Source of the DNA: Octopus vulgaris
Taxonomy: Eukaryota
Length of the DNA stretch: 64,000 nt
NCBI GenBank assembly: GCA_951406725.2
Contig: OX597822.1
Span: forward strand, 96,720,001 to 96,784,000
Direction: 5' to 3'
Positions 1 to 64,000 of the stretch are shown here, piece after piece (within the stretch, counting starts at the first letter, position 1; each line of letters starts with the position of its first letter). A program made the translations under genes and the position numbers. The notes beneath the pieces were generated by a model. It was given only the letters and a program-made list of their open reading frames with translations. It searched no databases and was not told the DNA's origin.

Positions 1-178
1 ATAGGTATTTCGTCTGCCGCTACGTTGAGTTCAAAATTCCGTCGAGGTCGACTTTGCCTTTCGTCCTTTCGGGGTCGAAAAAATAAAGTACCAGTTACGT
101 ACTGGGTCGATGTAATCGACTTAATCCCTTTGTCTGTCCTTGTTTGTCCCCTCTATGTTTAGCTCCTTGTGGGCAATA
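1..178 (+). mobile_element. SINE-B (MetaSINE-like), probably the downstream unit of a tandem
   Basis: Has the GCCTTTC.TCCTTTCGGGGTCGA..AAGTACCAG core and starts ATA|GGTATTTCG, like the junction at 45643. Confidence 0.8.
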
Positions 179-185
179 ATGACAT

Positions 186-247
<62 letters not shown>

Positions 248-987
248 CATTTTTAAATATATATGTATATATACGTTAAGCATATATATGTATGTATATA
301 GGTATGTATATAAATAAATGTGTGTGTGTGTCTGTGTGTGTGCATGTATATATATTGTATCAGCAGGTGCAAACACTTTCATTGAAAATTTCCGAGACAA
401 TAATCATAGTCGCCTTCTTCCAAAGCTGCATCTTTATCCACATTATGAATTATATTTATACCTATTTATATCTATAATCAACGGGACACGTGTTCATATT
501 ACTAAATCATTAAATAATACTTATTTCTCGCTATTTATTTATTTATTTATTTTCGAGACATTCGGATTCATTAAAGACTAACATTAGTTTCTGGAGATCG
601 TTCGTAATTATTTTCAGCAAATACAATTTTCGTCGTTCATTTTTGCATTTTTTTCTTTTTAGCTCTTTTTCTTGGTCTGTTAAATCTTTTCTTCTCTTTG
701 ATAAAGAACAATCGCCCGAAGCGTCAGATTCTCTTCGACAACTATTGTTCTTGATTCTTTTATCTTATTTCTACGCTTTTTTCAGGTGCGTGCTTTTGCT
801 AGTTCTGTTTTCGTATATTATTAGTCTGTTTGTCCTCTCTTTGCCTCTAGCTTATCTCGGGCCCTTTGCCCGATTTTTAATCAATCAGTCAATTTATCGG
901 TCGATCTATCGAACTATGTATCTGTTTCTCTCTTTCTTTCTCCCTCTATTTCTCTTTCTCTATCTATCTATCTGTGTGCGTGCGTGC

Positions 988-1038
<51 letters not shown>

Positions 1039-1699
1039 CGTGTGTGTGTGTGTGTATTCGTATGCGCAATGTATCCGAATGGTTAAGCAGTTTGCTTCGA
1101 AAGCATGAGGTAATGGTTTCGGTTCCGCTGCATGACATCTTGTGAAAGTATCATTTTCTTTATATGGAAACCTTTACACTATATGCACAGCTATTCTAGA
1201 AACGGCTGTAAGAGACTTTATACACAACTTAATCCGTTATTTACTCTAACAACTCTGAAATTATGTTTAAATTACGTATTCCATGCTCTAAAACAGGGGT
1301 CAGCGAACCAGGCTAAATTAACTCAAGTGGGGGAAAAATGAAATTCTTGTGGGGATAATGAGGATTCTTTAAACATAAATAAAATTATATAAAAAAACGG
1401 GTTCCTTTTTATGACAGAAATTTTTCTTCTGGCAACACAGCATCTGTCTAACGTAATGGTCGTGTAGATTGATATGCATAGATTCAATAAAATAGGATCA
1501 GTAAAATAAATTCAATAAACCTTTTGAATTCAAGGAATCTATGATTTACTTCCTTTCAAATTAAGGAAGAAACGTCGGCATAAATAAATATATTTTGGGG
1601 TAATTGGTTAAAAAAGTTACCCGGCGTCTGCTCTAAAGTGATACAACATATTTTGCGTGTTCATTATTTCTTTCTAATATGTATATACATGTATGTATG

Positions 1700-1853
1700 A
1701 GTGGATGTGTGGTAAGTAGCTTGTTTACGAACCACATGGTTCCAGGTTCAGTCCCACTACGTGGCACCTTGGGCAAGTGTCTTCTGCTATAGCCTCGGGC
1801 CGACTAAAGCTTTGTGAGTGGATTTGGTAGACGGAAAGTGAAAGAAGCTCGTC

Positions 1854-1902
<49 letters not shown>

Positions 1903-2102
1903 ATCCAAACAAGAAAGCACAAAATAACACAACAACGCGAGGACGTGGAACAAATATAGTATTATTGGACGCTCAGGAAAGAAGAAAAGAAGGAGGGTTT
2001 AACGTTTCGAGCGGAGCTCTTCGTCGGAAACATAGGAGAAGGAAAGATCCAGAGAAGGGAAGACAGGGGAAAAAAAATCGCCAACGGTACACACGTGGTC
2101 AC

Positions 2103-2136
<34 letters not shown>

Positions 2137-2181
2137 CGGTGTGTTGGTGAGGCAATTCGTTGCTAAACCCTTAATTACTTA

Positions 2182-2220
<39 letters not shown>

Positions 2221-2483
2221 TATACATATATATATGTATGTATATGTATGTATGTATATATGTGTGTGTATATGTATGTGTATCTGTGTTTGTCCACCCC
2301 CCACCAACATCGCTTGACAACCGATGCTGGTGTGTTTACGTCCCCGTAACTTAGCGGTTCGGCAAAAGAGACCGATAGAATAAGTACTAGGCTTACAAAG
2401 AATAAGTCCTGCGGTCGATTTGCTCGACTAGAGGCGATGCTCCAGCATGGCTACATTTACATGACTGGAACAAGTAAGAGAGT
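1700..2483 (+). mobile_element. SINE-A copy interrupted in its internal (TA)n
   Basis: Head at 1700-1856 and tail at 2280-2483, with a hammerhead-bearing mini-element inserted in the TA tract. Confidence 0.8.
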
Positions 2484-2987
2484 ATATGTATATGCGTGTA
2501 TGAGTATCCGAATGTATATGTGTGTATACGTGTATGAGGAACTTCCTGTCGGTTGTTACAGCATCCAGCATCCTTTCAGGAGAAGGATAATCTGATGTAA
2601 AACCTACGATTTCCCACGATTACTGGTCTTCTCGTTTCAGCCTGTCACTAGATGCTAATCACGTGCTAATCAGAGAGTGCTACTCGTGTTTTACGAGTGC
2701 TTGCCACTCTAATCCAATGACTTACAGATGTTTCTTCATGGTGACCTCATTTTTGCCTTTATCATTACACCTGCTGAAATTCCTATCGATAAATATACAT
2801 AAACAAATATATATATATATAGCCACTACGCATTCTTCATTTTCTCTCTTTGTTTCTTTCTGTGTTCCTTCCTGTGGAAGAGCGTAGGCTCGAAACGTTA
2901 AAGACTTTTTCACTTCCCGAGCGTTAAACTAATACATCTGTCGTCTACACCGCCTGTCTTCGTGTTTTGTTTTCTTCGTGAATTCTC

Positions 2988-3043
<56 letters not shown>

Positions 3044-3478
3044 CTGGAATTTATTGAAAAACAAAATACGAAGATAGGTGTGTGAACAACAAGCAAGTGT
3101 ATTAGTTTGACGCTCAGGAAAATGAAAACGTCTTTTACGTTTCGAGCCTACGCTCTTCAAGAGAAAGGAATAAGAGAAAATAAACAGAGAGAATGAAAAG
3201 AAATGTATATATATATAATTGTATTTAGGGATTCTAATGGAATGAGAGGTAACCAAAATCAAGATAAGGTGCTCAATACATCGAGACAAGGGTTTATGAA
3301 TTTGGTTAATGAAAAGCGATCATTACATGGCTAGCACGCGATGAGTTCCCCCAGAATGGCAACAATGCTAATCCTTAGACACTACGGTTTCGGTGTAATT
3401 GTGTCTCGTCAGTGATTGATACTATCCAATGATCTTCTGTTCCTACGTAGAAATATACATCTGTGCTTGTGTGTGTGT

Positions 3479-3522
<44 letters not shown>

Positions 3523-3673
3523 GTGTGTGTGTGTGTGTGCCTACGTGTGCGTGCGTTTAAGTTTGATTTCGGATCAGTCTTACTTGGTAACACCCACTGG
3601 AGGTTGTAAGGTATACTTAGGAACACCAAAGCAAACACGAATAAAGAATTTGTGGTAGATCGATCGATCGATC

Positions 3674-3707
<34 letters not shown>

Positions 3708-3817
3708 AGGCGCCCATTTGTATCGCTATTTATTGCATGGACATATAAGACTCTCTGTGTGCGTGCATGTGTACATATATATATATATATTATTTCTTTT
3801 ATATATATATATATAAA

Positions 3818-4671
3818 TTATTTCTTTTATCACATGTATCACTGACGAAGAGAGGGCTCTTAGTAGCTAACTCTGAAATCGGTCCGATATGGTAATAATG
3901 GAATTTTTTAGAAATTTCTGTCGACCTTTTTTCGAGTAGCGTGCGTATTGTGAAAAAAAGTTATATGGTTAATGGACAATATGTCCAATTTTTCGGTATA
4001 TTTGGCATTAGAATTTTTTTCCTTTGCCCTCATTTATGAATTGTTTATAAATTTAACCGTTAAAGGTATTTTTTAATATGCTCGCCATTGCTAAAATTTT
4101 TTGGAGAAAATTTTTTTTTATTTCGAGAAAAAATTTTTTTTTTCGAAAAGAATTTTATCTTCACACTTGAAATAAATTTAAGCGTTCACTTCCGAACTAA
4201 CTAACTCACTCTGTGAGAGCCTAAGTTCAAATCGCACGTGCCTCGAATGGACTGGAGTATTTCTTTTTTGGATGTATTTGGGGTACTTAGTTGTGCCCAT
4301 GACTTAGTGTTTGCTTCTTCTATGGGTATGAGTAAGTATCTCATTTATTTCTTTTGCCACATGTATCACTGACGAAGAGAGGGCTCTTAGTAGCTAACTC
4401 TGAAATCGGTCCAATATGGTAATGATGGAATTTTTTAGAAATTTCTGTCGACCTTTTTTCGAGTAGCGTGCGTATTGTCAAAGAATTATATGGTTAATGG
4501 ACAATATGTCCAATTTTTCGGCATATTTGGCATTAGAAGTTTTTTCCTTTGCCCTCATTTATGAATTGTTTATAAATTTAACCGTTAAAGATATTTTTTT
4601 AATATGCTGGCCATTGATAAAATTTTTTCGAGAAAATATTTTTTTTTCGAAAAGAATTTTATCCTCACATT

Positions 4672-4674
<3 letters not shown>
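3818..4674 (+). repeat. Direct repeat (527-bp period) flanked by (TA)n, pLTR-like
   Basis: 3818-4170 matches 4345-4674. A third, partial and inverted copy lies at ~60815-61050. Confidence 0.85.
3836..3890 (+). ncRNA. Hammerhead motif in a tandem pLTR-like repeat (also 4363-4417 + and 60963-61017 -)
   Basis: GTATCA-CTGACGA-AGAG..CTCT-GAAA-TCGG-TC-CGATAT. Confidence 0.65.
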
Positions 4675-4737
<63 letters not shown>

Positions 4738-5118
4738 AAGTAGCTTGTTTACCAACCACATGGTTCCGGGTTCAGTCCCACTGCGTTGCACCTTGGGCAA
4801 GTGTCTTTTACTATACCCTCGGGCCGACCAAAGCCTTGTGAGTGGATTTGGTAGACGGAAACTGAAAGAAGCCCGTCGTATATATATATATATATATGCG
4901 TGTGTGTGTTTGAGTGTCTGTGTTTTCCCCCCTAGCATTGCTTGACAACCGATGCTGGTGTGTTTATGTCCCCGTTACTTAGCGGTTCGGCAAAAGAGAC
5001 CGATAGAATAAGTACTGGGCTTACAAAAGAATAAGTCCCGGGGTCGAGTTGCTCGATTAAAGGCGGTGCTCCAGCATGGCCGCAGTCAAATGACTGAAAC
5101 AAGTAAAAGAGTAAAAGA
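4738..5118 (+). mobile_element. SINE-A, 5'-truncated at AAGTAGCTTG
   Basis: Near-identical to the other copies from AAGTAGCTTG to the GTAAAAGAGT tail. Confidence 0.9.
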
Positions 5119-5392
5119 TTAAAGAGCATATATATATATACTTCTATGTTTGTGATGTCCACAATAAATGGTGTCATCTGTTATGGTCGCCCTTTTTATG
5201 GACGGCGGTGGTCACGTTTGAGGCCTACTTAATGGGAAAACGTGAGCAAATTTCAAGTTCAAGGCAAACCTAACATTGAAAGCGAACCAGTGTCAGAAAA
5301 TATTCTCTCACACACGCACACACACACACACACACACACAGAGGCACTCAGAACCACGTGTTCATCAGTCACAGACTATGCTAATGGGAAGA

Positions 5393-5437
<45 letters not shown>

Positions 5438-6158
5438 TTTCCCAAAACTGGTTAGCTCTCAATGTCGGGTTAGCATTGAACTTGATTATCTGCTCACGTT
5501 TACGATGTGGTAGGCGTTAAACGTGGCTGAATTAGTTCCCACACTTTCAAGGCTGGGTTAATAGCCATTAAGACAAACAGTCTCGTATTTAGGCCACATG
5601 GAGAAAGCAAGGGCCAAAGACTTTTACTTCCATCTTTTATTTCCTTATTGTGTTTTCATTGTCTGCTTTACGAAGGTGAGAGTTGAACTAGATTCCCAAC
5701 TGGAGCAGTGATTAAAACTAATAAATATATGTTTGTGTGAGAGAGAGGGAGAGACATTTGTGTGTTCGTGAGTGCGTTCACTTTTATCTTTCATTATTTC
5801 AAGTCTTCCTGTGGGTAAGGATATGCTTTCTAACAGAGGTACCGAGTTCCAATGCTGTAAAAAGTAGATAAAGAAAACAATGTTACATTTTGGAATTAAC
5901 AAAAGCCTTGAACATATTTACTGCTCCGCTTACAGGATGTATGTGTAATGCTGCTGTTAGCAAGTTGATCCCTTTTTTTTTCTGTCTTTTCAAAGCCCAA
6001 TCTTTTCCGGCTTATTATTATTGTTATAAATAGGAATTTTTAATCTAGGTATATAAGCTGCAGATATATGCATGTATATGTATATATGTATTTATGAATG
6101 TATGTGTGTATGTATGCATGTATGTGTATGTATATATATATATATTGGTGTGTGTGTT

Positions 6159-6203
<45 letters not shown>

Positions 6204-6220
6204 AGGAGACCAAAAATGGT

Positions 6221-6308
<88 letters not shown>

Positions 6309-6378
6309 AGATATAGATATAGATATATATATATATATATATACATATACATATTTATATACATATATATACATATAT

Positions 6379-6861
6379 ATACTTTATAATTAGGGTTCAG
6401 CAAAGATTTGCTTCACCACATACCGAAGTTTAGAAATAGCAGTCAAAAATTCTTAGCTATTCCTTCTACTTTAAAAGGGGCTCCCAGAAAACCAAAGAAC
6501 TTGAAAACAATCCACGCAGGCAAGGGAGAAAATAACGAAAATCAATCGATATTAGGTTACCCACATACGCGCGTTTTGGAATTAGATCGGTATAAATAAT
6601 TATACTTTACCCGACCATTTTCTACTTTTAAAGTAGAAGGAATAGCTAAGATTTTTTGACTGCTATTTCTAAACTTTGGTATGTGATGAAGCAAATCTTT
6701 GCTGAACCCTAATTATAAAGTATTACTTAAGCTTACCATGAATTGGTCTTTTTCATGCTGAATTCTACTTGGTGAAATTACTGATTACTTCTTAATTAAT
6801 TAATTTTACCCTTTTTTTATTATATACATATATATAGATATATATCTGTACATATGCATAC

Positions 6862-6903
<42 letters not shown>

Positions 6904-7150
6904 TAAGTAATTAAGGGTTTAGCAACGATTTGCCTCACCACACACCGAGTTTAGAAATAGCAGTCAAAGAGTTATAGCTATAACTCTTTGACTGCTATTT
7001 CTAAACTCGGTGTGTGGTGAGGCAAATCGTTGCTAAACCCTTTATTACTTAGTATTACTTAAACTTTCCTCGAATGGGGCTTTTACATGCCGAAATCTAC
7101 TTGGGGAAATTAATGATTATTCCAAATTAATTGATTTCACCCTATATTAT
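6379..7150. repeat. Two related fold-back elements
   Basis: Arms 6379-6477 / 6625-6723, plus a spacerless palindrome at 6900-7055. Both are followed by homologous downstream sequence. Confidence 0.85.
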
Positions 7151-7154
7151 TACT

Positions 7155-7229
<75 letters not shown>

Positions 7230-7304
7230 TATATACATATACATACATCCATACATACAAACATACAAGCATATATATATGTTTTATATATATATATATA
7301 TATA

Positions 7305-8217
7305 TATAAATAATGCGGTGTTTTCAATTGCATGAACTAAAAGTTGGAGGGGCACGGGATAAAATACCTGCATCAACTTGCTATAGAAGCAGGTAGCAAT
7401 TTTACCTTGTACTTATTCTTAGTGCAAGTTTTGAAGAGTGCAGTTCCATTTTAACAGTTATTTTTTCAAAGCTATAATGGAAATGGCGAAGGAGCATATT
7501 TAGCATATTTTTGCTTTATGAGTTCAATTAAGGCTACAACGCAACGGAAAGTGCGAGGAATATTAATGTAGTATATGGGGATCGGTCAATAAGCATATGC
7601 TACTGTCGACGGTAGTTCCAAAAATTCTGAGCCGGAAACTACAGCCTAGAAGACGAGTCACGTTCTGAAAGATCTGTGGGGCTAGACGAAGATGTCTAGC
7701 CCTACAGATCTTCCAGATCGTAAGGTATTGTTATCTGTTTGGTGGAATATGAAACGTTTAATCCACACTGAACATTTAAACACAAACCAATCGATAACAA
7801 AGGAGATCTACTACGATAAAAACGGCCATCTTTGCTTTTAAGACAAAAGTTGTTCTTTCATCAGGATTATGCTCGGTCACATACAGGAAGGATGCTATTC
7901 TAAAGTCCGGAGTAGTATGAATGGGAAACGATGCTCAACCAACCATATTCGCCGGACATCTGATAATCATTTATTCTGCAGTCTTCAAAATCATTTCGAC
8001 GGAAAAAATAGGAATTCTGTAGATGAATCACAAGAGTACTGGAGGAGTTTTCGTAATGGAGAAGTGAATTTAAGAAGAGGGGCCTTGCAAGTCTACTAGA
8101 TAGTTGGAAGAGCATTGGGGAGTATATTTTAAATTGAAAAAGAATTTTATTTATCTTAACTTTGAAAAGTAAAGAAAGTAAGATTAAATACTGCCTTATT
8201 TATGGCATAGCCCAATA
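7305..8217 (+). mobile_element. Internally deleted mariner transposon relic
   Basis: A decayed N-terminal HTH region starts at 7477 (NATESARNINVVYG..AGNYSLEDESRS), followed by KVLLSVWW and PYSPDI..LFCSLQNHFDG. TIR remnants are ATAAATAATGCGGT / ACTGCCTTATTTAT. Confidence 0.8.
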
Positions 8218-8518
8218 TATATATAGAATTATATTTAGGGATTCTAATGGAATGAGAGGCGACCAAAATTAAAGTAAGGTGCTAATACATCAAGACAATG
8301 GTTTATTAAGTTGTTTAATGAAAAGCGATCATTAGATGGGCTAGCACTCTTGCATTTCTGGGGAATTCAACAGAGAGCGGTGATTTCCCAAAAGGGCAAT
8401 AATGCTACTCCTTAGACACCACGGTTTCGGTGTACTTTTGCCTCGCCAGTGAATGATACCATCCATTCATTTAGAGAGTTACGATCTTCTGCTCCTTCGG
8501 AGAAATATACACCTGTGC

Positions 8519-8572
<54 letters not shown>

Positions 8573-8632
8573 GTGTGTGTGTATACAATATATATCTATA
8601 TGTGTATACATATATATATAAATATATATGTG

Positions 8633-8682
<50 letters not shown>

Positions 8683-8896
8683 TATTTATATTTACTTGAA
8701 TATTTGTGATACCCACAATAAATGGTGACACAAAAAGGGTTGACATCTATTACGGGTGCCCAATTTTTTAGAGGATTGTGGTCACGTTTGAGGCCTATTT
8801 AAAAGGAAAACGTGAGCAAATTTCAAGTTCAATGTAAACTTGACATTGAAAGCAGACCAGTGTCAGAAAATACTCTCTCACTCTCTCACACACACA

Positions 8897-8935
<39 letters not shown>

Positions 8936-9562
8936 ATACACACACACACATACACACACACAGAGGCACTCAAGAACACGTTGTTCATGAATATGCACAT
9001 ACATTCAAACTTTTTACACACTTCACACTCACAGACTGTGTAATGGGCAAATATGTGTGCGTGCGTGTGTGTGTGTGTGTGTCTGTGAGTGTGTGTGTGT
9101 GTGCCTGTGTGTGTGTGCCTGCGTCTGTGAGAGATTTCCCAAAACTGGTTAGCTTTCAAAGTCGGGTTAGCATTGAACTTGATTATCTGCTCACGTTTAC
9201 GATGTGGTAGGCGTTAAACGTGACTGCGTTAGTTCCCACAGTTTCACGGCTGGATTGATAGCCATTAAGAGTAACAGTCACGTGTTTAGGGCACCAAGAG
9301 AAAGAAAGGGCCACAGACCTTTACTTCCATCAATTATTTCCAGGGTTTTTTTTTGTTTTTTTTTTCATTGCCTGATTTACCAAGGTTGTAGTTGAAGTGA
9401 ATTTCCCAACTAGAGAAGCGATCACCACTAATGATTTCTTTGCGTATGTGTGTGTGAGAGAGAAAAAGAGAGTGAGGCAGGGAGAGAGAGACGAGGAGAG
9501 AGAGAGAGGAGGAGAGAGAGAGAGAGAGAAAGTGTGCGCGCGCCCATGAATATATGTGTGTA

Positions 9563-9605
<43 letters not shown>

Positions 9606-9959
9606 GTGTATGTGTGTGTGAGACTGTTCACTTTTAGTTTTCCTTATTTCAAGTTTTATTAGGTACGGAGATAGTTTCTAACAAAGTCACCAAGTTCCAA
9701 CATTGGAAAGTAAATAAAGAATACAACTAGACATTTTGAAATTGACAAAAGTTTTGCATATTTTTACTGCTCCGCTTATAGAATGTATTTGTAATGCTGG
9801 TGTTAGCTAGTCGATACCTTTTTTTTTTAGTTTTTCAAAACCCAAGACTTTCCAGGTTATTATTGTTATAAATATGAATTTATAATTTGGGTATACAAGA
9901 TGAAAATATATGCATGTACATATGTATATATATATATGTATTTGTGAATGTATGCATGA

Positions 9960-9962
9960 GTG

Positions 9963-10040
<78 letters not shown>

Positions 10041-10103
10041 GAGGGAGAGAGATAGATAGGTACATACATACATACATATATGTACATATATAGAGATATA
10101 CAT

Positions 10104-10148
<45 letters not shown>

Positions 10149-10371
10149 GATATATACATATATATATATATAAATACATATATATATATACATATATATA
10201 TATACATGTATATCTATATATATATGTATATATATATGTATATATATAATTATGTATATATATATGTATATATATATATATGTATATATATATGTATATG
10301 TATATATATATGTATATGTATATATACCTATATATATACATATATACATATATATATGCATATATATATAC

Positions 10372-10462
<91 letters not shown>

Positions 10463-10463
10463 C

Positions 10464-10549
<86 letters not shown>

Positions 10550-10725
10550 CATATATATATACATATATATATATATATACATATATATATACATATATAT
10601 ATACATATATATACATATATATATATATATACATATATATACATATATATATACATATATACATATACATATATATATATACATATATATATACATACAT
10701 ATATACATACATATATATATACATG

Positions 10726-10819
<94 letters not shown>

Positions 10820-10833
10820 TATATTTATATATT
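9960..10833. repeat. Compound (TA)n/(TACA)n microsatellite, one of many across the window (e.g. 12285-12700, 15985-16645 (TAGA)n, 21300-21457, 50243-50407 (TAG)n)
   Basis: Directly visible, and the source of the YIYI/THTH/LSIY pseudo-ORFs. Confidence 0.95.
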
Positions 10834-10836
10834 ATG

Positions 10837-12193
10837 CTATGGTTGCAGAACAAACAAGCACAAGGTCATCCACCTAACATTTCATATCTCGAACATTTAA
10901 TCATAGAATATACATGTATAACATCACAGAAGATGAAACATAACTCATCAGTACAAGCATATAAGAAAATGCCAGAAAAATGTGTGAATACAGTTCATCA
11001 CGATTAAGAAATATATATTTATTTTAAAAAACATTACAACACCTAGAATAATAAATACGTAAAAATATAAAGTATAAAGTAATATATAGATATATAAATA
11101 TATAAAAATATATAAAAATATATATATACAGGAAGCATATAAATAAATAATATATAATATATAAGGTAAGACAAAAGTTCATCGTTTAGAAAATGTTTTA
11201 AAATTACTTTTCAGATAAGGGAAACCTATAGTTAAAAGCCAGTGTCCAAGCAAAAAAGAAGAAACCATATTTACATTCCCTATGGCCATTTCAGGGGTAC
11301 ATTACTGTATTTAATGCACGAAGGTGCATCACAATAATAACTCCTTCATCAGGGGAAAAAATAGAGAGACAGACATCACGTACCAGGGCGAGACCTCCTT
11401 AACCAGACCTAACACAATATTGTGTGGTTTCTTATTTAAGAAGTCTTGCTTAGACCAGCCCAAATGAAAGAATTAATGCAGTAAAAAAAAAACGTTAAAA
11501 AAAAAACAGTTAAAAAAAGACCGTTAAATTTTTTTTTGGAAATTTAAAAAAACAACACAAATGGGTTGAATTTAATTTGATACACCCATTTGTGTTAGGT
11601 CTGGTTAAGGAGGTCTCGCCCTGCTACATGATGTCTGTCTCTCTATTTTTTCCCCTGACGAAGGAGTTATTATTGTGATGCACCTTCGTGCATTAAATAC
11701 AGTAATGTACCCCTGAAATGGCCATAGGGAATGTAAATATGGTTTCTTCTTTTTTGCTTGGACACTGGTTTTTAACTATAGGTTTCCCTTATCTGAAAAG
11801 TAATTTTAAAAATTTTCTAAACGATGAACTTTTGTCTTACTTTATATATTATATATTACTTATTTATATGCTTCCCATATTAATGTATTTTTATATATTT
11901 TTATATATCTATATATATATATATATTACTTTATACTTTATATTTTTACGTATTTATTATTCTAGGGGTTGTAATGTTTTTTTTTTTAAATATATATTTC
12001 TTAATCGCTAAAGTATTAACTTTTAACCGTGATGAACTGTATTCACACATTTTTCTCGCATTTTCTTATATGCTTGTACTGATGAGTTATGTTTCATCTT
12101 CTGTGATGTTATACATGTATATTCTATGATTAAATGTTCGAGATATGAAATGTTACGTGGATGACCTTGTATTTGTTTGTTCTGCAACCATAG
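10837..12193. repeat. Inverted repeat with ~590-bp arms between giant (TA)n tracts (Penelope-like inverted pLTRs)
   Basis: Arms 10837-11417 and 11590-12193 are reverse complements, and each carries a hammerhead motif. Confidence 0.85.
11650..11731 (+). ncRNA. Hammerhead ribozyme motif (type I, Penelope-like)
   Basis: TTCCC-CTGACGA-AGG..long stem II..CCT-GAAA-TGGCCA-TA-GGGAA. A mirror copy with CTGATGA lies at 11276-11357 on the - strand. Confidence 0.75.
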
Positions 12194-12281
12194 TTTGATA
12201 TATTTGTCTCATTTAATTGAGCACTCCTATAGCAGTCCTATTAAACATTTTGTTCCCGATAAGAAATAATCACTGTATTAT

Positions 12282-12565
<284 letters not shown>

Positions 12566-12600
12566 GTATATATATATGTATATATATATGTATATATATG

Positions 12601-12675
<75 letters not shown>

Positions 12676-13558
12676 ATATATATATATATATATATACGTA
12701 CATAGATATAGTGATATATATTTGCCTTTGCATATATATATACACATGCGTATATATGAATACATATATAGACACAGACATACACACGCACGCACGAACA
12801 CACACATACGCACACGAATACACAGTTGAAATGTGCTGTGAGTTATGAGGCATCGCCGTCGCGAAGGGCTTGGTGCATACCTTAATTAGTATTAATTAGT
12901 GTTATGAGAGACCCAACCTCGGAAAGACAATGATATTCTACCTGACAGACGTTTTTGCTTATAAACAAAAGGAATCAGCGGAGAAGTGAAGTGGAAGGGC
13001 ATGTGTGTGTGTGGGGGGGGGAGTTCATAAAACTGGTTCGCTTTCAATGTCAGAGTAGCAATGAACTTGGTTTATGCTCACGTTTTTCTCCTCTATTCGG
13101 CCTTAAACGTGACTTCTTTCCCACACTCGCTAGAATACGAGTATCCGATATAAACACACACACACACACATACACATACACACACACACACACATACACA
13201 CACACACATACATACACACATGCACACACACACGCGCGTACATGCATTCATAAATATATGTTCATTCATTCATATATGCAGACACACATACATACATATA
13301 TACATACCTGCATGCATACATATATTGCGTTATTCGTAAATTCATTCAGACATACATTCAAAATACATACATACACAAATTCATACATACATACATACAT
13401 ACATATTTGTTTTCTTTCACAATCTCTTCCCTTTCCTTATGTGTCTTCCACAACTTAAAGCGATGCCTTGGACTAAACACGAGCCAATCCACTCCCGCCA
13501 TCTATCTTACACTTTAACCATGACAAGGTCTGTAACTTCTTTCAGTCTAACATAAACC

Positions 13559-13622
<64 letters not shown>

Positions 13623-13911
13623 ACCGCGTGTGTATCGTTGGCAATTTTTTTCCGCCGTCTTCCCTTCCTTGGATCTTTCCTTTTCCTCTGTTCCTGACGA
13701 AGAGCTCCGATCGAAACGTTATATCTTCCGTCTTTCTTTCCTTTCCTGAGCGTCCAATAACATTATACTTGTTCCACGTCCTCACGTTGTTGTGTTTTCT
13801 CTTTGTGTTTTCATGTTTGGATTAACTATATATATATATATATAAGAATTTTTTGCGTAAGGAATTAAAAAACCAAGGATGTGTAGATATTAGAACATTT
13901 ATAGATAGAAG

Positions 13912-13963
13912 GTCTTACAGCTGTTTCCGGGATATTTATTAATTATATCCCTTCATCGGAGAC
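13912..13963 (-). ncRNA. Hammerhead motif (CCGATGA variant)
   Basis: GTCT-CCGATGA-A-GGGATAT..ATATCCC-G-GAAA-CAGCTG-TA-AGAC. Confidence 0.65.
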
Positions 13964-14542
13964 AGTGTGAGAAGATGATTAAGTAATAGCTAATTTAGAT
14001 AGGATACAAAATAGAGAGTGGGGTGGAAGAAAGAAAATAGATGTGAGATATGTAGGGATATTGAAGTTGTAGATCCATTTTTTCGGATCTTATATATGTA
14101 AGATTCCAATATGTGTGTGTGTTTGTTTGTCTTCTACCATTGCTTGGCTACCAGTGTTGACATGTTTACGTCCCCGTAACCTAGTGGCTCGGCAAAACAG
14201 GCCGATAGAGTATCAGGTTTTAAAAAAGAAATTTCTGTGAGTCGATTCGTTCAACTGAAATTCTTCAGTATGGCCGAAGTCTAATGACAGAAACAAATAA
14301 AAGATAAATAAGTATAAGATAAATACCATTTCAGATGATATAGATTACGAGTTTGTTGTGAAATTTTTCCGGTTGGGGGAGAGAGGATCTTCGGACAATT
14401 CAAACGAGTCGATTTTGCTTCCTCATAACTTTCAGTAAAATAGGCATCTTTTAATGGGGATCCCTACAAATACATAACAGAGGTTGCTAACTACGGTTAT
14501 ATATGAATTTAAGGTAATTTTTTAAAACTTGTTAGCCATATA

Positions 14543-14942
14543 TAGGCGCAGAAGTGGCTGTGTGGTAAGTAGCTTGTTTACCAACCACATGGTTCGAGGT
14601 TCAGTCCCACTGCGTGGCACCTTGGGCAGGTGTCTTCTACTATAACCTCGGGCCGACCAAAGCCTTGTGAGTGGATTTGGTAGACGGAAACTGAAGAAGC
14701 CCGTCGTATATATGTATATATATATGCGTGTGTGTGTTTGTGTGTTTGTGTTTGTCCCCCTAGCATTGCTTGACAACCGATATTGGTGTGTTTATGTCCC
14801 CCGTTAACTTAGCGGTTCGGCAAAAGAGGCCGATAGAATAAGTACTGGGCTTACAAAAGAATAAGTCCCGGGGTCGTGTTGCTCGATTAAAGGCGGTGCT
14901 CCAGCATGGCCGCAGTCAAATGACTGAAACAAGTAAAAGAGT
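14543..14942 (+). mobile_element. SINE-A (tRNA-derived), full length
   Basis: A-box-like GTGGCTGTGTGGT, B-box-like GGTTCAGTCCC, a CCTTGGGCA core, internal (TA)/(TG) and an AAAAGAGT tail. Confidence 0.9.
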
Positions 14943-15099
14943 GTACACACCAGCATACTGACACAAATCCCATTTTTTTTTTTTCAAAATTTCAAGTTTT
15001 CATATTTTAGATATACATGCGATGTCTGTTAGTATGCAAGTGTGCGCAAACAGCATTTTTTTTTCTTTTCTTTTCTTTTTTGTTTTTTTCATATTAAAT

Positions 15100-15665
15100 T
15101 CCGATTTAATCGTAATCTACACTATCAGAAAGATATTTGTAGAAAATTTCTGAAGGTTATAAAGAACAAAGTCGAATCGTGTGGTTTACCCGAAACCCCT
15201 CTTCTAACACGGAAAAAAAATTCGCAACAAATTCCAATTTTAATCAGAATCTATAGATTCTGATTAAAATTGGAATAGAAAATTTCAGTAAGAACTAGTC
15301 TCTTTTTTATTACTTTTTGAAAGTTAGGAAGAAACTAAGTCGAATCGTTTTATTTATCTGAAACTTTTCCCCTCTACCGAAAAAGTGTTCGCAACAATTT
15401 CCAATATAAACAGAACTTATACAATATGAAAGCTATTTGTAGAAAATTTCATTAAAAATTAGCCATTTTGTTTTCGTTTTGTAAGTTATGACGAAACAAA
15501 TTCGAATCGTGTGAGTTATCTGAAACACTTCACCTATGTCAGAAAAAAAATTTTCGCAACAAATTCCAATATAAATGGAATTTAAACCATCTGACGAGTA
15601 TTTGTGGAAAATTTCGTTAAAAAATACTCATTTTTCTGCAAGTTATGAAGAACCAACTTTGATGA
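15100..15665 (+). repeat. Diverged ~170-bp tandem repeat family (related copies at ~14330-14520 - and 44245-44570 +)
   Basis: The motifs CGCAACAAATTCCAAT, ATTTGTAGAAAATTTC and AAGTTATGA..GAATCGT recur. Confidence 0.6.
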
Positions 15666-16110
15666 TGTGCTCACTTGTGTAGATATGTCCAGAATTAATG
15701 TTTTAGGGCAGTGAATCTCAACCAGGATCCATATAAGATTTGGTAGGGAGGGGTCCATGGTAGCAAAATAGTAAACTTTGGACTCATAGAAGTACATTAG
15801 GGTCCATGAAAAAATTTTTGCTTTAGATGCATTAAACAGCTAGATTTCCTTCTGCTCAAGTTAATGTATAATGAATAAAATACGAATTTTGAAAGAAATA
15901 TCTATAAAACTAGTTTTTAAGCATTGAATGGTTATGTGGCTATAAGGACCGCTGTTTTAGAATGTTTTTCAATTGAGATAAAATGCAGACAGATAGAGAG
16001 GGAAGACAGACAGACAGGCAGACAGACAGATAGAGAGGGAAGACAGACAGACAGGCAAACAGACAGATAGAGAGGGAAGACAGATAGAGAGGGAAGACAG
16101 ACAGGCAGAC

Positions 16111-16184
<74 letters not shown>

Positions 16185-16437
16185 GATAGATACAAACACA
16201 GGGATATGTATATATGTATGCCTGTATGAATGCATTTATGTATACATATATATTAACTTGCATATATATGTGTGTAGAGAGAGACAGGGGGAGGGACGGA
16301 GGGACGGAGGGAGGGAGGGACGGAGGGAGGGACGGAGGGAGGGACGGAGGGAGAGAGAGTGCGGGAGTGAGCGACAGAGACAAACAGACAGTCAGATAGA
16401 TAGATAGAGAGAGAGAGAGAGAAGGGGGAGAGAGAGG

Positions 16438-16516
<79 letters not shown>

Positions 16517-16517
16517 G

Positions 16518-16643
<126 letters not shown>

Positions 16644-17383
16644 ACAAATAGATGACATGGCTCATACCACTATCACTAAGAACTGGAGCAATTACAATAG
16701 TCGCCAACAAAATTAGGCTAATAGCAGAGGCTAATGACAGATATATTTCAAAGCAACAACTTCTCTTCACTGCTGAGCTACCTACCCACATTCATTACAT
16801 ATCATTATTTGATATACTTACAACAGTAAGTAAAAGTCTGTATAGAAACTACTTCAATCATCTGAGCTTAAACACTTTGAAACGCAGTGTAACACAAACA
16901 CGTACCTCACCCTCCTTACTCCCTCGTGTTATTCAGAGAAAGTAGATATTTTTATGACTTTATGATACGGATATTTAACTCATCCCGAACTTCAACAAAC
17001 AGCATGTCGGTTTAACTGAGTTTAGTTAACATTAACGCCTATACATTGGTTTCAAATTTTGGCACAAGGCCAGCAATTTCGATGCCGGGGGTGGGGGGGG
17101 CCAAGTCGATTACATCAAGTCTAATGCTCAACTAGACCACGCTAGGACGAAAGGCAAAGTCGGCCTCGGCGGAATTTGAACTCAGAACGTAAAGGCGGAC
17201 GAAATGCCGCTAAGCATTTTATCCGGTGTGCTTACGCTTCTGCCAGGTTGACGTTTTACTTACATCTATATATTAAACTTGAAAGACAGGAAAAAATTGC
17301 ATCGGACTAACAGCAAAATCGCTGTCAGTTGCTAAATTATGTAGCGAAATTTATACATTAAATTATTATACACATACATACAT

Positions 17384-17613
17384 ACTCTTACTCTTTACTC
17401 TTTTACTCTTTTACTTGTTTCAGTCATTTGACTGCGGCCATGCTGGAGCACCACCTTTAATCGAGCAACTCGACCCCAGGACTTATTCTTTTGTAAGCCC
17501 AGTACTTATTCTATCGGTCTCTTTTGCCGAACCGCTAAGTAACGGGGACATAAACACACCAGCAGCGGTTGTCAAGCAATGTTGGGGGAACAAACACAGA
17601 CACACAAACACGC

Positions 17614-17644
<31 letters not shown>

Positions 17645-17811
17645 TACGACAGGCTTCTTTCAGTTTCCGTCTACCAAATCCACTCACAAGGTTTTGGTCG
17701 GCCCGAGGCTATAGTAGAAGACACTTGCCCAAGGTGCCACGCAGTGGGACTGAACCCGGAACCATGTGGTTGGTAAACAAGCTACTTACCACACAGCCAC
17801 TCCTGCGCCTA
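17384..17811 (-). mobile_element. SINE-A
   Basis: Full reverse-complement copy. Confidence 0.9.
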
Positions 17812-19760
17812 TACATACATACATACATACATACATACATACATACATACATACATACATACATACATACATACATGATGGCCGTCCACTCGTAATCGAG
17901 GAAGACCATTGTTGACCTTTTGCAACATTGTGCGCTCTAGGACTAATATTTTGCATTTGCGGCTCCGTTGGTGGCTAATAAGCCCTGCATGAACGACTGT
18001 AAACATTGCAAACCAGGCTTTCTCCATTCACTACGCTAGCAGTACGCTTTCGAGCAACACGCTTAAATTCTTCATGAAGAATATGTGCTCTTTCAAAGGT
18101 GTCGACCCCCACCTTAACCTCCCTCCTTCATCTGTGGTGATGACAGGCATTGCTCTCTTAGTCGGTCTCCTGCATATCACAGACCTTTAATGAGGACTTG
18201 ACACTGTCTGTAAATCGCAGCCTTGGTTTCTGCCGGGGTCTCTTTCCACAAACAAGTTCCCCATATAGCATCTGTCTAGGGATCCTGCTATCCTTCATTC
18301 TAATAAGGTGTCCAGTCCAACGTAACCGGAGCTTGTGCACCATTGCTTCAAGATATCAGATTGAGTCTGGAGTTTTTAAGGTCCAGCCAACATTCAGAAT
18401 ATGTCTCAGACATCTTTGATGGAAGTGTTCAAGGACCTTTACATGGAGTTTGTAAAGGGTCCATGTCTCATGGGTAAAAGAACGATATCTGTACACATGC
18501 ACGGTACACAGCAATTTTTGTTTGCCTTGTGATGCTATGCTGGGACTAGATACGAGACTCAAGAGACCGGAAGGAATCAGTTGCTCTCTGCAGCTTGAAA
18601 GATATTTCATCATCTAGGGAGCAAGAACGGTTGAGTGTGCTTCCCAGGTAGACAAACTTGTCTACCACTTTCAGTATTGTTTCTTCAACCTAGATAGCTG
18701 GTTCCATATATGGATTTCCTGGTGCAGGCTGGAATATTGCAACAGTCTTGTCCAGGCTAATGCTGAGTCTAAATGCCTTGCAAGAAGCAAAAATACGATT
18801 CATAAGTATTTGCATGTCATCCATTGTATGAATGACTAAGTCGCAGTCATCTACATAAAGGAGGTCACGAATAAGAGACTTTTGAATTGGCAGCAAATCG
18901 GCGCAGATTAAAGAGGCGACCAGAAGATCAATACCTGACATATATTCCCAGACAGCTAACCTTAACAAAAGCATGAGTAAAAGCAGCAGCAAAGTACAAA
19001 GGATGGGGCAAGGATGTCGTCCTTCTTGACACCATTCTCTACAGGAATGGGTCGCGCCATGCCACCACCAGCATTGATCCAGGGCTCCATCCCATCATGA
19101 AATGATTTAATTATAAAGTGATCCGGTCATCCAAGTCTGCCAAGTATTTTCCATAACAAGACTCTATTCACAATATCAAAGGCCTTGGTTAAATCAATGA
19201 ATATCTGGACAAGATCCATATTCTGCTCTTAGCACTTCTCCTGTGAAAATCATATCCATTGTCCCTCTACCAGATCGGAAGCCACATTGAGATTCAGATA
19301 GGACATCATTTACGAGACACCTATTCAGGCGGCTAAGAAGAATATTTGCTAGAACCTCGCCAGCATCTGTTATTAGAGCAATACCTCTATAGTTACCACA
19401 CATTATTCTGGCTCCTTTTCCTTTATAGAGAGGAAGAGTAATTGTACCTTTCCAATGATTGGGCATTGCACCATCCCTCCAAACTACAATAAGTTCATGA
19501 AGGGACTGTATGATGTAATCACACCAAATTGCAAGACCTCAGCACAAATTCCATCCCTTCCAAGTGCCCTACCAAGATTCAATTTACTTATTGCTCTCAT
19601 TACCTCATCTACTGAGGGCATGGAACTTAAGGAGCCAATGATAGGTCTTTGTGGCATAGTATCAATCACTGTTTCATCCACAACTGACTCGTGGTTTAGG
19701 AGCTCAGAGAAGTGTTCGATACAGCGACCTGTGATTTCTGTTGATTTAGTAAATCCCCTA
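17812..19760 (-). mobile_element. 5'-truncated RTE-clade LINE relic
   Basis: LYKGKG..CGNYRGIAL, ESQCGFRSGRGTMDMIF, LLYVDDC and LRWTGHLIRMKDSRIPRQMLYGEL, followed by a 3' stem-loop and an (ATGT)n tail. Confidence 0.9.
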
Positions 19761-19899
19761 CTACAGTATGGGAAGATTTTAGAGATCAGGTTCTTCAAGG
19801 TGCTGTTGAAACACTGGGATATGCTACTGCCAGACACAGAGAATGGTTTGAGGAAAATGATGCTGAAGTTCAGTGGCTATTGGTTGTAAAGCGCCATGT

Positions 19900-20140
19900 C
19901 CACAATGTATTGCTGCAGAGAGGACTTTCAGCTGCGCAGCGAAATCTAGCGCTTGCCCACTATAGCAGTGTAAAATCACTACTGCAGCGATCTCTCAGGA
20001 AGATGCAAAACACTTGGTGAGAGGATTTTGCCCATGATGTTCAGGCTGCTGCTGATGCAAATGACAGCAAGAAGCTTTACCATCTTATAAAGCAAGTTTA
20101 TGGGCCTAAGAACTCTGCATCAGCTCTTTTGCATTCCAAA
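19900..20140 (+). mobile_element. Inverted upstream segment of the RTE ORF
   Basis: The + strand reads LQRSLRKMQNTW*EDFAHDVQAAADANDSKKLYHLIKQVYGP, the segment that normally precedes R.IEHFSELLN (found on the - strand at ~19730). Confidence 0.65.
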
Positions 20141-20879
20141 TTCCTGCTTTTTCCAAATTCCTGCTTTTTCTCAAGGGATGACGCCTCATAGGTAAAGAAC
20201 CACTGGTCTAGAGACATCTATTTTTTGATAATCAGGTATATTGTAGTTATTGCCTGTTTTTTCAGTTTATAAGTTATAAACAAGTCTGATCCACAGTTTT
20301 CATATATATTAAATAATGTGGTTCTTAAAAATCAAGAGACACGCTGAAACATTATCAAATCATTATAGTAACATATTAAGAAATATTAGCTTAATTTAAA
20401 AAACAGAAAACTATTTTAAAATTTTAGAAAAATGAAAAGCATGATATCTTTAAAAATAGGAAATAAAACAAAAAGTATGTAATAGGTTCTACTATGTTTA
20501 TGTTAAAAATATAGTAAATTTTTTTATAAGAAAAAAGTTATATAAAGCCAAATGTTATATTTAAATTCAGATTTAAATATTACAGAAAGTACTAGGTAAA
20601 ACTAAAAGCAATGCAATTTTTTTTTCTTTTTTGAAGAAACATTTTTTTATATTTTCGTACAAGTAAATACAATATTTTATTGTTCAAATTTTTTATATAA
20701 CTTTTTTTTAAATTTAACTTTTATTCCGAATATTTTTGTTTCAATTTTTTTTCAGAACTTTTTACTCGAAGCATTCTAACTTGGGATAGTCTTCTAATTT
20801 GGGCTTTGACATTACCTTACACGTGCCTTATCTTTGTTCATAATATTTGTGTTGTCTACTGCACATCAAATAATTCGCA

Positions 20880-21293
20880 ATGAGTGCAAAGAAACGGAAG
20901 TATCTTGATGAATATATTCGATTTGGATTCGTGTCCCTCCAAAAGGGTGACACAGAACTCCCCCAGTGTGTGATATGTTATAAGACTTGGGGCCATGATG
21001 GAATGCGACTCTCACGCTTGGAACGTCACTTGAGGACAACACATCTTGCTCTTGCAGACATCCGAAGGTATTCTTTGAAACAAAAAGACATTCCTTGAAG
21101 CAAGTTGGACGGTAGTGAGGCATTTCGGCAACAAACTTCAATGGTCATTGAGACTTCCTATGAGATCGCCATGTTGATTGCGAAGAGCAAGAAGAGCCAT
21201 AAGATTGGAGAGTCTCTCATAAAATTAAGTCTACTCCATGCAGCAGAACTCGTTTTGGGAAAAGATAGTGCGAACAAGCTTTCCCAGATTTAA
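20880..21293 (+). pseudogene. 5' fragment of a Buster/Charlie-type hAT transposase
   Basis: KKRKYLDEYIRFGF..PQCVICYK..RLERHLRTTH (BED-type finger) and [23 protein letters not shown], truncated at a microsatellite. Confidence 0.8.
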
Positions 21294-21300
21294 CAACGTT

Positions 21301-21461
<161 letters not shown>

Positions 21462-21558
21462 ATCCAAACATGAAAACACAAAGAGAAAACACAACAACGC
21501 GAGGACGTGGAACAAATATAGTATTATTGGATGCTCAGGAAGGAAGGGAAGAAGGAGG

Positions 21559-21593
21559 GTTTTACGTTTCGAGCGGAGCTCTTCGTCAGAAAC
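21559..21593 (-). ncRNA. Minimal hammerhead motif in a ~210-bp mini-element (also 1997-2031 -, 13690-13724 + and 48680-48714 +)
   Basis: GTTT-CTGACGA-A-GAGC-TCC-GCTC-GAAACGT-A-AAAC: stems I and II plus a palindromic ACGT stem III. Confidence 0.7.
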
Positions 21594-21666
21594 ATAGGAG
21601 AAGGAAAGATCCAGAGAAAGGAAGACGGAGGAAAAAAATCGCCAACGGTACACACACGGTCACATT

Positions 21667-21702
<36 letters not shown>

Positions 21703-21763
21703 GTTGTATACTGTCGCCCTACCACCGTACATGTCTCTACGAGAGATTTAGAAATTTAGTATT

Positions 21764-21813
<50 letters not shown>

Positions 21814-22622
21814 GGCTGACAGACTTCTTTCAGTTTCCATCTACCAGGTTCGCTCACTACGCTTTGGTCGACCCGGCGTTGCAGGGGAAAACACTTGCCC
21901 AAGGTTCCACTCAGTGGGACTGAATCCGAAACCATGCGGTTGGGAAACAAACTTCTTACCACACAGCTACGCCTTCACCTATGTATGTATGTATATCCAC
22001 ATGTGTGTGTTAGAGAAAGAGAGAGAGAGAGTGGGAGGGAGAGAGAAAGAGAGAGAGGATGTGTCTGTGAGTGCGTGTGTGTGTGTGTGTGTTTGTGCAT
22101 GACAGAGTATATCTTTGTGTGAGTGTGTGTAGGAAGGTAGTGTGTAGGAAGGTAGTGTGTGAGTGTGTGTAGGAAGGTAGTGTGTGTGTGTGTGTAGGAA
22201 GGTAGTGTGTGAATGTGTGTAGGAAGGTAATGTGTGAGTGTGTGGGAAGGCAATGTGTGAGTATGTGTGGATGTGTGTGAGAGAGACAGAAAGAGAGAGT
22301 GTGTGTGTATTGTGTGTGTGTGTGTGTGCGTGTATGGCTGTTTGTCTGTATGTGCGTGTGTGTATCAGTGCGTGTGTGTATTTTTTTCTGGGCATAAAAG
22401 AAGCCATATTGATGTTGCTATCATGAATCATTTCTCCTCTGAGGTTACAGTCACTGCTCCTTCATAGTAAACTCCTGTCTAGAACCACTCTTCAGATACT
22501 CCCATCTACGAAAGTAAAGTTCTCTGTGGGGTATTTGTCCAATGACAACATTAGTCACTGTAACGTCATGGTGGCAGTGAACAAAGACAACGGTCACTAA
22601 CTTATTCGTTCTCTGCAGTGGA

Positions 22623-22994
22623 TGGAAGCTCTCCGTCGGTTACGACGATGAGGGTTCCGGTTGATCCGAATCAACGGAACAGCCTGCTCGTGAAATTAAC
22701 GTGTAAGTGGCTGACACGTGTACCCTTAACGTAGTTCTCGGGGATATTCAGCATGACACAGAGAGTGACAAGGCCAGCCCCTTGAAATACAGGTACAACA
22801 GAAACAGGAAGTAAGAGTGAGAGAAAGTTGTGGTGAAAGAGTTCAGCAGGGATCACCACCATCCCCTGCCGGAGCCTCGTGGAGCTTTTAGGTGTTTTCG
22901 CTCAATAAACACTCACAACGCCCGGTCTGGGAATCGAAACCGCGGTCCTATGACCGCGAGTTCGTTGCCCTAACCACTGGGCCAATGCGCCTCC
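22623..22994 (-). mobile_element. SINE-C (tRNA-derived)
   Basis: tRNA-like head (A box TGGCCCAGTGGTTAGGGC, B box GTTTCGATTCCC) with TSD TCTCTGCAGT. Confidence 0.9.
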
Positions 22995-23023
22995 TCTCTG
23001 CAGTAGAAGATAAGATATATAAA

Positions 23024-23255
23024 GGCGGCGAGCTGGCAGAAACGTTAGCGCGCCGGGCGAAATGCGTAGCCGTATTTCGTCTGCCGTTACGTTCTGAGTT
23101 CAAATTCCGCCGAGGTCGACTTTGCCTTTCATCCTTTCGGGGTCGATTAAAGTAAGTTCCAGTTACGCACTGGGGTCGATGTAATCGACTTAGTACCTTT
23201 GTCTGTCCTTGTTTGTCCCCTCTGTGTTTAGCCCCTTGTGGGCAGTAAAGAAATA
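23024..23255 (+). mobile_element. SINE-B (MetaSINE-like), full length
   Basis: GGCGGCGAGCTGGCAGAA head, GAGTTCAAATTCC B box, a Meta-like core, and a GCCCC-TTGT-GGGC hairpin followed by an AAAGAAATA end. Confidence 0.85.
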
Positions 23256-23710
23256 TATATATGTTTTTACACCAAGAATTCAGTTGGCCGAGTGGTCAGG
23301 GTTGTTAGGCTCACGATATGTAAGTCGTAGGTTCGATTCCTGCATTGACGGCTCATTATGACCTTGCGCACGAGGCTTCATCTGATGTTGTTCTACACCG
23401 TTCTCTTTTAAAACCCTATCACTGTTAGCTGGTAGCTGGAGGGATTAAACCCGAGGGTTGTGAAAAATTGACTAATGAAAAATTAATTGAAATATATTGA
23501 CCCAATTAATTGATTGGGGCCGTACTGCCAATTAGATAATTAATAGCTATCATATCAATTAATTGCAATTAATTGCAGTTAATTGTAACATTGTCAGCGA
23601 AAGTTTTTTAAATGGCTCATAATTCATTCGACGTTCAATTGGCAAATACACCGTTCTAGTATGTATGTATGTATGTATGTATGTATGTATGTATGTATGT
23701 ATGTATGTAT

Positions 23711-24100
23711 GTGGAGGCGCAATAGCCCAGTGGTTAGGGCAGCGGACTCGCGGTCGGAGGATCGCAGTTTCGATTCCCAGACCGGGCGTTGTGTGTGTTT
23801 ATTGAGCGAAAACACCTAAATCTCCACGAGGCTCCGGCAGGGGGTGGTGGCGACCCCTGTTGTACTCTTTCGCCTCAACTTTCTCTCACTCCACTCTTAC
23901 TTCCTGTTTCTGTTGCACCTGTATTTCAAGGGGCCGGCCTTGTCACTCTCTGTGTCACGCTGAATATCCCTGAGAACTACGTTAAGGGTGCACGTGTCTG
24001 TGGAGTGCTCAGCCACTTACACGTTAATTTCACGAGCAGGCTGTTCCGTTGATTCGGATCAACCGGAACCCTCACCGTAGTAACCGACGGAGTGCTTCCA
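23711..24100 (+). mobile_element. SINE-C in (ATGT)n
   Basis: Full consensus copy. Confidence 0.9.
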
Positions 24101-24249
24101 TGTATGTATGTATGTATGTATGTATGTATGTATGTATGAAAAATATTATTAATGGTCAGTGATGGTCTTCTTCGGTCACGAGTGGACAGCCATCTTCTAT
24201 ATTTCAATGTAAATATGTATGTATCTACATATGTGTGTGCGTGAGTGTG

Positions 24250-24575
24250 TATGCATCGCTGTTGTGCGTGTTGACGCTTTGTTCTGATTGCTGAGAATGA
24301 TTCACACATTCTGTCATGCTTAGGAATTTGGTTATTGTGTGCGTCGTCAAGTGTTGATGCTTGATTCGGACTGCTGAGAATGATACACATTCTGTCATGC
24401 TTGGGATTTTGATTATTGTGTATATTGTCAAATAACCGCAGTCGAGTGTTGACGCTTGGTTACGACCGCCTCGAATGATTCACACATTCTGTCGTGTTTG
24501 GAAATTGGTTATTGTGTATGTTATCAAATAATTGCTTGGTTTTAACTGCCGAGAATGATTCACACATTCTGTCTT
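24250..24575 (+). repeat. About four diverged subterminal tandem repeats of the hAT element
   Basis: The core GAATGATTCACACATTCTGTC recurs at ~24295, 24378, 24473 and 24553. Confidence 0.75.
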
Positions 24576-25976
24576 CAAGTCATTAAATCGTAACTTCGCC
24601 TGCAACGCGGTTGTATCTTGAATTCGGCTCCAACATATTAACTGAATCAGACTTTCATCTGTGGAGTGGCAAAATATCTCCTATTTTAAACTGTGGCGAA
24701 ATATCTTTTATTTTAAACTAACCCACGCCGCGCGAAAACGATAAAATCGTCAGAAAATATTTTAACCAGACAGTGAACATATATGGAAAAGCAAGTGTGG
24801 AAAAAAATTGATCCAGAAAAAGGAACTGGATGGACAAATTATGAATCATATACAAAACCAGCATCCAGAGTATTCTCCTACACAAGCAACTGGAGAACCA
24901 TTTTTATCGTGTTTTCTTTCACCAAGAAATAGTGTGGCCAGTCGCTCGGCCTTAAACGTTTATGGTTGCATTGAGTAGGTATGTGTTGGTTTAAAACTAT
25001 TTTTCTTTACTGAAGACCCACTGGCTCGTATGTACACAAACTTGGGAAGTATGATAAATGTGACCTTAAAGAAATACGTGGAGAGACTTACGCGAGCAGT
25101 GGAAAAGAAGATATCTGATGAACTTCGAAGTAAACTTTCGTTAGTAATCGACGGTTGGATTAAGGGTACAACGCATTTCACTGGACTTTTTGCATCTTAT
25201 TCGTGCAATTATCGAAATAACTATTTTACTGTTTAGCTGGTATTTTCGCCAATGGTAAGTAAAGCATCATTCACTGCCTCTGATTATGTCGAATTTATAG
25301 AGTACGTTTTAAGTATCTATAACAAAAATCTAGAAAATGCTATAGCTATTGCTGGACATAACACTGAAGTGGACAAATCTATAGCGAATTTGTGTAAAAT
25401 ACCATTGATTAAATGTGTCTCTCATAAATACACTCTAGTTCTTTCTGCTCATCTCGACAAGCAGGAAGTTCTACTTGATAAAATTAAAATGTTGATGGGC
25501 ATGCTAAAATCATTAAAACTTGCGGGTAAACATGGTGGAAAAACGCCCTTTCAATCTATACAAAGAAGACCAAGTACTTGGTCCAGTACTTATGGCATGA
25601 TTGAGAGGTACATCCAACTCAAGCTGTTTTTAGACTCTTTTCAAGGCGATCGGAAGCTGATTGATTATCTGTTGACACCACCTTGATCATAATGATCTGC
25701 AAACTCTAAAAGGCAATTTACGTAAGTTACGCTCAGTAACAGTTGCTTTGCAAAGAACAGAAATAGATTTGGGAGATGCTCGAATTCTTTTTGATGAAAT
25801 TTTCGCATTGTATTCTTACGAGGAGTTTTTAAAATATTTGATTCAATCGGCAGCCATTGTGCACAGCACAAATTTTGAAATTGGAGTTTTGAAAATTTTA
25901 CATGCAGAAGCAGAGCTATCTGCGGATGAAGTTGCTTCTCTACATCAGCTGAAAGTGGTGACAGGCACGTCACAAC

Positions 25977-26157
25977 CACTAGCGTAGCTAGGAGGTGGTA
26001 GGAGCGGTAGGGGTGGTAGGGTGGTCGGCCTCGGACGGCACTTTTAAAGGGGTGGCACTTTTGGGTCTACTGTAGGCAATATCTGTTGTTTTGTGGGGTC
26101 TGGGGGCGGCAAACAGTAAGACCGCCTCGGACAGCACACACTGTACCTTCGCTAGTG
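25977..26157. mobile_element. hAT-type MITE
   Basis: TIRs CACTAGCGTAG / CTTCGCTAGTG with an 8-bp TSD GTCACAAC at 25969 and 26158. Confidence 0.8.
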
Positions 26158-26171
26158 GTCACAACAGTCTT

Positions 26172-26558
26172 GGTGGAAGCACTCCGTCGGTTCCGACGAT
26201 GAGAGTTCCGGTTGATCCGAATCAACGGAACAGCCTGCTCGTGAAATTAATGTGTAAGTGACTGAGCACTCCACAGACACGTGTACCCTTAACGTAGTTC
26301 TCGGGGATATTCAGCGTGAAACAGAGAGTGACAAGGCCGGTCCTTTGAAATACAGGTACAACAGAAACAGGAAGTAAGAGTGAGAGAAAGTTGTGGTGAA
26401 AGAGTACAGCAGGGATCACTACCATCCCCTGCCGGAGCGTCGTGGAGCTTTTAGGTGTTTTCGCTCAATAAACACTCACAACGCCCGGTCTGGGAATCGA
26501 AACCGCGATCCTATGACCGCGAGTCCGCTGCCCTAACCACTGGGCCATTGCGCCTCCA
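26172..26558 (-). mobile_element. SINE-C
   Basis: TSD CACAACAGTCTT at 26160 and 26559. Confidence 0.9.
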
Positions 26559-27178
26559 CACAACAGTCTTATTTACCTGTAGAAGATGATGATTTCGCTT
26601 AAGTTTGTTTGAAAAAACACAAGAAAGATACATTTCACCTCGGTGATATCTAAACTGTAGATTTTTGTTACCACTGTCCAACATCTTCGAACGTTTCTTC
26701 AGCTCAGCAGTTTATGCTTTTAATGGTTTTCGGCAATACTTAACACCAATGAATTAAGAAATGCAATTATTTCCAAAAGTCAATCGCGCTTTCAGGGATG
26801 CAGACCTAGTTTCAGAAACCTGCTATCGTTCGTGACCTTTTGCTATATTAGAACATTTTAATTGCGCTACTCGTTTGAGAAACTCTTTCAGTTAAAGACC
26901 TTCGATTTATTTGTTTTTCAACTACTGTACAATGTAGAGTATACATGCTGTTTGTTCCCTATTCTAAATCAATAAAACTGAACTTTGAACGTTTTCTGAA
27001 AATAAAGTTTTTGAAACTATAAGATGTGCCTTTTATTTTCCTATCATTTTGGCTCTTATCTAAATCGAAGCGAACACTCCAAGATGTATGGTGTTCTTAC
27101 GTTCGGCAAAATAATTGACAATTAATTGCAATTATTGATTGGCCTGTATCCCAATTAAAATTGATTGATTGATTGCTA

Positions 27179-27588
27179 TACTCTCTTTTACTCTTTTACG
27201 TGTTTCAGTCATTTGACTGCGGCCATGCTGGAGCACCGCCTTTAGTCGAGCAAATCTACCCCGGGACTTATTCTTTGTAAGCCCAGTACTTATTCTATCG
27301 GTGTCTTTTGCCGAACCGCTAAGTGACGGGGACGTAAACACACCAGCATCGGTTGTCAAGCAATGCTAGGGGGACAAACACAGACACACAAACATATACA
27401 CACACACTTATATATATATACATATATACGACAGGCTTCTTTCAGTTTCCGTCTACCAAATCCACTCACAAAGCATTGGTCGGCCCGAGGCTATAGCAGA
27501 AGACACTTGCCCAAGATGCCACGCAGTGGGACTGAACCCGGAACCATGTGGTTGGTTAGCAAGCTACTTACCACACAGCCACTCCTGC
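27179..27588 (-). mobile_element. SINE-A nested in the hAT element
   Basis: Reverse-complement copy. Confidence 0.9.
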
Positions 27589-28175
27589 TGTGAAAATAGT
27601 CCTGCTATGAAAATAATTGATTGAAAAATGTTCCAACCAATTATTTACAATCCCTGGTTAAACCCTGTGGTGTACGGGCGTTCTGTTCAGGGTCATATGA
27701 GAATCTTATACTCTTACTTGCTTAACCCTTCTAATATTAATCCAACCCACCCTCGACTTCCTTTGGTTCTATGATACAAATTTCTATTTTAAATTTACCT
27801 AAATTATAATCTTCCAACACTTTCATTTATGTTCCAAACACCAGGTTAATAATGGATTCAAATTTTGGTACAAGGCCAGCAATTTCTGGGGAATGGGTAA
27901 TTCGGTTACATCAACTCCAGTGCTCAACTAGTACTTATTTCATCGACCCTAAAAGGACGAAAAGCAAAGCTGAACCCAGCGGTATTTGAACTCAGAAAGT
28001 AAAGACGAACAATATGGTGCTAAGCTTTTTTCCCAACGTGCTAACGATATTGCCATTTTGCCGCCCTTCAACAGCTTAATAATAATGAAGTTATTTTAGA
28101 ATAGAATTTTGTTTATCCTACTTAACGAGAATCTCCTAATATAATAATGAGCGTAGTGTTTTTATATATTTGTAC

Positions 28176-28276
<101 letters not shown>

Positions 28277-28290
28277 CATACATACATACA

Positions 28291-28326
<36 letters not shown>

Positions 28327-28328
28327 TA

Positions 28329-28626
28329 CTAGCAGTATCGTCCGGCGTTGCTCGGGTTTGTAAGGGAAATAACTATATAAGCATTTTTAGAGAGTTACTT
28401 CCCTTATATAATAGCGAAAAAATGCATTAAAATGGAAAAAGATGATGGTAATTTTTTTTTTTAATCGTAGACTCATCGTAGACGCGCGCTAATACCCAGA
28501 AGGGCTCGATATGAATCACGACTATAAGATACCCGAATTTGGTTAAACTGCACCGCAAAATGTGGGAGTAGTTAGGAATCTAAATCGTAGGAGACAGACA
28601 CACAACTTCTCTTTTATATATAAAGA
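28329..28626 (-). mobile_element. Non-autonomous Helitron
   Basis: On the - strand it starts A|TCTTTATATATAAAAG and ends with the GC hairpin CCGAGCAACGCCGG followed by CTAG|T. There is no TSD. Confidence 0.75.
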
Positions 28627-28804
28627 TATATATATATATATATATATAATTCAAAACAACATGAGCAAATAAGTATTACATTTGTCAGAGTAATCTGTAT
28701 ACTGAAGGGTTTAGGAAACAAATGCTACTTTCTCATTTACGAAACCCTATCAAAAAATAAAAGAACAAACTTCTCTCTTGTTTGCTGCGAGTTTGTATCT
28801 CTAT

Positions 28805-29219
28805 ACTCTTTTACTCTTTTACTTGTTTCAGTCATTTGACTGCCGCCATGCTGGAGCACCGCCTTTAGCCGAGCAAATCGATCCCGGGGACTTATTCTTT
28901 GTAAGCCCAGTACTTATTCTATCGGTGTCTTTTGCCGAACCGCTAAGTGACGGGGACGTAAACACACCAGCATCGGTTGTCAAGCAATGCTAGGGAGACA
29001 AACACAGACACACAAACACATACACACACATACATATATATATATACATATATACGACAGGCTTCTTTCAGTTTCTGGCTACCAAATCCACTCACAAGGC
29101 ATTGGTCGGCCCGGGGCTATAGCAGAAGACACTTGCCCAAGATGCCACTCAGTGGGACTGAACCCGGAACCATGTGGTTGGTTAGCAAGCTACTTACCAC
29201 ACAGCCACTCCTGCGCCTA
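28805..29219 (-). mobile_element. SINE-A
   Basis: Full reverse-complement copy. Confidence 0.9.
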
Positions 29220-29647
29220 TATGTTTAACTCTTCCCACTAGCTTTTTATTTAGCGACTTCTCCATAGAAGTGTTTATATATATATAATACGGCACTACAA
29301 GTCTTTTATATCTGTGTTACTTATTAGTACTTCCAACATTTAACATGAGTGCTCATTAAGTGTTGCTCTTGAGAAATGCATGGTGCGATATGAAGTTACA
29401 TAGAGAAATCTATCTGGAATATATATAATTATCATATATCTCGTTTTCAATGTACTCGGACACGCGCGCGCGCGCAGACACACACGCAAACACACATATA
29501 CAAACACACATATACATACACACGGACACGCACGGACATACACGGACGCGAATGCTTATATACACGTACACTCATTTATACCGACACTCCCATATATATA
29601 TCTATGTATACATACAAATATATATAAATATATATCTATGTATACAT

Positions 29648-29683
<36 letters not shown>

Positions 29684-29830
29684 GCATACACACATACATA
29701 CATACATACATACATACATACATACACAAACACATATATTTATGTATGTGTAGGTATGTATCTGCTCGAGTGTGTATGAATATACATGTACGAATGTATA
29801 TACACACGTACACACGGATATGTATGTATG

Positions 29831-29869
<39 letters not shown>

Positions 29870-29875
29870 TATATA

Positions 29876-29921
<46 letters not shown>

Positions 29922-29927
29922 TATATA

Positions 29928-29977
<50 letters not shown>

Positions 29978-30341
29978 CATTATAAATGCACACATACAGT
30001 TAATGTTGAAACTGTTTATACATATATGTATTTCTATCTTTCTCTCTCTCTCTCTTTTTCTTCTTTCTCTCCCCCCATTCTCCTTCTCCACGCACACACC
30101 CACATATACAGGCATCCAGCCAGATATACATTAATATGCCAAAGTATAGCCGTATGGTTAAGTTTTCAAAGGTATTCAAACTGACACATAATATGCAAAT
30201 TTCTTTTCACGCTTGTGAACTATAAAGCAAAAAAAAAAAAATCTTCGTATCACTGATATTTACTTCATCTCTCTAAAATCATCATCATCATCGTCGTCGT
30301 CGTCGTCGGTGGCTTTCAACTCCTCCCGGTTCTTGCATGCC

Positions 30342-30572
30342 TATTTCTGTACTGCCCACAAGGGGCTACACAGAGAGGGGACAAACATGGACAGACAAAC
30401 GGATTAAGTCGATTATATCGACCCCAGTGCGTAACTGGTGCTTATTTTATCGACCCCGAAAGGATGAGAGGCAAAGTCGACCTCGGCGGAATTTGAACTC
30501 AGAACGTAACGGCAGACGAAATACGGCTACGCATTTCGCCCGACGTGCTAACGTTTCTGCCAACCTGCCGCC
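30342..30572 (-). mobile_element. SINE-B
   Basis: Reverse-complement full copy. Older relics lie at ~17050, 27860, 33170 and 50580. Confidence 0.85.
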
Positions 30573-31175
30573 TTACCTATCATACACTTCTGTGTTGGTA
30601 TAGAAGCAGAATCAGTTGCCATTTTTTGGACAGTCCACATTTCTAACCTGTCTGCATCTATCTGATCAATTTACAAATTCACTGAAAGCTCTTCCCTCCT
30701 TTTTCATATAACATAACAAACTCCAGTCCCTAGTTAACTGCATCATAGCACCCCGTCCCCGACCACTGCTTGTTATTCAAGGGAGCTAACCCAGTCCAAA
30801 TTATCAAGGCAACAGACCCGCTATATTTTCCTGCTACAGAACACATGTAGTACCGAGTGGTAACACTTATTCCCCACCTCAACGTGGATGTTCTTGCGAT
30901 AGGTGCCATGAGAGAAGAAAATGTCTGGCTTTTGTTGCAAAATGCACCCTTCTTTAGATCACCAGTGGTGAGATAAATACCATCCACTTCCAGCGTCGAG
31001 ACTACACATCACATGATTTCGACCTTCCTTGGTTTTATCAATGATGGATGCTCGACCACTAAAGGTAGCAGTGACTCATCTCCCCGCCAGCGATATTTAG
31101 AAAAATAGTGCTAGAACAGGCGCTGGTGACGTGATTAGCCAGTGAGCGTGTTATAATATATTATATTAGTGATAG

Positions 31176-31470
31176 GTGGAGGTGTAATGGCCCAGTGGTT
31201 AGGGCAGCAGACTCGCGGTCGTAGGATCGCAGTTTCGATTCCCAGACCGGGCGTTGTGAGAGTTTATTGAGCGAAAACACCTAAAAAGCTCCACGAGGCT
31301 CCGGCAGGGGGTGGTGATCCCTGCTGCACTCTTTCACCACACTTTCTCCCACTCTTTCTTCTGTTGGCATGCTCGCTTAGTCAGCGGGGTGGCGTCATTC
31401 GAAGGCTAAAACAATGCGAACGCATTGTGATCAGCGATGTGTAACATCTGATGGTCTGGTCGGTCACGTG
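31176..31470 (+). mobile_element. SINE-C variant with an alternative 3' tail
   Basis: Same head and body with a different tail. TSD ATATTAG(T/C)GATAG. Confidence 0.8.
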
Positions 31471-31939
31471 ATATTAGCGATAGAGGCAGTATTATTATCG
31501 AGCGGAAATACGTAGTTCTTTTAGGCATAGTAGGAAGATTAAACAAAAAATAAAAAAGTAAAATAAGATCGCTTCGTAACCAAGTGTTTTCGGGTTCAAT
31601 CCAACTGTGCGGTACCTAAAGCTTCCGGTCGATCAATACCTTGTGTGGATTTGGCAGAGGAATTTGGTAGTTTGTCAGTAGCCGAGGAAACACGTACAAC
31701 AGCGATGGTGGAATTACAAAATCATAATTTTGGCTTTTTCATGTCATTAAAAAACAAGTATATTAAATAACATCGTCTGCTGTTGATGCACTTCTGTACT
31801 TTTTAGCACTATACATCTAGACGAGAAGTTTTCTCAGGAAGAACAGTGCACTTTTGCGGATTTTATAGTATACTTGCTGACCATGAGCTGTCAATAATGG
31901 CGGCTAAGTGTAGCATTTTGTATTTCAATAAGGTTGTAG

Positions 31940-32190
31940 GAGCACTGCGTCGGTTACGACGATGAGGGTTCCGGTTGATCCGAATCAACGGAACAGCCTG
32001 CTCGTGAAATTAACGTGTAAGTGGCTGAGCACTCCACAGACACGTGTACCCTTAACGTAGTTCTCGGGGATATTCAGCGTGAAACAGAGAGTGACAAGGC
32101 GGCCCTTTGAAATACAGGTACAACAGAAACAGGAAGAAAGAGTGAGAGAAAGTTGTGGTGAAAGAGTACAGCAGGGTTCACCACCATCCC
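31940..32190 (-). mobile_element. 5'-truncated SINE-C
   Basis: Matches the 3' two-thirds of the consensus. Confidence 0.85.
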
Positions 32191-32468
32191 CTAACGATTC
32201 TGCCAGCTCACCTTGTCACGTATAAACTTTCACAGCATACCCCAAAAAATATCTCCATAAAAGCGTCATCCGAGGCGGACAGCCTTCATTCGTTCCTCAC
32301 CGGAGATGCTTCTGTTCGCGACGCTACTGAGAATTAGGGAACCAAGCAAGTCATTCCAAACGACTATCTGTGTGCGTATGTACACGCATGTATGTGTGTG
32401 CATACTTACATATACGCACACATATACATGTATGTGTATATATACACAGGTACATATATACATACACA

Positions 32469-32868
32469 TAGGCGCAGGAGTGGCTGTGTGGTAAGTAGCT
32501 TGCTAACCAACCACATGGTTCCGGGTTCAGTCTTGGGCAAGTGTCTTCTGCTATAGCCCCGGGCCGACCAATGCCTTGTGAGTGGATTTGGTAGACGGAA
32601 ACTGAAAGAAGCCTGTCGTATATATGTATATATATATATAAGTGTGTGTGTATATGTTTGTGTGTCTGTGTTTGTCCCCCTAGCATTGCTTGACAACCGA
32701 TGCTGGTATGTTTACGTCCCCGTCACTTAGCGGTTCGGCAAAAGACACCGATAGAATAAGTACTGGGCTTACAAAGAATAAGTCCCCGGGGTCGATTTGC
32801 TCGACTAAAGGCGGTGCTCCAGCATGGCCACAGTCAAATGACTGAAACAAGTAAAAGAGTAAAAGAGT
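32469..32868 (+). mobile_element. SINE-A with a short deletion after the B box
   Basis: Consensus match with a GTTCAGTC|TTGGGC junction. Confidence 0.9.
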
Positions 32869-32921
32869 ATATATGTATATGTATATACACATATATGTGT
32901 GTAGGTATGTATGTATGTATG

Positions 32922-32955
<34 letters not shown>

Positions 32956-33826
32956 TGTAGAGAGAGAGATGAGGAGAGAGAGAGAGAAGTATTTATAAGT
33001 ATGTATAAAGATAGAGAAAGAGAGAGAGAGAGAGAAAAAGAGAGTGATAGGGAAGGAGGAAGAGGAGAGAGGCTTATACTTCCTGAAAACAAGCCGTTTT
33101 TTTTTTGTGTGACATGATAATGGGTCCCGATGTATTCAAATGGCCAGCTTTTTTAATGGAAGTGGTTAATCGATATCATCGCCCCCAGCCCAATTTGACT
33201 GATATTTTATTTCATGTTTATCGATTTCAAAAAGAATGAAGGGAAAATTGACCTCGAAGAGATTTGGAACCAGAACGTAGATGGCTGGAAGAAACACCGC
33301 ATAGCATTTTGTTCGACGCTCTAACGATTTTCCCGATATAATAATATTGCTGGTTTCAATTCAGTATTGAAAAGAAGCTAATTGAGTGTCCGGCTTCTTC
33401 ACGACGTATCTTAAAACTGAAGCCAAGTATCCGCTATCAAACCTAATTCCTGAGTAGACAGTTGTGAGAGACTGAATATATCAGCATACATTTATGTTAT
33501 CAAATAATACAATTTAATTCCTGAGGAAACTAACTCAGTCCGGTGAAGAGTAAAGTCTATAGTTCGCTGACGAGGTTATGATAAGACCGAAAGACGTCCA
33601 GATTTCTCTCTAGTGTTTACTGAAATGTTAAAAATAATTTAGCTGTTATCGATAATAGAATTAGCACATCGAACCTAACTTAGATGTGTTGTTTAGAATG
33701 CCTTAGACTGCAATAAACGTCCCGTAAAAATATTTCGTGTAGATGACAAATTCTAAAAAGCATCGAAATTTTATTATCTGTCGAAGAAATTCCTTTTAGT
33801 ACACTGGCGATGGTACTACCGTATCA

Positions 33827-34276
33827 AAGGCGGCGAGCTGGCAGAAACGTTAGCACGCCGGGCGAAACTCGTAGCCGTATTTCATTTGCCGTTACGTTTT
33901 GAGTTCAAATTCCGCCGAAGTTGACTTTGCCTTTCATCCTTTCGGGGTCGATAAATTAAGTACCAGTAACGCACTGGGGCCGATGTAATCGACTTAATCC
34001 CTTCGTCTGTCCTTGTTTGTCCCCTCCATGTTTAGCCCGTTATGGGCAATAAAAAAATAAGAAAAGTTTGCACACCGGGCGAAATGCTTAGCTGTATTTC
34101 GTCTGCCGTTACGTTCCGAGTTCAAATTCCGCCGAGGTCGACTTTGCCTTTCATCCTTTCGGGGTCGATAAATTAAGTACCAGTTGCACACTGGGGCCGA
34201 TGTAATCGACTTGATCCCTTTGTCTGTCCTTGTTTGTCCCCTCTGTGTTTAGCCCCTTGTGGGTAGTAAAGAAATA
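33827..34276 (+). mobile_element. SINE-B tandem dimer with a 15-bp TSD
   Basis: TSD GGTACTACCGTATCA at 33812 and 34277. Confidence 0.9.
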
Positions 34277-34484
34277 GGTACTACCGTATCACGTGATTTC
34301 ATCATATAGCAGATCAGCAGCAGCAGCTAGGAATACCGAATTCCAGATAGAAAATCAATCAAACCGACATGGAATAATACTGACCGAACAGCCAGTGGTG
34401 TCGGATAGAGCTGGCGAGTCGTGTACAAATTATCTATCAGCGACAGAAGAAGTTTTGCAACGAATATTCGTTAGCACATCCAGC

Positions 34485-34900
34485 GGATCTTTTCGGTTTG
34501 AACGGTAGTTTTTAACATAATTTCTAGCTAACTAAAAAATTTTTAACTTCGTATACTGGTAGAATGTGTTTATAAAACATCTTTTTTTCTTGGCTTTATT
34601 GATAAAATTCTATAGTTTGTAAGATATTTGTTGTTTTTTCTTCAATTTCTGCAATCTCAACCAATCACTGACGTCTATTCTGTGCCGTATGAATATATCC
34701 CTCATTTAAGAAACAGATTGGGTTTATTTACATTTGTGAAGAAAAAAAGATACCCTTCCCCCCACCCAAACCTTAACCCTAACCCTAACTAACCCTAAAA
34801 CAGATTGAAATGCAATAGATCGATACTAGGGTCATAATTATGGGTAACAATTTCATATGACACCGCTAGAAAAAAGCTGCCGTTCAAACCGAAAAGATCC
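34485..34900. mobile_element. MITE with ~29-bp TIRs and an 8-bp TSD (possibly Merlin-like)
   Basis: TIRs GGATCTTTTCGGTTTGAACGG / CCGTTCAAACCGAAAAGATCC with TSD CATCCAGC at 34477 and 34901. It contains an internal TAACCC-like run. Confidence 0.85.
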
Positions 34901-35130
34901 CATCCAGCCTAACTTTGATGGGTTGTTTATAACACCTTAGACTGTTGTAAACGTTTCAAAAAATAACATTTTAAAAAAAATATTGATCCATATAATTTGC
35001 TTTTAATACCCATATCACTATATATAGTAAAGGTAACTTATTAATATCTATAAAGCTGAAATGCGAAAAAATTGTTTGATTTCTTGTTATTTGTCTCATT
35101 TTGGGATAGGAACGGTTTAAGGGACAAGAA

Positions 35131-35361
35131 GGCGGCGAGCTGGCAGAAACGTTAGCACGCCGAGCGAAATGCGTAGCCGTATTTCGTCTGTCGTTACGCT
35201 GTGAGTTCAAATTCCGCCGAGGTCGACTTTGCCTTTCATCCTTTCGGGGTCGATAAATTAAGTACCAGTTACGCACTGGGGTCGATGTAATCGACTTAAT
35301 ACCTATGTCTGTCCTTGTTTGTCCCATCTATGTTTAGCCCCTTGTAGGTAATAAAGAAATA
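35131..35361 (+). mobile_element. SINE-B
   Basis: Full consensus match. Confidence 0.9.
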
Positions 35362-35968
35362 GGTTATCTTTAATTGTGGGTGTAAAAATTTGGGAGATTT
35401 GGGAAAGGCGGGTAAAAAGGAGGGCAATAAAAAGAACCAGGCAAAGAAGACGAACAAAAGAAGAAAGGGAAAAGGAGACAACACGCTCAAGACAACAACA
35501 CCACCACCAAAACCCGAGCGAAACACGGGTCAAAATAGCTAGTCTATAATATAAAAAGCACTCGTCTCTTTCACAGTGCTACTGCTGATAAAAGCGATGA
35601 GCAGTCTCTCCACAATTCATAGTGACTGTGTGGTAAGCAGGGGTGGCTGTGTGGTAAGTAGCTTCTTACCAGACAGACGTGCTGTTTTTTGCTCCGGCAA
35701 ATGTCACGTGTTAACGTGAATTATTGAACATTTTACGGCAACAGGTAGGACATTTTGGATATTTTGGAACCATAGTGAGGTTTATTGCTTGCCGTTAATA
35801 CTTTTTTGGCATTAATGTTAATTAGTGTTAACACTTTTCTGCGCGTAATAAGCTTCACTTTGCTTCGGATGTATTTGTTCTGCCTGTTGGCGTATTTATT
35901 GTCTCACCTTTTAGTGAGAATTGTGTATTTTGAAGAGGCATAGCCCCTCCTCAAAAATTAATTTGTTC

Positions 35969-36087
35969 GCTTGGATTTACCACGGAGAACCAATTGTGCT
36001 TGGATTTACCACGGAGAACCAATTGTGCTTGGATTTACCACGGAGAACCAATTCTGCTTGGATTTACCACGGAGAACCAAGTGTGCT
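35969..36087 (+). repeat. Four tandem 29-bp repeats in the 5' UTR of copy 1
   Basis: GCTTGGATTTACCACGGAGAACCAATTGT starts at 35969, 35998, 36027 and 36056. There are no spacers. Related TTGGA(T/C)TACC motifs recur in copy 2. Confidence 0.9.
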
Positions 36088-36252
36088 GCAACTAGGAGTA
36101 CCCTGTTTCGTGAGGATTACCAGTTGCAGAACTGTGTTGCCATTATTTGAACTGTCTTCCTTCGTCCCTTTCTCTGTTCTGTCTTTCTGTTCTGTCATTG
36201 TGTTTTTTTCTTATTGGACTTTGAACTTTTAGTTGAACTTCTTTTCAAAATC

Positions 36253-37454
36253 ATGGCAACAAAAGAAACCACTGCTTTGGAATGGGAGGTTGTCCCACCC
36301 AAGCAGTGGATTGAAAGTCTTGAGAAGAGGACGGTGGTCCTACGAACCTATTCTAGGTCGCGTGGAGCTATCGCCCTCTTCGACAGGAGCACCATAGAGA
36401 AAGAGTTGGGGGACCACCTACCAACGACAAAGTTTATTTCTCGGGGAGTAAATTTGCAACGGTGTGGTTGCTGTTTGGTACCCCCGAGGAAGCTAGCAGA
36501 TTTGCTAGCGAGCCACTGGAGGGAGAGGAAATTTTGTTCCTCCCCTCATATTGTGACAGAAAAGTAAAAAGAGTCTGGGTTTGTGGGCTGCCCCCGGGCA
36601 CGGAGGCGGAATGGATCGAGAAGACCATCCGGCGAGGCCTGGGGGATAGCGGACCCAGGCTACTGAGTGTGAAAATGGCTCCCGCGGTCGCCTGGGAGGG
36701 GTCAAAGGCAACTTTGACCCTGTGGACACCGGTGGCCGTGGGAGAAATAAAATTCCCGGACTTCCTGAGAATGGCTGGGCACAGGTACCCGGTGATACTC
36801 GAGGGACGCCCCCCCCCAAGTGTCACCTATGCCTGAAGCCCGGACATATCAAGAGGAATTGTCCCGGGGGCCGTGGTGGTGCCCCGGAGCATGAAGGGGA
36901 AAAGGCGCCCGCCGCCCCCTCATTGGAGGGGGAGACGGTGGAAGTCGTGGAGGAGGTTGCCTCCACGAAAAAGAAAGAGACAGGCGAGCAACAATGGCTG
37001 CTCGCCAAAGAACGCTCAGGTGGCGGAGGGGGATAGCGATCCCCCGTGTCTGGTGACGGAGTCCCCTGGGTCAGCAGTCTCCCCCAAAAGAAGGAGAAAA
37101 AGAAAGAAAGGTCGGGCGGCTGATATCCATGAGCCGCAGACGTTGGCGGGAACTGTGCCGCCAACGAAAGAACTGAACGTATTGGTCCTCTTCTATAGAG
37201 GAGGAGAAATTGAAAAAAAAATGATGGAAGAGTACCACAAGGGAGCTCCTTTAGCCTTCACACAGGACCCCGAATGGCCTCCGCAGATAGCTGTGGAGGC
37301 CGTGGCGTTCTACGTGACGCTTGGGCTAAAGGAGCTCAATGAAGATTATAGCTTGGTCCCGGGCGACGCGAACTCGGAACTTGATTACGTTCTGAGGGAG
37401 GCGTGCATGATGGTGGAGGGCGCGGGCACAGGCTATTTCGAGGACGATATGTAA
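36253..37454 (+). pseudogene. Frameshifted CCHC zinc-knuckle ORF1-like gene, paralog of 42670-43881
   Basis: It can be reassembled from four + ORF-track pieces: MATKE..TVVLRTYSRS / WLLFG..WEGSKATLTLWT..PDFLRMAG / PPKCHLCLKPGHIKRNCP / RKRKR..PEWPPQIA. Frameshifts fall near 36450, in the C-run at ~36810 and in the A-run at ~36970. Confidence 0.85.
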
Positions 37455-37779
37455 TTATTGAACTGTTAGTATTAATAATGGACTGCTAAGTCCAAAAATT
37501 GGAAAATTGAAAGAGGTTTAATACCTCGTTTTGCATTTTTATTAATAATGAACTGCTAAGTCCAAAAATTGGAAAAATTGTAAGAGGTTTAATACCTCGT
37601 TTTGTGTTTATCTTTAAAAAGAACAATGTTTTAGAGAAGCGAAAGTCGGCGGGCGCTTTTTGTCTTCTCCCATCCTTATCATCTGTCTTTCATTATCATT
37701 CACTTCATTAATGTCCTCGTCCAGCCCGCAAAGCTAACTTAATCTGTGTACTGCCTTTATGGCAAATGTTTTGAAATAA

Positions 37780-37921
37780 AGTAACTTGTCTACCAACCGC
37801 ATGGTTCCGGGTTCAGTCTCACTGCGTGGCACCTTGGGCAAGTGTCTTCTACTATAGCCTCGGGCCGACCAAAGCCTTGTGAGTGGATTTGGTAGACGGA
37901 AACTGAAAGAAGCCCGTCGTA

Positions 37922-37954
<33 letters not shown>

Positions 37955-38180
37955 GCGTGTGTGTGTTTGTGTGTCTTTGTTCGTCCCCTAGCATTGCTTG
38001 ACAACCGATGCTGGTGTGTTTATGTCCCCGTTACTTAGCGGTTCGGCAAAAGAGACCGATAGAATAAGTACTGGGCTTACAAAAGAATAAGTCCCGGGGT
38101 CGAGTTGCTCGATTAAAGGCGGTGCTCCGGCATGGCCGCAGTCAAATGACTGAAACAAGTAAAAGAGTAAGAGAGTAAAA
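37780..38180 (+). mobile_element. 3' part of the SINE-A split by ORF1-only copy 1
   Basis: Continues the consensus from AGTA(A/G)CTTG to the AAAAGAGT tail. Confidence 0.9.
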
Positions 38181-38467
38181 GTTGTCCCAAGATGGTTCCC
38201 AGCGTTGATATTCAAGAAGAGGAGTCACAGTGAAATAAGACAGAAAACGCCATGGCGGACATATAACGCCACCCAAAGAGTTCTCTACTCCAGTTCGGTT
38301 ATCATGTCAAATTTCGGTCATAATAACAACTTCATCCGGAATAATTCTGTCTATTGTTATTTTTGAAGTGCAATTTAGTTAATTGCGATTTTAATTGATT
38401 AGTAATTAACTTTAATTCTACTGTTAAATTACATTCAACATTTGATTATCTCAAGAAAATACTGGCG

Positions 38468-38507
<40 letters not shown>

Positions 38508-39280
38508 TAGACAGACAGAGAGACAGAGAGACAGAGAGACAGACAGACAGAAAGAGACGGAGAAATGAAAGGAATGGGGGGGAAGGGAGGAAGAAAGAAG
38601 AGACAGACGAAGAGGAAGGAAATACCAGCAAGAAAGAGAGAGAGAGAGACCGACAGACAGACAGAGACAGACACAGAGAGAGAGAGACAGGCAGACAGAC
38701 AGACAGAGAAACAGACAGAGACAGAGGGGGAATGGAGAGAGAAAGAGAGAGCGAAGGGGGAGACAGATGGAGAAAGAGAGAAAACATCAGTAAGGAAGAG
38801 AGAGACAGAGACACAGGAGATAGAAAGAGACTGAAAAAAGGAAGAGAAAGAAAGAAGGAGAGAGAAAAAGAGACAGAGAGAAGGGGACTGGGAGAGGAAC
38901 GGGTGGGGGGAAAGAGGGGGAAATAGACACTAAAGCGGAAATGTTTGGTTATGGCTATATAAATAGTTACTAATTGGTCTAGTGACATAATGACTAAATA
39001 GACGAGAAGGCAGAGAGGACAATGTGTGTATGTTTGCGTGTAGATATGTGTATATGTGAGTGTGTTATGTCTTTGTATATGTCTATGCGTTTGTATGTTT
39101 TCGTGCGTGCTGTATGTGTTTGTGTAGGCGTCTGTGTGTGGGAGCGCGTGTGTCTTGGGCGCACATTACTGGATCGCAATTAGCCGTAATGCCAACCATC
39201 ACTAATTCCCACCACTAACACCACCACCACCTCCATTACCATCACCAATGTAGCATAATTCATATATTGAAGTAATCTAG

Positions 39281-39353
<73 letters not shown>

Positions 39354-39551
39354 ATCCAAACAAGAAAACACAGAAAAAACACAGCAACGCGAGGACGTGG
39401 AACAATTATTTGACGCTCAGGAAAGAAGGGAATATATATATATGTAAAAAAAAACACGAACACATATTCCTTAAATTCTTTGAATTGTTTCAGTTTTAAA
39501 GATCCGGTCATGCTTGGGCACACACACCCCATACGCACACACATACATACA

Positions 39552-39635
<84 letters not shown>

Positions 39636-39815
39636 TTTCTCTCCTTGTTTTTTCTGTGTCCCTTTGTGTAGAAAAGCGTTGGCTCGAAACGTAAAAGACA
39701 TTTTCTATTCCTGAGCGTTATACTAATACATCTGTTTGTTTTGTACACCACCTGTCTTCGTCTTTTGTTTTTTTTTCGTAAACTTTCCCTAAATGTATGT
39801 ATGTATGTATGTATG

Positions 39816-39870
<55 letters not shown>

Positions 39871-39873
<3 letters not shown>

Positions 39874-40290
39874 ATATTTCGGAATGGTCATATTGCCAGT
39901 TTAGCCAATAAAAACACACGCACTATATATTTGGTGTTATTTTGCTTCAGTGTTATTTATTTTTTACATTAATCTTAATCTTATTACAGGCATCCCCCCA
40001 CATACACACACTAAATAAACATAGACGCACATAGAGATATAAGCATGCGCAAATGAAAACATACAATAGAAATGCAAAATGGCTGACGGTTAGTAAGGAG
40101 AGACACAAATAAGAAAGAAGAAAACAAAGGACCACTGATGCGGTCACAGGAGTGTGACGAAAGAAATCTGGCCGAAATAAGATTAAGATTAATGTAAAAA
40201 ATAAATTACACTGAAGCAAAATAACACCAAATATATAGTGCGTGTGTTTTTATTGGCTAAACTGGCAATATGACCATTCCGAAATATAAC
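39871..40290. repeat. 115-bp inverted repeat next to (TA)n
   Basis: 39871-39985 is the near-perfect reverse complement of 40176-40290. Confidence 0.9.
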
Positions 40291-40348
40291 AATATCTGTT
40301 TCAACACACGACTTCACATAAAAAATCTTGCACAACAAATATTTAAAC

Positions 40349-40387
<39 letters not shown>

Positions 40388-41763
40388 TTTGAAAATCATC
40401 ATCGGACTAATTAACTTCCGTTAAATTTAGCTTCCGTAAATTCAAATCCGTTAACCCCAAAATTTCATAAAAACGTTTAAAAGTTTCTATTGTTTTCAGA
40501 TTGTCTTAGCAAATTTATTACTGTACACGTCATTCTTTCAGCCCTTTTTAGGCCCTTTAGAATTTAAAACTATAAAATCAGCATCTTTTAACTCTAAAGC
40601 GAAAAAAACTATGGTTTTGGGGTTCTAAAGCCCTCAAAAAGGCAAAGAAGCTGAATTTATAGTTTTGGCACTTTGCAACACTTTAGTGTTTAAACTGGCC
40701 AAAAACCATTGTATCTAATTCCTCTACGAAATCTTTTTTAAAAAAGTAAACAAATCGCGTTAGTGAATTCTCGTGGCTTTGAGATAATGTGAGGACTTTT
40801 CTTTCAGAAAGCACAGAACTGGGAGGAAAGAAAAATTAACTGAGGTGGATGTCAACAGAGAAAATATTGACCCGCGAAAAAATAAAGTGGAAAAAATAAA
40901 GGAAGGAAAAAAGTTGGTAAATATTTCGGTGTGAAGGCAAATAGTTGTTACGTAGTAGCCGGTCATGCTAGAAATAGCAACCAAATCGTTCCTTTTCTGG
41001 AAAAAGGAGCCGTTTACGCATGATTTCGGTGTCACATTCATTGAAAGCGTGCAAACTAACCTGAAAAAGAAAAAAAATGACCCGCGAAACAAAACCCCTT
41101 TGGTGGGAAACTTCGTTGTCCTCACCACTCCTCCCACCTTTCTTTTCCGGAAATAAGTGACTTGTGGCGGGTTTGGAGGTCAGATATGTTGAACGCATTC
41201 GAAAAAAAACTGGAAAAAAAATTATTCCACACCGAGCTACGAAATATTTACCGAAAGATAAAAATCTTGTATCGATTATACCCATATTTTAATTAATTCA
41301 AATTAGTGTACCTCATCTTCAAAAGTGGCAAATTTTTTGTCGGTTGCCATCTAGGATAATTTTAGTAACAAATCAAACAGGTAAGATGCATTAAGAATTT
41401 CAATTTTAGCGTTTATCCATGCTTTTACACCTGTTAATTAAATTTACCTGCCCATAAAAGTCAACTATAACCCAGTGGTATATAAAGCACCCTGTGACAA
41501 AATTTTAAATCTGTAAGTCAAAAATTTGCAAAGTTACAAGCAAATAACGAATAAGAATTACATTTGACAGATTAATATGAACATTCAAGATGCTTTTAGG
41601 TAGTTTTTTCTTACACACACACATAACACGGCCTCGCTCGGTTGTGACTACACGTGTGTTACTTTGACATCATTTCATAAAATTTGTTTATAGGGAGAAA
41701 AAGATTGAAAAATATCAATAGATAGGCGCAGGAGTGGCTGTGTGGTAAGTACCTTTCTCACCG

Positions 41764-44189
41764 AACGGACGCGTTTTTTCTTCGCTCCGGCAAATGTCAC
41801 GTTTTAACGTGAATTATTGAACATTTTACGTCAACGGGTGGAACGTTCGAATATTGATGGAAGCCTAGTGAGGTTTATTGCCTGTCGTTAATACTTTTTA
41901 GCATTAACAACGTTATTTAGTGTTAATAATTTTTGCGGGTAATATATTTCACTTTACTTCGAATATTTTTCTACCTGTTGGCGTATTTAAAAGTCTCACC
42001 TTTTAGTGAGAAATTGTGTTTTTTTGAGGAAGGCGTAGCCCCTCCTCAGAAATATTTTTGACTCATTGGAGTACCAATTTTCACACTTGGACTACCACAC
42101 GTGGAATATTGAACTGTTTGGCACAGCAGGTAGGACTGTTTTGAATATTTTTAGAGGCTTGACGAGGTTTATTGCCTGCCATTAATACTTTTTGACGTCA
42201 ACGTTAATTAGCGTTAATAATCTTTTGCGGATAATAGACTTCGCCTTGCTTCGGACATATTTTTTCTGCCTGTTGTATTTAAAATCTCACGTTTTAGTGA
42301 GAAGTGTGTTTTTTGAAGAGGCGTAGCCCACATCAAAAATAATTCGATTCATTGGAGCACCAATTTCGCTTTGGATTACCACACGTGGAATATTGCACCT
42401 TTGGATTACCAGGAGGCACCAAGGATATTCGTGGACTGTTTTTACAAGCACCAGAATTACCAAGGATTGCCGTGACGTTTGGCCTGGACTACCTTTCGGC
42501 CAAAAAAAAATAATTCTTTGCCACATTTGAACTTCTTCCTCTAGCTATCCTTCATTTGAACTCCGAACTGTTTTTATTGTAACTCTCGTTTCCATTTTGT
42601 TTTTTCTTCCCTCTTTCTATTACTTTTGTGTTTTTCCTATTCGAACTTTATTTACATTTTTTGTTAAAAATGGCAAAGGAACTGATTGTTTGGGAGCTAG
42701 AAGCTCCCAAAAAATATGTCAAACAGCTCGAGGATAAGACCGTGGTACTGAGGACTTATTCAAGGTCGCTCAACGCTATCATGGTTTTTCCGAAGGCGAA
42801 AATTATTGAAGAGCTGGCAGACCACATGCCAGCCGTAAAATATATCCAACGGGGAGCCAAATACGCAACGATTTGGTTGCTGTTTGGCTCCCCTAAAGAT
42901 GCTTGCAAGTTTGCAAGCAGGCCCATTGAGGGCAAAGAAATCTTGTTTCTCCCCAGTTACAAGGGAGAAAAATTGACAAGACTGTGGGTCTGCGGCCTGC
43001 CACCCGACATTGAACCCGAGTGGATGGAACACTCTATCCGCCGGGGTCTGGGTGACAGGGACGCAAAAATCCTAAATGTCAATGTACAGCCTGCGGCTGA
43101 TTGGGAGGGGTCTAAGGCAACCTTAACCCTATGGACCCAGTCAGCCAAGAGTCTGGTTTTGCCAGACTTTTTGAGAATGGCCGGGTCCAAGTATCCGGTA
43201 ATGCTTGAGGGACGCCCCCCCAAGTGTCACCTGTGTTTGGAGACCGGCCACATCAAGAAGAGCTGCCCCAGGGACCAGAGTAGGATCCTGGAGCGGCTGA
43301 TATTGGAGCCTCTCCCTGCCTCTTCAATGGAGAGAGAGAAGCAAAGTGAGGAGGGGGAAAAATCCTCCTCCAAAAGAAAGAGAAAGGCGGGGAGCAATGG
43401 CGACCCACCAAAGGACCCGAAAGCTGCGGAAGAGGAGAACCCGGTGCGCACAGCTCCGGAACCTCAGCCTCCCGTGGCCCAGGGCCAGAAGAAAATGAAA
43501 AAGAAAAAGAGAAACGGAGCTTCGCCGGCGGATTGCTACACGCAGACGGCGGTTCCCGAGTATCCCGGGTCCTCTAAGGCGGGTGTGCCGCCTGAGGGAC
43601 TATTCGTGGAAGATTTTGTGCTCCTCTTTTTCAAAGGAAAAAAGGTGGAAAGCACCGTGAAAAAAGTGAGAAAGAGAGGACATTGGGAGGTAATCCGGTC
43701 CTGTGTGGAAAACCCCGAGTGGCCTTCGCAGTTAGCTGCGGGGGTCGTGGGAAGGGCTGATCTACACAGGATCGTGGCTTCCTGCCCGGCAGACTCCTTC
43801 CAGACTATACCACTGGACACCGGCCTGACCAGCGAGTATTGCCTCAATGAGGCAAGAGCAATGGTCGGCCGGGTCACTTAGGCGGTGTAACATCCTTGTA
43901 ACATGTGGAAGAGGAGGTTCGTTGCCTCCTCAAAAATATGTATTTTGATATCATGTGAACATTTTGTAACATTTTGAAGAGGAGGTTTATTGCCTCCTCT
44001 AAAATTTGTAATTTGTAATCATTGTATTAAATGTAATTATTGAACATTGTTTTAGAGAAGCAAAAGTCGGCGGGCGCTTTCTGACTTCTCCCATCACCAT
44101 CTTCATCCACCACCACCATCATCCATTAATGTCTTTGTCCAGCCCGTAGCTACTCTGTGTGCTGCCCTAGTGGCAAATTATTGAAATAA
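41764..44189 (+). mobile_element. ORF1-only non-autonomous non-LTR retroelement (copy 2) inserted in the tRNA-like head of SINE-A
   Basis: The SINE-A head at 41723-41763 stops at ...GGTAAGTACCTTTCTCACC and the SINE resumes at 44190 (AGTAGCTTGCTAACCAACCACATG). Between them lie a ~900 nt 5' UTR with two ~290 bp monomers, one ORF and a 3' UTR ending TTGAAATAA. It is colinear with 35672-37779. Confidence 0.85.
42670..43881 (+). CDS. Intact 403-aa gag-like/LINE ORF1-type protein with a CCHC zinc knuckle
   Basis: ATG at 42670 opens a GC-richer frame containing EGRPPKCHLCLETGHIKKSCP (CX2CX4HX4C), a basic linker (KRKRK, KKMKKKKR) and a C-terminal PEWPSQLA block shared with copy 1. Confidence 0.85.
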   Translation: MAKELIVWELEAPKKYVKQLEDKTVVLRTYSRSLNAIMVFPKAKIIEELADHMPAVKYIQRGAKYATIWLLFGSPKDACKFASRPIEGKEILFLPSYKGEKLTRLWVCGLPPDIEPEWMEHSIRRGLGDRDAKILNVNVQPAADWEGSKATLTLWTQSAKSLVLPDFLRMAGSKYPVMLEGRPPKCHLCLETGHIKKSCPRDQSRILERLILEPLPASSMEREKQSEEGEKSSSKRKRKAGSNGDPPKDPKAAEEENPVRTAPEPQPPVAQGQKKMKKKKRNGASPADCYTQTAVPEYPGSSKAGVPPEGLFVEDFVLLFFKGKKVESTVKKVRKRGHWEVIRSCVENPEWPSQLAAGVVGRADLHRIVASCPADSFQTIPLDTGLTSEYCLNEARAMVGRVT

Positions 44190-44621
44190 AGTAGCTTGCT
44201 AACCAACCACATGATTCCGGGTTCAGTCAAACTGCGTGGCATCTTTCTGATCCGAAACTCCGTTTTCTAGAAACTCTACCCCCGTCCCCTTCCAAACATT
44301 TTGCCTACAGATTTCTTTGTAATCGTAATCTACACCGTTTGAAAGGCATTTGTATAAAATTTCATTAAAAACTACCTATTTTCTAGAAAGTTATGAGGGG
44401 GGAAATGTCGGGTCCTGTGAATTTTCCGAAACTCCTCTCACCAACACCTCGGAAAAATTTTCCAACAAATCTTTACATACACTCAATTTACAGGATATAA
44501 GCAATTAGTTGATGAAAATTTCATTAAAAAGTATCCATTTTTCTGGAAGTTATGAGGCAACAAAATCCGTAGATTATTAAACTGTAGATATGCCTTTTTT
44601 CAATAAAAGTTAACGTTAACG

Positions 44622-44840
44622 CAGTGCTTTTCAAACTTTTTGCTGGAGCAGAACCCCAAGGAAACATTCCACTGGCTCGAGAAACCCCTGTGCAATAATT
44701 TAATAGTCTTATGCACACATAGCTGCACAGGAGAATTAAAAATTACTGCCGATTTTAGCAGTTTTGTAACTTCTTGCGGAACCCCTGGACTGTACTGGCG
44801 GAACCCTAAGGTTCCGCGGAATCCTGATTGAAAACCACTG
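44622..44840. mobile_element. hAT MITE
   Basis: TIRs CAGTGCTTTTCAA / TTGAAAACCACTG with an 8-bp TSD CGTTAACG / CATTAACG. Confidence 0.8.
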
Positions 44841-44916
44841 CATTAACGGATTAAAGATGAACGAAGTTAACTTTTCGATTAACGGTGTCCACCTGTGTAT
44901 GTATACACACACACAC

Positions 44917-44976
<60 letters not shown>

Positions 44977-44984
44977 TTATATAA

Positions 44985-45380
44985 ATGTATTACTTTTTCC
45001 AGTCATTGGACTGCGGCTATTTCATAGCACCACCTTGAAGGGTACAGTCGATCAAATTAACCATCGTACTAATTTCTTTTTAAGCCTGGTACTCATTATA
45101 TCGGTCGTTTTTACCGAACCGCTAAGCTACGGGGACGTAAACAAACCGACACCGGTAGTCAGGTAGGGTGACAAACCCATATACAAAGTCACACTCAGAT
45201 ATATACAGACATGCATGCGCCGATCTCCGTCCAGTTTCCGTCTATCATATCCACCAACAAGACTTTGGTCGACCCGTGGCTATAGTAGAAGACACTCGAC
45301 CAAGATGCCATGCAGTGGGCTTGAACCTAGAACAATGGGTTGGGACACAAACTTCTTACCACAGACCCACTCTTGCGCTG
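44985..45380 (-). mobile_element. Old diverged SINE-A-related copy (similar relics at ~1070, 14115, 21812 and 31570)
   Basis: Degenerate match along the SINE-A consensus. Confidence 0.65.
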
Positions 45381-45410
45381 GTATACTCATACAAACAGTA
45401 TTATACATTT

Positions 45411-45826
45411 AAGGCGGAGAGCTGGCAGAAACGTTAGCACGCCGGGCGAAATACTTAGCGGTATTTCGTCTGCGTTACGTTGTGAGTTCAAATTCCGCCG
45501 AGGTCGACTTTACCTTTCATCCTTTCGAGGTCGATAAATTAAGTACCAGTTACGCACTGGGGTCGATGTAATCGACTTAATACCTATGTCTGTCCTTGTT
45601 TGTCCGCTCTGTGTTTAGCCCCTTGTGGGCAGTAAAGAAATAGGTATTTCGTCTGCCGTTACGTTGTGAGTTCAAATTCCGCCGAGGTCGACTTTACCTT
45701 TCATCCTTTCGGGGTCGATAAATTAAGTACCAGTTACGCACTGGGGTCGATGTAATCGACTTAATACCTATGTCTGTCCTTGTTTGTCCCCTCTCTGTTT
45801 AGCCCCTTGTGGGTAGAAAAGAAATA
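45411..45826 (+). mobile_element. SINE-B tandem dimer with a 12-bp TSD
   Basis: TSD AGTATTATACAT at 45397 and 45827, with an internal junction GAAATA|GGTATTTCG at 45643. Confidence 0.9.
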
Positions 45827-47622
45827 AGTATTATACATAATACATAAACCCGAATACGTACCTGCAAGACACACTTACTAATACCAAAGACGGGAATAGA
45901 AATAAAGAATTAAATAAACGATTAAATAATAACTAAATAAAAGACACGGGTACAAGCCGTGTAGTAAGGAAACTCATATACACGCACACAAAACACATTA
46001 TCACACATACATGCGCATATACACACAGACGCATACACACACACACATACACATACATACACGCACAGAGACACAAACGCAAACGCATGCTCAGGTAAGG
46101 ATACATACCACAGAAAGACAGAATGAATTAAACAGAACAAGAGGAGATTCATGAGTAAAGAGTCGTTGAAGAGGTCGCAGGATGTGCGACGAAAGAGCAA
46201 AGGAGACTAAAATAAGCATAACAAGACCAAGTACATAGTGAGTTTAATTGGCAAAAATACAACCAGCTCCAAAAATAACAATACCTATTTCAACATACGA
46301 TTTTGCAGAGGGATCTTTCAAAACAAATACACAAGCTTATGCATGTATATATAGCTTTATGAAAATAGACAAAAGACGAAGGCAGGTTTACGGAAATAAA
46401 CAAAAGACGAAGGCAGGTGGAATGCAAACAAACAATTGTATTAGTATGGCGCTCAGGAAATATAAATAAAACAAGTCTTTAACGTTTCGAGCCTACGCTC
46501 TTCAACAGAAAGATACACAGAGAAAAAAACACAGAAAGAAGGAGAGAAAAAAATATGCGTGCAGAAGCTAGCGAATCAACATGGCGATCTGATTTCGGCC
46601 AGAAGTCAAAGATCAAACATGAGACGCAAGAGCGAAATTAGGGGAGACAATAGGGTTGAATGACCTCACTCCAACATAAGAGTGTGTGTGTGTGTATGAG
46701 AAGAGTGTGTGTGTGTGTGTGTATGAGAGAGTATTAGTGCGTATGAGAGGTCTGGACGTGTGTATGTATATATGATGTGATGTGTAAAGTCGTATGGTGT
46801 AGTGTAGAGAGAGGAGAAGAGGGGTGAGTAGGTATGTGCATATGTGTATGTATATATGCATATTTTTATACATTATTTATATTATTATATGATCGAACGC
46901 CACGCATCTTTTTCCAAGTAAGTTTTATCTTAATAATTATGATGCGCACTCTTCTATCTTTACTATCTCTTCTCTGTCTATCTCTCTCCCTCTCTTATTC
47001 TTCATCCTTTCTGGTTTTCTCTCCCACCCTTCCCTATTCTTCTCCTCTCCACTTCACCGTTCCTTCTCTCTCACTCCTCCTCCTCGACTCTCTCTCGTCG
47101 CTGACACGTGACGAAAGTGAATCTATCTTTCTGACTACTACCTTCGTAAAAACAACAACGTGCTTATACTGTCCCCTTCATAAGCTCGTCCTCCTAGCGT
47201 TCAGAAGGATTTTTCTATCGTCTTGGCTTAACAGCCCTCGACGTTTGTTTTTACTGTTTTGTTCTCACTGTTCTGTTCTTGTTACCACTTTCACACGCTG
47301 CAAAAAAAAAAAATATTTAATTTGCTTTGCGGGAAGGATTGTTTCAATGAAGTCGCGTCTTGTCCTTACCTTCGAACGCGGACTAGATGAAACAGGGACA
47401 ACTGAAGAAGGAGAATATTCTTTATATTTTATGTCACGTTTCTCTGTTTGTTTTTCGTTGTTCGAAAAAAAGTTCGTTTCTATGTTTTTGTACTTATGTT
47501 TTCGTTTCTCACTGTGTTCAACGTTTCTTTGATGTCCTGTACCCATATATGTATGTATGTATACATATATATGTAGGTATGTACATATATGTATGTATAT
47601 ATGCATATATTTATATATTATT

Positions 47623-47689
<67 letters not shown>

Positions 47690-47699
47690 CGTATATATA

Positions 47700-48589
47700 T
47701 AGCGCGCGTAAAGTATTTGAGGACATATTTTGTGGGGGATCATTGCTGCCTTTTTTGCTAACTCTGTAGAATCTTTGTTTCAAAAAATAATAATAGCAGA
47801 CCCTCAGCTTACTCAAGAAATGAAGAGGCATGCTGTTGTTGTGGTTATAAAGGCTGAGCATAGTGATTTAGAAATATCTCGATTTTTAAAAGTTGCCAGA
47901 TCTTTCGGCTACAAAGTTTGTAAGGAGTTAGAGACTGAAGATGGAAACGTATCACCAGTATCAAAGCATAAAAAGCATTCTAAACGCTCTGAAATCATCA
48001 GAACACCTGAATTTATCCAGCAAGTTCAACAGATCATTGATTACAATCTCAGAAAGTCTATGGGGTCAATTGCAAAAGATCTTCATGTGTCAGAAGAATC
48101 AGTCAGAAATGTTGTCCACGAAGACATCATATATAAGTCTTACATGATGAGGGAAGGTCAATTTGTCAGAAAAAGCACACCAGATCTAAAAGGCTCTTAA
48201 GCAAACTGAAAAATCCATCAGAAAAAGATTTGATTTGGTTTTTCTCAAACGAGAAAAACTGCGACCAAGATCAAAAAGTTAACAGAAGAAATGACAGATG
48301 GTTATGTGCAGACTCTTCTGAAGTTCCAAGTGTTATAACACCAAAGATTCCTGAAAGCTGCCATAGTCAGAGTAATGTCTAAAAGGAACCAGGACCACTT
48401 GATTCGAGCATGATTTAGATTTCATATAGAAGCAGTTGTTGAAGATGAAGGTGGCTTTATTGAATAACATTATAGAAAGGAAGGTTTATTTTTATCCTCA
48501 TAGCATTTTTTGATAAACAAAGTTATCTGTTATTATATATCTGTATTTCTATAAACATAAATCTGTCCTCAAATATCTTACGCACCCTA
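47700..48589 (+). mobile_element. Internally deleted Tc1/mariner transposon (maT/DD37D-like)
   Basis: TIRs GCGTAAAGTATTTGAGGACATATTT / AAATCTGTCCTCAAATATCTTACGC in a TA context. The HTH ORF at 47730-48200 is followed by WFFSNEKN..VNRRNDRWLC. Confidence 0.8.
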
Positions 48590-49391
48590 TATACATATAT
48601 ACTACAAAATGTGACCGCGTGTGTACCGTTGGCGATTTTTCCCTCTGTCTTCCCTTCCTTAGATCTTTCCTTTTCCAATGTTTCTGACGAAGAGCTCCGC
48701 TCGAAACGTTAAATCCTCCTTCATTCTTTCCTTTCCTGAGGGTCCAATAACACTATACTTGTTCCACGTCCTCGCGTTGTTGTGTTTTCTCTTTGTGTTT
48801 TCATGTTTGGATTAACTATATATATATTTCCGCTACTGTCTCTCTCGCCTGGCTCTTTCAAAGTAATGGACGTCACTCTTTTTCCTCCGCTCGTCGTCCA
48901 TAAAAAATTCTGCGTTTGTAATACTTTTTTTCGTTCGGCGTCAACAGCCCTTCTTATCTTGTTTTCCCTGTCCTGGCTTCTACTGTTTACAATTTGCACT
49001 GTCGTTACTGTCCTGTTGTTACTAATTTTTACCCCTCTGCAAAAAGATCTCAGAATTTTAATTGATTTGCTTTTCGCAGGAAGGAAAGTTTTCTTGTCGA
49101 AGATACGTCTCGCTTTTACCCTTCGAAACGTAGAGTAGATGAAAGCTTTAGCGACTGAAGAAGGGGTTTTTTCTTTGTGTTAATTGTCCTGTATTCTATT
49201 TTTTTTTTTGTTGTTTTTAAATATATGTCCAGTTCCTTTGGTTTGTGTCTATGTTTTCGTTTCTCATTGTGTTCGACGTCCTTTTTGGTGTCCTGTACTC
49301 ATATATGCGTGTATATGTACATGTAGAGGTAGGTACGTACATATATGTTTATATATATATATGCATATGTTTTATTTTATTTATTAATATA

Positions 49392-49456
<65 letters not shown>

Positions 49457-49624
49457 AGATAGGTAGATAACACAATTATATATGTGTATGTTTGTGTGTA
49501 TGTGTATGTGTGTCTGTGTCTGTGTGCCTGTGTGTGTATGTGTGTGTGGACATATGTATGCATGCTTGTACTTATGGGACGCTTGTATTGTAAAGAGGTG
49601 AAAAAAAGAATCCAGTACGTGTGT

Positions 49625-49655
<31 letters not shown>

Positions 49656-49695
49656 GGTGTTGTTTGAATTTACATTTGTCACATTAATTGCTTTT

Positions 49696-49763
<68 letters not shown>

Positions 49764-49872
49764 TCCTCAGATTCTGGTTACACTCCACTTAACAAACGTA
49801 GCGAGGAAGATTAAAGACTGAAAAATGTATAATCCCAAACAAAGTTAATTTACATGACGAAACTAAATTACT

Positions 49873-49903
<31 letters not shown>

Positions 49904-50244
49904 TGTGTGTATGCATTTCTGCTGTGTGTATGTGAGTGTATGTGTGTGCGTTCATGCGCGCGCGCGCGTGTGTATGTGTGTAGTGTGTAGGTGTACTACA
50001 ATACGAAGTAATAAAGGCTCGAGAATTTCCCTGCACAGCACTCAATAAAAACTGAATAATAATTTAAAAAAAACAGACCAGAGGCTCCGGCAGGGGGTGG
50101 TGGCGACCCCTGTTGTACTCTTTCGCACCTGCTTTCTCTTCTGCGGGGTCTTACGAATAGCAAAGGACCACGTTTAGGACTTCTCCCACCTTGCGAGCTC
50201 TGGGACGAAGACCGCTTCGCTCAACAAACAAGCAAACAAGTGGC

Positions 50245-50307
<63 letters not shown>

Positions 50308-50317
50308 CGTGGTCGTG

Positions 50318-50408
<91 letters not shown>

Positions 50409-51036
50409 GCAGAATTGTTGCCTTTCAAAATGCCTTACGGTGTTTAGTATCACCTGTGTACATTCTGAATTGTTCTAATCCTGGAGTGAGAAAAAAATCA
50501 GTCAAATACTGGAATCAAATCAGTCGAGTCGGGATTTCCTAAAAATATTTCTGGTACTTGTGCAGCAATGAACGTCAAAAGGCCGTGAAGGACGACTTTG
50601 AGGTTCATCTTTTCAAGATCGACAAAATCGATTTCGCTTTCCCCTCAAAATGTTTTTCCCGGGCCGTGTACCAAAATGAGAAAGAATTGATATTATCATT
50701 ATTGGTCAATAAAATAAAGTAACAGTCAAGTACATTGGTCGATATAATCAACTAATCCCGTCCTCTGAAATTGCTGGCCTTGTGCCAAAATTTGAAGCAT
50801 TAGTATCATTGTTGTTATTATTATCATTATTTTCATTAGCACCTTCTTTCAATTCTGTTTCCATTTTTTGTCGGGCGTCTACATGACACCCGAGGCAGAG
50901 AAACGTACTGTATACATTGGTAGACCTTTAAAACAAACACGTCATGTGATAGAGAAAAGGGGGAAGACAGAGGGGGAAAAGAAAAGAGAACAAATAAAGA
51001 AGTAAGCAAATAAAGGGCAAAAAAGGAAAAGAAAAT

Positions 51037-53890
51037 TCACAGCGACAATGCTCTTCTCAATACGTGTGACGTACCAGTTAAGACAATCTTTTGCATTTCC
51101 TGCATAGATGGTAAGCCAAACATCATTCTAAAATAATTTTCAGTTTCTTTTTTTATCATTCCAAGTGCTCCTACAATCACTGGTATTATAACTGTCTTGA
51201 GATGCCACATCTTTTCGATTTCGATTAGCAAATCTTTATATTTTCTGAGCTTATCAAATTCTTTTGCCGAGAGATTGTGGTCACAGGGTATGCTCATGTC
51301 AATTAATAAACATACTTTATGGCTTTTGTCTTTCACAACAATATCTGGTTTATTTGCCTTTATGGTCCGGTCTGTACTCACTGGGAAGTTCAAAAGAATA
51401 GTTACATTGTTACATTTTCTCCCTCAGTTACAGCCTTAGGGTGGTACCTGTACCATTTGTCAGCAGTTTTGATTTTATAATGCCGATACATTATCCAATG
51501 TAGATACTGGCCAACTCTGTCATGTCTTGATTTGTACTCTACAGGTGCTAAAACCTTACATCCAGAGATTAGGTGGTCGACTTTTTCTATCTCATCGCTG
51601 CAGTATCAGCACTTGGAGTCTACACCATTTTTCATTACATTAACTTGATAGTTCTGGGTCAATAAGCTCTGATCTTGGGTAGCCAATATAAAGCCTTCAC
51701 TCTCTGCCTTTAGCCCTGAGCTCAGTAGCACTGATGTGTGTGCTTCTGGTCTACATCAGCTTGTTTGCTACGGGCCACATATTTGCTATGCAGAGGTTTT
51801 TGATCCTACCTATCAGTCAATTTCTCAAATGTATTTTGTTTTACTGTTGATGTCACTTTTTTTGCAACAACAGTTGATGCACTTCCCTCATACTGTTCAA
51901 CCTAGGTATTATGCATAAACTCACTTGAAAATTTTTGATCTCCTACATAACAGAATGAAGCTTCTTACGTCTTTCATGGTTTTCATCGTGCTTCAACATC
52001 CTGTCGTTGGATGTCTCAAGATATTTTGTGGTGGTTTTGTAGGAGATTCCAAATTGGATCAAGCCTCGACCTCTTTGAGCTCTAGATAGGTGAAGACGAT
52101 CTGCGTCTGCCTTTGGGAGGTGCATCAGTAGCTTACGGATTTTCCTGTCAATTTTCTTTATTTCGCTCATATTCCAGTTCAACACATTGAAACCGTAAAT
52201 AACAACAGGTGCTAAAACCTTACATCCAGAGATTAGGTGGTCGACTTTTTCTATCTCATCGCTGCAGTATCAGCACTTGGAGTCTACACCATTTTTCATT
52301 ACATTAACTTGATAGTTCTGGGTCAATACGCTCTGATCTTGGGAGCCAATATAAAGCCTTCACTCTCTGTCTTTAGCCCTGAGCTCAATAGCACTGATGG
52401 GTGTGCTTCAGGTCTACATCAGCTTGTTTGCTATGGGCCACATATTGTCTAAGGAATTTATAGCTAACATCTTGTTACGTGCATTTAACTCAGATTTTAG
52501 GACTACTCGAACACTCTTGTAACACTCCTCCCTGATCTCTTTCATATTTGCATGCTGAATGCTAGAGCCTTCATTTATTCCGATGTATTTGTAAGTTTGC
52601 TCCTGTTCGAGTTCTTTTATGACTGTGTCAACACCATTGAATGTGAAGTCTTCAGTTTCCCTTTCTAGAAAGTGGCTTTGACACATTTATCGAAACCAAA
52701 TTCCATCCCAATGTCATCACTGAATGCTTTCACAGTACATAGTAGTCTTTCAAGCTCATTATCGTCTTTGTCATAGAGTTTAAAATCATCTATGTGGAAG
52801 TGGAAGCACTCCGTCGTTTACGACGACGAGGGTTCCGGTTGATCCGAATCAACGGAACAGCCTGCTCGTGAAATTAACGTGTAAGTGGCTGAGCACTCCA
52901 CAGACACGTGTACCCTTAACGTAGTTCTCGGGGATATTCAGCGTGACACAGAGAGTGACAAGGCCGGCCCTTTGAAATACAGGTACAACAGAAACAGGAA
53001 GTAAGAGTGAGAGAAAGTTGTGGTGAAAGAGTACAGCAGGGATCACCACCATCCCCTGCCGGAGCGTCGTGGAGCTTTTAGGTGTTTTCGCTCAATAAAC
53101 ACTCACGACGCCCGGTCTGGGAATCGAAACCGCGATCCTATGACCGCGAGTCCTCTGCCCTAACCACTGGGCCATTGCGCCTCCACCAAAATCATCTATA
53201 TGAAATAGATGACTTATTTTCTCGTCACCAATTTTATATCCATACCCTGTTCTGTTAAGTTCATTTGTAAGAGGTATTAGGGCTATGCAGAAAATTAAAG
53301 GTGAAAGTGAGTCACCTTGGAAAATGTCGCAGTTGATATTAATATTTTTTTGTGATCAGTACTCCATTAGGGTGGTATAGTTAGAGATTCCACATTGAAA
53401 TGTTGTGCTTAGGGAAGTTTGAAATCACAAGAGAAATTTTGAAGATATTTCAAAATCCATAAATCCAAAATCCAAAATCCATAAATACGTAAGCTGTCGA
53501 AGGTCTTTTTATAATCAATCCATGCAGAACTGAGATTTCTATGTATGTTATGACAGTTTTCAAGAGTCATGCGATTGATTAAGAGTTGGTCTTTGCATCC
53601 ATATGAACCTCGTCGGCACCCTTTTTGCTCAGTGGAGAAAATATATTTCTGTTCCATAAATTTGCATGTTTTCTCCGCGAGGATGGAGGTTAAAATTTTA
53701 TACGTGATAGATCGACATGTTATGGGGCCGATAGTTTTGAAGAAATTTAGTTTTCATTATTCTTCAGGAGTGGGTAATACCTCTTGCTAACCAATCAGAT
53801 GTTTTTGTAGGATCTCTGACAATTTCATTGAATAACTCGACTAACTTTTCGTGTGTGCACGGGAGCGAGGCGAGCCAGAAATTTGGTACC
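51037..53890 (-). mobile_element. Decayed R4/Dong-like LINE with a restriction-like endonuclease
   Basis: RT motifs EQKGCRRGSYGCKDQLL, WIDYKKTFDS, FQGDSLSP and a Y.DD region split by SINE-C. The REL domain reads ANKPDIVV..LIDMSIP..KYKDL..PVIVGALG. There is an internal duplication, 51540-51785 vs 52206-52446. Confidence 0.85.
52794..53187 (-). mobile_element. SINE-C inserted in the RT catalytic motif of the R4/Dong LINE
   Basis: TSD AAAATCATCTAT at 52782 and 53188. Confidence 0.9.
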
Positions 53891-54644
53891 CTATCATTAC
53901 TATTATTATTATTATTATTATTGTTGTTGTTGTTGCTGTTGTACCTCTAAAAAGATTATCATTGTTACATTTTATTGTGATAACTTGTGACTAAGTTAAT
54001 TTAGACTATATTGGTCTGATTAAGAGTGTTATATTTTCTTCTTTTTTTCTTTTTTTTTTTTTTGCCCTGCGGGTCAAAAATCACTCGAAAAGAAAATTAA
54101 TTTTCCTTTCAAAATTTGCAAAATTTAATAATATGGCGTCGTCGTCGTATTTGCCAGTGAATCAACAAGAGAGAGAGAAGTGGGTGGAGATGTAGAACGC
54201 GAAATTGTCTTTCGCCGTCACTCGCCCATACTCACTCTAGATATAAATGATAATAGTAGTAGCAGGGGGAATAGCAACAGCAATGACAACAACAAGAACA
54301 TCCACAGTGGAAGTATCAGGAGTGATGATAATTCGATCAAGGAAGCACGAAATATAACTAATAGCAACCAATTGTAGAAGGAAAATATCACCACCACCAT
54401 CACTACGATCACCACACAAATCAGTATAATTTCGAACAAAGAAAGAGAATGGTCAAATAGAAATAACATTTCCTTCGCAAAAGTTACAAATAAGTTTGAA
54501 ATTATGTCGTTAAAGGATCCGGAAGAACATTTAAAGTAAGCTGAGCGGATTATAAGACGTGAAGAAAGAAATGCCACACCAAATATGCTTCAAAATCTGC
54601 ATCAGAAAAGAAAAAAACAAACATGTACAGATGTCAGTTTATGA

Positions 54645-55148
54645 AAAAAAGACTGGAAAAAAATACCATCAGGCCAAGCTGAGCTCTGCCTGAAAAATAT
54701 TTGGGAGGATGTCAGCTTTGTCTGTCACGCCCCAAAGTTCACCTACATCAAGGTCATATTCCAGTCGGAATCATTAGCACAAAAACACTCAACAGTCCCA
54801 TTAAAAACAGAGGAGTTCACTTTAATTCCCATCTATCTGAGACGGAGAGTGATCCGAATAAAAATAAGTACCATGCCACCAGAAATCGATTTCTGCTGGG
54901 TAGTGAAAGCCATGGTGCTGGAAGATCCTAGAAGCATCCTAGAAATCCCAAAATCCAAAAATGAGAACTGGGTTGGGACAGGGTTGGAAATTCTACTGCA
55001 AGTAAAATCAGAAACTGTAGAGAAAATTGCTGACCTAATATAAATCCCTGGAGGTCAGCATCTGCTGGTGGTTGTGGAAGAAAGAAGGCCGCGATGTTAC
55101 TTCTGTGGCGATTCAGGTCACATCAGAATCTATTGCCCAAAGGATTAA
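54645..55148 (+). pseudogene. Decayed Tx1/L1-like ORF1 with a CCHC knuckle, distant homolog of the ORF1-only element protein
   Basis: One frame reads WEDVSFVCHAPKFTYIKVIFQSESLAQKHSTVPLKTEEFTLIPIYLRRRVIRIKISTMPPEIDFCWV...ADLI*IPGGQHLLVVVEERRPRCYFCGDSGHIRIYCPKD*, which is colinear with the 403-aa protein. Confidence 0.7.
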
Positions 55149-55402
55149 TGGCTCGGTCATATTACTGACTCTTGTGCTGCAACGCATTGAGCCAACACGT
55201 TGGAAGCTTCATATGACTCCGCCTATGAGTCATACCCTGCCGTACATCTATCACTATAATCATTGACACACGTTGCTCCAATATCCACCAAAAAAAATCA
55301 AACCTTTTTTAGATTAACTCGATAATTTTGACTTGTTTAACGGGCAAATCTACCACTGTGCTATGTTTGAATTTTTCGTGATTTTTTTCAAGCAACAGTT
55401 TC

Positions 55403-57923
55403 TTGCTTTTAGAAAATCGTTATAAAAACATGAAAAGACCATTAACTATGAAAGAAATTGGAGCAGAAGGGCGAAAAAGGCGCGAGTTGGAGGCAGAAGA
55501 ATCTAAGAAGTTGAGCAAAGTCTTCATGTCCCGCTTTGTAAAACATGCCGAGAGTTCTTCAACACCTACCAAGAGGTCGCACGGAGTTCAACCGCGCATT
55601 TTATTGTCCAATACTGCTTCGTGTAACAGTCCACCTCAAACCGATGCAGAAGACAATTGTCTTAAGTCTGACAACGGTGAAAACAAATCTGAAATCAATA
55701 TGGTCGAAAACGCTAACACTGCACTTGAAGAAGTGATCGAACAGCATGACATTGGGCTCCTTAATTTTGACACGAATACCGGGAAGGCGATAGTTTCTGA
55801 ATATTGGAGGATAGAAATAGTTAATCTAGGCTGGAAATATTTTCAGAATTGGGAAAGACCTTTCTTGCCAACAAATAACTGATCAATGAATAAAAACTGG
55901 TTCGAAAGAAAATTGAGAAATGGTCGAGGTGAGGAGATTGTTCGCTCATGGCTACTCTATTTCCTTTCATAAGAAGTCTGCATTATGTTTGTGTTGTCTA
56001 CTTTTTTTCCGATCAGATTATCAATCGTCATTAGAACAGGAAAGCGGATTTTACCAGTGGAAAGCGCCTGAACGAATGTTGGTTCATGAAAACGCTAAGA
56101 ATCATCGAGATAGTTTCACACAATGGAAAGAAATGGAAAGAAATCTTACTAACAAGTGTTTCATAGACGCTGCTCTTAAGTCACAAATCGACCATGAAAA
56201 GCAAAGATGACGTGATGTTTTGACAAGAATTCTACATTGCATTAAATTTCTTGCAACTCAGAATTTGGCTTTGCGAGGTCATAGGGAATCCCTTCTGTGG
56301 ACTGAAGACTCAAATGTTGGTAATTTTCTTGGTTTGCTCAAGCTTTTGGCCACTTTGATCCCGTCATGAAAGAACACCTTCGCTATGTAGAGAGTCACCC
56401 TGGATCGACATCTTACTTTTCACCCGATGTTCAGAATGAATTTATTTACCTCATAGCATCAGCCGTTCGTCATAATCTGCTAAAGAGCATTCGCAGAGCC
56501 AAGTATTATGGTCTCATGTTCGACACAACCCCTGATAGAGTCATAGTGATCAGATTCCGCTGGTAGTAAGGTATGTTGAAGTTGACTTCAAAAGAAAGCG
56601 CGTTCGGGTGAAAGAAACCTCCTCGGGTTCATTCAGGCGGGCGAAAAGGATGCAGAGAGTTTAGTTGATGTAATTTTGAAGTAGTTGGCCGATGACGACA
56701 TGTCATTGGAAGAGTGTATATCCTAGTGCTATGATAATGCAGCTGTGATGACTGGGTACAGAAGCAGGGTCCAGTAGAGAATCAACGAAAAGAACAAATT
56801 GGCCCTATTCGTAAATTGTGACAACCATTCGTTAAACTTAATCGGCCTACCCGCAGCTAAACACGAGTTGGTGGTGTCTGTTTTTTTGGGGTTTTTTTGG
56901 CGCAATCAAAACACTCTAAGTATTCTTTTTTCGTTCAACACACCGCTGGGAAAAATTGAAGGCCATAATGCTTGTGGTTCTTAAGTCGCAATCTGAAACG
57001 AGATGGAATGCCCGGTTGGATGCAGTTAAAAACGTAAGAAACTACCTCGATGAAATTCTACAAGTTCTTCAAGACAACGTCGATGATGAAAACGCGACAA
57101 CTGAGACACGGTACGACGCTAACTTGCTGTTTAACCGTATACTCCATCATGAATTATTCGCATTGCTTGGTTTCTGGAATAGCGTCCTCATACGGATCGA
57201 TCGTGTTCAAAAGAGGCTTCAGGATCCGACAATGAATTTCCATGATGCATCTTTCGACTTGAAAGGTCTCTGCGACTATGTTATTGCTTCAAGAGAAGAT
57301 TTAGTGGCTGATTCACTCGAAGAAGGACTGAGCATTTGCAGAAGGTGGCAAGTTGACGTCAAGCCATGTCGAAGATCTCAACGTGTCATTCACGATGTTT
57401 CCATCAATGCTAAGCTGACAGCAAAAAATAACATGCGAAGAACAATGACTGGGGCGAGGTTTTCCCGGCTACACGATCTTGACACCAAATTTGGCTTCGT
57501 TTTCGATGTCCAGTTTCTGCGTAATGCAATACATTTGGAAACGTCTACAGCAACGATATCGATGCAACCGAACTTTTCGAAGAAATCCTCGATTGCAGAA
57601 TGCTACTTGCAGGTCGCGAACACCTCCAAATATCAAATCCTAAAGAGCTTCTCCAATTTATCGTCCAATATGGAGATGAAAGTGTGTTCCCTAACATTCG
57701 CGTCGCGATACAGATTCTGTTGACAGTTGCTGTTTCCATTGCTGGTTGTGAGAGATCTTTCAGCAAGCTGAACCTGACCATGTCCTTCCTGCGAGCTTCT
57801 ATAACACAAGGAAGACTCCGTGACCTCGCATTGCTTAGCATCGAGCGAGAAGTGGAGAACACCAGTTTCGATTGTATCATTGACAACTTTGCGTCGAAGA
57901 AAGCTAGAAGTGCACTCCTTTAA
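55403..57923 (+). pseudogene. Decayed hAT transposase (ZMYM1-like group)
   Basis: Motifs NLALRGHRES, SYFSPDVQNEFI, YYGLMFDTTPD, VNCDNHSLNL, SETRWNAR and the dimerisation motif VFPNIRVAIQILLTVAVSIAGCERSFSKL..RLRDLALLSIERE, with many stops and frameshifts. Confidence 0.85.
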
Positions 57924-58029
57924 AATAGTCAATGCCTACTTTCTGAATAAATAAATTTTATGAATATTTTCTGACTAAATAACTGTTTCGTTTCCTCTTT
58001 AAAATGGGTCGGATGGGTTAGGTTTGGAA

Positions 58030-58535
58030 ATTGCGTGGGGCGCGCAAATTTGGCCGAGAAGGAAAGGCAGTTTTTCTGTCTGGTGACTATGACGAAAGAG
58101 GTTGTATGGCGGATGCGATTGAAAGGGTTGAAGATAGGTACCTTCCTCTTTGGCCAAGGCTTCATTGACTTTTTCAGGTTCCACCTGAAAAGTGAGACTG
58201 GAGAGGGAGTCGCTGTCACCCGGTAAGTTTGTCGAAAGGTGGGTGAATGTAGCAAGGGTGGCCCGTGTGAATGGGCCTAATCTAAGTATGTGCCTGTAGG
58301 CCGGATGGAGAGAGAAGCCTACCTGAGATGCCTTAGTGTTAGGGGCCCAAACTGGGTAAGGTTGCTTTGGTCACTTCTCGGTATATCTCTCCCTATTTGG
58401 GAATTATATATTGTTGGGTAATTTTCCTGGTTAATTGTTGCTTTGCTGTTTACACATAAAACCTCACTGTCCCTTGTCTGTGTACTGTCTATTATGTTTT
58501 GTGTTCGGTCGTTGCGACCAATAAAGAAAGTATTG
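58030..58535 (+). mobile_element. 3' end of a Tx1/L1-like LINE (ORF2 C-terminus plus 3' UTR)
   Basis: FFCLVTMTKEVVWRMRLKGL...FIDFFRFHLK, then after a shift ERESLSPGKFVERWVNVARV, resembles Tx1-clade ORF2 C-termini. The UTR ends with a GGTCG-TTG-CGACC hairpin followed by AATAAAGAAA. Confidence 0.6.
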
Positions 58536-58560
58536 TTATTATTATTATCATTATTACTAA

Positions 58561-58772
58561 GGCGGCGAGCTGGTAGAATCGTTAGCTCGTCGGGCAAAAT
58601 GCTTAGCGGCATTTCGTCCGTCTTTACGTTCTGAGTTCAAATTCCGTCGAGGTCGATTTTTCCCTTTCATCCTTTCGGGGTCATAAATTAAGTACCAGTT
58701 GCGTATTGGGATCGACCTAATCGACTGCCCCCCACCCACAAATTTCAGGCCTTGTGCCTATAGTAGAAAGGA
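58561..58772 (+). mobile_element. SINE-B variant with a different 3' tail
   Basis: Same head and core, but the tail reads AAATTTCAGGCCTTGTGCCTATAGTAGAAAGG. Confidence 0.8.
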
Positions 58773-59108
58773 TTTTTTAAATTTTATTTTGTTAGTCTTG
58801 TTTACAGGCGAAACCCTCATAACACACACTCACACACATACACACACACACACACATATTCTTTGTTTTGTCATGTGCTGTCCATAATGTTTTTCTTAAT
58901 GTAAGCCTTCGTGGTTAGTAAAGAAATCATTATTACTATAGTCTGTGATTTACTCTTCTTTAGGCACGAAGAAAGAGGATAATATCTAATGTTCTTGGAT
59001 AAAAAGCATTCATTAACTGCAAAAACTATATATATATATATATATTAGGTCAGATATTCCCTGGGCATAGATATTGCTGCCTCGTGTAATTTCTGTCCTT
59101 CCTGGCTT

Positions 59109-59219
59109 CTTTACCGATGAGCGCGTAGCCTTTTGGAAGATTGACTTGATTAAGTTTAATTTAATTTAATCAGGCTGGTTTGCCATTAAAAAAACGCCGA
59201 AACAATGCATTGTCTAAAG
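59109..59219 (+). ncRNA. Hammerhead motif with an extended stem II (CCGATGA variant)
   Basis: CTTTA-CCGATGA-GCGCG..CGCC-GAAA-CAATGCATTG-TC-TAAAG. Confidence 0.65.
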
Positions 59220-59348
59220 ATGAATAGGGTAAATGTTTTTTTTAATTTTCCTTAAATTTCGGAATTACTACTATTTGCGGTTGGAGTCATAGCTGCTCTT
59301 TCTAGGGGGTCGAACGGCCTATTGTGGCCGTTCCTCAATTGTTGTTGA

Positions 59349-59405
<57 letters not shown>

Positions 59406-60772
59406 AACAAAGATTGAAACCGAGACGGCAGTCTCGTTCTAGAAACAAATTTTGTAACTATGACTGATATTGGTATACATTTTAAAGTAAAAACGATACT
59501 CAAAAGAAATATAAATAGCTAAGAATGAAAGATCGGTGCAATGATAACGTATGATGCTGCCATTTTGATTTATAGAGTTCGTTTTATTTAATCGATACTG
59601 TAAAAGCATATCTTCTTCTTCGCCTTGTTTTACTCAATGACACGATTTTAAAATCGTTCAAAGGCAAGAATACTAATGAGAATTTTTAATTTTCCAGGTA
59701 ATCATATGGGTTTAAGATTTGTTGGGGTAAAAGCAGAAGTGTATTACTTTAATATAATTTTTATTCCTAAAAGCATTAACGACGTAAACGAAGTGAAATA
59801 GGTTCCATCGCATAGGAATCAAAACTGGGTCATGGATGCAGATTCTGAAGAAAAAAAAGGTTACCGGAGTTCAATCGATTGTTAAAACGTTGAGAATGGT
59901 TCGTTCGCTCGATTGTTGAAATTAGATATCTTGATTGTATTAATAGTATCTAGTGATCGAGTAGAAATTTTCAAAAGGAAAAATGTCATTCGAATAACAA
60001 AAGATTTATCGCTTGCTTTTGTTTAAAAAAAAAATAATAATAATAATCATAAATCATAGTTGCCTCGTTTTGATATTCATCTTTTTTTTTTCTATGTAGT
60101 TATTTACATTAAATGGCCGATACTTCAAACGAAATTTTAGCTGACTCGCATGAGTGAATTTTTATTAAAATATCCATGATTTTCCCGTCTTTTAAGAGAA
60201 TTTCACTTGTCACTGTCGTCTGCTTTTGTTGTTTTGTTCTCTTCGTTTAAATTAGTTTTTGACATTTCATTCACTGCCGCCCTTCCATTTGTGTTCTTCA
60301 AAGTGTTTGACGATAATGAAATGTGGAGCCATCAGTTTTGTTCATTTTCTTCGTGTCTTTTGTTATTTGCCCCACCCCATCCTTCGCCGACACCTAAATT
60401 CGCCTCCATTACATACGCAACTGATCGTTCTTGTGCATATTTTTTCTTCACAATGAAACAATGAAGGTAATATTGCGCAAATATTTGTAACGAATCTCTC
60501 TCATTCACTTTCTCCTTACCCTGCTCTCTGTCTTTCTATGTGTGTGTGTGTGTGTGTGTACACCTTCTTTTCACCCTCTCTCCTTTTCTCTCTTTTGCTA
60601 CCTTTGTCTAAATTTCTGCTCATTAATTTTCTCTCGGGTATGTTTTGCCTTCGTTGTGAGTTTGGCATATAGGATTATTTATGGAGATTCCTTTAGCTAT
60701 GTGATGGAATGCATATCTACAATTCTACACCAGATGTAGCAACTGAGTGTACATACCTATACGCACGCATGC

Positions 60773-60816
<44 letters not shown>

Positions 60817-61401
60817 CATAAATGAGGGCAAACGAAAAAATTTCTAATGCCAAATATGCCGAAAAATTGGGACATATTGTCCATTAACCATATACATTTT
60901 TCACAATACGCACGCTACTCGAAAAAAGGTCGACAGACATTTCTAAAAAATTCATTATTACCATATCGGACCGATTTCAGAGTTAGCTACTAAGAGCCCT
61001 CTCTTCGTCAGTGATACATGTGGCAAAAGAAATAAATGCGATACTTACTCATACCAACACCCAGTTCAATTACAGGCTAACTGGATTTCAATAGAAATTT
61101 ATAATGGGCTCCATAGGGGTGTTGGGCTATTATTTGATAAAATGAGAAGGGTGCAAGAAGTGATAGCGTCAAGGAAATGTGGTGGTATAGTGAGTGTGGC
61201 ATATATCAGGGAATGGGAAACAGCGTTGTTCAAACGCTCACGCGCGCGCGCATGCATGCATATATATGTATTTATGGATGGATGCATGCATGCATGCATG
61301 ACAAATATGGAGTGGCAGTGAGATGAGAACGTTAATACAGCTGTAATTCACGGATATACACGCGATGCAGCTTACATACTTTCGTAAATGCATAGATACA
61401 T

Positions 61402-61434
<33 letters not shown>

Positions 61435-61785
61435 CACATACACATAATTAACTTTTAAAACCCCGAGGAAGGGAAATAAAGGTGGGTGTGAGGAATACGT
61501 AACTTTAAGGAGAGAGGGGTAGGTAGCTTTTCTACTGCCCATCGCAAAGAAACAGTCTAACACAGATACATACATACGTACATATATACATACATACATA
61601 CTTACATACATACATACCTACATACATACTTACATACTTACATACATGCATACATACATACATACATACATACATACATACTTACATACATACTTACATA
61701 CATACATACACACATACATACACACATACATACATACATACATACATACAATTTTTTCAACTCTTGATTAGCTGTGTACATTTGT

Positions 61786-61833
<48 letters not shown>

Positions 61834-62454
61834 CGTCCTATAGCTGTCTGTCTCTCTACTTTTGTACTGTCTTCCCTGTTGCTGTAAAAAAGTGTGAGAT
61901 TTGAAAATTACGTCAGAATTTTCAAAATTGGTATATTGAAATAATCTTCCACATTAAATGAACTTCTAAAGAACTTCTAAAGTTTGGATAAGTTTTAATG
62001 AATAAAGTCATGTGAAACAGTCCAAGAGGCATGTAAATAATTTAAAAAGGAAAAAATCCTCAACGGAGATTTTTTGCGAAAAATTGCACAAATCTGTTCT
62101 GATCAAGAGGCCTATCTCTCGGGGAAAGCATGGTCATATAAGACATTCTGTTGTAAAAATTGCCCGGCAACGATGGGCTATTCAGCTTGTTCAAACGCAC
62201 ACGCGCGCGCGCATACATGCATATGTATGTATTTATGGATGGATGGATGCATGCATGCATGCATGTCATTATTCAGTTTTATTCCAAGATTTCTTGCCAA
62301 TAGAGAAAGAGCCGGTTTCTAACCTAGATCCAAGGCTCCTTCATTGGAATTTCAACATCAACAACAGGGTATGTATGTATGTATGTATGTATGTATGTAT
62401 GTATGTATGTATGTATGTATGCATGTATGTATGTATGTATATATGGTGTAACAC

Positions 62455-62715
62455 ACCATACTAATCATATCTGTCGGGCATGTGGAAGAGAGTGTAATTC
62501 GGCAGGAGGACTTAAACAACATGCAAAGGTACATGAAGCCCAGTTACAACTACAGCCGGCTATTACCAGTAAAGGTCTTAGTTGCCAATTTTGTACAAGA
62601 CATTGTAGATCTTTAGCTGGGCTAAAAAGTCACATTCGATCACAGCACCAGTAACAGTTAAGCTTCGTGCAATGGCCATACTCGATAACGAGGGGGCAGC
62701 CATAATGTATGTATG
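62455..62715 (+). mobile_element. RTE LINE 3' end fragment in (ATGT)n
   Basis: CRACGRECNSAGGLKQH..CQFCTRHCRSLAGLKSHIRSQH*, then a CTCGATAACGAG stem-loop and an ATGT tail. Confidence 0.7.
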
Positions 62716-62819
62716 TGGTGATTTGTATGTTTTATGTATGTATTCTCATGCATATAGCTGCATATCTAGACATTCTCATATATATCTAAATGATAAACTT
62801 CTGGAATATTTTACAGGTT

Positions 62820-63880
62820 TGTACAGTTAAAGTGATGGACTGGATCAGTAGTCTCCGAATTAGCTTTCTCCTTTCTGGTCTCGAGAAGCCTAATTTCTCA
62901 AGATTGGTATTTAGGCAGTGTTACATATCCCCGTGCCCCAATAAACCTGAACTTGCAATCTGGATAGAGTAACTGCAGATTTCTCAGTAGTTCGGCATAG
63001 GTATTCTCCTTTTCACTGATCTTCAGTTTTATGTTAACATCCTCTAGTCAGCGAATTTCCCCAACTGGACATAGTTTCTCTTCTCTGTCCCAAATCATTA
63101 TATCAGGTTTGTTGTGCTTACATTTCATTGAGGTCTTCACTGAAACTTTTCACCAGTACTCCTTCTATTATGAGTGACTATGGCTTCTACCATATTATGG
63201 GTTCTTATTTCTTTGTTCTCGGGAGAATCCTTCCGACGAATTTCATCATAGAGTGTCCTCGCTACATCATGTCTCATCGGTAGATAATACCGTGATGATA
63301 TCTTCGGATAACTGCTTATGATGTGGGTGATATCTTCGGTGTTAACTCCACAAAGTCTACATCGGTTGTCACATTTTACTGCTTTTCCTGTATCTCTATT
63401 CCTTTTGTACATCAGGTATTTGGTTGATATTTCCTGCTCCTGGATTACAAACGCATATCCTTCAAAGTGGGTGGTAGTAATCCGCTTATTGATCCATAAT
63501 AGACTGCTTTGGTGATCAATGTTACTATCATCTCGGAGCTTTCTACTAACATGCCCATGCATAGTCTTCTGCTCATATATGCTCATCCTTTCATCTGATA
63601 ATACATTGCGGTAGAATCGTGCGACTTTAAGGTTATTAGACAAGGAATGTTACTCAAGGAGCTGCCTTCCAACTCTTATGATGTTATCAGCTTCATGTAT
63701 GCAATCTTGGTCAAGGAATGCACTTCGACACTTGGTAGTTAAAAGATGTTGCCGAATGGATATGATACGACGTTCAAAGGCATTTTGGATCGATGTTAAA
63801 CATCTGCCGGCTTGTTTCCGTTTCAGGTAGAGGTGGTCTACGTCACTGTTTATGTGATAATTATGTGTGCTTATTAATAT
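62820..63880 (-). mobile_element. Second R4/Dong-like LINE relic (3' half)
   Basis: LYLKRKQAGRCL, EGYAFVIQEQEI, CRLCGVNTEDITHIIS..MRHD and KHNKPDIMIWD. Confidence 0.8.
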
Positions 63881-63885
63881 TTTCC

Positions 63886-64000
63886 GGCGGCGAGCTGGCA
63901 GAAACGTTTGCATGCTGGGCGAAATGCTTAGCGGTATTTCGTCTGCCGTTACGTTCTGAGTTCAAATTCCGCCGAGGTCGACTTTGCCTTTCACCCTTTC
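63886..64000 (+). mobile_element. SINE-B (runs off the window)
   Basis: Head and start of the core. Confidence 0.85.

Follow-up and report, generated by a model that had tools for sequence, protein, structure and literature searches.

Two retroelements that carry an ORF1 and no ORF2 interrupt the head of a SINE at the same site within 64,000 nucleotides of the Octopus vulgaris genome (contig OX597822.1, positions 96,720,001 to 96,784,000; hereafter the window). Did they arrive there independently, and which enzyme inserted them? A sequence-only reading had taken them for separate, site-specific insertions of a HAL1-like family that borrows ORF2 in trans and uses a high-copy SINE as a safe harbour. 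The units and their host SINEs are arranged as follows.

35621..35655, + strand: SINE-A head of the first host, 5' piece, with A-box-like TGGCTGTGTGG
about 35621-35640: partial short duplicate of the SINE-A head, first host
35656..35670, + strand: 5' target-like copy AAGTAGCTTCTTACC of element 1
35671..37778, + strand: body of ORF1-only element 1, 2.1 kb
about 35969-36087: 29-bp tandem repeat, four units, in the 5' UTR of element 1
36253..37454, + strand: ORF1 of element 1, frameshifted, in three frames
37752..37778, + strand: 3' terminal motif TGCC-N5-GGCA...GAAATA of element 1, without poly(A), common to the autonomous LINE
37779..38172, + strand: rest of the first host SINE-A, with B-box-like GGTTCAGTC, body, (TA)n and 3' half
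41722..41746, + strand: SINE-A head of the second host
41747..41762, + strand: 5' target-like copy AAGTACCTTTCTCACC of element 2
41763..44188, + strand: body of ORF1-only element 2, 2.4 kb, whose 5' UTR contains an internal duplication
42670..43881, + strand: open ORF1 of element 2, 403 aa
44163..44188, + strand: 3' terminal motif TGCC-CTAGT-GGCA...GAAATA of element 2
44189..44245, + strand: rest of the second host SINE-A, which ends after about 57 nt

Both units were found in the SINE head at the fixed site GGT/AAGTAG (the slash marks the junction), and the coordinates first proposed for them were correct to within 1 nt. Element 1 is preceded by the head GTGGCTGTGTGGT, whose last base is 35655. 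The units are colinear, as had been stated, with identities of 78-83% in the 5' UTR, 68% in the N-terminal half of the ORF and 79% at the 3' end. The statement that each has one CCHC ORF held for element 2, with its single open frame, but not for element 1, where the ORF is spread over three frames and the knuckle motif is disrupted at a poly-C run. Judging by its sequence, element 1 is a mosaic whose modules are also found in other subfamilies. The lack of RT and endonuclease was confirmed in a larger set: ORF1 was present in 95 of 97 two-ended ORF1-only units, and similarity to ORF2 in none of the 97, the window pair included, so that these copies do not normally run into an ORF2.

The host is short, dispersed and of high copy number, since a 28-mer of the SINE had 89,270 exact matches genome-wide; SINE-A gave 11 blast matches within the window. 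The A-box-like and B-box-like motifs of its head were recognised by eye. ARAGORN called no tRNA in the head and no Rfam tRNA model matched it; the label "tRNA-like" comes from the resemblance to A and B boxes. Octopus tRNA-derived SINEs are cited in the part of PMC4758252 that was available. The insertion comes between the A-box-like and B-box-like sequences of the SINE copy, which it probably silences. The SINE target may benefit the elements as a safe harbour.

When the flanks after 3' ends were tabulated across the genome, they were clearly non-random. Exact AAG(A/T)AG stood directly after 889 of 1,072 exact 3'-end motifs, against 2 and 0 for reversed-pattern controls. The same SINE site was seen in 30/30 best ORF1 matches, 30/30 3'-UTR matches and 30/30 ORF2 matches, which are overlapping sets. 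Among the first 30 position-ordered motif matches, 25 were within one mismatch, one was at a decayed SINE, one was degenerate, and three, with neither SINE nor element body, could be rare off-target stubs. Thus the claim of a site-specific family was borne out by hundreds of ORF1-only elements at one exact base of the SINE, all in a fixed orientation.

A search for an autonomous partner sharing 3' motif and target found a separate, young LINE of 5.45 kb and L1/Tx1 type, which encodes ORF1 and an endonuclease-RT ORF2. Pfam domains PF03372 (Exo_endo_phos), PF00078 (RVT_1) and PF13966 (zf-RVT) were detected in ORF2, and ORF1 is joined by an ORF2 in which an N-terminal APE endonuclease precedes the RT and a zinc region forms the C-terminus. 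The best solved-structure match of ORF2 was L1 ORF2p (E 1e-66). The LINE belongs to the L1 group; resemblance suggests placement in Tx1, and no Tx1-named homologue appeared among the homologue names. An ORF2 frame of at least 1,133 aa was found in 14 of the 150 LINE matches listed, and young copies are about 98% identical. Older LINE subfamilies also occupy the SINE target. LINE copies and ORF1-only units are interleaved in the same tandem arrays, in varying orders. The common junction, these arrays and the overlapping ages suggest that the ORF1-only elements are mobilised in trans by the ORF2p of this LINE, which is their likely helper.

The two kinds of element also end alike: the motif TGCC-N5-GGCA...GAAATA was present in 164 of 183 units (LINE and ORF1-only together), and poly(A) in none of the 183. 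The 3' hairpin showed no covariation, with changes in the loop alone, and hairpins at the element ends and the SINE target folded no better than shuffled sequences. Scanning of six loci with Rfam gave no ribozyme, and microsatellite-driven miRNA matches alone. The direction of array growth was 7 versus 9 among the 16 scorable pairs of 21 found.

The 403-aa ORF1 is predicted to contain two RRM-like domains and a folded C-terminal domain, together with a CCHC knuckle (185-200) and a disordered basic linker. Foldseek matches to RRM had E values of 3e-4 to 1e-3, and VIA Z was at most 7.6, under the level excluding a common arrangement. ZCCHC3 may be linked to Tx1; our literature search found nothing on this. 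ORF1 of the ORF1-only units is about 25% identical to that of the LINE (E 2e-19), with the TVV and CCHC columns in common. Since the ORF1 of a second LINE family, described below, is about as close (28-31% identity over part), the SINE-targeting LINE is no more than a candidate ancestor. dS reaches about 2 among the many ORF1-only subfamilies, and young copies are near-identical. The median dN/dS of the ORF1 core was 0.22 over 45 non-independent pairs, and ORF1 of these lineages is under purifying selection, while its C-terminal modules have been exchanged between lineages. A quick ORF1 tree gave two groups with a midpoint root, and therefore reads as distance, not origin. The closest named homologue is in Octopus; a profile search with representatives returned 895 matches, none bearing a name.

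A common site could also arise if one ancient SINE insertion had later been multiplied as a SINE-element-SINE composite, by retrotransposition or duplication. The old ORF1-only lineages indeed lie in the older AAGAAG-type SINE and the young ones in the AAGTAG type, which resembles co-divergence, and the 5' target-like copy is handed down along with the element. However, divergence was 0.8% for 39 young LINEs versus 7.2% for their host SINEs, and 2.0% versus 8.5% for 17 young ORF1-only copies. The hosts, which include several diagnostic subtypes, are thus 4-9 times more diverged than the elements, and distances among elements do not correlate with those among their hosts (Mantel p 0.20 and 0.85). 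Moreover, 5'-truncated copies of 52-2,000 bp lie in intact SINE heads, and the order in which LINE and ORF1-only copies alternate differs between arrays. We consider composite copying extremely unlikely and largely refuted, and the insertions to be independent, as the sequence-only reading held. Contigs of four public runs over 41200-44800 contain head-to-body joints that derive from generic SINE copies (sides shorter than 30 nt), and they are therefore uninformative on an empty orthologous site. Contigs over 41729-44218 were seen in one public run, RNA by our guess and possibly DNA.

If the insertions are independent, the units might yet be SIDE-like debris, produced lately and repeatedly by internal deletion of the autonomous LINE, and no self-maintaining family; two internally deleted LINE copies, L062 and L169, do lie at the same SINE site. 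Debris is very unlikely to account for the ORF1-only units, given an ORF1 so distant from that of the LINE, nucleotide similarity limited to about 40 nt at each end, many old subfamilies under selection, and a size of 1.8-2.7 kb in 91 of the 97. We also regard as unlikely, if less so, a different, unseen helper, or homology-driven recombination via the target-like ends in place of a sequence-specific endonuclease. The element's 5' end does carry target homology, and the CTAACC host subtype, which matches the element's own end, holds 30 of 39 young copies versus about 22 of the first 100 empty SINEs listed, as judged by eye. There is also another young LINE family, a sister whose ORF2 is 61% identical to that of the SINE-targeting LINE. 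The 3' end of this sister, however, differs, and (ATT)n comes after it in 10/10 copies with a long ORF2 frame, whereas the SINE-targeting LINE shares motif and junction with the ORF1-only units. Even 5'-truncated copies without 5' homology have their 3' junction at precisely the one base.

The 5' junctions are more complex. An imperfect duplication of about 15 bp had been noted around each unit; its proximal part proved to be target-derived, but it is no plain TSD. In element 1, the first 8-9 nt or so come from the target and the remainder from the element lineage. CTTCTTACC was found in 8/9 full-length copies whose 5' type is AGACAGA, and the CTTTCTCA variant in 7/7 full-length copies of the 5' type of element 2 and in 0 of their 3' copies. 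The 5' and 3' copies were equal over the first 8 nt in 60/64 and over the whole copy in 24/64. Mutual information of the 5' copy was 1.73 with the 5' type (shuffled 0.81) versus 0.89 with the 3' copy (shuffled 0.60). Because the distal half tracks the element lineage, not the host, the duplication is partly element-borne. With the 3' copy, the 5' copy shows a weak correlation as well (p 0.001), and in L061 and L191 it reproduces a variant private to the host at position 11; therefore, the split point between target and element varies. Seventeen truncated 5' junctions retain 0-16 target nt, often with microhomology, and one ORF1-only type and an older LINE subfamily have a 42-nt 5' end in common (E 6e-11).

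It is highly probable, in our judgement, that the units form a long-lived, non-autonomous ORF1-only family at one SINE base, likely inserted by the endonuclease-RT of the co-resident L1/Tx1-type LINE with the same 3' end and target. In the mechanism that we propose, the element RNA would encode its own ORF1p (RRM-RRM-CCHC) and use it to package itself, and LINE ORF2p would bind the 3' motif in trans. A bottom-strand nick at GGT/AAG would let reverse transcription begin exactly at GAAATA, possibly assisted by pairing of read-through RNA with the primer, which we propose because poly(A) is absent from every copy. The top strand would be cut about 13-16 nt downstream, and the cDNA end bearing the target copy would anneal to the overhang, hence the uniform full-length 5' junctions; truncated cDNAs would join via microhomology. 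The target would be regenerated on insertion and arrays would therefore accumulate. A larger scheme, rather doubtful, is a three-tier system in which LINE and long-lived, protein-coding ORF1-only passenger prey on the SINE promoter and pursue it over time, target subtypes pass from AAGAAG/CTTCC to AAGTAG/CTTAC to CTAAC with the 5' mimic changing in step, and the SINE succession is partly an escape.

HAL1 is not known to be site-specific, and HeT-A targets telomeres; mammalian L1 and HAL1 have a coiled-coil ORF1p and a poly(A) tail. The ORF1-only LINEs HAL1, HeT-A and Ag-Sponge derive from mammalian L1, Jockey and CR1, respectively, and, as far as the accessible text describes them, share with the octopus units the layout of 5' UTR, ORF1 and 3' UTR without ORF2 and the need for an autonomous relative (PMC5786205, PMC5753468). 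The octopus family differs from them: it is of L1/Tx1 type, bears a CCHC knuckle and inserts sequence-specifically in an interspersed SINE. The earlier label "HAL1-like" therefore fits an ORF1-only family of its own, under selection and with partner-related termini; it does not extend to HAL1 proper, given the CCHC ORF1, the absent poly(A) and the Octopus homologue. The units work like HAL1 but are not HAL1.

The R2 endonuclease is restriction-like. R2 RNA keeps upstream 28S sequence and cDNA-target annealing has been proposed for it; as in octopus, target sequence at the 5' end accompanies uniform 5' junctions (Eickbush 2013, PMC3774820, in part). R2 has an HDV-like ribozyme and resides in rDNA, whereas the target-like octopus end drifts with lineage and no Rfam ribozyme was seen in the six loci.

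Other close parallels are crocodilian Tx1-Mar LINEs with their SINEU passengers, and Tx1 in Tx1D of Xenopus (Kojima 2015, PMC4494074, in the portion available). There too, an APE-type LINE inserts in an abundant transposon with non-autonomous passengers at the same target, and TSD-sandwiching tandem insertions, independence via 5'-truncated copies and microsatellite-targeting sisters recur. In contrast, DNA or LTR transposons serve as targets there in place of a SINE head; SINEU passengers are non-coding, snRNA-headed and with poly(A), whereas the octopus passenger encodes a selected ORF1 and lacks poly(A); and target preference is looser (13-90%, two sites) than the one base in octopus. The accessible parts of PMC13269885 and PMC9804982 contain nothing on SINE-targeting. 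The supposition that an ORF1-only passenger with a SINE-targeting LINE is undescribed agrees with our search of papers, in which no report of it was found. By that search, what is new is the combination; Tx1 LINEs that target transposons and have passengers, and ORF1-only derivatives of LINEs, have been published separately.

The octopus thus offers a natural APE retrotransposon system with single-base specificity, young open copies, a built-in candidate for trans-mobilised cargo and about 90,000 dispersed targets. It makes testable why non-autonomous LINEs retain ORF1, which here is selected although distant from the helper's and with swapped C-terminal modules. It also makes testable how APE LINEs complete the 5' junction, where the element-borne mimic suggests annealing as in R2, with no known ribozyme. 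Finally, the SINE-targeting LINE and its (ATT)n-targeting sister form a pair for mapping a switch of specificity.

The two ORF1-only units (element 1, 35671-37778; element 2, 41763-44188) lay within 1 nt of where the sequence-only reading had placed them. Upstream, each had the head of the SINE-A repeat, ending ...GTGGCTGTGTGGT, and downstream the remainder of that SINE. The claim of one CCHC ORF per unit held for element 2, which is open over 403 aa with a weak zf-CCHC match, but not for element 1, whose ORF is frameshifted. The sole homologue of the element 2 protein found among near-length proteins was an uncharacterised Octopus sinensis entry (59%).

A protein search of the octopus genome gave 105 matches. 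All 30 loci examined from it, and 30 of 30 3'-UTR matches, showed the ...AAATA end followed by AAG[T/A]AG. When all loci then in hand were pooled, the target was present at 179 of 186 distinct 3' ends; by inspection, the other seven were three indel-shifted targets and four broken ends. A stricter pass over the pooled loci retained 183 units, with SINE downstream of 144 and something else downstream of 39, 30 of which adjoined the 5' end of another unit. Genome-wide, an element-only 3'-end pattern had 1,072 matches (2 for the control), and 889 of these continued into exact AAG[AT]AG, bearing out the proposed site specificity. Among the first 30 genome matches of the 3'-end motif in order of position (20 ORF1-only and 7 LINE), 25 were on target with at most one mismatch; the other five were one decayed SINE, one degenerate case and three bare motifs without an element body. 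The exact 28-mer of the empty SINE occurred 89,270 times, therefore about 1% of sites are occupied.

The target of an empty SINE in the window (14548-14625) lies within an imperfect inverted repeat, TGTGGT...ACCACA, which folded no better than shuffles. In the CTTACC subtype, each strand has a CTT/ACC, the two lying about 13 nt from each other, so that one enzyme specificity could serve for both cuts.

The insertions had been read as independent, and the alternative is a composite, in which the element was copied along with its host SINE. Divergence was 0.8% over the last 600 nt of 39 young LINEs and 7.2% in their host SINEs, 2.0% and 8.5% for 17 young ORF1-only copies and their hosts, and 9.5% in 32 empty SINEs. 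Element and host distances were uncorrelated (Mantel p 0.20 for the young LINEs and 0.85 for the young ORF1-only copies), which argues for independent insertion, and the host SINEs were spread over several subtypes. Each of 17 5'-truncated copies, chosen by eye from junction tables, had either an intact head or another unit upstream of it, the argument that Kojima used against hitchhiking for SINEU-3 in the available text of PMC4494074. The older AAGAAG subtype hosts old lineages and AAGTAG young ones, as a composite would have it, but this pairing fits equally with independently inserting elements that track the contemporary SINE. At L245 (G000:C1:39262053-39265079), the same SINE site holds a non-coding mini derivative of 106 nt that joins 63 nt from the 5' end of an ORF1-only element to 43 nt from the 3' end.

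Up to five units were arrayed inside one SINE, and these arrays included a second element type, a 5.45-kb LINE with ORF1 (CCHC) and ORF2. It is the likely helper, an autonomous partner with the same 3' end and target of the kind that the sequence-only reading had said to look for. Its ORF2 carries Exo_endo_phos, RVT_1 and zf-RVT domains; the best solved relative was L1 ORF2p, and the closest named homologue came from Argonauta. In 14 of the 150 LINE matches listed, the ORF2 frame reached 1,133 aa or more. Young copies examined shared about 98% identity; most were full-length, and both ORFs were open in three. The 30 best LINE matches, and likewise older subfamilies, had the same junction as the ORF1-only units. 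A TGCC-N5-GGCA...GAAATA end was common to both types (164/183), poly(A) was found in 0/183, and AATAAA was formed across the 3' junction in 171/183. As had been claimed, the ORF1-only units lacked ORF2 sequence (0/97). A stretch of 42 nt was common to one ORF1-only 5' type and one of the older LINE subfamilies; no further nucleotide similarity to the LINE was found beyond the shared ends, and the ORF1 proteins were about 25% identical.

Related sequences were also observed. In a very young sister LINE (L281-L291, e.g. G000:C4:93798500-93836500), whose ORF2 of 1,143-1,145 aa is 61% identical to that of the helper, (ATT)n followed all 10 of the copies examined whose ORF2 frame was long. This LINE forms arrays with a unit of about 5.9 kb and is likely a microsatellite-specific family. 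The window holds a decayed fragment resembling ORF1 and including a CCHC knuckle (54681-55139; 38% identical to helper ORF1) and a piece from the 3' end of an older related LINE (58056-58540; 51% to the helper ORF2 end), terminating in a TTA-type repeat immediately upstream of a SINE. ORFs at 55430-57923 resemble a decayed hAT-type transposase. A second abundant SINE (33827-34276, 35129-35361, 45410-45826 and many loci) has a 3' tail matching the SINE-targeting LINE at 26 of 28 nt (E 7e-8). The first SINE's target followed 0/28 of these tails, and one exact pattern for such a junction had 0 genome matches. Downstream of several tails lies an interior position of this second SINE itself, which hints at self-targeting or a tandem structure, and at another helper.

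An imperfect duplication of about 15 bp had been described around the units, and this was true of its proximal part. The 5' and 3' copies were compared in 64 full-length insertions with one of the commoner 5' types: the first 8 nt agreed in 60, and the whole copy in 24. The distal part of the 5' copy instead followed the element's 5' type: all 7 copies that share element 2's type had CTTTCTCA, 8 of the 9 that share element 1's had CTTCTTACC, and both variants were absent from every 3' copy. In 22 cases where the host departed from the commonest sequence, the 5' copy matched it over 13 nt in 4. Copies truncated at the 5' end retained 0-16 nt of target, often with microhomology at the end. The target may be cut with a stagger of about 13-16 nt, and a cDNA end with its own target copy would anneal to the overhang, resembling what the available text of PMC3774820 proposes for R2 elements retaining 28S sequence. 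No Rfam ribozyme was detected in the 6 loci scanned. Young LINEs showed a preference for hosts of subtype CTAACC, which matches the LINEs' own end (30/39); this subtype made up about 22 of the first 100 empty sites listed, counted by eye.

For the ORF1 of the ORF1-only units, median dN/dS was 0.22 over residues 1-203 of 10 lineage representatives (45 pairs, not independent of one another, with dS reaching 2.2). N- and C-terminal modules were swapped between lineages, as in L018 and L067 (core 98% identical, C-terminal part about 30%), and this accounts for the strong C-terminal divergence reported for the two window proteins. An AlphaFold model (mean pLDDT 61, 18 sequences) predicted two RRM-like domains; best Foldseek matches were tandem RRMs (E 3e-4), VIA Z was at most 7.6, and Atlas clusters were CCHC and ZCCHC3-type RNA-binding (0.91-0.93). 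These features fit a putative RNA-packaging ORF1p.

We conclude that the observation is real and that its interpretation as a site-specific ORF1-only family is supported, with ORF2 probably borrowed in trans. The available text of PMC4494074 describes Tx1-clade LINEs that target other transposons, are inserted in tandem and are accompanied by non-autonomous passengers, and that of PMC5786205 and PMC5753468 describes ORF1-only derivatives of the L1, Jockey and CR1 clades. The papers listed by our full-text literature search, which covered few subscription papers, showed no SINE-head-specific LINE in octopus and no ORF1-only passenger of such a LINE. What is distinctive here is the protein-coding passenger lineage and the target mimic borne by the element; the rest fits known kinds.
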